Assembly: GCF_006345805.1 (NCBI RefSeq)
Contig: NC_043000.1
Coordinates: 131,316,001 to 131,380,000 of the forward strand
Source of the DNA: Octopus sinensis
Taxonomy: Eukaryota
Direction of reading: 5' to 3'
DNA: 64,000 nt
The position numbers were made by a program, and so were the translations under genes. Below the pieces are notes generated by a model that searched no databases, was not told the DNA's origin, and saw only the letters and a list, made by a program, of their open reading frames with translations. Shown in pieces: positions 1 to 64,000 of the stretch (position 1 is its first letter; each line of letters begins with the position of its first letter).

Positions 1-1319
1 CTCATGAACATCTGTGTTTCAACACAGATAGGTAGGAAGCAACTACTACAGTCAACCTTTTGTTACCACATTTCTGTGAAATGCTCTGCTTTCATTTCAA
101 TTAATTTTGAAAATAATGAAGAATTTATTAAAATAACTTTGTCAGTATTAATCTGGTTTTTGGAACTTAAATTAACTAGTAATTTTGATGCAAGGTTTTT
201 AACTTTGATCACTTTGAAACAAGACGTTTGCATATAGAACCAGGGGTGTTATCAGGTGGCTTGATATCAAAAGAGTTAAAGTGATAGGAAAGGGAATTTC
301 AACTGCTAAGTTGCTAGATTTTTCGCTTTGTTCAGTTGCCAGTACTTAATTGGGAATTCATTTTATCAACCTAAAAGGAATGAGATTTAAACTTAAAACA
401 TAAGGAGCTACAACAAACACCACTTCTACTGATCAACATCTCAACAGGAAGTCATTACATGAACATTCTCATCACAACAGAAATTTTTTACAAATTATGC
501 TAACATTATTTTCAGTTTTTCAAAATATTTCCTGGTTTCCCTAATAATTTGAGATTCACAAAATCCACTGTTATTTGGACAATTTCAGAAATAGTGGAAA
601 GAATATTTGGTGCAGACTTTAAAAGATTGTTTCTACTATTGACTTTAGTAGGGAGAGGGTTAGTTGATTATATTAACTTCAGTGCTCAACTGGTACTTTA
701 TTTATTGATTCCAAAATAATAAATGGTGAAGTTGACCTCAGCAGAATTTAAACTTACAATGTAAAGTACCAGAAGAAATGTCACTAAGCACTTAACTTGC
801 TGTGCCAATGGTTCTGTCAACTGACTGTCTTGTTTCTCCAAACATTTATGTGTGTATCCTCTTCACAATATTGTTTCTAATTTAGAGACAAGATCAGAAA
901 TTTTGAGGACCAGTTCCCCACCCCACTCCACAGTAGCTGTGTACTTCATTTTAATGACCCTGGAAGAATGAATGATAAAGTCGACTTCCTTGGTGGGATT
1001 TGAACTTGAAACATAAAACGTCAGGAGAAATATTACAAAGCATTTGTTCTGATGCTCTAATAATTCTGTCACAAATTAACAATTCTTTTGTTGTTGCTGT
1101 TGTTTAGCTCAAAGGTTACCCTTGATCAAGAAAAGATTTGATCAAAGGTAAGCTGACCATGACCATCCAACTATTCAGTTTTTTGTTAGGTGTAGTGTAT
1201 ATAGGACTTCATTATGTAAAGTTTCCTTCCTTTTTAAGAGGGCAAGTTGTAACATGCAGAAGGATTTGGTGGCCAATTTTAGCAAACTGAGCAACCACAT
1301 AGGGTTATTTTCATAATCC

Positions 1320-2754
1320 TAGGATAAAGCTATTATGCTGGAGCAATTTATGAACAAGAAATCAACTTTTCACTTGCTTCAATACTAAACAAGATGCCAA
1401 AATGCAGCTGCATTGAATGCCATAGGTGGTAGTCGCAAACAATTGTCATGAAAACCAAAATGCACATGCATCTCGTGGAAGTTATGGGTATAAAAATCAA
1501 CTTGAACCACGTTCCTGGCATTCATAATCTGGACACATCAGGTATGACCCAATTGTCAGCAGCACAGGGAGAACAAGCTATTGGCCAATTTTCAAGCAGG
1601 GCAGCGTGCCCTGGTTATTGCAAAAGCTTACAATGTTCATGTCAGCACCATCTATTGCCTGCAACGATACAACAACACTAACAGCACTGTAGACTGTGCC
1701 CGCAGAAGGCACTCTTGGGTGACCATGCCCAGGCAGGACCACTTTATCCACCTGCAACACCTTTATGATTGCTTCAGACCAGCCAGCATGACAGCTTGCA
1801 AGACCATAGGCATTAGGCAGTGACCCATCAGTGATGACACAGTATGATGTCGACTGGCTGCCAACAACCTGCATTGCCATCATCCTGCTCAAGAGCCTGT
1901 CCTCACTGCCCACCACTGTCAAGCATGACTACAGTGGGGCACACACCACTGACATTGGTGGCACCAACAATGGAGTTCGGTAGTCTTCTCTGATGAGAGC
2001 CGGTACTGCATTTCAACCTCGGATGGCAGAGTGAAGGTGTGACGTATGAGGGATAAACGCTACAGAGATGTGTGGGGTGGCCAAAACATCATGGTTTGGG
2101 GTGCTATAGGCCTGAATCAGAGAACTGAGCCTCATGTGTTCCAAAATGTTGGTGTGGGCAAAGGGAATGACATCAGAGCATAGCGCTACATTGGCCAGAT
2201 CCTAAGACCACACATCATGCTTTTCTTTGCATGTCCCCACAGCCGCATATTCCAGCAGGACAATGCTCCCTCCCACACAGCCAGGGTTACCATGGGTTTC
2301 CTGCATCAGCACAACATCAGAACCATGCTGAGGCCAGCTCTCAGCCCGGATTTGAACCCAATTGAATACCTGTGGGATGAAATCCAGAGAAGGCTGAACC
2401 AGGTGGTTCCAAAGCTGACAACTCGTGTGAAATTGGAGGCAGCTTTACTCAAGGTGTGGTCACAGGTACCAATGGCTTTTGTAAACCGCCTCATGCACTC
2501 CATGTACTGATGGTGTATGTCTATTTTTAACACCTAGGGAGGGCATTCACGGTATTGAACATGTCACACCCTACAATCTCAATGTGCTGGATCTGCCCAC
2601 TACCAGAACACATAACAACGACCCATAGACTGTGGTCAAAGTGCATCCAAAAAATTGACTTCATCAGATTTATCAAAATTTATTTCTGACATAATGAAAT
2701 TAAAACATATTTCTCAGTCACACATGTCTCGCGTTTCTTTTGTGGTTCAGTGTA
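1320..2754 (+). mobile_element. Degenerate Tc1/mariner DNA transposon (DD34E transposase pseudogene, about 1555-2557)
   Basis: HTH-like N-terminus (IAKAYNVHVSTIY), VVFSDES, QQDNAPSH then exactly 34 aa to E in SPDLNPIEYLW, C-terminal GGHSRY. One frameshift and 8 stops. Right end ...GGTTCAGTG|TA at 2752-2754. Left terminus not identified, so the start is approximate. Confidence 0.92.
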
Positions 2755-3496
2755 TATGAAATCTGATTGGCTATTTGTAATTAATTAAACATGATCATTT
2801 GCAGCTACAACATCGTATATAAACATATGTTTATGATGCAGCTTTATAGCATAAAATTCAGCTGAGATGATCAATTGTAAATTCTGACATTATAGTTAAC
2901 TGATGCCAATAAATAACAAGAATATCATTTTTACATAATTATTGTGTGAAGACATCCAAAACTATGTCCCAAAATATGGGAAGAAAACTTATGATTGAAT
3001 TCATCATCATCATCATTTTAGCATCCACTTTACCATGATCGGATGAGTAGGATGGAATATACTGAAGCAGATTTTCTACAGTTAGATGCCCTTCCTATCT
3101 CCAGCCCTCACCTATTTTCAAGAATGGTAATATTTCCCATGTCCAGACATGTTCTTGCAGAATGTGGTAAATGAAGGACACCTCTTATATGACATTGACA
3201 GTCATTTTTACAACTACCACATAATGGTAAGTCAAGGGGACATAAGCATGCACACACACACACATACACAGAAACACTACAGGAGGCTTTTTTCAGTTTC
3301 CATGTACTAAATTCACTTACAAGGCTTTGGTCAACCTGGGGTTATAGCAAAAGACACCTCCCCAAGATGCCATGCAGTGAGACTGAACCCAGAACCAGGT
3401 GGTTGGGAAGCAAAAGTCTTTCCATACAGCTATGCCTGCACCTATTTCTGAATTTCTCATTAAGGTTTAAAACACCATCAATGATATTAAAAAGAA

Positions 3497-3760
3497 AAAA
3501 ATATAAAATAAATGCGCCCTTTTAAAGCCTAGCCAGGCTCATGGGCCTGGTTTCCCGGTTTCTATAGTATATGTGTTCCCCAGCTGGATGGGACGCCAAT
3601 CCATTGCAGAGTTACTCATTTTTGCCAGCTGAGTGGACTGGAGCAACGTGAAATGAAGTGTTTTGCTCAAGAATACAACACGTCGCCCGGTCTAGGAATT
3701 GAAACCACAATCTTATGATCGTGATGCTGACACCCTAACCACTAAGCCCCGTGCCTCCAC
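3497..3760 (-). mobile_element. tRNA-headed SINE (family 3), young full copy; relatives at about 15270-15390, 16200-16470, 18715-18985, 29945-30222 and 40693-41040
   Basis: Perfect 14-bp TSD GATATTAAAAAGAA (3483-3496 and 3761-3774); A-box-like and B-box-like (GGTTTCAATTCC) head on the minus strand. Confidence 0.88.
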
Positions 3761-4430
3761 GATATTAAAAAGAAGTGACCAGTAAAAATAGCAATGGGTC
3801 ATGGTCATCATTCAGAACATTCTATTGTGTCTTAGTGATGTTTATGATTAAAGTGCACAATTCGTACCTAATTAGAAACAAGTTCTTCTCTGAGGTACCA
3901 TTTATTATTATTGATTTTTCTTATGAAGCTCCAGTACATCTTCATTCTTCATTTTCTTGTTTGTCTCTTCTTTCAAACACAGTCAACAACTCTTCCAGTC
4001 ACTTATTCAGTTAATTAGAGGTGATGCTTCTTAATAAGACAGACTACTGAATTATTTTACCTCCTCATATGATAACAAATTTATAAAGAGTGCAAATATA
4101 TGTATAAATGTAAATTGCTTGTGTTGAAAATGTTACTAAGTTTGTGGAAGATGTAAGATTGGCCTACTTCTAGAGAAAGTAGCAATTTAACTTAAAATTA
4201 GGGTTGTACTACTAAAATCATGATGTGGCTATTGTTGTTAGTGTACTTTTAGTGCTTTTTCATTATCAAACTAAAACCATTCAATTTTTAATTTTAAAAG
4301 ATAGGAACTTGATGACTTACATGACTATGGTGAAATAGCAAATTGTATAATTAACATCATAAAATTAAAAGCATAATTATTAATTCTTTTGCACTTAGTC
4401 TTATAATTCTAGTTGAAGATCAATTTAGAA

Positions 4431-4726
4431 CATAGGTTCTCAAAGTGGATGCTACCACACCCCAATGGGCGTTGAGACAGTCCAGTGAGCACTAGTACCT
4501 AAGGGGGTGGTAGAGAAAAAGGAGGTGTTGAGAGGAAGGCAGTCGATTGGAGGACGCTATGAATTTATTATAATATTATTATAGTATTGTATACAAGGTA
4601 TATATTATATTAGATATCAAATGATTCATAGTATATATATAAAATATTTATACATAAAAATAGGGGTAGGGCACTGAGGGTATTATGTGGCCATGAGGTG
4701 GGGCCCTAAAAGTTTGAGAACCTCTG
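4431..4726. mobile_element. hAT (Charlie-like) MITE
   Basis: Termini CATAGGTTCTCAAA / TTTGAGAACCTCTG; perfect 8-bp TSD ATTTAGAA (4423-4430 and 4727-4734). Confidence 0.88.
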
Positions 4727-5208
4727 ATTTAGAAGAATAAAATTGGATATTTAATGCAGTTGGAGGTTATATATACCAATTCTCCTGCCTTTCTAATGAT
4801 ATATCTAACTTTTTTTTTTCAAATTTCAGATATTTTGCATGGGACAGGGATTATTTTATCATTGTCATAGTACATTCAAAATACCCAGTAACTCCTAGTA
4901 ATGTCGGTTTTACTGAAAGATGTTTCAGCCCCCACCCCACCTTCCAACAAAAATAGAAACTAAAGAGCCTTTAAAACCTTTATGACTTCTTGATAATTTA
5001 AAAAAGAGTCATGCTGATAAAAGCAAGAGAACTGTTGGTTATTTCAAGACAATTGAAAACCATTTTTGACCAATTAAAGTAAGAAATCAAATTAGGTGAA
5101 GGCAACATTCTGCTGTGTTAGTATATACCTTCTTTCAGTTTATGGTCATCATAAAAATGATGTACATGCACCATCAGAAGGGCATTGTTATCAAGAACAG
5201 TGAACTTA

Positions 5209-5440
5209 AAAGGCGGCGAACTGGCAGAAACGTTAGCACGCCAGGCAAAATGCTTAGCAGTATTTCGTCTGCTGCTACGTTGAGTTCAAATTCCGCCAAG
5301 GGCGACTTTGCCTTCCATCCTTTCGGGGTCGATTAAATAAGTACCAGTTATGCACTGGGGTCGATATAATCGACTTAATCCATTTGTCTGTCCTTGTTTG
5401 TCCCCTCTGTGTGTAGCCCCCTAGTGGGCAGTAAAGAAAT
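5209..5440 (+). mobile_element. tRNA-headed SINE (family 2, core GCCTTTCATCCTTTCGGGGTCGATAAA); further copies near 660-830, 955-1075, 7855-8080, 18320-18520, 36065-36290, 42975-43280, 47195-47410 and 54020-54230
   Basis: 16-bp TSD AAGAACAGTGAACTTA (5193-5208 and 5441-5456); B-box GAGTTCAAATTCC. The core resembles Meta/MESC-type SINE cores from memory, unverified. Confidence 0.88.
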
Positions 5441-5689
5441 AAGAACAGTGAACTTATCAACCTGAATTTAGAAATTTTTAACCTGGTTGTGATTCAGTAA
5501 TTAGAAACATTTCATCAACATTATTCAACATTCACTTTCCATGCTGGCAAAGGCTGGATGGGTTTATCACATTCTGAGTCAGTTCTTATTCAAAGTTACT
5601 GCCCTCCTTAAATATACCAGGAGATCACATCTTGCTCAGGCATTTTATTTTAGCAAACTATCATTAGTTGAATGTTCTCCAATTACCAG

Positions 5690-6110
5690 CCATTTTACAG
5701 AGACCTGTTGCAAATGAACAAAATACCTAAATACAAGTCCTTTATATACCTGGCTATTGTGAGATAATCTATAATTTAAATTTTCAGTGTTGTACTTGTC
5801 TCACAAGTGATATTTGAGAAAATATGTTGATTTGAAATTAAAGTAATTTTACAACATTGAAAAATTATTTTAGCCAAACAGTTTCTGCATATTTTTGAAT
5901 GACTAAAATGCTTTTTCCATAATGTAATTGTTATAAATTAAAGTTTATAATATATCTCTATAGATTAGAAAGATTACAATATTGATATAAATGTCAATAA
6001 TTAACATTAAGCATATGAACAAAATAAAACCTCAACAAGTTAGAAATGAATCTTTTTTTTTTTCTGGCCATATAAATTCTATTAGGTTGAAGACATTATC
6101 AAACTATCTT
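5690..6110 (+). repeat. Degenerate direct repeat, copy 1 (copy 2 at about 8690-9140)
   Basis: Colinear shared blocks such as TATTGTGAGATAATCTAyAAyTTAAATTTTCAG, TAGCCAAACA and TATAAATGTCAATAATT. Confidence 0.8.
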
Positions 6111-8689
6111 TAAAGCTTTAAAAAACAATTATTATTTTGTGGCACCAGCACTAGAGAGGTTGTCATGCTGCGAGCAAGACAAGACCAAAAGGTCTGTTCA
6201 ATCCTTTATTGTTTGCACATGTTTGCCAGTTCCTTTATAGAATATACTGGAAGCATTTTATCATTGTAGCAGCATTAGTAGGGCTGCTGTGTACGCAGCA
6301 AAACAAAAAGAAGTCTTCTCTACTCTGTATCTCTCTATCTGTCTGGGGGATATCCTTTCATAGTTAATTCATGCATAACTGAATGAATTAAAATTCAGGG
6401 ATTGAATCCTGTGTATAAGAGATTGGAGAAAAAGATTATATAAGATCAGGCATGAAATTCCGCATCAACAAAACAGTTTTTAAATCCGTAGCCAGGGTAA
6501 CAACCATGAATTAATGGCTTAACACACAAAAGCATAAAAAAAATAACAGAAAAAAAAAACCTACTGGATTTATGCCAATTGTCAAAATGTATAATGTTAA
6601 TAAAATTAGATAAAATATAGAAGTTGTTGTTTAGCCTTAGGTCAGCTCTGATTGAGTAGAACTGTGTCCAAAAATATTTCAGCCATGACCATCCTGTCTT
6701 ATTTTGTTTTCTAGATACAGTGTATCAAGAATCACAGTATCCAATGTGTCCTCTTTTTAAGATGATAAACTGTGCTCTTATGAGTTTTGGCTGCTATTTC
6801 ATGTAGAGGCTTTCCCATTAGCTTGAAAGTATAAGAATGTTTATATGTGGCTCACAGGATCAGATGCTACTGACTTTTTCTGTGTCTTTTAAGAATTATA
6901 TTTAATTCTACATCATAGGTGTAGGTATAACTGTATGTCTGTGAATACAGAGTTAGCTTTGTTACCATGAGGCCTCAAGTTCTAGCTCATTACACAGCAC
7001 CTTTGGTAAGTAACTTCTGCTGACATCTTGGGCTAACCGATGCCTTATGAGTGGAATTGGTTGATAGAAACTGCATGGAAGCCCATCGTATATACATGTG
7101 CATGTATCTGTGAATGTTTCCATTCCATATCCTTATTGCTCAAAAACTAGTCATAACATCATGTTGACAAGTTGTTCATAAATCATCCTTTGATTTTTAC
7201 TTGCAAAGACAAGTGGAATTAAATAAAATCCTTTATTTGAAAAACAAGGGTTAACAAGAAGGACATGCAGCTGTAAACAATGCTTCCATATGTATTTGTC
7301 TAACCCATGCTGGCATAGAAAAATGGACATCAACTGAATGAATCATGCTTTACTTTCCTCAATGTGGAGGGATAAATACCAGACTTTTTAAAATTGACAT
7401 TGCTCAAAGTATGAAATTCATTTTCCATTCTCTGATTTGATTTCTGCAAATGTCCAAAGCTCTATGAGCTGATCTTGTTCATGAAAGTGTTTACTTTATT
7501 TCCTTTAATGACTCCAGAAACTATATAAATCATTTTGAAATTTTCATGTCACACACTGGTATTTATTTAAATTTACATTAAAACATATTGGTATTGGCAG
7601 TTGCATAGCTGTGGGCAAGAAGTGGTAAGCTCTGGGTAATGTTTTTTATGAGGATGGCACTTTTGGGTCTGTTTATAGGCTTGTGGGGACCCAGAGGCAA
7701 TTTAAAGAGTAGCCTTGGGCAGCACATTCTAGCTACATCACTGGGCATTGATGTTGTTATTATTGAATAATCAGAGTAAAATTATAATAATTAAGCATAG
7801 TACACCAACAGTTGGTCAGTTGGTTGAATGGAGTGTTCACTCAATATTTCTAACTATAAAAAGGCAGCAAGCTAGCAGAATCATGAACATGCCAGGCAAA
7901 ATGCCTCACAGTATTTCCTCTGTCTTTGTGTTCAGAGTTCAAATTCTGCTGGAGTTGACTTAGTCTTTTGTCTTTTCATGGTCAATAAAATAAGTACCGG
8001 TTGAGTACCTGGGACAATACAATCAACTTAGCCCCTCCAGCTGAAATTATTGGCTTTGTGCCAAAATTAGAAACCAATATTTCTAGATATAAATATTTAG
8101 TTTGATTGCAGCCCTGTTATGTAGAAGAACTCTGTGGAAGACGTATTTTTAAAGTTAATGGGGATTTGACCAGATTTATGCAATATCAGATTTAATGAAA
8201 ACACTGGCCTTAACAAAGCTGGGGAACAATAATAAAAGCAGATTGACTAGTGTTGAGTGCACATCTCTTACATATAGACTCACTCTTCTGGAAAAAGAAG
8301 AATATAGATGTTATCTAAAATTCTCAGGCTTAAAACATCCTATCTCTATCGATGCAGGGACAAGTTGTTTTGTTTATCTATTTTACATGCTGGTGCCACA
8401 TAAAAAAAAATAACCATTCCAGTGCCATATATAAAGCACCTGGTGCCATGTTAAAAGCACCCAGTGTACTTAGTAAAGGGGTTGATATTAGGTAGGGTAT
8501 CCAGCTGTAGAAACCATGCAAAAAGAACTGGAGCCTGGTGCAGCACTCCAGCTGGCCAGATCCTGTCAAACCATCGAATCCATGCCAGCATGGAAGATGG
8601 ATGTTAATGATAATGGTGATGATGATTTTTTAGTAGATTTGTTGGGTATTTTTTTATTGGCCAGGTGTCAAATGCAGAAGTTCCCTCTA

Positions 8690-9140
8690 GGCTTGTTGTA
8701 AACAAACAAAATACTAAGAAATAAGGATTTCACATACCCAATTATTGTGAGATAATCTACAACTTAAATTTTCAGAGTTGTACTTGTCTGGTAAGTATTT
8801 GATCAGACACAGTATGTTGAATTGAAACTAGAACTACTGCATGGGAACACTAATTTCATAGCCAAACATTTTCTGTGTGTTTTTCAATGGCTAAAATGCC
8901 TTGTCCATAAAGTTTATGATGTATCTCTAGAGATTAGCATGATATCTTTACATTATCATTCATATAAATGTCAATAATTTAACATTAAGCATAGGAACAC
9001 AAATAAAATCTCAATGACAGGTTGGAGATGAATCTTTCTTTTTTCTTTTTTGCATTTTTTGTGTTTTGTTCTTGCCATAATATAAATTCAGCTGACATTT
9101 TATAGTCTTAGGGTTGGAGACATTAGGAAAATTATCTTAA
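8690..9140 (+). repeat. Degenerate direct repeat, copy 2
   Basis: Same blocks in the same order as 5690-6110. Confidence 0.8.
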
Positions 9141-10344
9141 ACTCTCTGACCCATTCCGTTGTTGTTTATTGACCTGCATACATTAATCACTGAATTAGGG
9201 TACAGTGGATAATGTAAGTATGGCTGTGTAGTAAGAAGCTTTCCAACCACATAGTTTGGGGTTCAGTCCCACTGAGTGGCACCTTGGGTAAGTATCTTCT
9301 ACTAGGGCTTTGGGCCAATCAAAGCCTTGTCAGTGGATTTGGTAGCTGGAAACTAAAAGAAGCCTGCTGTATGTATATATATATATATATATATAAATGT
9401 GTGTGTGTGTGTGTGTTTGTCTTTGACCCTTACCACAACTTGAAAACTGGTGTTGGTGTGTGTAGGTTCCCATAACCTAGCTGTTCATCAAAAGGGACTA
9501 ATATAATAGTACCAGGCTTTTTAAAAAATGGGTATTAGGATTGATTCATTTGTCTACAAGTTTTCAAGATGGTGCTCCAGCATGGCTGCAGTCTGATAAC
9601 TGAAACAATAACTATGTCTGAATAATTGACTGGATGGTCATGATTGCAATGCTTTTGATCATTGGACCTTAGGGTTGACAACAACAATAACAATCAAATA
9701 AGGAGGCAACACAAAATAAAACCACTAAAGTGGAAAATATAATGATGTGTGATTGGGAAAGCTTCCGAGAAGAAGATTATCATTATAAATAACAAAACAA
9801 AATATAAAACAATAAAAAAATGCTGAAGTTGAAGCTCCAAAAACAAACAAAAAAAATGCTGTGACCAGAAATTGTAGAACATTGGCACAATAAAGATGTC
9901 ATAAGTTGAACAATAGTTGTGTAGTTTGGTTGTATGACTCAGAACTAAAAGGGTAAATTTTCTCCCCAGTGGTTAGATGTTAATCTTAGCATAGGTAGTT
10001 CAGTTAGTATTTAAAATATTTAATACTCTTTACTCTTTTACTTGTTCCAGTCATTTGACTGTGGCCATGCTGGAGCACCGCCTTTTAGTCGAGCAAATTG
10101 ACCCCAGGACTTATTCTTTGTAAGCTGAGTACTTTATTCTATCGGTCTCTTTCGTCGAACCGCTAGGTTACGGGGACGTAAACACACCAGCATTGGTTGT
10201 CAAGCGATGTTGGGGAGACAAACACAGACACACAAACATATGCACACACACATATATACGACGGGCTTCTTTCAGTTTCCCTCTACCAAATCCACTCACA
10301 AGGCTTTGGTCAGCCTGAGACTATAGTAGAAGACACTTGCCCTC

Positions 10345-10610
10345 CAGCCTTCATCAGGTGTCTTGGAGAAATTTCGAACCTGGGTTCTCATTCCTAAGGT
10401 ATTTTTCAATGTTATCATTATTATTAATATTATTATTATTATTATTCAAGTCACTGCCTGAAATCAAACTCAGAATCTTGGGGTTAGTAGCCATGCTCTT
10501 GACCACTACGCCATATGTCCTGATGAAGGCTGGAGGGTATATCAACCGAAACATTGTGTTAACAACAAACAAGATGAGGACAAATATCCGTCAAATGTAA
10601 ATAATGTAAA
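10345..10610. mobile_element. 5'-inverted composite element: tRNA-like head plus (AAT)n plus Penelope-type hammerhead 3' end
   Basis: Minus segment has A-box TGGCGTAGTGG and a decayed B-box and ends in GACAC-CTGATGAAGGCTGGAG. Plus segment restarts with the same 17-mer and continues to GAAAC. Confidence 0.7.
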
Positions 10611-11799
10611 TATTAACATGTTTAATTCAAATTAGTTGGTCCTCTATTGGTCAAAGCTGACCATGCACTTGTTTGTACAAACCCTGGCAAGATATTTTGA
10701 GGTAGACTAATAGATGCACATACATGCCTGTCTCCTCCCTCCACAACACCAGTGTTATTTCAAAAGAAAGGACACCAACTTGGGCCATTAAAGCTTGGCA
10801 CCAGTGTTATTGTATGTGATGTTGTCTGATTACAAGAAGCTGAAACATACTGCAAGAACTAACATTTTCTACCCCATCACTGCTCTGAATTGATGCTTTA
10901 ATTAGTGTTAATGCTCTAATTATGTGTTGAAGTAGAATAGCTTCAGGATATGACTCTCAGCTGTAGAAATCTGTATCACAGATGAATTCTTTTACTTGTT
11001 TCAGTCATTTGACTGTGGCAATGCTGGAGTACTGCCTTTAGTAATGTTTCATGTCCTATTGACCTGTTGGAGGTTTCACTCAAGACTGCCCTCACAGCAT
11101 TTCAAGAGAAGGAATACTTAAGTGGTTCCTAAATGTGAATGAAAAATGGTTACATGATCCAGTGAGTTGATGGAATTTCCACTGAATGTAGTCTTTATGT
11201 AGTGTTTCAATGGAGAGGTCAGTTTCTCATTGCTTCCTTTATTGTACACATAAAAGAATCTGAGTTCAACATTACTAGCTAACAATTCACCTATTAAATA
11301 AACATTTCTTTTAAACATACTAATAGCACAGCTCTATGGTACCTTTTCACAGCCAAAGAGACTGATGTACAGAAACCATGGAAGCACTAGGAATAGGAAA
11401 TACATCCTTGATTCTGCAACCATATCAATTCAATCAACAAGTAACTGCCTTTTTAGCTGTGATGACAATTATTTGTCTAAATAGGAGAAATGAAATTGTC
11501 AGAGTTTGTAAAATCAAAACAGAGTTCCTAAAATCAAGTTTTGTTTAACTCCAAGTTAGGTTTGATTGAGCAGAATAAGCAACCACATAGATATGCCTTT
11601 AAAAATCAAATAGATTGTAGAAACAGAACTTGCCAAGTGATGAATATCAAGTTACTGTCAAAACTCTCCAGTTATGACTATCCCATCTTTTTGGAGCATC
11701 AGGCTTATCTTCTGTTAAGGCAGTGGGAAGACTTGGCAATTATTTTTTGACTTAAGTGTGTAACAAGACTTATTGAGTTCCAAATACCAAGTTGTTTAA

Positions 11800-12020
11800 C
11801 TCTTTTGTTGCTGTATTTATTTTGAAATGCTCTGTGTTTCTTTCAATTACTTTAAATACAAACAAAGAATTTAGTAAAATAACTTAGTTATCATTCAGCT
11901 AGTGTTAGGAACATAAATTGTGACTAAGGTTTGGTGGAAGGTTTTAATTCAAAACTTATGAAAACAAGACATTTGTACTCAGAGCCAGAGCTGGTTTCAG
12001 TCGGGTTGGTAATGAAAGGG
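11800..12020. mobile_element. piggyBac-type MITE family B
   Basis: TTAA at 11796-11799 and 12021-12024; right end GAAAGGG; internal sequence matches 17851-18060. Confidence 0.8.
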
Positions 12021-12412
12021 TTAACCAGGTCAGCTTGATTGAACAAATGTGATCAAAGCTAATTCAGCTAAATCCATCCCATCATTTCAGAGTATCAGGC
12101 TTTCTTTATCCAATGTTGGTGCCTGTTTAGATGGCAGGAGAATTTCACTGTTATTTTTAGCAGGATGAGTGACCGCACAGCGAAATAGAAAATCACTGAG
12201 TTTCAAATGTCATGTTGTTCTTTAAATTCAGATCAGACTTCATTGAGCACTCCATGCTATGATCATCATGCTGTTTTAATAGTATTGAGGCTTATATTTT
12301 CCAGTGTTACACTCCTTGCTTTAAATGGCGGAATGTGATTTGCTGAGCAGATATGAGTGCTATTTCTAGCAGGATATGTTACCATGGTAAAGCTCTTTTA
12401 AAACTCACTTAG

Positions 12413-12612
12413 TCCTCTAGCATTCAGATTACTCTATCAAATGTAATGCTTATTAAGTCACACTTTTTGAATTAATAATGTATTATCTCATAGCTTCGGG
12501 ATTTTGATAACATGGTTCATTATTTTTAGAATGACATTGAAGGATATGTGTGAAAGGCCAGATCTATAGAATATTTCAGCTGGATATGGCCAGTTTAGAT
12601 GCTAAAGGGTTA
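12413..12612. mobile_element. piggyBac-type MITE family A (decayed); another copy at about 28545-28745
   Basis: Internal match to the intact copy at 44636-44855 (AGCATTCAGATTACTCT...GCTAAAGGG). Confidence 0.75.
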
Positions 12613-13021
12613 GAACTGCAGACCAACATAGAGACAGAATTCATCACAGTTAGATTGTATTAGTATTAGGTATTTCCCTTCTGAAAAATAAAACCTTAAA
12701 AAAAGGCATTTTCAAAATTTATATACAGATTATCAAATATATAAGCAATTCCATTAATTTAGAGAGAACAGGCCTATAACTTCTTCCATGCTTCACTTTA
12801 ATTTGTGACTTATTCACAAACAGTCACAATAAAAGTCACACATGAATAATAGATATTCATTTTATTATCAATTTATTAGTTCTCCACTCCAAATATATTA
12901 GAATACAAGAGAAAAAGAATGGAATAAATAAAGGGTCCACAGCAGATAAAAAGTACCAATAGTTATTATTAGGTTTGTTTTATTGGGTGTTATTTTCTCC
13001 TATCTCTTTCATTTACATATT

Positions 13022-13452
13022 ATGTGTGTGTATATATATATATATAACATATATATATATATATGTTATATATATATTATATATATATACACATATAATG
13101 TATATATATATATATATAATGTCATCATCATATTACATATATATATATATATATATACATATACACATACATATATTCATATATATACATACATATATAT
13201 ATATACACATACATATATATATATACATACTTATATATATACACATACATATATATATACACATACATATATATATACACATACATATATATATACACAT
13301 ACATATATATATATACACATACATATATATATACACACATATATATATATATATACACATACATATATATATATACACATATATATATACACACACATAT
13401 ATATATATATATATACACACATATATATATATATACACACACATATATATAT
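13022..13452. repeat. Compound (TA)n/(CA)n microsatellite with a TATACACATACATATA-like higher-order unit
   Basis: Read directly. It explains all the Y/I/H/T-rich ORFs at 12975-13621. Confidence 0.97.
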
Positions 13453-14664
13453 CCATTCAGTTAATTTCTGTACACTAACAGAAGGTGTCTGGGAAGAACA
13501 TTATTCGAAAGTCACAGAGATAGTTGGTTTTACTATGGTGCTGCTGCAGACAAACAACAGGAAGACAGACAGAATTGTCAATTCAGAAAATAAATTGAAC
13601 CTTTCTTTTTTTGTGTTTTGAAAAGACAAAGGAAATAATAAAAAAAAAGAGAAAAAAATCTTTCATAAAATGAATGTTACAAGTAGCACCAATTTATTCT
13701 AAATGGCACCACAGTTACTAAACGGTATCCACTGGAGTATGTGATTAACCATTCTAAAGAATACAGTCTGATATAGAATGTCTGTTATTGAAAAGGACAC
13801 ATTGTGTGTCTTGAATACTAATGAAGAATTAAAATTCTACATATGTACAACTGGATGAGCAAAAATTTGTTTTTTTATGAAAATATGAATATTTTATGCT
13901 TGTTTGTTTTGGAAATATATAGAAGCTCAAGCATTTAAGATTAAATTATTTGATTTTTATCGTTTTTATTTTTTGCCTTTTGCTATATATGTTGATTTTT
14001 TTGTTGGTATTTTTTGTTTGCAGAAAAGCAAAATATATATAAGAAGTAAATTTGTACTTTATTATTATTATTATTATAACATACATTATGGTTTATTTTC
14101 TATTTTAACTGAAGTGATACATCAGGTTAATTTAAGTTTCAATAAAATAAAGTTTTGTTTTAAAATTTTTTATTTAATTTTTTAAATCTTTTTCTTCTTT
14201 TTTTGTGTGTGTATTTTTTTAAAATATATAATAAGCAAAATTTCGTTTGTTTCATTAAACTAACAGATAAACCCAGTCTAATAAACAGTGTGCGAGACTG
14301 CAGTTAAATAGGTCAGCTAATATGGTGATTAAGATATACGTGAGAAGAAAATGATCTAAGTAAGACACAAAATATGCCAAAAATAAATAATAATGGCAAG
14401 AGCCAAAAATGTATTGATTCTGTTTAGAAATGCAATATTCAATTAAGTCTTTCTCCCTCTACTGTTCAATATTCTTGTCTACACCATTTCCCATGCATAT
14501 TGCTCTTATTTCTAACACCGGACAAAACAATGTAGAACAACCCATCAAGAAGGTAGTTCTTTACTGAATTTATGACAATTTTGAAGAGTAAATAATCTTG
14601 GCTTTTTGTTTGTCACGCAAAAAGTTAGCTATTTTGGAAAAGGTAAACTACTCACTCTCAGTTT

Positions 14665-14696
<32 letters not shown>

Positions 14697-14952
14697 CTGA
14701 GAAAGATTGATATTATATATATATAGACAATTGTCTAAAAATCCATAAGTCAGAAAAAATAGGCACTCTATTTGTGGGTATATTAATCAAGACATATAGA
14801 ATTATAATGGCCAATCTTACAAATTAGTTTCACATAGAAATATCTTAGATAATCATCTGTCTGATTATCTAATATCCTGTGTGAAACTGATCGCTAAAAT
14901 TGGATCTAATAGGTCTATAACACTGTATAATTTGATTAATATACATACATAC

Positions 14953-15007
<55 letters not shown>

Positions 15008-15907
15008 TCTTGTGTTGATGTATTTCAAGCAAGAATGGAGCAAAAAAGCACCTGGCATCTACCAAACAACAACTGCATCAAAGAATCACAGAATCTCAGG
15101 AACATTTCTACAAATTCGTACTACTCGGTGCAGTGTTCCAACATAGATAAAACGTGTGGAGGAAGAATAACAATGGAGATCTTAGTGTAAAACAAATATG
15201 CAGTAAACCTTTGAATAACCAAAGTAAACTTCTTTAAAAAGAACTAAAACCCACCCTGAGCCAATGGTGCCAGCTAGACTGAGTGGACTGAAGTGATGTG
15301 AAATGAAGTGTTTGTGCTACCTAGTCTGGGAATCAAACCTGTGATCTAGCAATCATAAGTGTAACACTTTAACTACTAAGCCATGTGCCTTCAAATACAC
15401 ACACACATAACTTTCAAAAGATATGTATTATTATTATTATAGTTTGAGCAGTGTTGTAGTGCCCCTGAGCAATATATATAATAATTTCATTATTATTATG
15501 ATTGGAAGCACATGCATTGTTTCTACAAATGGTAACAAGTGTCTAGCTATCCTTTATTGTCATGATTAACAAGAACAAACATCATGTCTGATGAGGGATT
15601 GTTAAATTTAAAAGAACTCACAACACACTTCTAAAATAATTAAGTGTCTAGCAACAAGGCCTGATCAACAGTTAATTTTAAAAATTTAAGTTAATTATCT
15701 TTTTGCTTCTCCATGTAGTTAGTTAAATGCCTGCCTTTCTCAGTCTTGTCATCTGTTAATATGGTCAAACATTAAAATCTAAACCAGCAACAAAACTCAT
15801 ACCGTTTGGTATACTGAAATACTGTTATGATATCTCATTGTTCTGTTGCACTGGTATAAACTGCATTTAAATGCAAAAAAATCCCATACCCACAATACAT
15901 ACATATC

Positions 15908-15951
<44 letters not shown>

Positions 15952-16057
15952 CTCTCTATATATAGGGGGAGAATTCACAAAAAAAAACAAAAGACAAAGA
16001 CAGGTGGTGTAGACAACAAACAGATGTAATAGTTTAACACTGAGGAAGTGAAAAAGT

Positions 16058-16093
16058 CTTTAACGTTTCGAGCCTATGCTCTTCCACAGAAAG
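16058..16093 (-). ncRNA. Minimal hammerhead-like motif with variant core (CUGUGGA), inside a Penelope-like end fragment (about 15965-16135)
   Basis: CUUU CUGUGGA A GAGC-AUAG-GCUC GAAAC GUU AAAG: stem I CUUU/AAAG, stem II GAGC/GCUC, palindromic AACGUU; A6 replaced by U. Confidence 0.55.
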
Positions 16094-16782
16094 GAACACA
16101 GAAAGAAACAGGGAGAGAAAATAAAGAACATGTATTGGCTAGCGATCTATCATGATATATATATATATATATACATACACACATACATACATATATATGT
16201 ATGTATATATCATGTGATCAACCAGATTAGCAAATGTTGTTATACATCACCAGTCACAATGCGCTTTTGCATCATTTTAGCTTTCAGATGATGCCACCCG
16301 ACTGGCTAGGTAAGCAGACCAACATTCCTCCTGATTGGAGGGCTTATCCATCACAGGGTCACCCATTTACAGCTGAGTGAACTGGAGCAATGTGAAATGA
16401 AGTGTTTTGTGCTACCTAGTTTGGAAATCGAACCCACAATCTAGCAATTATGTGGGCAATACCCTAACCACTTCACATACACATACACACACATATAAAT
16501 TTTCCAGAGATATGAAACATAGTTTTAGCAGTGGAATTTGAAGTAAATAGCGTGTGGAATATTGGATTTAAATTAAAATGTCAAAGGTTGCCATTACATA
16601 CTTCTGACACAAAAATGTGTTGAGGACTTGTTTTTGCACTACAAAATAACTGAAAATAGTACATCATCATCCTCATTAGTTAATGTCCATTTTCCATGCT
16701 GGCATGAGTTGGACAATTTGGAAAGTCACAGGGCTGTTCTGAGCTCCAGTTTCAGCTTTGGCATGGTTTTTACAATTTAGAA

Positions 16783-17079
16783 CAGTGGTTGTTGACGATT
16801 TTTTACCTATGGACCCCTTTGATTATTAGTTTACTCTGGTAGCCCCACCCACCTCCCATAGCCATTTCCTTTTTAAAACCTAGTTTTCTAGATACTTCTT
16901 TCAAAATTCTAATTTTGCTTTTCACACATCAACCTGTGTAGGTTGAACTATGTTAAACACTGGCGAAAGAAACCCAGCTGTTTCTTGAGATACTTGATAT
17001 ACAACTTGTGGATCCCCAATTTACTATTTTGCTTGTGTAGACTCCCAGTGTCCATATGAGCTCCAGTTGAGAAGCACTG
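16783..17079. mobile_element. hAT (Charlie-like) MITE, different family from 4431-4726
   Basis: CAGTGGTT start and AAGCACTG end; TSD ATTTAGAA / ATTTAGAG (7 of 8). Confidence 0.82.
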
Positions 17080-17850
17080 ATTTAGAGTATATCTGAAAAG
17101 AAATCTGTCCAACATCAACATCTGCCATCAATCTATCATCTCCTCTACTAATATTATCATAACAGGTTCTGATTCTTCTTCTCACTGGCTCTTTATCTTA
17201 ACCAAGCTTTATCTGATCCTGCATGTACTTTGAAATTATTTATCACTTGTGTTTCCAGCCTGGCCAACCTCACCTATTTATTCTAGTTCACTTGTTTAGG
17301 CAGGTGTTTTTTTTAAAAAATGTTATAGATACTTTTTCTCTCCTTCAAGCCAGTAAATATTAAAAATAACCACTACCAGCCTTGCCAAGTCTTCTCTTAG
17401 CTGTTACATCAAATAATCAGCAAATGATCTATCCACTGTGTAAGACTGTAAATACAGTATACCTACCTACTTGCATTGCCAACAAACTGATAACCAAATG
17501 TCAAAATAGTCACCACAGCTAGCTTTACTATCACAAATCTTTGAATGTCTGTGTTGTCAAATTTGTACAAAAGAGCTACATTTTTACTATTTCCACTGAT
17601 TTATCTCTATGACAATGAGAAAGAGCAAAAAGATTGAAATAATATGTGATCCTTAAGTAAAATTCATAAAACTTCTCTCTAATTAAGTGCTAATGTATTT
17701 AATATAGTGAAAATATAAAAATATGATTGGAAATAATTATTTGGAGAGGAAAAGACAGATGTTAGCTTAATGACTAAAATCATTTTAATTATTCCAGCAA
17801 GTATGAAAGTCCATAAGGCTAATATGTAAACCCAATTTTTGTAGCATTAA

Positions 17851-18060
17851 CCCTTTCGTTACTGTATTTATTTTGAGATGCTCTGTGTTTCTTTCAATTA
17901 TTTTAAATATAACAAAGAATTTAGTAAAATAACTTAGTTATCATTAAGCTAGTGTTAGGAAATATAAACTGTGACTAAGGCTTAATGAAATATTTTAATT
18001 CAAAACTTATGAAAACAAGACATTTTATCACAGAGCCAGAGCCGGTTAGTAAGAAATGGG
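17851..18060. mobile_element. piggyBac-type MITE family B
   Basis: TTAA|CCCTTTCG ... GGG|TTAA (TTAA at 17847-17850 and 18061-18064). Confidence 0.85.
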
Positions 18061-18988
18061 TTAAGCAGATAGAAAATAAATACCCCATAAGATTAGATGT
18101 AAAGCTTTTTACACATAACTTCTTCACAAACCTGGCACTTATTCTTCTGTACATTTCTCAGAAAAAGGATCAAAGGTCTCACCAAATATATTTTAGAATT
18201 TTCTAGAATCAGGCACACTAATTAATACACTGTACACAAATAGTTATTTCCCCCCAACAACCCCATGTTCCATACAATTGTATGGATTTATTATTATATA
18301 CATACATTTAATACATTCTGGCAGAATCATTAAAGCATCGGATAAAATGCCTTGTAGTAATTTTTACTGATTCATTACATTATGAATTCTGCTGGCTCAA
18401 CTTTGCTTTTCATCCATCATTCATCCAAGGTCAATGAAGTACTAGTCATCTACTGGAGTCAATTTAATTGACTTGACCCTTCCCTTCAAATCTGCTGGAC
18501 TTGCATCAAAATTAGAAAGGGTTATTATGTACATACAGTATATCATCACCAGCACCAGGGAACAAAAAAGTACTCAGTAATCAAAAAAACAGTATTTGTA
18601 ATATCTGGGATAAATTAGATAGATTGTAGTTAACCTATAACAAGAGTTGTGTAACCATTTAATATCACACCCACAGGATCTGCATACATACTATATATAC
18701 ATACATACATATATATCATGTGATTGTCCAGACAATCAAATGTTGTTAGACATTACTGGTCACAATGTGCTTTGCATCATTTTAACTTTCACGCTGCTGA
18801 TTAGGGGAGCAAGACACCATTCCCCCTGATTGGAAGGCTGTTCTGTCACAGGGTTACCTATTAACAGCTGAGTGGACTGGAGCAAAGTGAAATGAAGTGT
18901 TTTGCTCATGCTGCCTAGTCTGAGAATCGGACCCAGGATCTAGGTATTGTGAGTGCAACACCCTAACCATTAGGTCACACACCTTCAC

Positions 18989-19021
<33 letters not shown>

Positions 19022-19069
19022 TTACTTGTTTTTTCATATATATCAACTCGTGTGTTCCTTTTCACCCTT

Positions 19070-19131
<62 letters not shown>

Positions 19132-19264
19132 CTAATGGTGTCAATAAGACCCAAAGGTGTCAGGTAATGCTGAGTAAGTGCTATGGATAGACTATCGTGA
19201 AGCTCCAGGTTCGCTGATTATGTGAATGAGGAGTCCAACATCAGTCATATATCAGCATGTGTAT

Positions 19265-19823
19265 ATATAAAAAAAAATTAACTGAATGAGATAAAGATCC
19301 AAGGCTGTGGAAGATTTTAGAACATTTTATAAATAGGTCTTACAGCTGTTTCCAGGATATTTTATATATTCCTTCATTGGAGACGGTGCAAGAAAATGGT
19401 TAAGCAATAGTTACTCTAGATAAGATATGAAATAGACATGAGATATGCAGGGATATTGTATCTGTAGTTCCATTATTTAGGCAGAATGGTATACATATAA
19501 GATTCCTATACCTTGTAAGTTCCAATTTTAAATACTATTGGAACTTTCTCAGAAGGTATAGGAATCTTATATGTATACCATTCTGCCTAAATAATGGAAC
19601 TACAGATACAATATCCCTGCATATCTCACGTCCATTTTCATTCCTCCACTTCACTCTATTTCATATCTTTTCTAGAATAGCTATTGCTTAACCATTTTCT
19701 CACATCGTCTCTGATGAAGGGATATATAAAATATCCCGGAAACAGCTGTAAGACCTATTTATAAATGTTCTGCAATCTTTCACAGCCTTGGATTTTTATC
19801 TCATTCTGTTAATTTTTTTTATA
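19265..19823. repeat. About 560-bp fold-back (inverted repeat) of a Penelope-like end sequence
   Basis: Arms reverse-complementary throughout; 75-bp perfect inner arms at 19440-19514 and 19553-19627; 12-nt loop. Confidence 0.93.
19707..19754 (+). ncRNA. Minimal type I hammerhead ribozyme motif
   Basis: GUCU CUGAUGA A GGGAUAU-AUAAA-AUAUCCC G GAAAC AGCU GUA^AGAC: 4-bp stem I, 7-bp stem II, palindromic ACAGCUGU stem III, predicted cut after A19750. Confidence 0.8.
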
Positions 19824-19829
19824 AATCGA

Positions 19830-20237
19830 TCAACATCAATGGAAATTGTAGCTGTGATACCAGTGCCGGTGGCACATAGAGAACCATCCGAACGTGGCTG
19901 TTGACAGCGCCGCCCCGCCTGGCCTCCGTGCCAGTGGCATGTAAAAAGCGCCATCCGATTGTGGCCGTTGCCAGACTTGTCTGGCCTCCGTGCCAGTGGC
20001 ACGTTAAAAGCACCAACCGATCGTGGCCATTTGCCAGCCTCGTCTGGCACCTGTGCCGGTGGCTTGTAAAAAACACCCACTACACTCACTGAGTGGTTGG
20101 CGTTAGGAAGGGCATCCATCTGTAGAAACACTGCCAGATCAGACTGGGCCTGGTGCAGCCTTCTGGCTTCCCAGACCCCAGTTGAACCGTCCAACCCATG
20201 CTAGCATGGAAAGCGGACGTTAAACGATGATGATGAT
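19830..20237 (+). mobile_element. SINE-like family 4 (internal 55-63 bp tandem units, (GAT)n tail); copies at about 8420-8625, 22670-22825, 37681-38510 (-), 39228-39490, 48163-48505 (-), 55465-55725 and 62040-62275
   Basis: Shared 3' block GGTTGGCGTTAGGAAGGGCATCCAGCTGTAGAAA...CATGGAAAGCGGACGTTAAACGATGATG. Confidence 0.85.
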
Positions 20238-20504
20238 ATATACGTTATTCGTATATTAAGGCTTCCATTGATTTCATGTTGAGAATTTCTTTTACATGAA
20301 ACCAATGGTAGCCTTAATACACAAATAATCTTTATCCAGCAATGCAGTGTTGAGCACTCCTCATTGCTTGATATTTACATATATATATATATTTGATATT
20401 ATACTACAATTTAGCTAGGTACAAAATAAAGCTTTCCTTCAGACAATTGAATATTTACTGAAGCTGTAGTATTCATGCCTCTTTTAAGAACATAAACATA
20501 GTAA

Positions 20505-20870
20505 GAACAAGGGCACTCAGCACAAAACTCTGCCAAGATCTTCAAAACTCTACTAATCTCAACGATTAGTCAGAGATGATTTTTAAAATAAGAATATCTA
20601 AAATAAACTCAACTGCTCTCACAAATGAGAATACTAAAAATGAACCTGACGGCTCTCAAAAATTAAGAAAAATTACAGGAAAAATAATCCAGAATCCTTG
20701 TCCAGTACCGGATCAATCCCCAAATCTTAATAAGTTCATGCTAGTCACGAGGCCAAACATCCCTGAAAGTTTCATCCAAATCCATCCAGCGGTTCTTGAG
20801 ATATCTTGTCCACGGACAAACAAACATGACTGAAAACAATACCTCTGCCTTCGTTAAGGTGGAGTTAATA
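20505..20870 (+). mobile_element. Non-autonomous Helentron-associated (HINE/DINE-1-like) element
   Basis: AACAAGGGCACTCAG start, internal TTTCATCCAAATCCATCCAGCGGTTCTTGAGATATC, GACAAACAAAC, and 3' hairpin CTCTGCCTT-CGTT-AAGGTGGAG. Class assigned from recalled architecture. Confidence 0.6.
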
Positions 20871-22840
20871 ATGAAATAGCTTGCCAAGAATCAAAATTGG
20901 AATCTGAAGGTTAGCAAGGATTTATTTTTATTCTAAAGTGCATAACACCTTCCATCCCATTTACAATAAGTTTTGAATATATGACAAACTATAAAATAAA
21001 ATTTATATCTTTAAATATGAAATCCTACTTCCTAAATGGGTCGTTGCTGTTATTTCACCCCAGGTCAGTTGTGACCATCACATTTTTCTTCTATATTAGG
21101 GACTATATTATCAAATGTAACCTTTTTTGTATTTAAAACTGTAAAGTGTAATTTGAGGGGAAATTGGATATTTTTTCTAACGGGGTGAGTGACCACAAAG
21201 GGACATCTTCACTGGCTCATTACCATCTAGGTTAATTATAGCTGTTTAACCCTGATTGAAGACATCTCTGACCAAAGGTTTTTCATGATCATCAGGAATA
21301 ATGCATCTCAGACTATATCAATCAATGGCCGTGTAGTTAAGAACTTCACTTTGCAACCATGTAGTTCCAGGTTCGGTCTCTCTGTATGGCAGCTAGGGTA
21401 AGTGTCTTCTGTTGCAGGTCCCCAGATTGACCAATATAGATGAAAAGTGTTAAAGCCTAGTGTTTGTGTGAATGTGAATATATATATTCTGCACTTTGTA
21501 TGAATAAATTATTGATAATGATGCTTGACATTTATCTGTCAACAAAGCATTTTGTTTTAACGAAGTTAAATGATAACTGCCTTACTTAAAAAAAAAAATA
21601 CAAAAATAGGCAAGAATTAGCAATATGAAGAACATCCAGTTGGGGAAACAATGTCTCAGTAGTATGTATTCTACAACATACAGACAAATGAACAGTACAC
21701 CATGCTTTGAGAAAGATTAGGCTGCTATTTCTTGCATATCAAGCAAATATTTAGTAGTTACCCCATTGTCTTTGTTACTATGTATGCTGTTACTGACATA
21801 AGCAGCCAGTTTGCTTGCTCCACTGTTATAGTACCAGGACTTCCATTTGAATGTCCTTCAATTAATGCTTTAATCAACATATTGCTTTATGTCTGGGGCA
21901 CTGTTTGCTTCAGTATCAAGATGTTTCTTTGATTTGGTATGCCATGTCATTGAAAAAGAATAATGATAATAATAATTTTGTCTTGGTATAAAAGATGGGC
22001 TACAGCAAATATTCTGCTCAATACCACAGATTTGCTTGCTTGACCATAACCAGTTGAGCATGTCACTTAGTGGCTGACAATATGTGCATCTCTGATCACG
22101 AGCAGAAGTAGTGAGGGAGCATCATAGCCATGTGTTGAGAGGGATTCTTTGGGGTTTGAATAATTCACCTCTGGAAACATGGGTGTTTCGTTCAACATCC
22201 TTAAACAACCCTTGTTCAGGGACCTTTTGAGAGGGATGGGTTACTCAACCAGAAGAAAATTCTAACTGGGCCCCACCTGCAAGGTCATGTGCTGTTTATC
22301 TTGATATGAGATCACCATGTTGCGCACATATGGTTGTGATGCATGCGCCTGGTGTACCCTTATCAGATGGGTAGTCATGATGGGTATGCTGGGCTTCGTA
22401 TATTTTACCCTAGTGTCACTTTGATGGCATGCACTGCTCTCTCACTCAATAATAATAATAATAACATCTATACAAAGGTTAAAGAAAAACTTGAGAAGGT
22501 TGAAAATGATCATGATACCTAATACTATTTCGTTTCACTATATTTTAATCACCTCCATCTCCCAATATCTAATTTTCAAAGTTATTGGTGTTTATTCCTA
22601 GGTTAACTCTCACAGAGCAGACCTATGATTAACAAGTCTTTCCATGTTGTATAGTTTATTTTAGCATTGGTGCCATGTAAAATGTACCCAGTACACTCTG
22701 TAAGGTGGTTGGCATTAAGAAGGGCATCCAGTTGTAGAAACCATGCCAAAACAGACTATGGAACCTGTGGCTCCTGGCCTTGCCATCTCTTGTCAAACCA
22801 TCCAGCATGGAAAACAGATGTTAAATGAAAAGAAGAGTAT

Positions 22841-23216
22841 ACTCTCTTTACTTGTTTCAGTCATTTGACTGCGGCCATGCTGGAGCACCGCCTTTTAGTC
22901 GAGTGAATCAACCTGACTTATTCTTTGTAAGCCTAGTACTTATTCTATTGGTCTCTTTTGCTGAACCGCTAAGTTACAGGGACGTAAACACACCAGCATC
23001 GGTTGTCAAGCGATGTTGTGGGGAGAAACACATATATATATACATATACACGACAGGCTTCTTTCAGTTTCTGTCTACCAAATCCACTCACAAGGCTTTG
23101 GTCGGCCCGAGGCTATAGTAGAAGACACTTGCCCAAGGTGCCACATAGTGGGACTGAACCCGGAACCATGTGGTTGGTAAGCAAGCTACTTACCACACAG
23201 CCACTCCTGCGCCTAT
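22841..23216 (-). mobile_element. tRNA-headed SINE (family 1), near-intact; copies at about 3240-3445, 6945-7110, 9215-9600, 10025-10350, 26588-26760, 29500-29815, 46960-47165, 49075-49457, 49474-49883 and 60735-61450
   Basis: A-box TGGCTGTGTGG (23203-23193), B-box GGTTCAGTCCC (23160-23150), internal CA/TA microsatellite, shared body in all copies. Confidence 0.9.
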
Positions 23217-23926
23217 GTTTAGGACTACACTGTTTAATGTGTCCAGTAAAATGGTGTTTTGAGGGAAACTTGACTGCTATTTCTAGCAAACTCAATGACT
23301 GCAGAGTCTTGCCTCATTTCAAATTTTATACAACACTTGAAGCACCATAAAACTGCTGAAGAGTCCAGGATTAATTACTAATTCCATATATTTTGGGTGA
23401 ACCACCCTTCTGCAGAGAAAAAAGTAGTTAACAAATTAAGTCTGTATATGGCAATCTCTGATTTGATAATGCTTTAACTGCTTAATGCTTGAAATATTTC
23501 TTTGTTTTCTTATACTTCAAACCAACTACAAACACTTTTCTTTCAAAATGTATATTGTCTGGTGCATTGCTTTTCAATAAAACAATTTTTTGTTTCAATT
23601 AACTTTGAAAATAACCAAAGAGTTGAAGGAATTTAATAGCACAGTTTTTGTTTTCTTAAGCTGGTTTTTGTTATATAACCTAACAAAAATCTTCTGTAGT
23701 GAACTAATCAATTAAGGTTTTTAAATGATGGGCTTTGTATTATAGAAGCAGAGGAAAGTTCAGGTGGACTGAGTAAAGTATTATCAAGTTGAATTTTCTG
23801 AGTCAACAAGAAAGTCAATAATAAACACAAGGTCATCTTATACCAAATGGACTGTTATACTAGATCTAAAGAATTTATGTTACTGTATATTTCAAAAATG
23901 TCTGCAAAATATATTTGTTATATATT

Positions 23927-24999
23927 TCAGGGTACAGTACTCGGCCCAATCCTGTTTCTCATCCTCATCTCTGACATAGATGAAGATACAACCAGCAACG
24001 TCTCATCCTTTGCTGATGACACCAGGGTCATGAGACAAATCAAAGACGAGGTGGATACAGAGGCCTTACAAAAGGACCTGACCACCATATATAAATGGCA
24101 GGAAACAAACAACATGTTGTTCAATGATAAGAAGTTTGAACTAATTCGCTACGGAACAGATCAAGATCTGAAAAATACAACAAACTACAGAAACCCATCA
24201 GGACAACAAATAATGGAAAAACAGTATGTGAAAGATTTAGGCATCCACATGGGAACCAACCTAAAATTCAGAGAACACCTTGACTCAGTCTGTCTTACTG
24301 CAAGAAAGTACAGCGGGTGGATCTTGCGCACCTTCAAATCAAGAGATACCTCAACAATGAAAACCCTCTGGAACAGTATGATACTTCCGAGGATTGACTA
24401 CTGTTCTCAGTTGTGGTCACCAACAACAAAGGGCCAACTATCTAAGATAGAATCGCTCCAAAGAAATTTTACCTCATACTTCTCAGAAACGAGGGACCTG
24501 GACTATTGGCAAAGACTCAAAACCTTGAGGATGTACTCAATAGAAAGAAGATTTGAGCGATACCGAATTATATACATTTGGAAAATGATAGAGCAGAAGG
24601 TGCCAAACTTTGGTATCAAAACCTACCACTCACTGCGCCACGGAAGACGCTGCCAGCTGCCACCAATCAACAAAAAGGCTGGCCAGGCAGCAAAAACCCT
24701 GCGAGAATCAAGTCTGTTGGTTCGAGGAGCACAACTGTTCAACTCCATTCCGGTACATGTCAGAAATCTATCAGGATGCAGTGTGGAATCATTCAAATTG
24801 CAACTGGATAGATACTTAAGCACCATTAGAGATGAACCCCATCTCCCAGGATATACACAACGAGCACAAACTGACTCAAACTCGCTCCTACACATGTCAA
24901 ATTTAAGCAGAGAATACAACCTGGCAACCACACCAGACTCTGAGGGTGGAGTCTTCGACTTGGCCTGAGCATGGACTCAAACCCAAATGAAATGAAATG
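23927..24999 (+). mobile_element. 5'-truncated CR1/L2-superfamily LINE, RT C-terminal half with an open ORF
   Basis: Starts at (P)QGTVLGPILF; FADDT, KDLGIHM, IDYCSQLWSP, LKTLRMYSIERR; no stop until 24968; short 3' UTR and (AAATG)n tail. Confidence 0.93.
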
Positions 25000-25399
25000 T
25001 TACATGAACACTTCAAGTCATTTTATTGTCTAAAAACTACTTAAGTAACTGTCTTCAGTTATTTCATGAAAATCTTGTAGTATGTTATACTCTTCTAAAA
25101 TGAAATTCAAAATGGAGGATATCTGTTTAAAATACTTTTCATTTGTAGAACAAAAACAAAGAAATGTGTATGCAAAAATATGGTCCTATCAAGCTATGTA
25201 ACATTTCTACTTGAAGCCACTCTTTCATATATAGAGCTAACACAGATCCAAGATTTAAAAGCTCAATAGTTAAACACCTTACCAGAAAGTCAGACTTCAC
25301 AAAACGAATTCATAATGAATATAACAATGTTTAGTGTAATGACTATAAAATAACAAGAATTTCTTTATGGTGTACTCAATGTAGATTGTAAGTGTATAA

Positions 25400-25990
25400 G
25401 AGATGCAGTGGAATCAGAAAGCAAGTTGAAGGTTAAAAAAAAAGCCTTTGTATGTTGTAGAAGCAGAGGAATAATTAGCAGTAAAAATATAAGAGTACAA
25501 GAACACCATAGGAAAAGATTCTCTCCAATGTTTGCAAGTAGTTGAAAGATTCTGTTATCAGTAGAGATGGATGCTCTGAAAGCATAAGAGTAGAAAATGT
25601 TTGAAAAGCTATTCGCTCTGCTGGAAATAAAAGTATTCTCTGTTTGAACAAAGGAAAGTAGATTGTATAATACTTATGTAAGAACTGCAGTGGATTGAAT
25701 TGCAAAGGTTATAAAGAACTGAAGCAAGCCTATTCCACTGGTGTGCAATATCTGTGTTAGATTGCACTGGCATGGATATGTAATGCATATATACGGCAGT
25801 TGGGTAAAGAAATGCTAGGAAAGCCAAATTTAAGGAAGATGTGATTGAGGAAGCCTGATGAAAGACCAATGTAGAAGTGGTAAAAGTTTACTTCAGGAAG
25901 CTGAATGTCAGAAAAGAGATGACAAAAGAATGCAAAGTGTAGTGAGACTCATCCAGTAAATGCAAGATGAGAAAAATGGCAATGAAAAGT
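25400..25990 (+). mobile_element. Heavily decayed RTE-clade LINE, ORF 3' end
   Basis: Fragments VVERFCY...DGCSESI and RLHWHGYVMH...WVKKC match the RTE RT C-terminus (FCYLG...GCSE; RLRWYGHVMR...VKKC); many stops. Confidence 0.65.
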
Positions 25991-26198
25991 ATGATCATCC
26001 ATACACACATATATATATATATGTATGAATTATTTTATTTTGGCCAAGCCAGTCTTTTCTTATTCTGAGTTTCACCGGTAGATGTACAAGATCATCAGGC
26101 AAGTTGTCTCAGAGTAGCAAGAGACTGACTCAACCAAAATAAAATATTCATCTCTGCTATGGTATTGAGCAGCCCCTTTTTGGGACAGTCCACACAAG

Positions 26199-26237
<39 letters not shown>

Positions 26238-26238
26238 T

Positions 26239-26432
26239 CAAAATAAGCAACAAGGATATCCAAGGTAGTGTAGTACAATTGTTTCATGCTACTTTATTTT
26301 ATTAAACACTGTAAGTATTACATCAGTTTTAAAATGTCGAGCAAAACTGATGTAATACTTAAAGTTTAATAAAATGTAGTAGCATGAAACAATTGTACTA
26401 CACTACCTTGGATATCCTTGTTGCTTATTTTG
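26239..26432. repeat. 194-bp fold-back hairpin, Penelope-like
   Basis: 55-bp perfect outer arms (26239-26293 and 26378-26432), near-perfect inner arms, 12-nt loop; GAAACAATTGTA motif. Confidence 0.9.
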
Positions 26433-27299
26433 ATTATAATCACCCCATTTGATTTATATGGATAATACCATACAAAATTCTGGTGCCTTTAACTTAAGTA
26501 CCATATTCATCTGAACCTAAATTTTGCTGAACTTATATATATATATACATATACACATATATGTATTTGAATGAAATTATTTTTGTCATAGGTGCAGGCA
26601 TGGTTCTGTGGTTAAGAAGTTTGCTTGACAGTGTGTGGTTTGGGGTTTAGTCACACTGCGTAGCATGTTGAGCAAGTATTTTCTATTGTATTCCAGGATG
26701 GCCAATGCCTTAGGAGTGAAGATGCCAGACAGTAACTGCACAAGGACCATTATGTAACAGTGGGAATGCTTAGATCCTGTGCACTTTGCATGAAAAACTA
26801 TTGAACTGCAAGTGGTGGAACTCATTACTGGCTCTGTACTTTTAAAAATATGTGGAATAAGATTCCCCATAGTTGAAACAGGGATTCGTTAGTGGCAGGA
26901 AGGGCATCTGGTTGTAAAACAATGCCTCCATAATGTAACCCATGTAACATAGAAAAAAATGTATGCGAAAATGATTGGATGAACATACTAATACATACAT
27001 AGATGCATTTGATGAGAGAAGTCATATATTTAGTGTGGGATATTATATTGTGAATACAATGAATATCATCTTTAATACTGATTTGAAATTTTGGCAAAAG
27101 GCCAACAATTTAAGGGGAGGGGATAAGTCGTTTGCCTCAATCCCAGTAACCAACTGGTACTTATTGCTCTGTTCCTTGTCTATTCTCGCTCAATTTTAAG
27201 GGCTTCTTTAGATCTTTGACCTTACAAGCTACAAGATGATCTAGTACTGCTTCAAGAATTCACAACTAATTTACAGGAAACAAAATGGTTGGAAATGAC

Positions 27300-28480
27300 A
27301 ATATCAACACTGCGGGAGAAGGATCAAGAAAAACATCAGGTAAAATAAGATCACCCTATTGTCTAAATGAGGCAAAAGAGTTCAGTTAGAATGTAGGATG
27401 GTTAGATGGAATCCGAAAGAAACATTACTTCTGTGCATTAATGATGAAACGCTTGAAACTCTAAAATAGTACAAAAACTTACCTTTTATCAGAGGTACCT
27501 TATTAACCTTTGCCAACAAGCTCTCAATGATGATACAAACATAAGCTGGTTGGTGCCAGCAGAAACAAAACTGATACCCCAAAACAATGGTACCCACAAG
27601 GTAAATAAAACTACTGATCAACTGCAAGAACATGTATAAAATGTATACAGCCAGTCTGAACCTAATTCTCTAGGATCACAACTGAAGAATTCTTAATTAT
27701 CAAACTCATGATGTTAGAAATAAAGTGACACAGGAGGAACTTGGTTACACTCTGGCGGGATTATGAGAAAGTATTTGATTATTTTCTTCACTTGTGGATG
27801 CTAGAGTCCTCTTATTGTGCTAAAGTTTCAGATATTATTATCAAGGCTACAGGCAAACTCATTTTGCCCTGGTCCACCATTTTGAATATAAATGTACAAA
27901 AGAGATAGGGATGCAGGCTCTGGGGAATTAAAATTGGTGCCATCTTATATAAATTGTTACCCCAAGATGTCATCACAGTACTTACCTATGAAGCATGATG
28001 GTGTAGCTAGAACTTTACATACAACAAAAGCTATAGAAAGGATAATCCTGAGAATAAAAAAGGTTACAGTGATGAGGAGAGTATAATCTCTCATTTGAAA
28101 GAATACTGGTTGAATTTTCCTATCAAGACTTCGATAAAATGCAAGCACAACAGATTATATATACTGACCAAGGATAGAGAAAAGAGACTTTGTAGATTAG
28201 TTGTTAAAAGTGTCGAAGATTAGTGAAAAATAAAACATATGTGCCAAACTGTTAAGGAATATGAGGCTAAACTATCAAGACTTTTGTTTCAAATTTCTAC
28301 TTAAAATTATTAGAGCACTTAGTTATTTGACTGACTGATTCAGTAGAAATCTTGAGAAGCTGAGTTGCAAAATTCAGAAAAAGTATGCTTAATCACGAGA
28401 TAATAGCTACAAGCCAAACACACTATCAAATTTCGTAGAACATCATAAAAGTTTGACATGTAATAAGTGCATTATACACA
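27300..28480 (+). mobile_element. Decayed R4/Dong-like (RLE-group) LINE RT fragment
   Basis: About 27690-27885 translates EFLIIKLMMLEIK*HRRNLVTLWRDYEKVFDYFLHLWMLES...KLILPWSTIL, resembling WIDYxKAFDSVPHxW; HVISA remnant near 28458. Boundaries approximate. Confidence 0.65.
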
Positions 28481-30784
28481 AATATACATATCCACATTTG
28501 TAATGACATTTATGCCTGCACACATGTATGCAAGCATAGTTTGACCCTTTAGCATTCAGAATACTTTGTCAAATGTAATGCTTAGTTATTCATATTTTTT
28601 GAAGTTAACCATGTATTGTCTAGTTGCTTTGAGATTTCAAAGATGTGATTGTTTATTTCTAAAATGACATTGCAGGGTAGATGTGAAAAGCTAGATCTGA
28701 CCAGTTTGAACATAAAACTGGTAGAACATTTTGGCTGGTTTAAATACATGATTATCTTGTTGATGTCTAAATGAAAGAGCTATTTTGCTAGGCTAAGAAA
28801 CCACAAAACCATACATAAGGATAATGGTTGGCAACTAATAAAAAATAACATCCTGCCTCAAATATTTTTTGTCCAAACCCATAGTAGCATGGAGAACATA
28901 GATATTAAAATGAACAAATGCATACATACACACATATATATGTTTATTGATTTTAGGCATTAAACTGTGGCCATGCTTGGACACTACCTTGAAGAGTTTA
29001 GTTGACCAACTATATATCCCTTCTATAGCAAGACACTCGTGCTTATCCCTCTATCATACTTTCAACACCTGATAAAAAAACACAGCCGCAGTTAAAATGC
29101 TCCTTACCATTTAATAGCAGGAGATTTTTCCCCTTTCCTTTCGCCCTGTTCTTTTACAGTCTTGCAGTTACCTGGCAAGACTCACTTTTGCCAATGGCAT
29201 GAAGAAAGCTCTCAGAACATGCCTGTAAAGAGGTTGGCATTGGAAAAGACATCCAGCAATAGAAACCACATCAAAACTGACGCTGGACCCTGTCAATGAT
29301 GATGATACATGACAAGCTAATTAAGAGGTAGAAGACTCCCAAATTAAGGATATTTCTATCTGGTTGGCAACTCACGAGGAGCATTGACAAAGAAAATCTA
29401 CAATGAAATGACAACCAGGATTATTGTAGTGAGTGTTTTCATGTCAACATGCATAGTGTGGCTATTAGTATATGTATATACCTTTTATCTTTCACATTTT
29501 ACTTATGGTCATTGGACTGCAGCCTTGCTGGACACTGCCTTGGAGTTTAGTTTAGTCAAATGAATTAACCCCAGCATTTATTCTATCAGTCCCTGAACCA
29601 CTATGTTACACAGACATGAACAAACCAAAACTGGTTGTCAAGTAGTGGAGAGGGACAAACATAAACACACATACACACACACATATATATGATGGACTTT
29701 TTTCAGTTTCAGTCTACCTGAACTGTAGTAAAAGACACTTACCCAAGATACTACACTGTGGGACTGAACCTGGAACCATGTGGTTAGGAAGCAAACTTCT
29801 TATCACACAACCAATATATATCTGTATATGTTACATGTGTGTGTGTGTGTGTGTATCTCAATCAGTAAATAAATTATTAATCTCTATTGAGTACTTCTTA
29901 ACCATTGTTGCCCATTAGTACAATATGTATATATATATATATATATATCACATGACCGACCAGACCATCAGATGTTGTTACACATCGCTGGTCACAATGC
30001 ATTCGCATTGTTTTAGCCTTCGAATGATGCCACCCTGCTGGCTAAGCAAGCAGGCCAACAGAAGAAAGAGTGGTGAGAGAATACAGCAGGGATCACCACC
30101 CCCTGCCGGAGCATCGTGGAGCTTTTAGGTGTTTTTGCTCAATAAACATTCACAATGCCCGGCCTGGGAATCGAAACCGCGATCCTACAACCACGAGTCC
30201 GCTGCCCTAACCACTGGGCCATACATATATTTTGTTACTTGAGGCATTTGTTAGAAAGTTGCTGCCCCAAAATTGAGAAACCAGTAGCAACCACATGGAA
30301 TGCAATAATGAGTTAATTGATATTCTGGCTATGTAATATTTGGGAAATCTAAAACAAATCAACTTTATCTCATTTATTTTTGGTTTTATTTTTTTGTTTT
30401 TTGTTTTTAACAGGATTAAAAAAATTGCAAATTTGCTGAAAAAGAAACAATGTTAAATGGAATATAAAATGAAAAAAGAACAGATGACAGCTGTGTTTAA
30501 TCAATGGACAGTGATGTTTTATGGCTGAGACTTAACATAAATACAAGGACATCTGGTACAAATGGCAATGGATTTATGATGCATAGGCAAAGGTGGAATA
30601 AGAGGGTTAGAAAAGAACCCCAAAAAACTGTATATATTAAAATGGTAAGAGGAAGAGCCAATAAAATGAGAATGAGATAGTGTAAATGTGACAGATCTGT
30701 TGAAATTTGAAAGAGAAAATGTGGGGAAGCAGAAGGTGAGATGTGTGGTTAAATAATAATAATGATAGTAATAATAATAACAGG

Positions 30785-31470
30785 CCTTTCAACTATAACC
30801 ATAAAGCCTGAAAATTTGGAGGAGGGGGTGCTAGTTGATTACAGCGGCCCTAGTGCTCAACCGGTACTTATTTTACCAATGCCAAAAGGATAAAAGGCGA
30901 AGTTGATCATGACAGAATTTGACCTCAGAATGTAAATGAACCAGAAGAAATGTTGCTAAACAATTTGTCTGATGTGCTAACAATTCTGCCAGCTTGCCAC
31001 CTTAATAATAATAATAATAATAATAATATAATAATAATAATCTTTTCTGAAATTCTGTTGATAATATTGAACTTAGAGCTCAATAGGTACTTATTCTATC
31101 AATCCTGAACGAATGAAAAGCAAACTTGGTCTTGATGGAATTTCAACTCTGAAGTTCAAATCGGAAGAAATACTACTAAGCATTTTGGCCAGCATGCTGA
31201 CAATTGTCCCAGACTGCTGCGGCGATAATAATAATAATAGTAATAATCCTTTCTATTATAGGCACAGGGCTTGAAATTTGCAGGTGGGTGGGGGTAAGTC
31301 GATTACACCGACCCAGTGCGTAACTGGTACTTATTTAATCAACCCTGAAAGGATGAAAGGCAAAGTCGACCTCAGCAGAATTTGAACTCAGAAAGTAGTG
31401 ACAGATGAACTACCGCTAAGTATTTCGCCCAGTGTGCTAACAATTTTGCCAGCTCACCGCCTTAATAATA
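30785..31470 (-). mobile_element. Three tandem family-2 SINE copies separated by (AAT)n tracts
   Basis: Same body repeated three times in the same orientation (about 30785-31010, 31060-31225, 31240-31465). Confidence 0.8.
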
Positions 31471-31688
31471 ATAATAATAACAACAATAAACATGCTAGTC
31501 AGTGCAATGAGGTGTTGAGTTTTGTAACCACACCAAAGCATCATTCAATTTAAACTGGAGGACTGTAAGGTTATCTTTTAATTTTCTGAATAGAAACACA
31601 TACAAATGTGTTTCCCCACCTGTTAGTTGAGTAATTTTCTCTTTTATTATTTTTGTATTTCATCCTATTTACCAACCTTTTCAGTTAC

Positions 31689-31719
<31 letters not shown>

Positions 31720-32886
31720 ATACTCACACAGAAGCACTGATAGCCATGAACAAAATAAAAGATTGGTGGTTCACAATTTAGGTCAGAAGTCAAAAGGATT
31801 AATAGTCACTGAAAAAAAAAATGTGATGCTTTTTAAAAAAAATTTTTTATCACAATGTAGCTCTACTTTCAGGAGACAGATAAAATTAAAACCATTCTTC
31901 CATAAATGTATTAGTTTTGACTTGCAAGACTAAGATAGATAAAAAAAAAAATGATATAATGACAATTAGGGAGTAAAATAATTTAGACTACTAATGGGGT
32001 AGGATTCATTATTTTATATTAGAAGTTTCTGTGTCCTATGTTCAAATCCTGCAAGAGTTGATTTTGCCATTCTGGAATCAAATATTGGTTAAGTACTTGA
32101 GTCAATATAATTGTTTATGTTCTTTCCTATAATTGAACACTTGTGCCAATCTTAGGCATCATTTTTGTATTAAAATTTGGAAAAAAAAAAAAAAAAAAGA
32201 AAGAAAGAAAGAAAAAAAAAAAAACTAAATATAAAATGTCATTTTACACTATAAAAAGATATTTCTCAGATGTTTTTAAAAGGAGAAATGTAGGAGAATG
32301 AAACAAAAAAAAAAGTAAATAATTTTTTTTTAAATCAAATAATTTTAATATTTAACATTGTTTCAAAGTTAGAACATTAACCAAAGATGTAAAAGAATTG
32401 ACAAAATGAAATTGAAAATGTTTTTTGTGTAGTTTTTCTTTATACCTATGAAAAATTCTGAGTGTTTGAAAACAAAACAAAAATGAACAGAAAAATTTAA
32501 AGATATTTTTAAATAGGACTAAATTTTACTTTATAAACAAAATTTATAGTAAAATACCTAAATATATTTTCCATATTAATAATAATTATTATAGTCTTAT
32601 CACTTATTTTTATTATTTTATAATTTTATTTGTCTAAATTGATCTTAATCTTCACGATAAAGATACTTGCTTATAAAAAAAACATACATATATAAATTAA
32701 AATTAGCCTTATTTTGAACGGTACCAATTAAGTATGATATTTAGTTTTAATTCAGTATCTAAAGAAAGCATATTTTGAGGAACATAAATTGTTTCTGTAA
32801 ATAAATTAGGTTTTTAGTCTCAAATATTGTTTACAATAGAGTTAACTATATATATAATGAGATGAAAGATAAAAGAATCTTTATTG

Positions 32887-32955
32887 ATCACTACAATCGT
32901 TTCGATTCATCTACCAGTGATCCTTTATGGGTGTAGATGTGTCTCCTCAGGTGAT
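32887..32955 (-). ncRNA. Type I hammerhead ribozyme motif with intact core, sense to SLC34A
   Basis: AUCAC CUGAGGA GACACAUCUAC-(18 nt)-GUAGAUGAAUC GAAAC GAUU GUA^GUGAU: 5-bp stem I, 9 of 11 pairs in stem II, all core bases present. Confidence 0.8.
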
Positions 32956-33234
32956 TTCAAACAGTATCTCATTAAAATAGACTGTTTCACATGACATGCA
33001 TATTTTCTTCTTGGTCCTCAAAGATAGGAACGGTAAATTAATGGATACGGCTTCATTGTTATAGAAGATCAATCACAAAAACCAGATACAAAAAGAAACA
33101 AATATACAATACAGCAAAAAAATATTGATATTCTATAAGAATGATGCAGTACCCACCAATTTGCTATTTCTATCATGAAGACCAAGAGGAAAACAAGTTG
33201 TGTGAAACAGTTTATTTTAATAATATCTCTTGAA

Positions 33235-33340
33235 ATCACCTGAGGAGACACATCTACACTGAGGGATATACCTAAATCAGTTGTGCAGCATCCCATCCGC
33301 AGGGGTTTGATGCTAGATGGGTCAAAATGATTGTAGTGAT
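33235..33340 (+). ncRNA. Inactivated hammerhead copy (opposite arm)
   Basis: Same stem I and CUGAGGA, but GAAAC has become AAAAU (G12A and C15.2U, both at CpG sites). Confidence 0.65.
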
Positions 33341-33457
33341 CAATAAAGTCTCGCCATCTTCCGTTTCTCTCATTAATTACATACCCAATGAACACTGAGC
33401 CAGTGAACATGCTTTACCAGCAAACTACCAGGTGTATAACATAAGATTAGCTAATAC

Positions 33458-33490
<33 letters not shown>

Positions 33491-34908
33491 ATACATATAC
33501 ACACACACACATATACATATATATGTGTGTGTATATGTATATATATTAATGTTTTAAATAGGCACAAAATTTAAGTTTTTATCGGAGTAGGTGGTTGAAT
33601 GAAGATGTGAAGTTTATGCCTTCCTAAAGGTCAGTGATTATGTAAATGAAATGAAAGACCTGGAGATGGGGATTAAAAGCAGTTTGGTTGAAGAGCCAGC
33701 TAATCAACATATTTCATCGCTTATATTACACTGCTTACTACTTCTTGTGAATATTGATTAATGATGTTCATACTTTCCTAGTTATCAGTCATGATATAAA
33801 TGAAGTGAATGAACTAGCGACTGAAATTAAAGAATAAGCTACCCAAGCTTACTCTTTCTCCACGCCAATTTTTTTTTATACATATTATTATATTAAAATA
33901 GCTTGTAAATTAAGAAACAAAATGTTTGAAAATTACTAAATATTCATCTAAGTTATTAATATTACTAGAATTTTTTTTTCTACTCATAATCACTAATAAA
34001 CTAATATAAAGGTAAGCTTCAAAAGATAACTTGAAGAATGACTTCATTTCTTCTGAAGTAAGTTTTTCTCAGCAGCTTTTATCATTCAGCAATGTCAATG
34101 AGATAGTGTCGTTGTAAAATGGTTTTGGAAATAATTGTGCCAGCATTATAGTTCACTATATGCAGCCATTAGCTAACATAAATATATAATGATGAATTAG
34201 TGCAAATCTGTTCAAATATATACATGTGATTACAGCTTTACTTTATACACACAAACATGTATATACATATATGTATGTAGACATATATAGTATACATACA
34301 CATTGATATATGTATGCATATATATATATACATAAATATATACATTATATATCTTACATACATGATCATTAGTTATTCTATTGCGTACTAATTAGGAACA
34401 GATGCATTTATGCACAAGCCTTAATAATAATTAATGCACATAAATACACATCTTAATTTTACTATGGATAGCTTTATATAATGGTATAAACTTCTATATC
34501 TTTCAGTAAAGCATTCACTTGAATAGATCCCCTATATTAGCTCGGTCCTATTATGTTACTTAGATGAAGAATATTTACAAACTGCAGTGCCAGCACCCTC
34601 AATATAACATTTATGCAAGTTCACACACACACACACATACAGACACACGCACCCACACACACCACACAGAGAAACTCATAAGTATATATGTGTGTATATA
34701 TACAATCACACACAATTATATATGTACAGTTGTAGATATGTGACTGTGTATATATAATCCCTTTCACACCTACACAAAAGTTGTAGGAAATGATAACAGA
34801 TCTGCTCTCACATGAGAGAGGGGTGAAAAAAAAAAAAAAAGGTGATTCAAAATTTAAAAATTCCTAAATGAATAATTATTTTATAATGAGCTATTAATTC
34901 CTAAATTA

Positions 34909-35858
34909 TCAACATTTTGTTGTATCTTGTATTAGTCGTGCTGTAGAATGGAAACTTGAAGGACTGTCAGCTCCAGGACTTACACCACAAGAATTATTAA
35001 TCGTACTCAGGCTGGATCCTTCATTCGCTCTTGGCTGATCCAGCTTTTTTTGACACATTTTACAGAATCCTGTGAACTTTGACAGGAACTTGTCCATTGG
35101 TTCTAGTGAATGTAAACAGAGAGGAAGCCAGTCCCAGTTCCTCAATACTTTTGGCAGGACGTTTTCCATTTTTCTTTGCAGAATATTAACAATGATGATG
35201 AAGGCAAGGAGTGGAATGATGATGGCACAAGCTGTGATCAGTGCATATTTGCCAGCCAGTGACAAGGCAAAGACAAATGCTGGAAGCAGGAAAAATGCAG
35301 TCAGTAAATACAGGAAAGCAAACCAACGGTATTTGGCCGTAGTGTTGCCCAACATTTTCGCCAGGTTTATAGGAAGCTTACGCATTACTGGTACTGGATA
35401 AAATATTAAAATGCCAGTTAGATTAAATAAAAGATGGCAGAGTCCAATTTGCAGAGCAGCTTTCAGCTTGTCTCCTGAAGTTGCCATGGCAGCTAATAAA
35501 CCAGTTGCAGTCGTTCCAATGTTGGAACCTAAAGTCAGTGGATACATTCGCTCAATGTGAATGACACCCATACCAACTAAAGGTGTGAGCGTTGATGTGA
35601 ATATAGAACTGCTCTGAAGAATTATTGTTAATATAGCGCCAATAATGATGGCTACATATCCAGTTAGAAATGAACATGGTTTTGGAATGTCAGAGTTTAT
35701 TGTTTTCTTCAAAGCTGAAGCTACAGGTCCACGGAGCATCGAATGAAGCAAGCGTACCATTCCCATTAGACAAAAGACCAACGATAACAGTGAGATGACC
35801 AGCAAAACAACACCGGATACCGAATCATTCCAATTGATATAACTCATCAGACAATAAC
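34909..35858 (-). CDS. SLC34A: SLC34A terminal coding exon (950 nt), second repeat and C-tail ending ...QDTTKC
   Basis: tttcag acceptor at 35859; contains ORF 34909..35847; second QSSS motif, GSNIGTT, KYRWFA. Confidence 0.97.
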
Positions 35859-38800
35859 CTGAAATATATTAAAAAAAAATTTCTTTTTACACAAAAAAAT
35901 CTATTATTGATAGCAAAATATCACTAGAAAATATAACATGCATCTGTTAACACATGTAGCCATCCAACTACATTTTTTTTTACCCTTTCTCTAGCTTTAG
36001 AACCCATTTTCCACGGCATATTAGTGACCGAAATAACATTCCTCACTTAACAGAATACCAGCCGTGTAGCAGGGTACAAGGGCAGAAATTCTGAAGGGAT
36101 GAGGTGAGGGAGCAAGTTGATTGCATCTTGCTCAGTACTTGACTGGTACTTTATTTTATTAACACCCAAAGGTATGAAAAAGCAAAGTTAATTTTGGTAG
36201 GATTTGAACTCAGAATGTAAAGAGCCAGAAGAAATACTGCCAGGCATTTTGTCCAACATGCTGTTGATTCTGCCAGCTCACCACCTGTATCCATCTACAT
36301 ACATAGATATAAATGCACACCTTTAGACAGATGTATTTGCTTTTATGTATTTCATAGGTTGAAACTTACAAGTAAACAAGTAAACATTCTGAGACTTATA
36401 CATATTTTGATATATTTACAAAATGTTTAGTTAGCTGGAATAAACCTCTTGATTTAGTCTTTGGGAGAGAATTATATGGAAGATAAATCTATGGTAGATG
36501 TCAGTGAAAGGTAGCACACACAAGTTGGAATTTCTCCATTTTGATGGGGTTTTTCTGATTTTTGTTTTTCACAATGCCCTTGGAAATGATGGAGAGCATC
36601 TTTCTAACAAAAATAAAAAAAAAAAGTGTTTTTTGGGAAAATGATGTATTTTTTTCCAAGGGCACCGTGAAAAAACAAAAAATCTGAAAAATCCCCATCA
36701 AAATGTAGAAATTCCAACTTCTATGTGCTACCTATCGTTGACATCTACCAAATTTACAAACATGAATTGACATAATTGTATATGCAAGTGAAGCTATAGA
36801 GGAAGTCAAGTTCCACTGGACTGCTTTGTTTGTGATCAGATACATACTGCAAAACCTCACATATTTAAATTCTTATCAAAATTGAACAGTAGAATATATA
36901 GATGAAATATAGAAAAACGACGACGCCGTGGAGATCTCATTCTTGCTCACAACATCATAAGCGGAAAGTGTAACCTCTCAAAAGAGCTGTTCTTCACTCC
37001 TGCTCCAGAGCGTCGGCTGCAGGGTCATTCCGAAAAGCTCTATCTGTGACGACTTCATCTCAATCGAAGGAGAGGGGCTTTCTCCGTTCGGGTTGCGGAT
37101 CCGTGGAATAAGCTGCCAGGCAAGATGGTGAAGATGCCGATGACCGCTCGGTTTAAAGTCTCCTTTGACCTCAAGTGGCCTGAACTCTTTACATGAACAC
37201 CACCCTGTACATGGCCTTGATTTTTGCTTTTTGAGCCAAAAAATTAACTAACTAACAAACTAACTAAATGTACATAAATGGGTTAAGATATATAAAATGT
37301 TCTACTCATTGTTATAGGTTTTTATAGTTTTGTGCTTGCAGGAGTTTCAAAAAATCTAATTAGAATTGGGAGTTTTTTCTGTAATGCATAATTTTAGTGG
37401 TTTATGATTATTAGAATATGATTAGGTGCTTGATATTATATCCCAACTTATTTTTAATTATGTTCATGTTTTCAATGTTCAAATAAAACTTGATAATGAT
37501 TGTGTGTTTAAGTCAGAAAGTATGGGCATGTTGGTTATAATGATTTTTAAATTGATTGGAAGTGAGCTCTAAATATACTTTAATATGCAGCTTTAAAACC
37601 AAGCACTGCAAATATTCTTTAACAGTTATTTTTTAAAATCGTTTCCCCATACTTGTATAACTGGGATGGATATGGGGAAACATCATCATTTAGCGTCCGT
37701 TTTCCATGCTAGCATGGGTTGGACGGTTCAACTGGGGTCTGGGGAGCCCGAAGGCTGCACCAGGCCAGTCAGATCTGGCAGTGTTTCTACAGCTGGATGC
37801 CCTTCCTAACGCCAACTACTCCGAGAGTGTAGTGGGTGATTTTATGTGCCACCGACACAGGTGCCAGACGAGGCTGGCGAACGGCCACGCTCGGATGGTG
37901 TTTTTTATGTGCCACCGACACAGGTGCCTGACGAGGCTGGCAGACAGCCACGCTCGGATGGTGTTTTTATGTGCCACTGACACAGGTGCCAGATGAGGCT
38001 GGCGAACGGCCACGATCGGATGGTGTTTGTTACGTGCCCACAGCACGGAGGCCAGTCGATGCGGTACTGGCTACGGCCACGTTCGGATGTTTTCTTGAGT
38101 GCCACCGGCACTGGTACCACAAAGATACAAATTCCATTGATGTTCATCTATTTTGATTTGTTTTGATTTGATTTGATTTGATTTTCACTTGCCTCAACAG
38201 GTCTTCACAAGTGTCACAAGTAGGAAGGAAGGTATGCACAGGTGAACTGACTACGTCTCAGGTAGGGGCCACGGGTTATGGCCTGACTAGTCTTGCCGGG
38301 TCTTCGGATGGTGTTTTTATGTGACACCGACACAGGTGCCAGATGAGGCTGGCGAACGGCCACGATCGGATGGTGTTTTTTATGTGCCCACAGCACGGAG
38401 GCCAGTCGATGCGGTACTGGCTATGGCCACGTTCGGATGGTTTTCTTGTGTGCCACCGGCACTGGTATCACAAAGATACAAATTCCATTGATGTTCATCT
38501 ATTTTGATTTGTTTTTAAAAAATAACTGTTAAAGAAATATGAATGTGTCTGTATGTGTTTATATATATTGTCTTATATTTTGCTTAGATGTCATAAATAC
38601 CGGCATTGTTATGAAAACAGACTCACAATCTTCCTTACCAAAATAAATATTAACCTGAGGTTTAATGATCTGGGACAGAAGAAATATAACATTTGTCACT
38701 TAGGACCCGTTTTCTGTAAAATGGTCACACTAAGAATAAAGCAAGAAATTTATTCCAACTCAATAAACATTTTTTTAAATACATTAAAATGAATAATACG

Positions 38801-41800
38801 ATTTCACTGTATGACATAACTTACATTTCTCTGTGGGTGATGTTATATATGCTTCCTCTAATTGTGTTTCATTCTGTAGCTTGAATATTAAATTAGGACC
38901 TTCACCGGAAGACACATTAACTTCACGTGTAACATTTTGTAGAATATAGGTTTTGTTATATTTGCACCAAACCTGAAATGAGACAAATATTTATACATCA
39001 ATTTTTAATTATGCAAAATAGAAATGCAAACTAAGTAGTCTCAACACAGTTGCATGACCCGCAAAATATAACAGCTAAATCTCCCTAAAATCACACCATG
39101 CTGATGTGAGGTTGAACACTGACAATAACAACAAAACAGACATTTAAGGATACAAGGTCCAAATTTAGCAACACTTACTGCATTCCTATGCATTAGTGTT
39201 TCTGAATTTATGTATTTTATGGCAGACACTAGCGCCGCGTCAGTGACACGTAAAAGCATCAACCGATCGTGGCCGTTTGCCAGCCTGCTCTGGCCCCTGT
39301 GCCGGTGGCACGTAAAAAACACTCACTACACACACGGAGTGGTTGGCGTTAGGAAGGGCATCCAGCTGTAGAAACACTGCCAAATCAGACTGGAGCCTGG
39401 TGCAGCCTCCATGGCTTGCCAGACACTGGTTGAACCGTCCAACCCATGCTAGCACGGAAAACGGACGTTAAATGATGATGATGATGATGTTGAGTGAAAA
39501 TTTAAAGCTTTTAGACGGTTTATTTGGTTTTTATACCATATACAACTTAAAAGCTGCTCAACGTAGTCCAGAACTTTTATAATTTCCTAAAAGATATATA
39601 AGTTCATGCCAGCCATTTAGAAAATATCCAAGATAAAATGCATAATCTTTATATATAAAAGATTCCTAACTACTCCCACATTTTGCGGTGCAGTTTAACC
39701 AAAACCGGGTATCTTATAGTCGTGATTCATATCGAGCCCTTCTGGGTATTAGCGCGCATCTACGATGAGTCTACGATTTAAAAAAAAATTTACCATAATT
39801 TTTTTCCATTTTAATGCATTTTTTTCGCTATTATATAAGGGAAGTAACTCTCTAAAAATGTCTACGATGAGTCAACGATTTAAAAAAAAATTGACCATAA
39901 TTTTTTTCCATTTTTAATGCATTTTTTTGGCTATAACTCTCTAAAAATGCTTATATAGTTATTTCCCTTACAAATCCGAGCAACGCCAGGCGATACTGCT
40001 AGTAATATATAACTGATTGAATATTTTAGATGAAACAAAACACAAAAAGTATGAATTAATAATCCTATACTTTTATTTTTTACTTGTTTCAGTGTGTGGC
40101 CAAGCTGAGGGAACCACCTTAAAGAATTAGAGTCAAAAGAATTGGCTGGTACTTATTTTACCAGTTTCTTTTGCCAAACTGCTAAGTTAATGCAAACTGC
40201 ATAAACACCAGCTGCCGACTTTTTTGTTTGGATTTCAGAGTTGTTTCTCCTTGTCCAGATTTCTTTCCCCACTTGAACATTTTGATTTGAAAATATATTC
40301 TTTTGGCTCACTACATGAAAGTTAACCCCAAATTATCACAAATAGTTTTGTTTTTATTGTAAATCATCAGAAGTAACTGCCAAGAACAACAGAGCAACAC
40401 AATGCCTTCAGTGTATAAGACTGATAAACATGACTGAAGCCACTTGGTAATCATTCGGCAGATCATTAATTCTTCAAGTGGATCAGAAATTAAGTTCAGA
40501 TTATTTCTATTTGCACCTTGTTGTGCCTTAATTATCAATTAGCCATCATTTTCTTTGGTACTGTGCCAGAAAAACTAGAAAATTGCCTAGTAGTTTGAAA
40601 GATTTATATAATGTCGAGGTCAAACCTCATCTCAAAAGAACCAGCACCAAAATTTTCACTTTAATTAGCATTAAGGTGGGAAGATAGTGAAAACATGGTC
40701 TAGTGGTTAGGGCGTTGTGCTTGCAATTGTAAAATTGTGGTTTCAATTCTATGACTAGGTGGTGTGTCGTGTTCTTGAGTAAAATACTTCATTTCGCCAA
40801 CACTACACCTGATTTTCTCCCCTCCATACACACACAAGCATGTATCTGACTCATACACTGTTCACTTTCCAGACATTTGTACAATACTGCATATGCTTTA
40901 TTTGCACTTTTGACAAATTGTGAAGCATCTGAGCACTGTATACAATAATTTCATTATCATTATTATTCTTTTTATTATTATTATTATTATTTCATGTTGC
41001 TCTAGTCCACTCAGCTGTAAACAGGTTCCAACAGTAGCTGGAAAGGTAATGCCCTGTTCTGTGGGGGATGTTGTGATTTCAGTTACTTATACACCTCCAA
41101 CCTTATCAGTCTTACACATGACAGATCTAAAGAAGGAAGGCAATGTAGTGACAAAAACATAAAGAACCAGACAATACTCTAATATAATTAATTCTATCCT
41201 CTTTGTTCCAAACAAAAATTGCAAACAAATTATGCCTATTCTTACCCACTGGGTTGGTAAGATAAATACCAGTCATATACTGGAGTTAATATACTTTGCT
41301 TTCACAAGCAGGTGGCCTTATACCAAAGTTAGAAATCATTAAGAATATGGGATGTTCTGTGTTCAAGTATCACTCTCAACTCTCTCTTTGATCAATCTGA
41401 TCGATTTTCAAGGCGTCGCCGACTTTCTGCTTAAGCAAAATTCTCACAGGACTGGATTGATGCCCTGCCTATGGCCAATATTGGAAGTCTACTCAGCCTA
41501 GATCAGCTCTGCATCTCCATCGCACTCAGAGTGGAAGCTGACATCTGAAGGGGAGTGAGATGTCACTGTGGTAGGCTCCTCAATTCCACAGTTCATTATG
41601 GTCTGTCTTGCCCGCTAAATGCTGGTTGTTTGGCTTGTCACAATGAGCTAAACTTAATCATTAAGTGAGCCCTGGCTTGGATTATTATTCCCATAACTTT
41701 GGATTATCAAGAAGTGATGGGAAAAGACCAGATGGTCTTACTTTCTGGCCTTGGGTAAGAGGCAGATGCCTCATCTGGGATACCATGGTCTGTGACTGTT

Positions 41801-44800
41801 TTGCTCTCTCCCACATCCTGAATGCTGCAGTAAATGGGAGGGTCACTGCTTCCATAGCCAAACAGAACAAAAGCCTGAAGTATCGGGACCTGGCAGTGAA
41901 CTATTTCTTCCAACAAGTGGCATTTGATATGTTAGAGGGACTGGGCCACTAATAGCAAAGTTCTTGTCGTGTTGGGCAGCTTGCCTCATCAAGGTGTCAG
42001 GTGATGCCTGTAAGGGCACTTGACTTTTCCAATGCCTTAGTCTTGCCATCGGCCATGGTAATGCTGCAAGTGTGCTTGCTTGCTCCTGTAGCTTCCATTG
42101 AGCCTTGTGGTGTGCAACCAATTGAAGCATGTGCTGCTGCATTAATGCCTGGCTAGCTCCTGTGAAACCATCCCGCCCATGCCAGCATGGAAAGTGGATG
42201 TTAAATGATGATGATGATGATGATGATGATGAAACCAGCCCTAGACTCTTTATGGATTAATGTGGACTAATCTATATAATATTGAAGCTATTTTAAATAT
42301 GCAAGGATTCTAAATCATAAGTTAGGTGAACAAGATTTTGATCTTTCCATCCTTATCTTAGCTCTTGTAGCATATATGAAAATTGTTGAATTTGAAGACC
42401 CTGTAGTTAGAATTCAGGTTTCAACAAACATACCCTTTTCACCATTAAGGGTGGCAATATCATCATAAGTGTAATTCACATGCATTCATTTTGGCTGTCT
42501 GCTTGGCCTCTTGTCCTATTTGCCAGCATGTACACAGCTGAGCTATGGAATTCTACTTATGTTGCTACAATACTGACCTTGTGTAATCAGTGCTAAAAGC
42601 AATGCTGTGGTGTCAATGTGATGCCCACTGCCACTAAATTTAGAATCTTAAAAATACAAGTGGTGCAACAATAGAAATCTCTGATAAACTACTCACTATT
42701 TTCTAAAGATGATATTAATAATGCATGTTAAACATGTCAGATAAGGCAGAGATTTTGCCATATAGCAGAATACATGCATCTTTGAAATTGATACATTAGC
42801 CTCTGTCGAGGCTATAACATACAGTGAATTGGTGGTATTCTAGACTGGGATATCAAAAACATATTTCAAGTTCTAATATAATGCATATAATATTTTATGC
42901 TGGGAGAGAACTGTAACATGAAATTAGGTTTATTAGTGACATAAACGAATATGCAAACTAGAGGAAGAGAAAATTTGAATATTCTTTTCTATTCTAGGCA
43001 CAAGGCCTGAAATTTTGGGGGAGGGGACAAGTCAATTAGATCGACCCCAATATACAACTGGTACTTAATTTATCAACCCCGAAAGGCAAAGTCAAATTTG
43101 AACTCAGACTGTAAAGACAGACAAAATACTGCTAAGCATTTTGCCCAGCATGCTAACATTTCTTATTTATTGCCCACAAGGAACATAGAGGGGACAAACA
43201 AGGACAGACAAAGGGATTAAGTCAATTACATCAATTCCAGTGCGTAACTGGTACTTAATTTATTGACCCCGAAAGTAGGATACTGGCATTTGTGTTTGAA
43301 GTTGTGGTGTGGTCAATTAATTACTTATCCAAAGCATGGTGCCAGCAGAAGTATTCTTCCTTTCACCGGTTAAGCAAGTGAACATTGATACCACATCTAC
43401 AGTGATATAAGAATGTTGACTGTAGATCATTGTTAAAACTGCAATACAAATGTTCTGACACAAAGCTCACTGCTGCTAGATATTGGCAAAATTAACAACA
43501 ACATTTAAAAGTGATTTATTGATATAATTCAATAATTAAAGCTGGAGTTTTACCTTTAACAACCTTCTTCCACCCCAATATTGACCGGTGGCAATTCCTT
43601 CTATCACTTCTTTATCAAGCTACAAGAAAATAATTAGAAGTAATTTTAAAAGCCAATACAAAATAAACCAGCTTTCAGTAGTTAAGAAACATAAAATATT
43701 TAAGCAAAGTAAAATTGTGATGTTCAAGTCCTTTCTTTATAATAAGAGCAGCCTAGTTTCATAAGAAAAGGGACTGCAGCTCGGAACTGAAAGTGGATTA
43801 CTGATTGTAGAATGAAGGCCAGTATATATGGTCATCATATATATAATATTGTTTTTACTAATACAAATAATAACGATGATAAACACCACTTATATAAAAG
43901 TCGTCATGCTCTCATATTCAATATGTTTGGTGAAATTCAGCAGCAGATAATGCTTTTCCATGTTAACAACACAAAGAAATAATGTAAAGACTGTGTGTAT
44001 ATGTATAAGAGCAATTACAATGTATAGTTTTATTTAAGACATGACTATAGGATAATATTTAATTTTAGAGAGAGCAGTATGCACAAAATATTACACACAG
44101 AATTCAACACAAGTAAAAAAAAAATGTATGCTGAATTATAACCAGTAAATAGTTTCTTAGCAATAGCAGTGAGAAATGTAACTAAAACATATGATATTCA
44201 ATAAGCATGACAATTGTATACATGAATAATTCAAGTAAAGATACAATTTACATTAAATGAAAGTAAATATTTCATATTAACTGAAAGTACTTACCTGAAC
44301 AATCAAGTTTGTAACAGGTTTAGTTATTACTTTCAGCATGTCAAACTTACGAGTTTTATACTTTGGAAGAGATAGGTTAGACACCATCAACCCACTCAAC
44401 TTGTAGAGGTAGCCTGTAAAATAAAAGAATTATAAGATTTAAAAATACCCAATTGCTTCTTATCATAATTTATACTATTGTCTTTATGTTCAATTAGTAA
44501 AAGCAGCAAAGACAATATTTTTACAGATGCAATCAAAAATATAATAATAATAATAATAATAATAATGAAATAATTGTATACAGTGCTCAGGTGCACCACA
44601 ACTTGTCAAAAGTGCGTATAAAGCATGTGCCTTAACCCTTTAGCATTCAGATTACTCTGTCAAATGTAATACTTATTTATTCACATTGTTCTTAATTAAT
44701 TGTGCCTTATCTCATAACTTCAAGATTTTTATGATGTGATTATTTATCTTTAGAATGACATTGTAGGGTAGGTGTGAGAGGCTGAATCTCATAGGTCTGA

Positions 44801-47800
44801 ACATAAAACAAGGATAATATTCTGGCCTGGTATGGCCGGTTTAAACACTAAAGGGTTAATGTACAAATGTCTGGGAAGTGAACAGTGTATGAGTCAGATA
44901 CATGCTTGTGTGTGTATGGAGGGGAGAAAATCAGGTGTAGTGTTGGCGAATCTCGGGAAGCATGGAAGTTTTGAAGGATGCAGTGTTCCGACAACTAACA
45001 ACTGATGCTGGCAGTTTGTTCCATACTTCTGCAACTCTTAGCATGAAAAAAATGTTTCTGCAAATCATGGGAGCTGTGCTGTTTTCTGACTTTGTAAACA
45101 TGTCCACGGGTATTAGACAGGTGGAGTTTGAAAAGGTGCTCAGAGTTATTGTTAGTAAAATGGTTAAAATTTTATGGGTGTCTGGCAGACGTCGGAGTTT
45201 CAATGTATCCATGCCCAGGGAAGTAAGGCGTTCAGAATATGGCAAATGCCTGATGGTGGGTATTCTCTTGGTTGCACGTCGCTGAATGGTTTCCAGACGA
45301 TTAATATCCTGGGCAAGATAGGAGTTCCAGACCGGTGATGCAAATTCCAGGTGAGGCCACACGATAGCTATATAAAGCCTCAGATAGATAGCCAGAGAGC
45401 AGCTCACAAAGGACTTGGTAACCTCCTCTGCTGCAACAACTATTTGGACATAAACTTCCATGCTTCCTGAAATTCACCACAATACATGTTCTTCCCACCA
45501 TTTTTTTTTTTATGAATCATTCACTGTTCACTTCCTGTGCATTATTCTTTGCACTTTTGGCTATACACTGGTCATCAGACATTGAAAAACTAAGCTACAG
45601 GACATATTGTTTACCAGATGTAAATATGAACCACCATCAATCAAATGGAAAGTAATCATTCATACACATGCTTGTATACACAGACAAACACAATGGATTT
45701 CCATATAACTCTTGCTCACCAATTTCACTTACAGGACATTGTCAGGGAGAGGCTTATACCAGAAGATACTCGTGCAAGGCGGTGAGCTGGCAGAACCGTT
45801 AGCACACCGGGCGAAATGCGTAGCCGTATTTCGTCTGCCGTTACATTCTGAGTTCAAATTCCGCCGAGGTCAACTTTGCCTTTCATCCTCTCGGGGGTCG
45901 ATAAATTAAGTACCAGTTACACACTGGGGTCGATGTAATCGACTTAATTCGTTTGTCTGTCCTTGTTTGACCTCTCTATGTTTAGCCCCTTGTGGGTAAT
46001 AAAGAAACATATACCAGAAGATACTCGTACAAGGTACCACACAGAGTTACCAAACCCAAAATCCAACGATATTCTTTAAACATGGAATAAACGAATTTAA
46101 GACCCAAATTAAAATATAATAAATGATATGAAATAAGCAAGATCAGCAGGCTTTAATTTATCCTTAAGGTAAAGTGCCATCAATGTCTTTCACAAAGATG
46201 TCAGTTTATTAACATGGAGGAAGAAACAAAATTTCCTCAATATAAAATCTACCTCACACATAGAAACAACCATTTCAAAGCAAATATATGATTAGTCAAC
46301 CTTCTGTTGGAAATGCCATTGTTATCTAAGACTTAATACCTACAAAATAGCAACAAAACCAAACGAAGAGCAATTGGACACAAAACTGCTTAAAGTATGA
46401 ATTTCAGTATATATAAAAAAAATTTTTTTAAATTGTTCTCTATTAAAATTTCACTAAAAGTTATTTCTAACCAATTAGTAAATTATAGGAACAGAAAAAA
46501 GTGTAAATATTTGTTTATCTATTAATAAAATAAATCTGAAACACTTTGCATCCCTGATAAAATATTTCAGTCGAAGTAACAAAACTTTACAGAGTTATTT
46601 CCCTTAGTCCATATATTTACAAATTAAAGATTAGTAGATTATAGGTTCAAGAATTGAAGTTACAGGGCATAAAGGGACACCACAAAAACAAAACCGATTG
46701 AGTTTTAGACCGTTGTAAACTTACCCTTGACAAATGAGACAATGATACGTATTCGGTCAAATCAAGGTTATATTTGAAAGACATTTTGCTCTTGGTATCA
46801 AAGCAATGTAACTGATCAAGGAACCATATGACAGTGGAACAAACTTCTTTATCCCAGCCAATTTCATGTAATATCTAATTTGCATTTTATATTACACGGA
46901 ATTATTTTCCTGTTTATTTGCTTGAGGTGTTGTTGAATGAATCGAACACAGTAATAATTTTTCAAATCTGGAACTTGTTCTATCAGTCTCATTTGCCAAA
47001 CCATTGTTGCAGGGACATAAACACCAACAACAGTTGTCAAATGGTGATGAGAAACAAAATAGGCTTCTTTCAGTTTCTATCTACCAAATTCACACACAAA
47101 TCCTTGGGTCAGCCTGATGCTATAGTAGAAGACACTTGGCCAAAGTGACATGCAGTGGGACGCAAGTTTTGATGAAATTTTACCTTAAATACCAAGTCTT
47201 TTCTACTCTAGGCACAAGGCCCGAAATTTTGGGGAAGGTGGCTAGTCGATTAGATCAACCCCAGTACACAACTGGTAATTTATCAACCCTGAAAAAATGA
47301 AAAGCAAAGTCAACCTCAACAGAATTTGAACTCAGAACATAGCAACAGGTGAAGTACCACAAAGCATATCGTCCAGTGTGCTAACAATTCTGCCAGCTCA
47401 CTACCTTGAATAATAACGTAAATAACCCAAGCATTCATGAAGTTAAATACAAAAACAAATAAATGAAGTTATAAAAACAACGCTATTGAAACCAAGACGA
47501 CAAAGCTTTGACGTAAAACTAAAACAATTAAATAATTAACAAGTTATAGACTGCTGTTATTTAAACTTCAAAAGAACTAGATTACAAAGTTTTATTTTCT
47601 ACTAACCAATCTAAAATATATTTTTCTTTCGTAACAAATGTTTTAGTACCAGAATGAAGTAGAGGTGGAGATGAGATAAATCTGCAATATGCTGTAGCGT
47701 CTTTAAATTTTTGTTTTAATATGTGTCTTTCTTTTTGTTTACAGAAATATTTCACCATTTTGTTTTATTAGCAACATATTTTTACAGGAGGAGAAGAAAG

Positions 47801-50800
47801 AAAAACAACATTAAAAGGATAAAAGAAAAAACTAATAAGAATAAAATGCTCGTAACTACCTCACCAAGAAAACAACGAAAAAGAGAAAAATGGAGGAAAT
47901 TAAATATGGTTCTACACCTGAGAACAAATGGTGTGTTTATCTGTACCATGTGGACATGATTGCAAAAGCATTGTAAAGAATTGCCAGCAACACTTGCTAA
48001 AATTATCTCCAAACTTTTTAACTTCCTAACAAACTACAAGTACACCTGAATGATAACTTTATTGATCACTAATAAATAAATTGAGTACTGGGGTCTGTCG
48101 TTATCACTGTTTGACAACCACAGATGTAGCTCTGGTTAAATATCGTTTTTGTGGATAGTATATTATCATCGTTTAACATCTGCTTTCCATGGGTTGGACG
48201 GTTTGACTGAAGACTAGCAAGCTAGGAGGCTGCACCAGGCTCAAATCTGATCTGGTAAGGTTTCTACAGCTGGATGCCCTTCCTACCACCAACCACTACG
48301 AGAGTGTAGTGGGTGCTTTATACATGGCACCGGCATGGGGGCCAGGCAGGTGGCATTGGCAATGACCACACTTGAACAGTGCTTTTTACAAGCCAATGGC
48401 ATGGAACCAGTCAGGTAGCACTGGCATCAACCATGCCCAAATGGTGCTTTTTACATGCTACTGGCACGGATGTTGGTCAGGCAGTACTGGCATCGGCCAC
48501 GACAATGATATATAATGTGTAATATATAAATTTTCATTTAAATATCACAAATCAATTAGTAGTTATATTTAATTATAAGATTTTGAGTATAGATATATGA
48601 AATATGTATTATTTGTTAATGAAACTTATTAATATTATAATCGTTTTATAAATATAATGTTTTTATTATATTTATTCTTAATATTAGTATATATTATATG
48701 TTATATTCAAATTTTATTGTTAAAATAATTTTTTGATAATAGTAACTCTATCAAGAAATAAACTTAATAGAACTTTTTCATGAAATCAGCACCAAAGAGG
48801 TTGATTTACCCTTGGCAAGACTAAAAAGCCACCACAAGCTCTGTGTTGCCACAGGTCAATTCAAATTTAATATATGTACATACACACACACACACATAAA
48901 TATTGAACAGTGTGAATGAGTGCTCCACATGGAAATATTGGTACATATCTCCATTTTGAATGGTATTATCAACAGTTTCATGTGGCGAACAATTGTGAAG
49001 ATTACTTCACATGAAACCATTGGTAGCCTTGTTAAACCACTAAGTATGTACACACACACACTTATATTTTACATTCTATCTTTTACTTTTTGCAGTCATT
49101 AGATTGTGGCCATGCTGGAGCACCACCTTGTAGGATTTTAGTTGAATGAATTAACCCCAGTATTTGTTTTCTTTAAAGCCTGGTACTTATCTTATCAGTT
49201 CTATTGCCAAACTGCTAAGTGACGGGAATGTAAAGACACTAACACCAATTTGTCAAGTGGTGAACGGGGACAAACACAGGCAGAAACACACACACACACA
49301 TGATGGGCTTCTTTCAGTTTCTGTCTACCAAATCCACCTACAAGGCTTTAGTGAGGCTGAAGATAGTAGAAAACACCTAAAGTGCCACGTAGTGGGACTA
49401 TACCAGGAACCATGTGGGTAGAAAGTGAACTTCTTACCACACAGCCACAACTGTATCTATAAGTGGAATAACATACTCTCTTTATACTCTTTTACTTGTT
49501 TCAGTCATTTGACTGTGGCCATGCTGGAGCACCGCCTTTAGTCGAGCAAATCGACCCCAGGACTTATTCTTTGTAAGCCTAGTACTTATTCTGTTGGTCA
49601 CTTTTTGCCAAACTGCTAAGTTACGGGGACATAAACACACCAGCATCAGTTGTCAAGCGATGTTGGGGAACAAACACAGACACACAAACATACATGAATA
49701 TATACATATACATATATATGATGGGCTTCTTTCAGTTTCCGTCTACCAAATCCACTCACAAGGTTTTGGTTGGCCCAAGGCTATAGTAGAAGACACTTGC
49801 TCGAAGTGTCACGCAGTGGGACTGAACCCAGAACCATGTGGTTCGTAAGCAAGCTACTTACCACACAGCCACTCCTATGCCTACATATAGAAGGAAATAT
49901 CTTAAGTTGGAGTAACAGCTGAAACAGATATTGAAGCTCAGAGACGATACAAAATCAATAAACCTGGACAGATGTTGTACTGCAGACCTATCAAAACATG
50001 ACAGCATGATAAAAACAAAGCAAATGATAGAGTTGATGATGATGATGATGATGATGATGATGCCAATAGCAATAAGGAAACAACTAAAAAATAAGATTTA
50101 ATGCTGTCAATTCCAGAATCACAATTTAAAATTGATGCCAGATATAATATGTACCATAAATGTTTTAAAGTAAACAACATTTATTTGAACAATAGAGACA
50201 AAAATAAATAAAACTATGATTAACTAGAAATCTATGAATTTGAATATGACTTTGTTTCTGCCAGCCGTACAGTTGCATCCATTGGAAGATTGATTAACCC
50301 AAATTAACTCTGAGTAGAAGAAATGAGCAATAACATAATCAGTGACATAAAACAATAAATTGAAAATTAAACCTATGTTGTGCACTTGTATTTCACTACT
50401 GCCCACAAGGGGCTAAACACAGAGGGGGCAAACGGATTATGTCGATTACATCAACCCCAGGGCGTAACTGGTACTTAATTTATCGACCCCGAAAGGATGA
50501 AAGGCAAAGTCGACCTCGGCGGAATTTGAACTCAGAACGTAACAGCAGACAAAATACGGCTACGCATTTCGCCCGGCGTGCTAACGAGTCTGCCAGCTCG
50601 CTGCCTATGTTGTGCACTTGGCTCACCAGAAATTTTCCTTCTGTTCACCAGCTTCATATGCTGTGGGCAAACTGATATATTTTGCTTGGATGTATTACGA
50701 GATGATTTATATGCTTTAGCATATAAAACAGGAAGATCACTTACAAGGTTTATTGAACAGCAGATTGATTGAATGTTATAGAGAAAGGTGTAATTACCAG

Positions 50801-53800
50801 TGCAGACCTCCACAGTAAGTAACAAGCAAACACTCAACCAATTGAACATATCATGGACGGTGGCAGCACTAAATGCTCTCCGGAATTCATCCCTATTTCC
50901 ATACTGGGCCAGGGAAACAATCGTATTGGTCACAGATGTCCCAATATTGGCACCCATTATAATTGAAATTGCAGGCTCCACATCGATCACTAGTAAAGAC
51001 AAAAAAAAAAATTAATAAAATAGAAAAAAAATATCAAATGTAATTTTAAAAACAAATTTGAATCTCATAAATATGAATTAATTCTTCTGAAAGAAATATA
51101 AGATATTTATGAACACATTAAAAATTACACATTTTTAAACTATAAATTGATTGAAGATCTCTAAATAATAGTAATTATCATTATTATTATTATTAATTTT
51201 TTGTTAAAACAGTTCCAGTCTTAACTAGTTGCAGCCATATAAATAGAGATATAGAACATTATGGTTCCAAAATATCTAATACTGATAACAGTTGGTTTTC
51301 AAAATCCAGTGATGTTGTCCTTAAACTTCGTATATCTCAAAACCTTAGATGAGTGAAAAGAGCAGAGTCTCCATCTAAATGCTAAGTTCTACTTAATAGT
51401 AATAAGTGTGATACAGAGAGGTCATCAAGCTAAAGAGCTTGTTCTAACAATAAGCCCAGGTTCAAATTTGAAAATACTCACGTAAGACATGCAAGCATAG
51501 AAAATGTATAAACAGTAATTAAAATATGTCTTCCTGAATATTTCTCAGCTTTTCAGTAAACATTACTGTTTTCATTTTTATGTGTTATAAGTTCTACCTA
51601 GGAATAACCATCTGCCTAAATTCTTTATGTCTTTATGAATACAATAAAGAAAATCATGTCACAAGACATTAGCCAATACATTAAATGTTAATTACTATAA
51701 TTAATTGCTTGTTCATTTGGTTTTATGTCCCTTTTTTTCCATGCTAGTATAGGTTAGATGAATATATTAGATGTCCTTCCTGGTCTCCTAGCTGATACCT
51801 GTTTTTCAAGTAAGGGATAGTTCACTCTGCAGGTTATCAATGACACAGAGCCAGCAGACAACCCATGTACATGACAAGCTCCTTTCAATTTTTATCAACC
51901 AAATCCACTTACAAGGCTTTGGTTGGCTTGAAGCTACAGTACAAGATGCCGAAGACACACTGCAGTGGGACTGAACCTGAAATCACATGGTTTCAAAACG
52001 AACATCTGAACTACGCTGTTGAGAGAAATTATGAAGTTAAATACAAAATGCTCTCTCTCTTACATGTTTCAGCCCTGAGAATGTGGCCATGCTGGGGCAC
52101 TGCCAGTACAATACAACATTTTTATTTACTTTGTCAATTGGTTTTTCTTCAATCTGTCTTTCAAAACAATTAGAGAAAAGATATATTCAAATCTATAGTT
52201 AATACTAGTTTCACTTTACTATTAATTCTTGCATAGAAAACACAGTTGGCACAAATAGGGTTTGAATTTCAACCCCAAAACGACAAAATTAAACAGGACC
52301 CAGTTAAGACTGCCACTCTACTTTATCAGTCCTATGGCTATGTGTAAAGGCTGTAATAAATAGAATGTAACGTAAGACGTACTGTTTGATGCTACCATTG
52401 TGACCACAATGGACGTAGACGTACTTGAGCTCTGCATCAACACAGTTGCAAGGATGCCAATCATAAGACCAGTCAAGGGATTTTGAAGGAGCACGTGATT
52501 AGACATGAAACCACCTAGAAATACAATGAATAAAAACAATATTACAAATTCAACAAGCATAACTCGTATACATGCTCAAACACACACACACAAACAAAAA
52601 AGATATATAGGACCAAAACACCAGGCACCAGTTTTGATTAATAGTTGGAATGAGGAATGGTGACTAATAGTAGATGGAATCACAATGATAATAATGATGA
52701 AGAAAAGGAGTGGGGAAACATTATCCAGGAACTGAATTTTCTGAATCATGTTATCAGACACTGAAAAGTGAGATGTAAATATGTAATTTTTTACCTTCTA
52801 ATTTTATACTATTACTAGCAGTATTGCCCAGTGTTGCTTGGGTTTGTTTCAACCCTTTAGAATTGGAATTTTTGCAAAGTAAAAATTTTGCATTATGTAG
52901 CTTGTTGTTCTCTTTAAGTGAACATTTTTCTGGTTGAAATACACCGAAAAATGGCGACACAGCAGTCAAAAAATAGTTAATAGGGATTTTCATAGAAAAA
53001 AAAGCACCTTTTTGATGTAAATAATTTTTGGTGTTAACATGGTCCGATTTGAATTTTATCTTCTACAGAAGGAATAGCAAGCCTTCTATCATACTCTCAA
53101 TTTTGGTCAAAATGCGCCGCAGGGTCTCAAAGGAGATAGTGTTAGTTGAAGGCTACCAAACCTGCCATATACAGACAACTTCAGCTTTATATATATAGAG
53201 ATTAGATTAGACATGTGTCTATTAAACCAGTAAGTGTTTAGGTGGACAATGGAAGTTTCTTATTTCTTTATTGCCCACAAGGAGCTAAACATAGAGGGGA
53301 CAAACAAAGGAATTAAGTCGATTACATTGACTCCAGTGCTTAACTGGTACTTAATTTATCAACCCCAAAAGGATGAAAGGCAAAATCAACCTCGGTGGAA
53401 TTTGAACTCAGAATGCAATGGCAGATGAAATACCGCTAAGCATTTTGCCCGGCGTGCTAATGTTTCTGCCAGCTTGCTGCCTTAACAATGGAAGTTTCTG
53501 CCTACTTAAAGTGGAAGTTAAATTTTCCTCAGGTCATACCTTAGGAAAGAAAGGAGGGTATGCAGACAAACAGACCAAGGCAGAAACGCATTTGATCAGG
53601 TGTCGGCTTGATAAACGTTGCTTTAGGGCTAAACAACAATTAGCATGCCTTCAAATGAATTATTTATAGTATTTACTTTTTAATTCAGATAGCCAGGCCT
53701 AAAATTATTGTGCTTAATCAAGAAAGGAGCTGAAATACACACTAAATATTTAACTTAAGCTCATGACTGATCTGGAAATAGTTAGATGCCAATGGTTCCA

Positions 53801-56800
53801 TTTTAGACCAACTGAAAAGTGAGACAAATTACATAGCATACCTCTACAATACCACAGTTGTACTTTAATATCCAGTTTTGGGAATATTCCAGATATTAAA
53901 TGTTTTAAAAAGAAAAATGGATTATATATATTATTGTGTATGCATACTTATAATTATTTTGTCTAGGTATAAGGCATTTGTTGTAATGTTGATATATATT
54001 CACCTTTGAAATATTAGTTTCAAATTTTGGCACAAGGCCAGCAATTCCAGGAGATGGGGTAAGTCGATTACATTGACTCAAGTACTCAACTGGCATTTAT
54101 TTTATCGACCCCAAAAGAATGAAAGGCAAAGTCAACCATAGTGGAATTTGAACTTAAGAGTGTAAAGACAGATGAAATGCTATTAACCTTTTTGCCGGCA
54201 TGTTAATGATTCTGCCAGCTTGCTACCTTAATTGACCTTTGACATATCAAAAGGTAAACATTAGTTTGGTGAAAATTTGAAGACTGAAAGGATGAAGTAT
54301 GCTAACCACAAAACCTTTTTCCAGGCTATCACCACAACTCACTACATATACTCACACACATGTATAAATGTAGCTTGTGTTATGTAAATTAAATATGATT
54401 GCATAGTTCATTGATTGATTTAGACATCACTATTTTCCAATTAGTCCCATGGCATTTTGTCAATATAGACAATTACTGAAGTGTACTTTGCCAATATTGC
54501 ATAATTACTGCCAACGATTCTAATGGAAAGAGTTGAAAATCACTTTTATTATTTGGTGTTCTGAAATTGGTCCTATTATCTTGATAGGAAAAGTTGTTAG
54601 TTATACTTAAGTTAGTATTAATATATATAATACTGTGAATATTTAAAAAAAAAGTTCACTAAAACTAATTACAGGGCCAGAAAAACAAAAAAAAAAAACA
54701 ATGTAAGCCATTGATTAATATTAATTTAATTTTTACTAGTAAGTACGGGAGATAACTCGGTACATACTTCAGTTTAATTAAGACCTAATCGGTGAAGCAT
54801 AAACTTAATGTTGTTTATAGTTGGGTATAAAGGGGCATGTGTACTCTTATATTATGGAGATTTTTTCTGATTACTGATCATTAAAATGACTTATGGAACT
54901 GTGGTACACCTAAACCTTTGATCCTTAACAAATTTTACATATAAAATTCATCACTCTCTATCCAAGACATTTTCCCTCATTATACAAAGAACCACAAATA
55001 ACAATAGCCTAAGACTTTGTGACTTCACAAAGACAAAAGACAATAACAATAACGATAAAATGTCAACAAGGAAAACCATATAGGTTAACATGAAGTGAAA
55101 GGATCCCCACAAAAAATTTCCAAATTTCTCTGAAATAGTAAAAACATCAAAAGAATCTCCTCCCAGTTTCTTGTTTCCTCTTTACAGTCACATAAACTGA
55201 TTGGGTTCAGTTAGCCATATTAATTTCCTCACTCTTACCTGTCTCTTTGTAAAGACCCATTGGAAAACAACTCTCTTCCCCAAACTCACTCTCTTGAGGT
55301 GATAATGCAAGTAGCTGATAAAGCCACTGAAGGATGATCTCAGAATGCTGAACTTTTGGACACGATGACAAAGGACCAAAACACCAGGCACTTTGCTATA
55401 CTAAAGAAAACTCGTCCTCCACAGCAGAAGTGTTAAAACAACATCCCCTGATGAAAAGGATTGGCCTGTAAGAGTCCTGTGCCAGAGCCATGTAAAAAGC
55501 AGTCATGCCGGTGCCATGCAAAAGTGCTCATGCTGGTGGCATGTTAAAAGCACACAGCACACATTATAGAGTGGTTGGCATTAGGAAGGGTATCCAGTCA
55601 TAGAAAGCAAGCCAAATCAGACTGAAATCTGGCACAGCTCCCCAGTGTGTCAGCTCTGATCAAACTGTTCAACCCATACCAGCATGGAAAAATGGACGTT
55701 AAAGGGTGATGATGATGATGAAATCATTTTTAGTGCATTCACCATTTAACTTCTTTTGCTATAGCTACCAACCACAAGAAAACTAGACACCCTTGTCAAA
55801 AGAAGGCAGCAAGTTTGATTTACATAATAGATCCACCCTACACATAGAAGCAACTCTTCAACACAAGCCCACAAGTCAAAAATACACGGATACCAAGAGG
55901 GTGTGCAGGATGGTTTTGAGGTCCAGCACATTTCTTGGGGAGGTTTGGCTACTGGAACTTTTATGCTTGTAAAGTTGTTTCAAGGCCATACAATTTTAAG
56001 ATTAGTGATATAGCTATGTTGGTGGTAAGGCCATAAAATTTTAAGGTTAGGGGCATAGTTAGAGGTATAATAAAGTACCTAACAGGCACTTTATCTCATC
56101 AAGATTGCAATTGTATTTTGTTTATTTTCCTTCCATATTTCATGTTTCTTTTAGAATTCCTGTGTGATTTGGGTATAGTGTTGGATTATAGAATGAATAT
56201 ATCATTTCAGTATAGTAATCTGTCCACTGTGCTCTTTTGATTTTGTTTTTCATTTGGGCAGTTGACGTTAAGAGACTGTATATTACATCTCCCTGTATTT
56301 TAGAAAGGGCCTGTCTTTACAGTGTTAACTTTTTAACAGAACACTGCCAAACCTAGTTTAGTGTAGCTCCAGAAAACAGTATTATTAGGAACAGCTAGGA
56401 TATTTAGCACAGTTCTTGGTATCTAAGGTTACTTGTAGCCCAATAGTCTGAATTTTTTTCAACAGTTGTGCATAAATGAAATAATAATAATGGTGATGAT
56501 GATTTCACCATCAGCATTTTTTGAGGGGAGGAGAAGTTGATTACATTAACCCAGTACTTGGCTGGTAGTTATTTTATTGGCTCCAAAAGTGTGAACCAGG
56601 AGAAAAAGGTCAGGGACATCAATGGTTGAGGGGTGCTACCAGAGAAAGAAGTGTGAGGGAGGTCACATGGGCCAAAGTAGGACCAGCATGGGCCTCTTCG
56701 CTTTGGGGTGGTCATGGCAGATGGACATGTGTGGATGCATGAGCTAGAGAGGGAATTTGCTGTTAGGTTCTGGCGATGGCCTAGGTGATTAGGGCGCCTT

Positions 56801-59800
56801 TTGGATATAACCCAGCCGGATAGTCAATGCTGCAAGAGAACTTGAGAAATAGGTGAATCACACTTTTTTCCTCGTACTACAAGCTATTTCAAGCTTTGTG
56901 TATTTTTTTGTCCTCTTCCATGATATGTTATCACCTGGATCAAGATGATGGCCAGGCTGCAAAGCATTGAAGATGTAGCAGGTCTTATGGCTCTGTATCT
57001 GGAGGGAAACACATTGACACTATACCTTAAAATGAATGAAACAGACCAACTAGATGCAAAGAAGATTGAACAGCGCCTACAGGAAGCATTTACATATGGA
57101 TCATATGCTGTGTTTTCCAGGCTAGGAAAGGTCAAGTGGACAGGAGAACAGGAGGATGTATATGCAGCAGAAATTCAAAAACTGACCATGTTCCCTACTT
57201 TTACTGGAGAGGGATTAGAACAGGTAGTACAGTTGATATTTGTAAATGGTTTCCCTGACGACATATCAGTGCGGTTGCAACAACTGCCAGACAGTGAGAA
57301 GATGTCAATGAACTTGTTGCTCAAGCCCATGTGTTGATGCAAAACACCAGGTGGAATGCAGTGGTAATGGCAGCTACAGAAGCCCACGCCATCATGCAAC
57401 AATTGACAAAGAATGAGGAGAGAAAAGTCACTGAGGAGTAGCCATGACCATTTACGGGCCGGTGTTTCAAGTGCCAGAGACCATGTGGAGATGAAGTCCG
57501 AACCCATTTACTACTGGTGCAAGCAGACAGGGAATATCACTCAAAACTGCAACCAAGGAAATGATCATGAGGAAGTCACTGCCTCTCAAATTTCCCCTGT
57601 GAGCAAGTGGAAGCTCTTGTACAGTTGCTGCCTATAGCTGAAGTCCAGGTTGGATGAAAAGCATTCAAAGCCCTCATGGATATGGGTCGTACAACATCTC
57701 TCGTGACCCCAAAAGTGTCTAAAAAGTGAAAGGGAGCAAGTAGTGTTAGGGCAGTTGATGGCAGCGAAATTAGATATAAAGGTAGCAGTGAAGTGGAGAT
57801 GGCGATGCAGAGTACAACACTAAGGTTGCAAGTAATTGTAATTGACCATGTGTAGAAGGAATTGATGTGGTGATGGGCATGGATGCGATCAACACCTAAG
57901 AGGTGTCATTGTTAGTGGAGACAAGGGCATCATGCGCTGAGACTGCAACAAGAGAATGGGCAGAGCCCCAGGGAGAATTGTTCTGCTTACACCTTTGAAG
58001 ATAAAGATTTTCAGGCAGTGTTCAATGGTCAGCAGTGGACGGTTGAGTGGTGCTAGAAAGAAGAGACCCTGACACTGAGGAATAGGCTAAGCTGTTATCA
58101 GCACACCTTGAATGGAGATGCCAGGGGCAATTTTGAAAGAGAGGTATAAAGATGAATAGAGGAAGGTATCCTAATTCCATGGAAGGAGTAAATGAGGAGT
58201 GGAGTGCTGCCACTAATGGCAGTGGTGCAGCCAACAAAGGGCAAGCACAGGCCAGTACTGGACTTTCAAGAGCTGAATGGTTCTGTATCGTGCCACACAG
58301 GTGGTGAAGTTACTGATGTCTGCGGAAAAATATTGCAAGAATGGAGACAAATGACGAGGGTTGCAACTTGAAGTCGGCATATCTGCAACTCCATGTGAGT
58401 GAGAAATTGTGGAAGTATCAGCTAGTGAGACATAAGGACCAGACATACTATTTGACTAGGCTAGATTTCAGGCTGAATTCTGCACCAAAGCTTAAATATA
58501 TCTTTATAAAGGTGGACAAGGTAAAAAAGGGCCACCAATAGGTGACATAGGTCACCTGAAGAAGTTTAGGCAAACTGTGAAACCACCAGAGCCAATGGTT
58601 GGAGGAGCTGCACTGGGGCTCAAGCTATGAAGAGATAAAATAGGTGTGTTGGTATTTTGGAGAGGAAATGAGATTCCAGAACTAGGCACCAGCATCAACA
58701 GGAAAGAACTATTCTCAATGTGTGGGAGACAGGTGGATCACTATCCAATTGTTTCAAACACCATGCAGCTACATCAAGAGATGAGTGAATGGGGCAAGCT
58801 GGGGAGACAAAGTGGGAGAGAAGATGGTGGTGATAATGCAGCAGATCAAAGAGGGGGTAAGACCAGAAAACCCAGTAAGAGGAAGCTGGTGTGTGCTCAA
58901 ATTGGAGAATGGAACCATATGATGTGATGCTAGTAGCATAGCAATAGGGGCTGTCCTGGAAATTGGGGATGGTGAAGTGGAGGACACAGCTAGGCTCTGA
59001 AAAGCAGATGATTACAACCACATCAATGTGGTTAAATTGGATGCCATGCTGAAGGGGGAGTTCTGGCCCTGAGATGGCGGCTGCACTTGTTTGGATAGGT
59101 GGGATCAGTGATCACCAATGAAAGGGGGGTTCAAACAAAAGAGGCTGCAGAGATGTTAGTAAATCACCACCTAAGGGTTCTGTGGGATGCCGTGTCATGT
59201 CTTGAATATTTGTAGAATTGTCATTTCTTCGGATGAAGTGGGAGGAGAGGAAACAAGCGGTGCTCCATTCCTGCAGAGATTACAGTGAGTGAAACGGTCA
59301 CCCAGGTGGATGGCAGATTTCAACATGGAGTGAAGTGAAGAGGTGATCTTTGAGATCAGTAGGGCATATGGGGAGGAGGTGAACCAGGTAAAAAGGGTCT
59401 GTGACGTCAATGGATGAAGGACCCAACCAGAAGAGGAAGAGTGAAGGAGGTCACGTGAGCAGAAGTAGGACCATCATGGGCCTCTTCACTTCAGGGTGGT
59501 TGTGGCAGACGTATACATTTGGATGTACAAGCTAGAGAGGGAATTTGCCATTAGGTTCAGGCAATAGGTTAGACAGGAGGGCACTTTCCGTATGTAACCC
59601 AGTTGTAGAGTTGACACTGCAAGGGAACCTGAGAGGTTGATGAATCACACTTTGTTCATCATACTACACTAACAATTTCGATAATTCACAACAACAACAA
59701 CATACAAGAATAAGGATATGTAAATCTAAAGCCTTATAGGTGACAGGCCCTAATATAAAATGTGATAAATCTGAAAAAAAAAAAGAAAAAAAAAAGAGAA

Positions 59801-60001
59801 AAAAGGGTTAATTATATTTGGTAAGTGAAGTAAGGAGAACATACCAGCAGTTTTGCCACCCAAGAGTCTGAATGCTTGGCTAAGCAGGTTGAGTGATATG
59901 ATGAAGATGTAAAGGAAGCCATGGACACAGATAATCTTCAACGTAATCAGCAGTATACCCAGCGCTGCCAAAAACAATAAGTCCTTATTATAACTCAATG
60001 A
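34909..60001 (-). CDS. SLC34A: Sodium-dependent phosphate cotransporter (NaPi-II family), 7 coding exons, 5'-partial; join of 60001-59845, 52514-52383, 50989-50798, 44413-44295, 43619-43554, 38972-38825, 35858-34909
   Basis: Spliced translation has both NaPi-II QSSS repeats ([20 protein letters not shown]), plus [33 protein letters not shown] and AKYRWFA. All junctions are GT-AG with phases 0/1/1/1/0/0/1. Summed length 1764 nt = 588 codons, ending TGA at 34911-34909 followed by TAA. Confidence 0.97.
36492..36750. mobile_element. MITE with about 95-bp terminal inverted repeats, in the last SLC34A intron
   Basis: TGGTAGATGTCA...GCCCTTGGAAA mirrored by TTTCCAAGGGCA...TGACATCTACCA; possible decayed 8-bp TSD (6 of 8). 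Confidence 0.82.
36913..37215 (+). mobile_element. Short 5'-truncated CR1-like LINE 3' end
   Basis: [15 protein letters not shown]...GHSEKL...[13 protein letters not shown] with a single internal TGA. Confidence 0.85.
37830..38510 (-). repeat. CpG-rich minisatellite (about 62-bp unit) within a family-4 element, with a roughly 200-bp direct duplication
   Basis: GGATGGTGTTTTTTATGTGCCACCGACACAGGTGCCAGACGAGGCTGGCGAACGGCCACG repeated; 37957-38150 is repeated at 38306-38508. Confidence 0.88.
38825..38972 (-). CDS. SLC34A: SLC34A exon, large extracellular loop: [49 protein letters not shown](C)
   Basis: Not in the ORF track. ctcatttcag acceptor, T|gtaagt donor; 148 nt, phase 0 to 1. Has the WCK cysteine, and the junction completes TGT (second loop Cys). 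Four N-x-S/T sequons. Confidence 0.93.
39660..40003 (+). mobile_element. Helitron-like non-autonomous element end with an internal tandem duplication
   Basis: Ends CCGAGCAACGCCAGG-CGATACTG-CTAGT (hairpin then CTAG); block CTACGATGAGTC...ATGCATTTTTT occurs twice. Confidence 0.6.
40794..40990 (+). mobile_element. 3' UTR and (ATT)n tail of the 44.5-45.5 kb LINE family, inserted into a family-3 SINE
   Basis: Matches the reverse complement of 44550-44630 plus 44860-44950; splits the SINE at ATTTC (40791-40795 and 40989-40993). Confidence 0.85.
41385..42150 (+). mobile_element. Decayed CRE-clade non-LTR retrotransposon C-terminus (zinc knuckle plus RLE endonuclease)
   Basis: CHCG...HYGLSC...[49 protein letters not shown]. 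Confidence 0.85.
43554..43619 (-). CDS. SLC34A: SLC34A exon: [22 protein letters not shown]
   Basis: Not in the ORF track. ttcttgtag acceptor, AAG|gtaaaa donor; 66 nt, phase 0 to 0; LDKxVI motif follows LIVQ as in vertebrate NaPi-II. Confidence 0.92.
44295..44413 (-). CDS. SLC34A: SLC34A exon: [39 protein letters not shown]
   Basis: Not in the ORF track. ttttacag acceptor, CAG|gtaagt donor; 119 nt, phase 1 to 0; matches the NaPi-II LKVITKPxTxLIVQ motif. Confidence 0.95.
44540..45470 (-). mobile_element. 5'-truncated CR1-like LINE (RT C-terminus, 3' UTR, (ATT)n tail) interrupted by a piggyBac MITE
   Basis: [13 protein letters not shown]...IQRRATK...[18 protein letters not shown]...[10 protein letters not shown]. 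Confidence 0.9.
44636..44855. mobile_element. piggyBac-type MITE family A, intact
   Basis: TTAA|CCCTTTAG ... CTAAAGGG|TTAA (TTAA at 44632-44635 and 44856-44859). Confidence 0.92.
45780..46009 (+). mobile_element. Young family-2 SINE with a long TSD
   Basis: TATACCAGAAGATACTCGT(G/A)CAAGG at 45755-45779 and 46010-46034. Confidence 0.9.
50389..50603 (-). mobile_element. Young family-2 SINE
   Basis: 17-bp TSD CCTATGTTGTGCACTTG (50372-50388 and 50604-50620). Confidence 0.9.
50798..50989 (-). CDS. SLC34A: SLC34A exon: [22 protein letters not shown]...[16 protein letters not shown]...EVCT
   Basis: Poly-T tract and ctag acceptor, G|gtaatt donor; 192 nt, phase 1 to 1. Confidence 0.96.
52383..52514 (-). 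CDS. SLC34A: SLC34A exon: [43 protein letters not shown]
   Basis: tttctag acceptor, A|gtacgt donor; 132 nt, phase 1 to 1; first QSSS motif. Confidence 0.96.
53261..53484 (-). mobile_element. Family-2 SINE
   Basis: 15-bp TSD ACAATGGAAGTTTCT (53246-53260 and 53485-53499). Confidence 0.88.
56590..59668 (+). mobile_element. Degenerate Gypsy-type LTR retrotransposon with both LTRs (56590-56881 and 59378-59668)
   Basis: LTRs about 290 bp, TG...TACTACA; polypurine tract GGGGAGGA at 59370-59377. Gag-like ORF 56945-57337, two decayed CCHC knuckles, protease relic ALMDMG, RT relics ([17 protein letters not shown]), RNase H relic [12 protein letters not shown]. Confidence 0.9.
59845..60001 (-). CDS. 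SLC34A: SLC34A exon: [15 protein letters not shown]...[12 protein letters not shown](G), first TM region
   Basis: Acceptor ttttag at 60002, donor G|gtatgt at 59844; 157 nt, phase 0 to 1. The acceptor is slightly uncertain because an in-frame AG lies 18 nt downstream. Confidence 0.9.
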
Positions 60002-62717
60002 CTAAAATATAATTCAGTTGCATAACTTACAGCATACACACACACAAAAAAAAAAATACAAAGGAGAGAATAGATGTTAGTATATATATATATATATATA
60101 TAAAAAAAACATAGCAAATATAAGTGTAAACAATAATTGTAATAATAAGAACTAAACTGCAATCACACCAATATTTTAATCTAACAGACCAAGAACATTT
60201 ATAGAAATAACTTTTATATGTAATCAGATAGTGACATGCAAGAAACACACACACACACACACATACATACATACAAATCAAATACATACATATAGATACA
60301 AATACATACATAGTCACACACATATTATATGTATATATATTATACATCTGTGTGTGTAAGTGTGAATCTCCACTGGTTTTGATGATGAGTATACAGTTGT
60401 TTGATCAACTGAATTCTCTGCTCAGTGAATTACCATGTAAGTGGCTGAGTACTCCACAACCACAGAAATTATGTGACAGTGTGTAACAAAGCTGTATCTT
60501 TGAATTATGTGTACATTTCTTTCTGATGGGATTCTATACAGGTTCCACCTACCACTTTCACTCAGAAGGTATGGGTTCACCTGAGCTTATATAAAATTTC
60601 ATTTGCCCACAATGCCATGCAGCTCCTCATATCCAGGACTTTGTGGCTGTGAGGCAAACTTCTTCAGCATTTGGCCACGCTGCACCTATTATATACACAT
60701 GTATACATACATGTATGTATATTCCATTTTTTAAAAAATTTGTTTCAGTCATTTGACTGCAGCCATGCTGGAGCACTGCCTTAAAGGTTATAGTTGAAGA
60801 AATCAACCCCAGGACTTATTCTTTGTAAGCCTAGTATTTCTTTCTTTTGCTGAACCACTAAGTTACGGGGATATAAACACACTGGCATCAGTCGTTAAAT
60901 GATGGTGAGGGGACAAACACAGACACATATATATATATAAATATATTATTTTATCCTGTTCAGGCTATTTTATTAGCATTATCCTGCGTTTGAGAATCTA
61001 AAAAATCACTTCTTTAACTTTATAAATATATATATATATATATATATATAGTCTGATATAATGAATCCATAAACACATAGAACATCCAAGGATATATTTT
61101 TTTCCCCGCTGAAGATATGTTGTTCAGGTCAGATGAATAAAAATATTTACTTAATATTTACTGAGTATTAATTGAAACAGGTGTAAGTGTAGATCATTAA
61201 TTTGCTGTTAATAATAAACAATTATTAACTTCCCAATCTCCATTTTCTTTTTTTTTTCTTCTTTGATATAATATATGTATATATATATATATATGCGATG
61301 GGCTTCTTTCAGTTTCCATCTACCAAAATCTACTCACAAGGCTTTGGTCGGCCCAAGGCTATAGTACAAGACACTTGCCCTAAGTCCCATGCAGTAGGAC
61401 TGAACCTAGAACCATGTGGTTGGTAAGCAAGCTTCTTACCACACAGTCACATCTACATGTATATAAATGTATAAAAGTGATATTACTGCATGGGTTTGGC
61501 CATGATGGCTAAAATAAACTAAGGAATGTATGTAGTATGTATATGTATATATAAATGATCACAAATGCACTTTGTAAATTATGAAACATAACGCAATAAA
61601 AAATGAAACTGAAATAAAACAATTTGTTATATTCATTAGAGACTGAAAACTAAAGCAATGAGTAATTAAGATTAAAAGCAATCTAAAGTTGAAGACAATT
61701 TATATTTCTAACATGAAGCCACATCAATCGTAACACACATACATGAAGGAAAATTAATTCATGTTTGAAAAGAAATCTGTCAAAAATATTGTTTCATCAA
61801 CTGAATTAATTTTCTTTTTCTTTTTTATTGGTAGTTTCTCTTTTGCATAATAACATTTTCTTTTATACCATTCTCATCATTAGTATCAGGTCTGTTTTTT
61901 TCATACTGATACAGGCTGGAGAGGATTGCACATATTAAAATGATTATCTGACAACTGTAAGGGAATGAAATTTGCTTAGGGTGTGCAAACCTAGGTTTTT
62001 ATAAAGCATTTTCATTCCTCCCACCCCAAATTTTAGTGGGTGCACCATTTGAGCATGGCCGTTGCCAGTGCCGCCTGACTGGCTCTTGTGCCAGTGGCAT
62101 GTGAAAGTACCCACTACACTCTCGGAGTGGTTGGCATTAGGAAGGGCATCCAGCAGTAGAAACTCTGCCAGATCAGATTGGAGTCTAGTGCAGTCATCTG
62201 GTTCGCCAGACCTCAGTCAAACCGTCTAACCCATGCTAACATGGAAAGCGAACATTAAACAATGATGATGATGCTAACAGCACCCTCTGTGGTGGATCAG
62301 TTACTAAGTTGTCTTATCTCTCTCACCCCGGCACTCTGTAAAGTATTCAGTGAGTTAAACAGAGAGACAACATAGATTTGAAAGGAGTTTTTAGTGTTGC
62401 TGAGGAGATGACAACCTCTCTGATGCTGGTGCAACAAGATGCATCCAATACACTCTAGAAAGTGGTTGATGTTAGGAAGGGCATCCAGCCCAAAAAATCC
62501 ATGCCAAAACTGAGAGATTTGAGCAAGACATGGTCCTCCAAATTGAAGAGGACAGTAACTCTGAATAATAAGTGATTCAGAGTTAAAAAAATCCAACTGG
62601 TGCCATCATGGAAAAAGAATGTAAAATGATACTGATGAACACGTGTGTATGTGTGTTCACGCATGTGTATGTGCATGTATATGTGTATATATGTGTGTGT
62701 GTGTGATATATATATAT

Positions 62718-62750
<33 letters not shown>

Positions 62751-62812
62751 GGCGGTGCCCCAGCATGGCCACAGCTCATAAGCTGAAACTAGAATCAATC
62801 AATCAATCATAT

Positions 62813-62844
<32 letters not shown>

Positions 62845-64000
62845 ATATATTATATTATATCATATATATATTATATATATATATTATATATGTACATGTG
62901 TACACATCCACATATACAATTATCTTTTTACATGCTGGTATGGGTTGGCTGGCCCTCACATCTCTCTACTCACAGTGGTCTTTCATCATCTGGCATAGAT
63001 GGCAACAGAGGAAAAAAAGCCCAACTCTGTAGTTTCTATTCTTACTTTTGGTATGGCTTCTACAGCCCCCATTACTAACCAACCATCTGCAGTGCAGACT
63101 AGGTGCATTTTACCATCATGCCTCCAGCAGCACACCCACACACAATACAAATATTTTTTTTCTTCTTTTGTTTAAAATACAGAAGCAAAAATTAATTCAA
63201 ACAAAACACAATTGACAGATTTTTTTCAACTAGAAAATCATGTAACAGAAAATATTTGTGATGTAAGAGAGAAGAAAATGGTTGTGAGGTGAAACATGAA
63301 AGAATATTGGGCTCTGAATACTTACCTGTAGAACAGGTAAAATATGGTAGGGTTATTATACATATAATGTTACAAAAATAGGAAGTGAAGAAAAAATTCT
63401 TAAACATGCAATTACAGTAGATCTAAGAGATAAGACTTTGAATTGTTGTAAATATATTCTTAAAACATCTAAGGTCTGAAATAATTTTTTTCAGACTTAG
63501 GGTACGATTATAAATATACACGCATAAACATGTATATTTATATTATGTGCATATATGTATATAAACAAGTACACATGTGTTGAAAAGCATATTGAAATAA
63601 AGAGACTTAGTAAAATTCAAGTCTTTATTATTCGTAATCTTTATATTCATCGTTAGAAAGAAAACCAACAATAGCAAAAATCTGTCTTTAGAGACTACAA
63701 AAATTGCATGGATGAAGGATGAAAAGATTTCATTTTTTTTTCATGTATTAGATGTTTCAAGGCATGAAGAAATGAAGATGTAGATATGAGGAAACCTACA
63801 TAAGGGAAAACATAACTACAAATAAACATATTCTGCTACCACCACCGCCATCACCACCACCACCACCTTCGTGAGAGTGTTAACATTGACTATGAAGTTA
63901 TTTTCTACACTCCTTTACAGCTAGCCTTCAACCCAGGAACCAAGAGGTAGTATCTCATTTCAGCAAGGATGATCAAGGAATCCTTGAGTAACATGTGTTT

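Follow-up and report, generated by a model that had tools for sequence, protein, structure and literature searches.

The window analysed here, a 64,000-nt stretch of Octopus sinensis DNA, carries on its minus strand the last coding exon of a gene for an SLC34A-like Na/Pi cotransporter, and 1.53 kb downstream of that exon in the direction of transcription lies an insert composed of two inverted copies of one repeat unit. Each copy bears a motif of the hammerhead ribozyme type, and the motif region is 1.5-2 kb downstream of the exon. The exon itself (the open reading frame at 34909-35847) has a match to Pfam PF02690 with E=1.6e-10, which marks it as the C-terminal exon of a Na/Pi cotransporter, and its best homologues are SLC34A-type proteins, the top one showing 71% protein identity and being encoded by a transcript (L001) on a 2.4-kb transcript contig. 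The 3′ UTR of that transcript, the only related one retrieved, is unrelated to the sequence downstream of the SLC34A exon, and the homologue search brought up no orthologous locus. Another exon-like open reading frame is present at 50532-51002. Following the gene in its own direction of transcription, the features are these:

34909-35847, minus strand: final coding exon of the gene for the SLC34A-like Na/Pi cotransporter; its stop codon is at 34911-34909 (Pfam and homologues).
33124-33375, plus strand: right copy of the element, antisense to the gene, with insertions of 37 and 7 nt that the left copy lacks (alignment, blastn/nhmmer).
33342-33347, plus strand: AATAAA of the right copy, at the element position equivalent to 32885-32880 (hexamer and 20-mer comparison).
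33235-33340, plus strand: degenerate hammerhead motif of the right copy (sequence; it matches the descriptor only if GAAA is replaced by AAAA).
33211-33221, minus strand (gene strand): ATTAAAATAAA, the first canonical poly(A) hexamers past the stop codon, inside the antisense arm.
33074-33123, no strand: A-rich spacer of 50 nt that separates the two copies at their 5′ ends, the loop of the predicted long hairpin (alignment, fold).
32855-33073, minus strand, which is gene-strand sense: left copy of the element, from ATTGATCTTC... (33073) to ...CTCATTA (32855) (alignment, blastn/nhmmer).
32931-32960, no strand: left half of a 30-nt perfect complementary block with its partner at 33230-33259 (repeat search).
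32887-32955, minus strand: type-I hammerhead-like motif with an intact core (sequence, descriptor scan, full-length alignment to Rfam RF00163).
32880-32885, minus strand: AATAAA of the left copy, 5 nt past helix I and 24 nt before the 3′ end of the element, the 20-mer GATTGTAGTGATCAATAAAG being identical in both copies.

The first AATAAA signals past the stop codon had been noted to lie within and just after this insert. This is true, as on the minus strand AATAAA is absent between 35696-35701 and 33216-33211, with the next one at 32885-32880, and there is neither AATAAA nor ATTAAA between 35701 and 33221, including the whole distance from the stop codon (34909) to 33221; canonical hexamers are missing from the 1.69 kb past the SLC34A stop codon. 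It is also unremarkable: the minus strand of the window has seven stretches of 1600 nt or more that contain neither AATAAA nor ATTAAA. Variant hexamers, TATAAA and AGTAAA for instance, are present upstream of the insert from 34885 onward on the gene strand, and TA and CA microsatellites are abundant in the stretch past the stop codon. As to the AATAAA at 32885-32880, which had been proposed as a distal signal of the gene, its occurrence at the same place in both copies assigns it to the element.

The two copies are 76% identical across 212 aligned columns (alignment; blastn/nhmmer), and are separated by indels of 37, 7 and 4 nt, the largest of which (37 nt) falls within loop 2 of the hammerhead motif. 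Both begin with ATTGAT and finish with CTCATTA, for a unit of ~220-250 nt, and they are arranged head to head with 50 nt between them, their CUGAGGA boxes being ~290 nt apart on opposite strands. In each the predicted cut site is 36-39 nt from the 3′ end of the unit, and in both the element ends 24-27 nt past AATAAA, a spacing that would suit the 3′ end of a polyadenylated transcript that had been retrotransposed. Two inverted copies of one unit with shared boundaries bear out the earlier view that the sequence derives from a retroelement-like repeat. The extent then given for the inverted repeat is partly revised: homology puts its left end at 32855 and not 32858, and the arms are ~220 to 250 nt each, while the 30-bp perfect block, foreseen as a duplex over CUGAGGA, stands. 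Its halves (32931-32960 and 33230-33259) are 100% complementary and cover the helix I 5′ strand, CUGAGGA and the helix II 5′ strand.

Identity between the copies is far from evenly spread. The longest identical run, of 32 nt, takes in helix I, the core and the 5′ side of helix II (permutation P=0.004), and the second, of 22 nt, takes in loop 3, the cut site, the 3′ side of helix I and AATAAAG. Such uneven conservation is what would be expected if the ribozyme had been under selection within the element family. An objection deserves mention here: if the pair arose in a single insertion event, a 32-nt perfect block in arms of 76% identity needs gene conversion or constraint after insertion.

No further copies were detected in the 64-kb window by a 3-mismatch pattern search, blastn with word size 7 or nhmmer, nor was any direct (head-to-tail) repeat of the unit found there by repeat search or by blastn/nhmmer. 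A 16-nt exact match at 48056-48071 was considered as an extra copy and discarded, its flanks being unrelated, and the same applies to all 8 matches from an 18-mer scan of metagenome contigs, which are chance-like for the size of that collection; a 20-mer scan of viral contigs gave zero matches. Within the window there is no open reading frame for reverse transcriptase (RT) or GIY-YIG adjoining the insert and no pseudo-LTR arrangement. The nearest RT fragment (23847-24968), ~8 kb away and with an RVT_1 match only, is a separate LINE-type relic. A spurious 113-aa open reading frame that runs through the right arm (33069-33410) found nothing among 5.8 billion predicted proteins. At the insert boundaries, 32855 and 33375, there is no convincing target-site duplication. 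TATATATATA abuts the left end of the insert, and a (TA)n array, 33454-33546, is ~80 nt beyond its right end.

On the minus strand the left motif, 32955-32887, reads AUCAC-CUGAGGA-(helix II)-GAAA-C-GAUU-G-UA/GUGAU (the slash marks the cut), the segment between CUGAGGA and GAAA consisting of GACACAUCUAC, an 18-nt loop and GUAGAUGAAUC. CUGAGGA occupies 32950-32944, GAAA 32903-32900 and GUA/G 32894-32891. Helix I has 5 bp (32955-32951 with 32891-32887), and beyond it there is by eye at most a weak UUU/AAA closing stem. Helix II, in 32943-32904, starts with G-C and A-U, is then broken by C.A and A.A mismatches and resumes with 7 bp of CAUCUAC/GUAGAUG. Helix III (32900-32893) is 2 bp, A-U and C-G, closed by GAUU, and ACGAUUGU at this position is self-complementary with G.U pairs and can pair with itself. 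All of the invariant hammerhead positions are there, C3-A9, G12-A14, A15.1, U16.1 and H17 (as A), together with the G10.1-C11.1 pair, and no unpaired base intervenes between positions 9 and 10.1. Cleavage is predicted after A17, between 32892 and 32891. That a full core lay here, sense to the gene strand and with this cut site, had been put forward before, and the sequence and the Rfam register agree on it.

The right motif shares helix I with the left one and has CUGAGGA at 33240-33246 and GUA/G at 33333-33336. Its helix II, of 10 positions with one mismatch (33247-33256 with 33314-33323), is better than that of the left copy; loop 2 is very large in both and differs between them, 18 nt on the left and 57 nt on the right. 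The core has changed, with A in place of G12 at 33324 on the plus strand, just as previously noted for the opposite-strand copy, and U in place of C15.2 at 33328. The type-I core (C3-A9 ... G12-A14 ... A15.1/U16.1-H17) is thus complete in the left copy and incomplete in the right, and Rfam gives nothing for the right motif, even when 141 nt are searched. Was this asymmetry of one intact and one dead copy selected? Selection is not needed to account for it, because the divergence of the copies corresponds to ~12% change in each, at which ~1.6 changes are expected in the 13-nt core and an untouched core has P ~0.19 per copy; with 76% identity between the copies, loss of one core base in one of them fits neutral decay.

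How far beyond chance is the motif? A relaxed type-I descriptor was run over both strands of the 64-kb window, with 200 dinucleotide shuffles as the null; it found this motif alone, against 0.08 per shuffle, and 14 of the 200 shuffles had at least one match. Taken by itself the motif is therefore mildly beyond chance, which is suggestive. Since the second copy keeps the three helices and identity is concentrated on the parts of the ribozyme, the motif is clearly above chance. A second descriptor match, at 10357-10234 with a helix I of 4 bp, is inside an unrelated SINE-like repeat and was set aside as being at chance level. In a 106-nt search Hammerhead_1 (RF00163) came out as the best of 4227 Rfam families, with the full model (positions 1-45) aligned in the register first read from the sequence, at 13.6 bits versus a gathering score of 34 and with E=1. 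Hammerhead_1 was absent at E<=10 from a 1.2-kb search, and the whole 64-kb window gave no Rfam match at gathering. The sub-threshold miRNA-like Rfam matches in the 1.2 kb are artefacts, falling on the TA/CA microsatellite palindrome at 33485-33546 and on a generic hairpin.

Folding offers the motif little encouragement. In isolation (75 nt) its minimum free energy (MFE) is -11.7 kcal/mol, no better than that of shuffles (z=0.16), and the MFE fold puts GAAA inside an AAUCG-AAA-CGAUU hairpin; the hammerhead fold, at -8.4 kcal/mol, makes up 0.12% of the ensemble. The 536-nt segment as a whole folds into one long imperfect hairpin of ~250 bp, at -222 kcal/mol versus -117 +/- 7 for shuffled sequences (z=-15), in which the antisense arm is the pairing partner of C3, G5, A9, G12 and A17 at P ~1 and hammerhead helices I and II have a probability of ~0. 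In a read-through transcript from SLC34A the antisense copy would be made first. The idea that the antisense arm masks the ribozyme thus holds in silico, and by these folds the masking would be an ‘off’ state with no evident mechanism of release. Nor is there in the window a second sense copy with which a dimeric ribozyme could form. The case for a working ribozyme is weak, and we predict that the left motif is inactive at present. This stays a prediction because a helix III of 2 bp need not keep the hammerheads of invertebrate retrozymes from cleaving efficiently as monomers (PMC7229834).

The explanation that we favour is that 32855-33375 is probably a relic insertion of a hammerhead-carrying mobile element of the Penelope-like-element or non-LTR-retrozyme kind, a family assignment that we infer from the two copies and their agreement with published features. 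The insertion consists of two ~220-250-nt units placed head to head; in each a type-I hammerhead lies ~35 nt from the 3′ end, and an AATAAA of the element itself comes after it. This ribozyme would have served the element and not the host gene, most likely by processing the element's own transcripts. Both copies appear to be decaying, the left one keeping its core with the loss of two base pairs of helix II beside it, and the right one keeping helix II with the loss of the catalytic G12. Were Pol II to read through from SLC34A, the copies would be expected to pair in a ~250-bp imperfect hairpin with the ribozyme locked within it; in that case the mRNA, if affected at all, would be affected by double-stranded RNA rather than by self-cleavage.

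Several other readings have to be set beside this one. The arms may be the terminal inverted repeats of a DNA transposon, foldback or MITE-like, or the product of local duplication in inverted orientation, with a hammerhead-like motif present by chance or capture and without any retroelement link. They do have their inner and outer boundaries in common and fold together as one long hairpin, with outer termini TAATGAGA...TCTCATTA and TA-rich flanks, and chance alone satisfies the relaxed descriptor in ~7% of shuffled windows. Yet their divergence, 37-nt indel included, is very great for inverted repeats of a single element, the conservation tracks the hammerhead helices and core and not the termini, each outer end has an AATAAA 24-27 nt inside it, as would suit a retro-transcript, and opposite-strand hammerhead pairs are documented for Penelope-like-element insertions (PMC4209133, PMC8557442), so that we regard such an origin as unlikely. 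A similarly low likelihood attaches to the reading that gives the insert no importance for the host beyond that of a long hairpin, its ~250-bp duplex, if transcribed, being a substrate for A-to-I editing or for small-RNA production with consequences for the stability or localization of SLC34A mRNA, and the ribozyme being idle. The great stability of the fold relative to shuffled sequence and the location past the gene-strand stop codon speak for it; the miRNA-family matches in Rfam, far below threshold and on microsatellite palindromes or a generic hairpin, speak against it. This reading is compatible with the relic-element explanation.

Two more ambitious readings give the ribozyme a present role in the host. 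In one the insert has been co-opted as a 3′-end switch of SLC34A: with use of the proximal signal (33221-33211) the hammerhead downstream would cut the nascent RNA and aid termination, and with use of the distal one (32885-32880) the poly(A) tail would be lost unless the ribozyme were masked, ADAR perhaps tuning the outcome. The intact core sense to the gene, the first canonical hexamers past the stop codon being in or just after the insert, the perfect 30-bp block over the core and the non-uniform identity of the arms (P=0.004) can all be cited for it, and ADAR could plausibly act on a long imperfect duplex. Against it, signal-free gaps as long as this one recur on the minus strand and non-canonical hexamers come earlier, the distal AATAAA belongs to the element in both copies, helix II is broken beside the core with helix III of 2 bp and without a second sense copy for a dimer, the hammerhead fold is a minute part of the isolated ensemble and practically nil in context, and loss of G12 from one copy is what neutral decay predicts. 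We consider the switch very improbable. The other, a gated ribozyme, has the inverted pair kept in the SLC34A 3′ region, the 30-bp block preserving both the catalytic half and its antisense mask, so that unwinding or A-to-I editing would free self-cleavage and alter 3′-end formation or mRNA stability; this too strikes us as very improbable. The non-uniform conservation fits a gated ribozyme and family-level selection on the ribozyme equally well.

Returning to the relic element, what does it have to say beyond this locus? Invertebrate genomes contain hundreds to thousands of the hammerhead motifs that Penelope-like elements and retrozymes carry, often paired on opposite strands, and the insert would be one more decaying example that happens to be near a gene. 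The motif is real and of a known kind, and it sits in a decaying head-to-head pair of retroelement copies; its service as a regulatory switch is speculation, to which we give very little credence. There are two cautions here for those scanning genomes for functional ribozymes: when a transposon copy has an ‘intact core’, this does not count as evidence that it works for the host, and a hexamer for polyadenylation beside a hammerhead can be the element's own. If SLC34A mRNAs were to end at the predicted cut, or an orthologous insert were conserved, there would be at hand a rare case of a transposon-derived, antisense-gated ribozyme in mRNA 3′-end formation.

Of the systems already known, the hammerheads of Penelope-like elements are a natural starting point for comparison. 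As described by Cervera & de la Pena in 2014, they combine a short helix I (4-5 bp) with a helix II of unusual length; the G10.1-C11.1 pair is conserved, and helix III, either minimal or small and palindromic, implies that they act as dimers. Most are in solo, truncated copies, dual motifs are ~100-700 bp apart on opposite strands, and a single minimal motif tested in vitro gave no detectable cleavage (PMC4209133). The insert resembles them in its type-I topology, 5-bp helix I and long helix II (the better copy has 10 positions), in G10.1-C11.1 and the 2-bp helix III with its self-complementary sequence, and in being a copy devoid of open reading frames that has its motif near the 3′ end of the repeat unit and an opposite-strand partner ~300 nt off. 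It differs from them in having no unpaired base between positions 9 and 10.1 and in the very large size of loop 2, and from an autonomous Penelope-like element in having within the window neither an RT or GIY-YIG open reading frame nor pseudo-LTRs. Lack of such a reading frame and of tandem structure does not exclude derivation from Penelope-like elements or retrozymes, because most genomic motifs are solo or truncated. Craig et al. (2021) considered an inverted 5′-truncated copy beside a unit to be a hallmark of Penelope-like insertions, and reported a (TA)n target bias that concerns mainly Naiad, a clade without canonical hammerheads (PMC8557442). Nearer to the present host, a cephalopod genome is reported to have Penelope elements and 235 Hammerhead_1 matches (PMC6962438).

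Metazoan non-LTR retrozymes, which are tandem ~170-400-nt repeats with type-I hammerheads and are expressed as circRNAs (PMC7229834), have been proposed to stem from Penelope-like elements (bioRxiv 10.64898/2026.07.22.740005). The insert is like them in the length of its unit, its low GC content, the type-I hammerhead and the 2-bp helix III with a tetraloop. Unlike theirs, its units are inverted and not head-to-tail, its helices I and II differ in size from the canonical 6 and 4 bp, contacts between loop 1 and loop 2 are not recognizable by eye, and homology between the copies runs ~35 nt past the cut site with no wrap to the start of the unit.

For an effect of a hammerhead on a host mRNA the case to set alongside is that of rodent Clec2, in the 3′ UTRs of which Martick et al. 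in 2008 reportedly found a discontinuous hammerhead with halves hundreds of nucleotides apart and stable helices. Also cited in PMC4209133, it is said to be conserved among species and to have been shown to cleave and to lower expression. What the octopus insert shares with Clec2 is a core on the sense strand past a stop codon, from where it could in principle part the coding region from the poly(A) tail; it is unlike Clec2 in that its motif is in one piece, folds weakly, came with a transposon and has an antisense copy of itself to mask it.

The gene of the SLC34A exon (34909-35847, minus strand; the last coding exon of a Na/Pi cotransporter gene) probably extends further upstream in the window, with a candidate exon at 50532-51002 whose Na_Pi_cotrans match, at 25.8 bits, is below the cutoff of 29.1; if this ORF is indeed an exon of the same SLC34A-like gene, the gene spans at least 16 kb.

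Additional features of the window
50532-51002, minus strand: candidate SLC34A-like exon ORF, sub-threshold Na_Pi_cotrans match
44931-45461, minus strand: second LINE-like ORF, aligning to the C-terminal part of the first
23847-24968, plus strand: first LINE-like ORF, RVT_1 domain (Pfam, E=1.9e-7)
33069-33410, minus strand: 113-aa ATG ORF spanning the whole antisense right arm
33454-33546, 34260-34352, 34622-34668: (AT)n, (TA)n and (CA)n microsatellites
32181-32224, plus strand: A tract, 44 nt

The ORFs at 23847-24968 and 44931-45461 look like relics of non-LTR (LINE-type) retrotransposons. Pfam gave no match for the latter, which aligns to the former along 77 aa with 23% of residues identical (E=1e-7). 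Since it is flanked by SLC34A-like exons, it is probably within an intron of that gene. The 113-aa ORF through the right copy of the head-to-head insert is almost certainly spurious; a search of 5.8 billion predicted proteins found nothing homologous to it.

Much of the interval from the SLC34A stop codon to the insert is occupied by microsatellites, and the sub-threshold matches to miRNA families in Rfam at 33485-33546 are artefacts of a palindromic TA/CA stretch of this type. Elsewhere, 16 nt at 48056-48071 (minus strand), directly downstream of a SINE-like repeat (~48170-48350), match the element's 3' end exactly (the AGTGATCAATAAAG region; E=0.014) with unrelated flanks, being either a chance match or a tiny piece of another copy. 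The hammerhead descriptor also has a weak match at 10234-10357 (minus strand), within a SINE-like repeat ending in a TG/TA microsatellite. Its helix I has just 4 bp, and with 0.2 such matches expected in each window it does not rise above chance level.

Among the best 120 protein matches to the SLC34A exon there is none from any named cephalopod and none closer than a relative with 71% identity, so that the source lineage seems to be missing from the protein collection. That nearest retrievable relative, a 538-aa protein, is encoded by a transcript-like Logan contig of 2356 nt (SRR27666068), in which the ORF is followed by an AT-rich 3' UTR of at least 560 nt, with an AATAAA ~110 nt past the stop beyond which the UTR continues.
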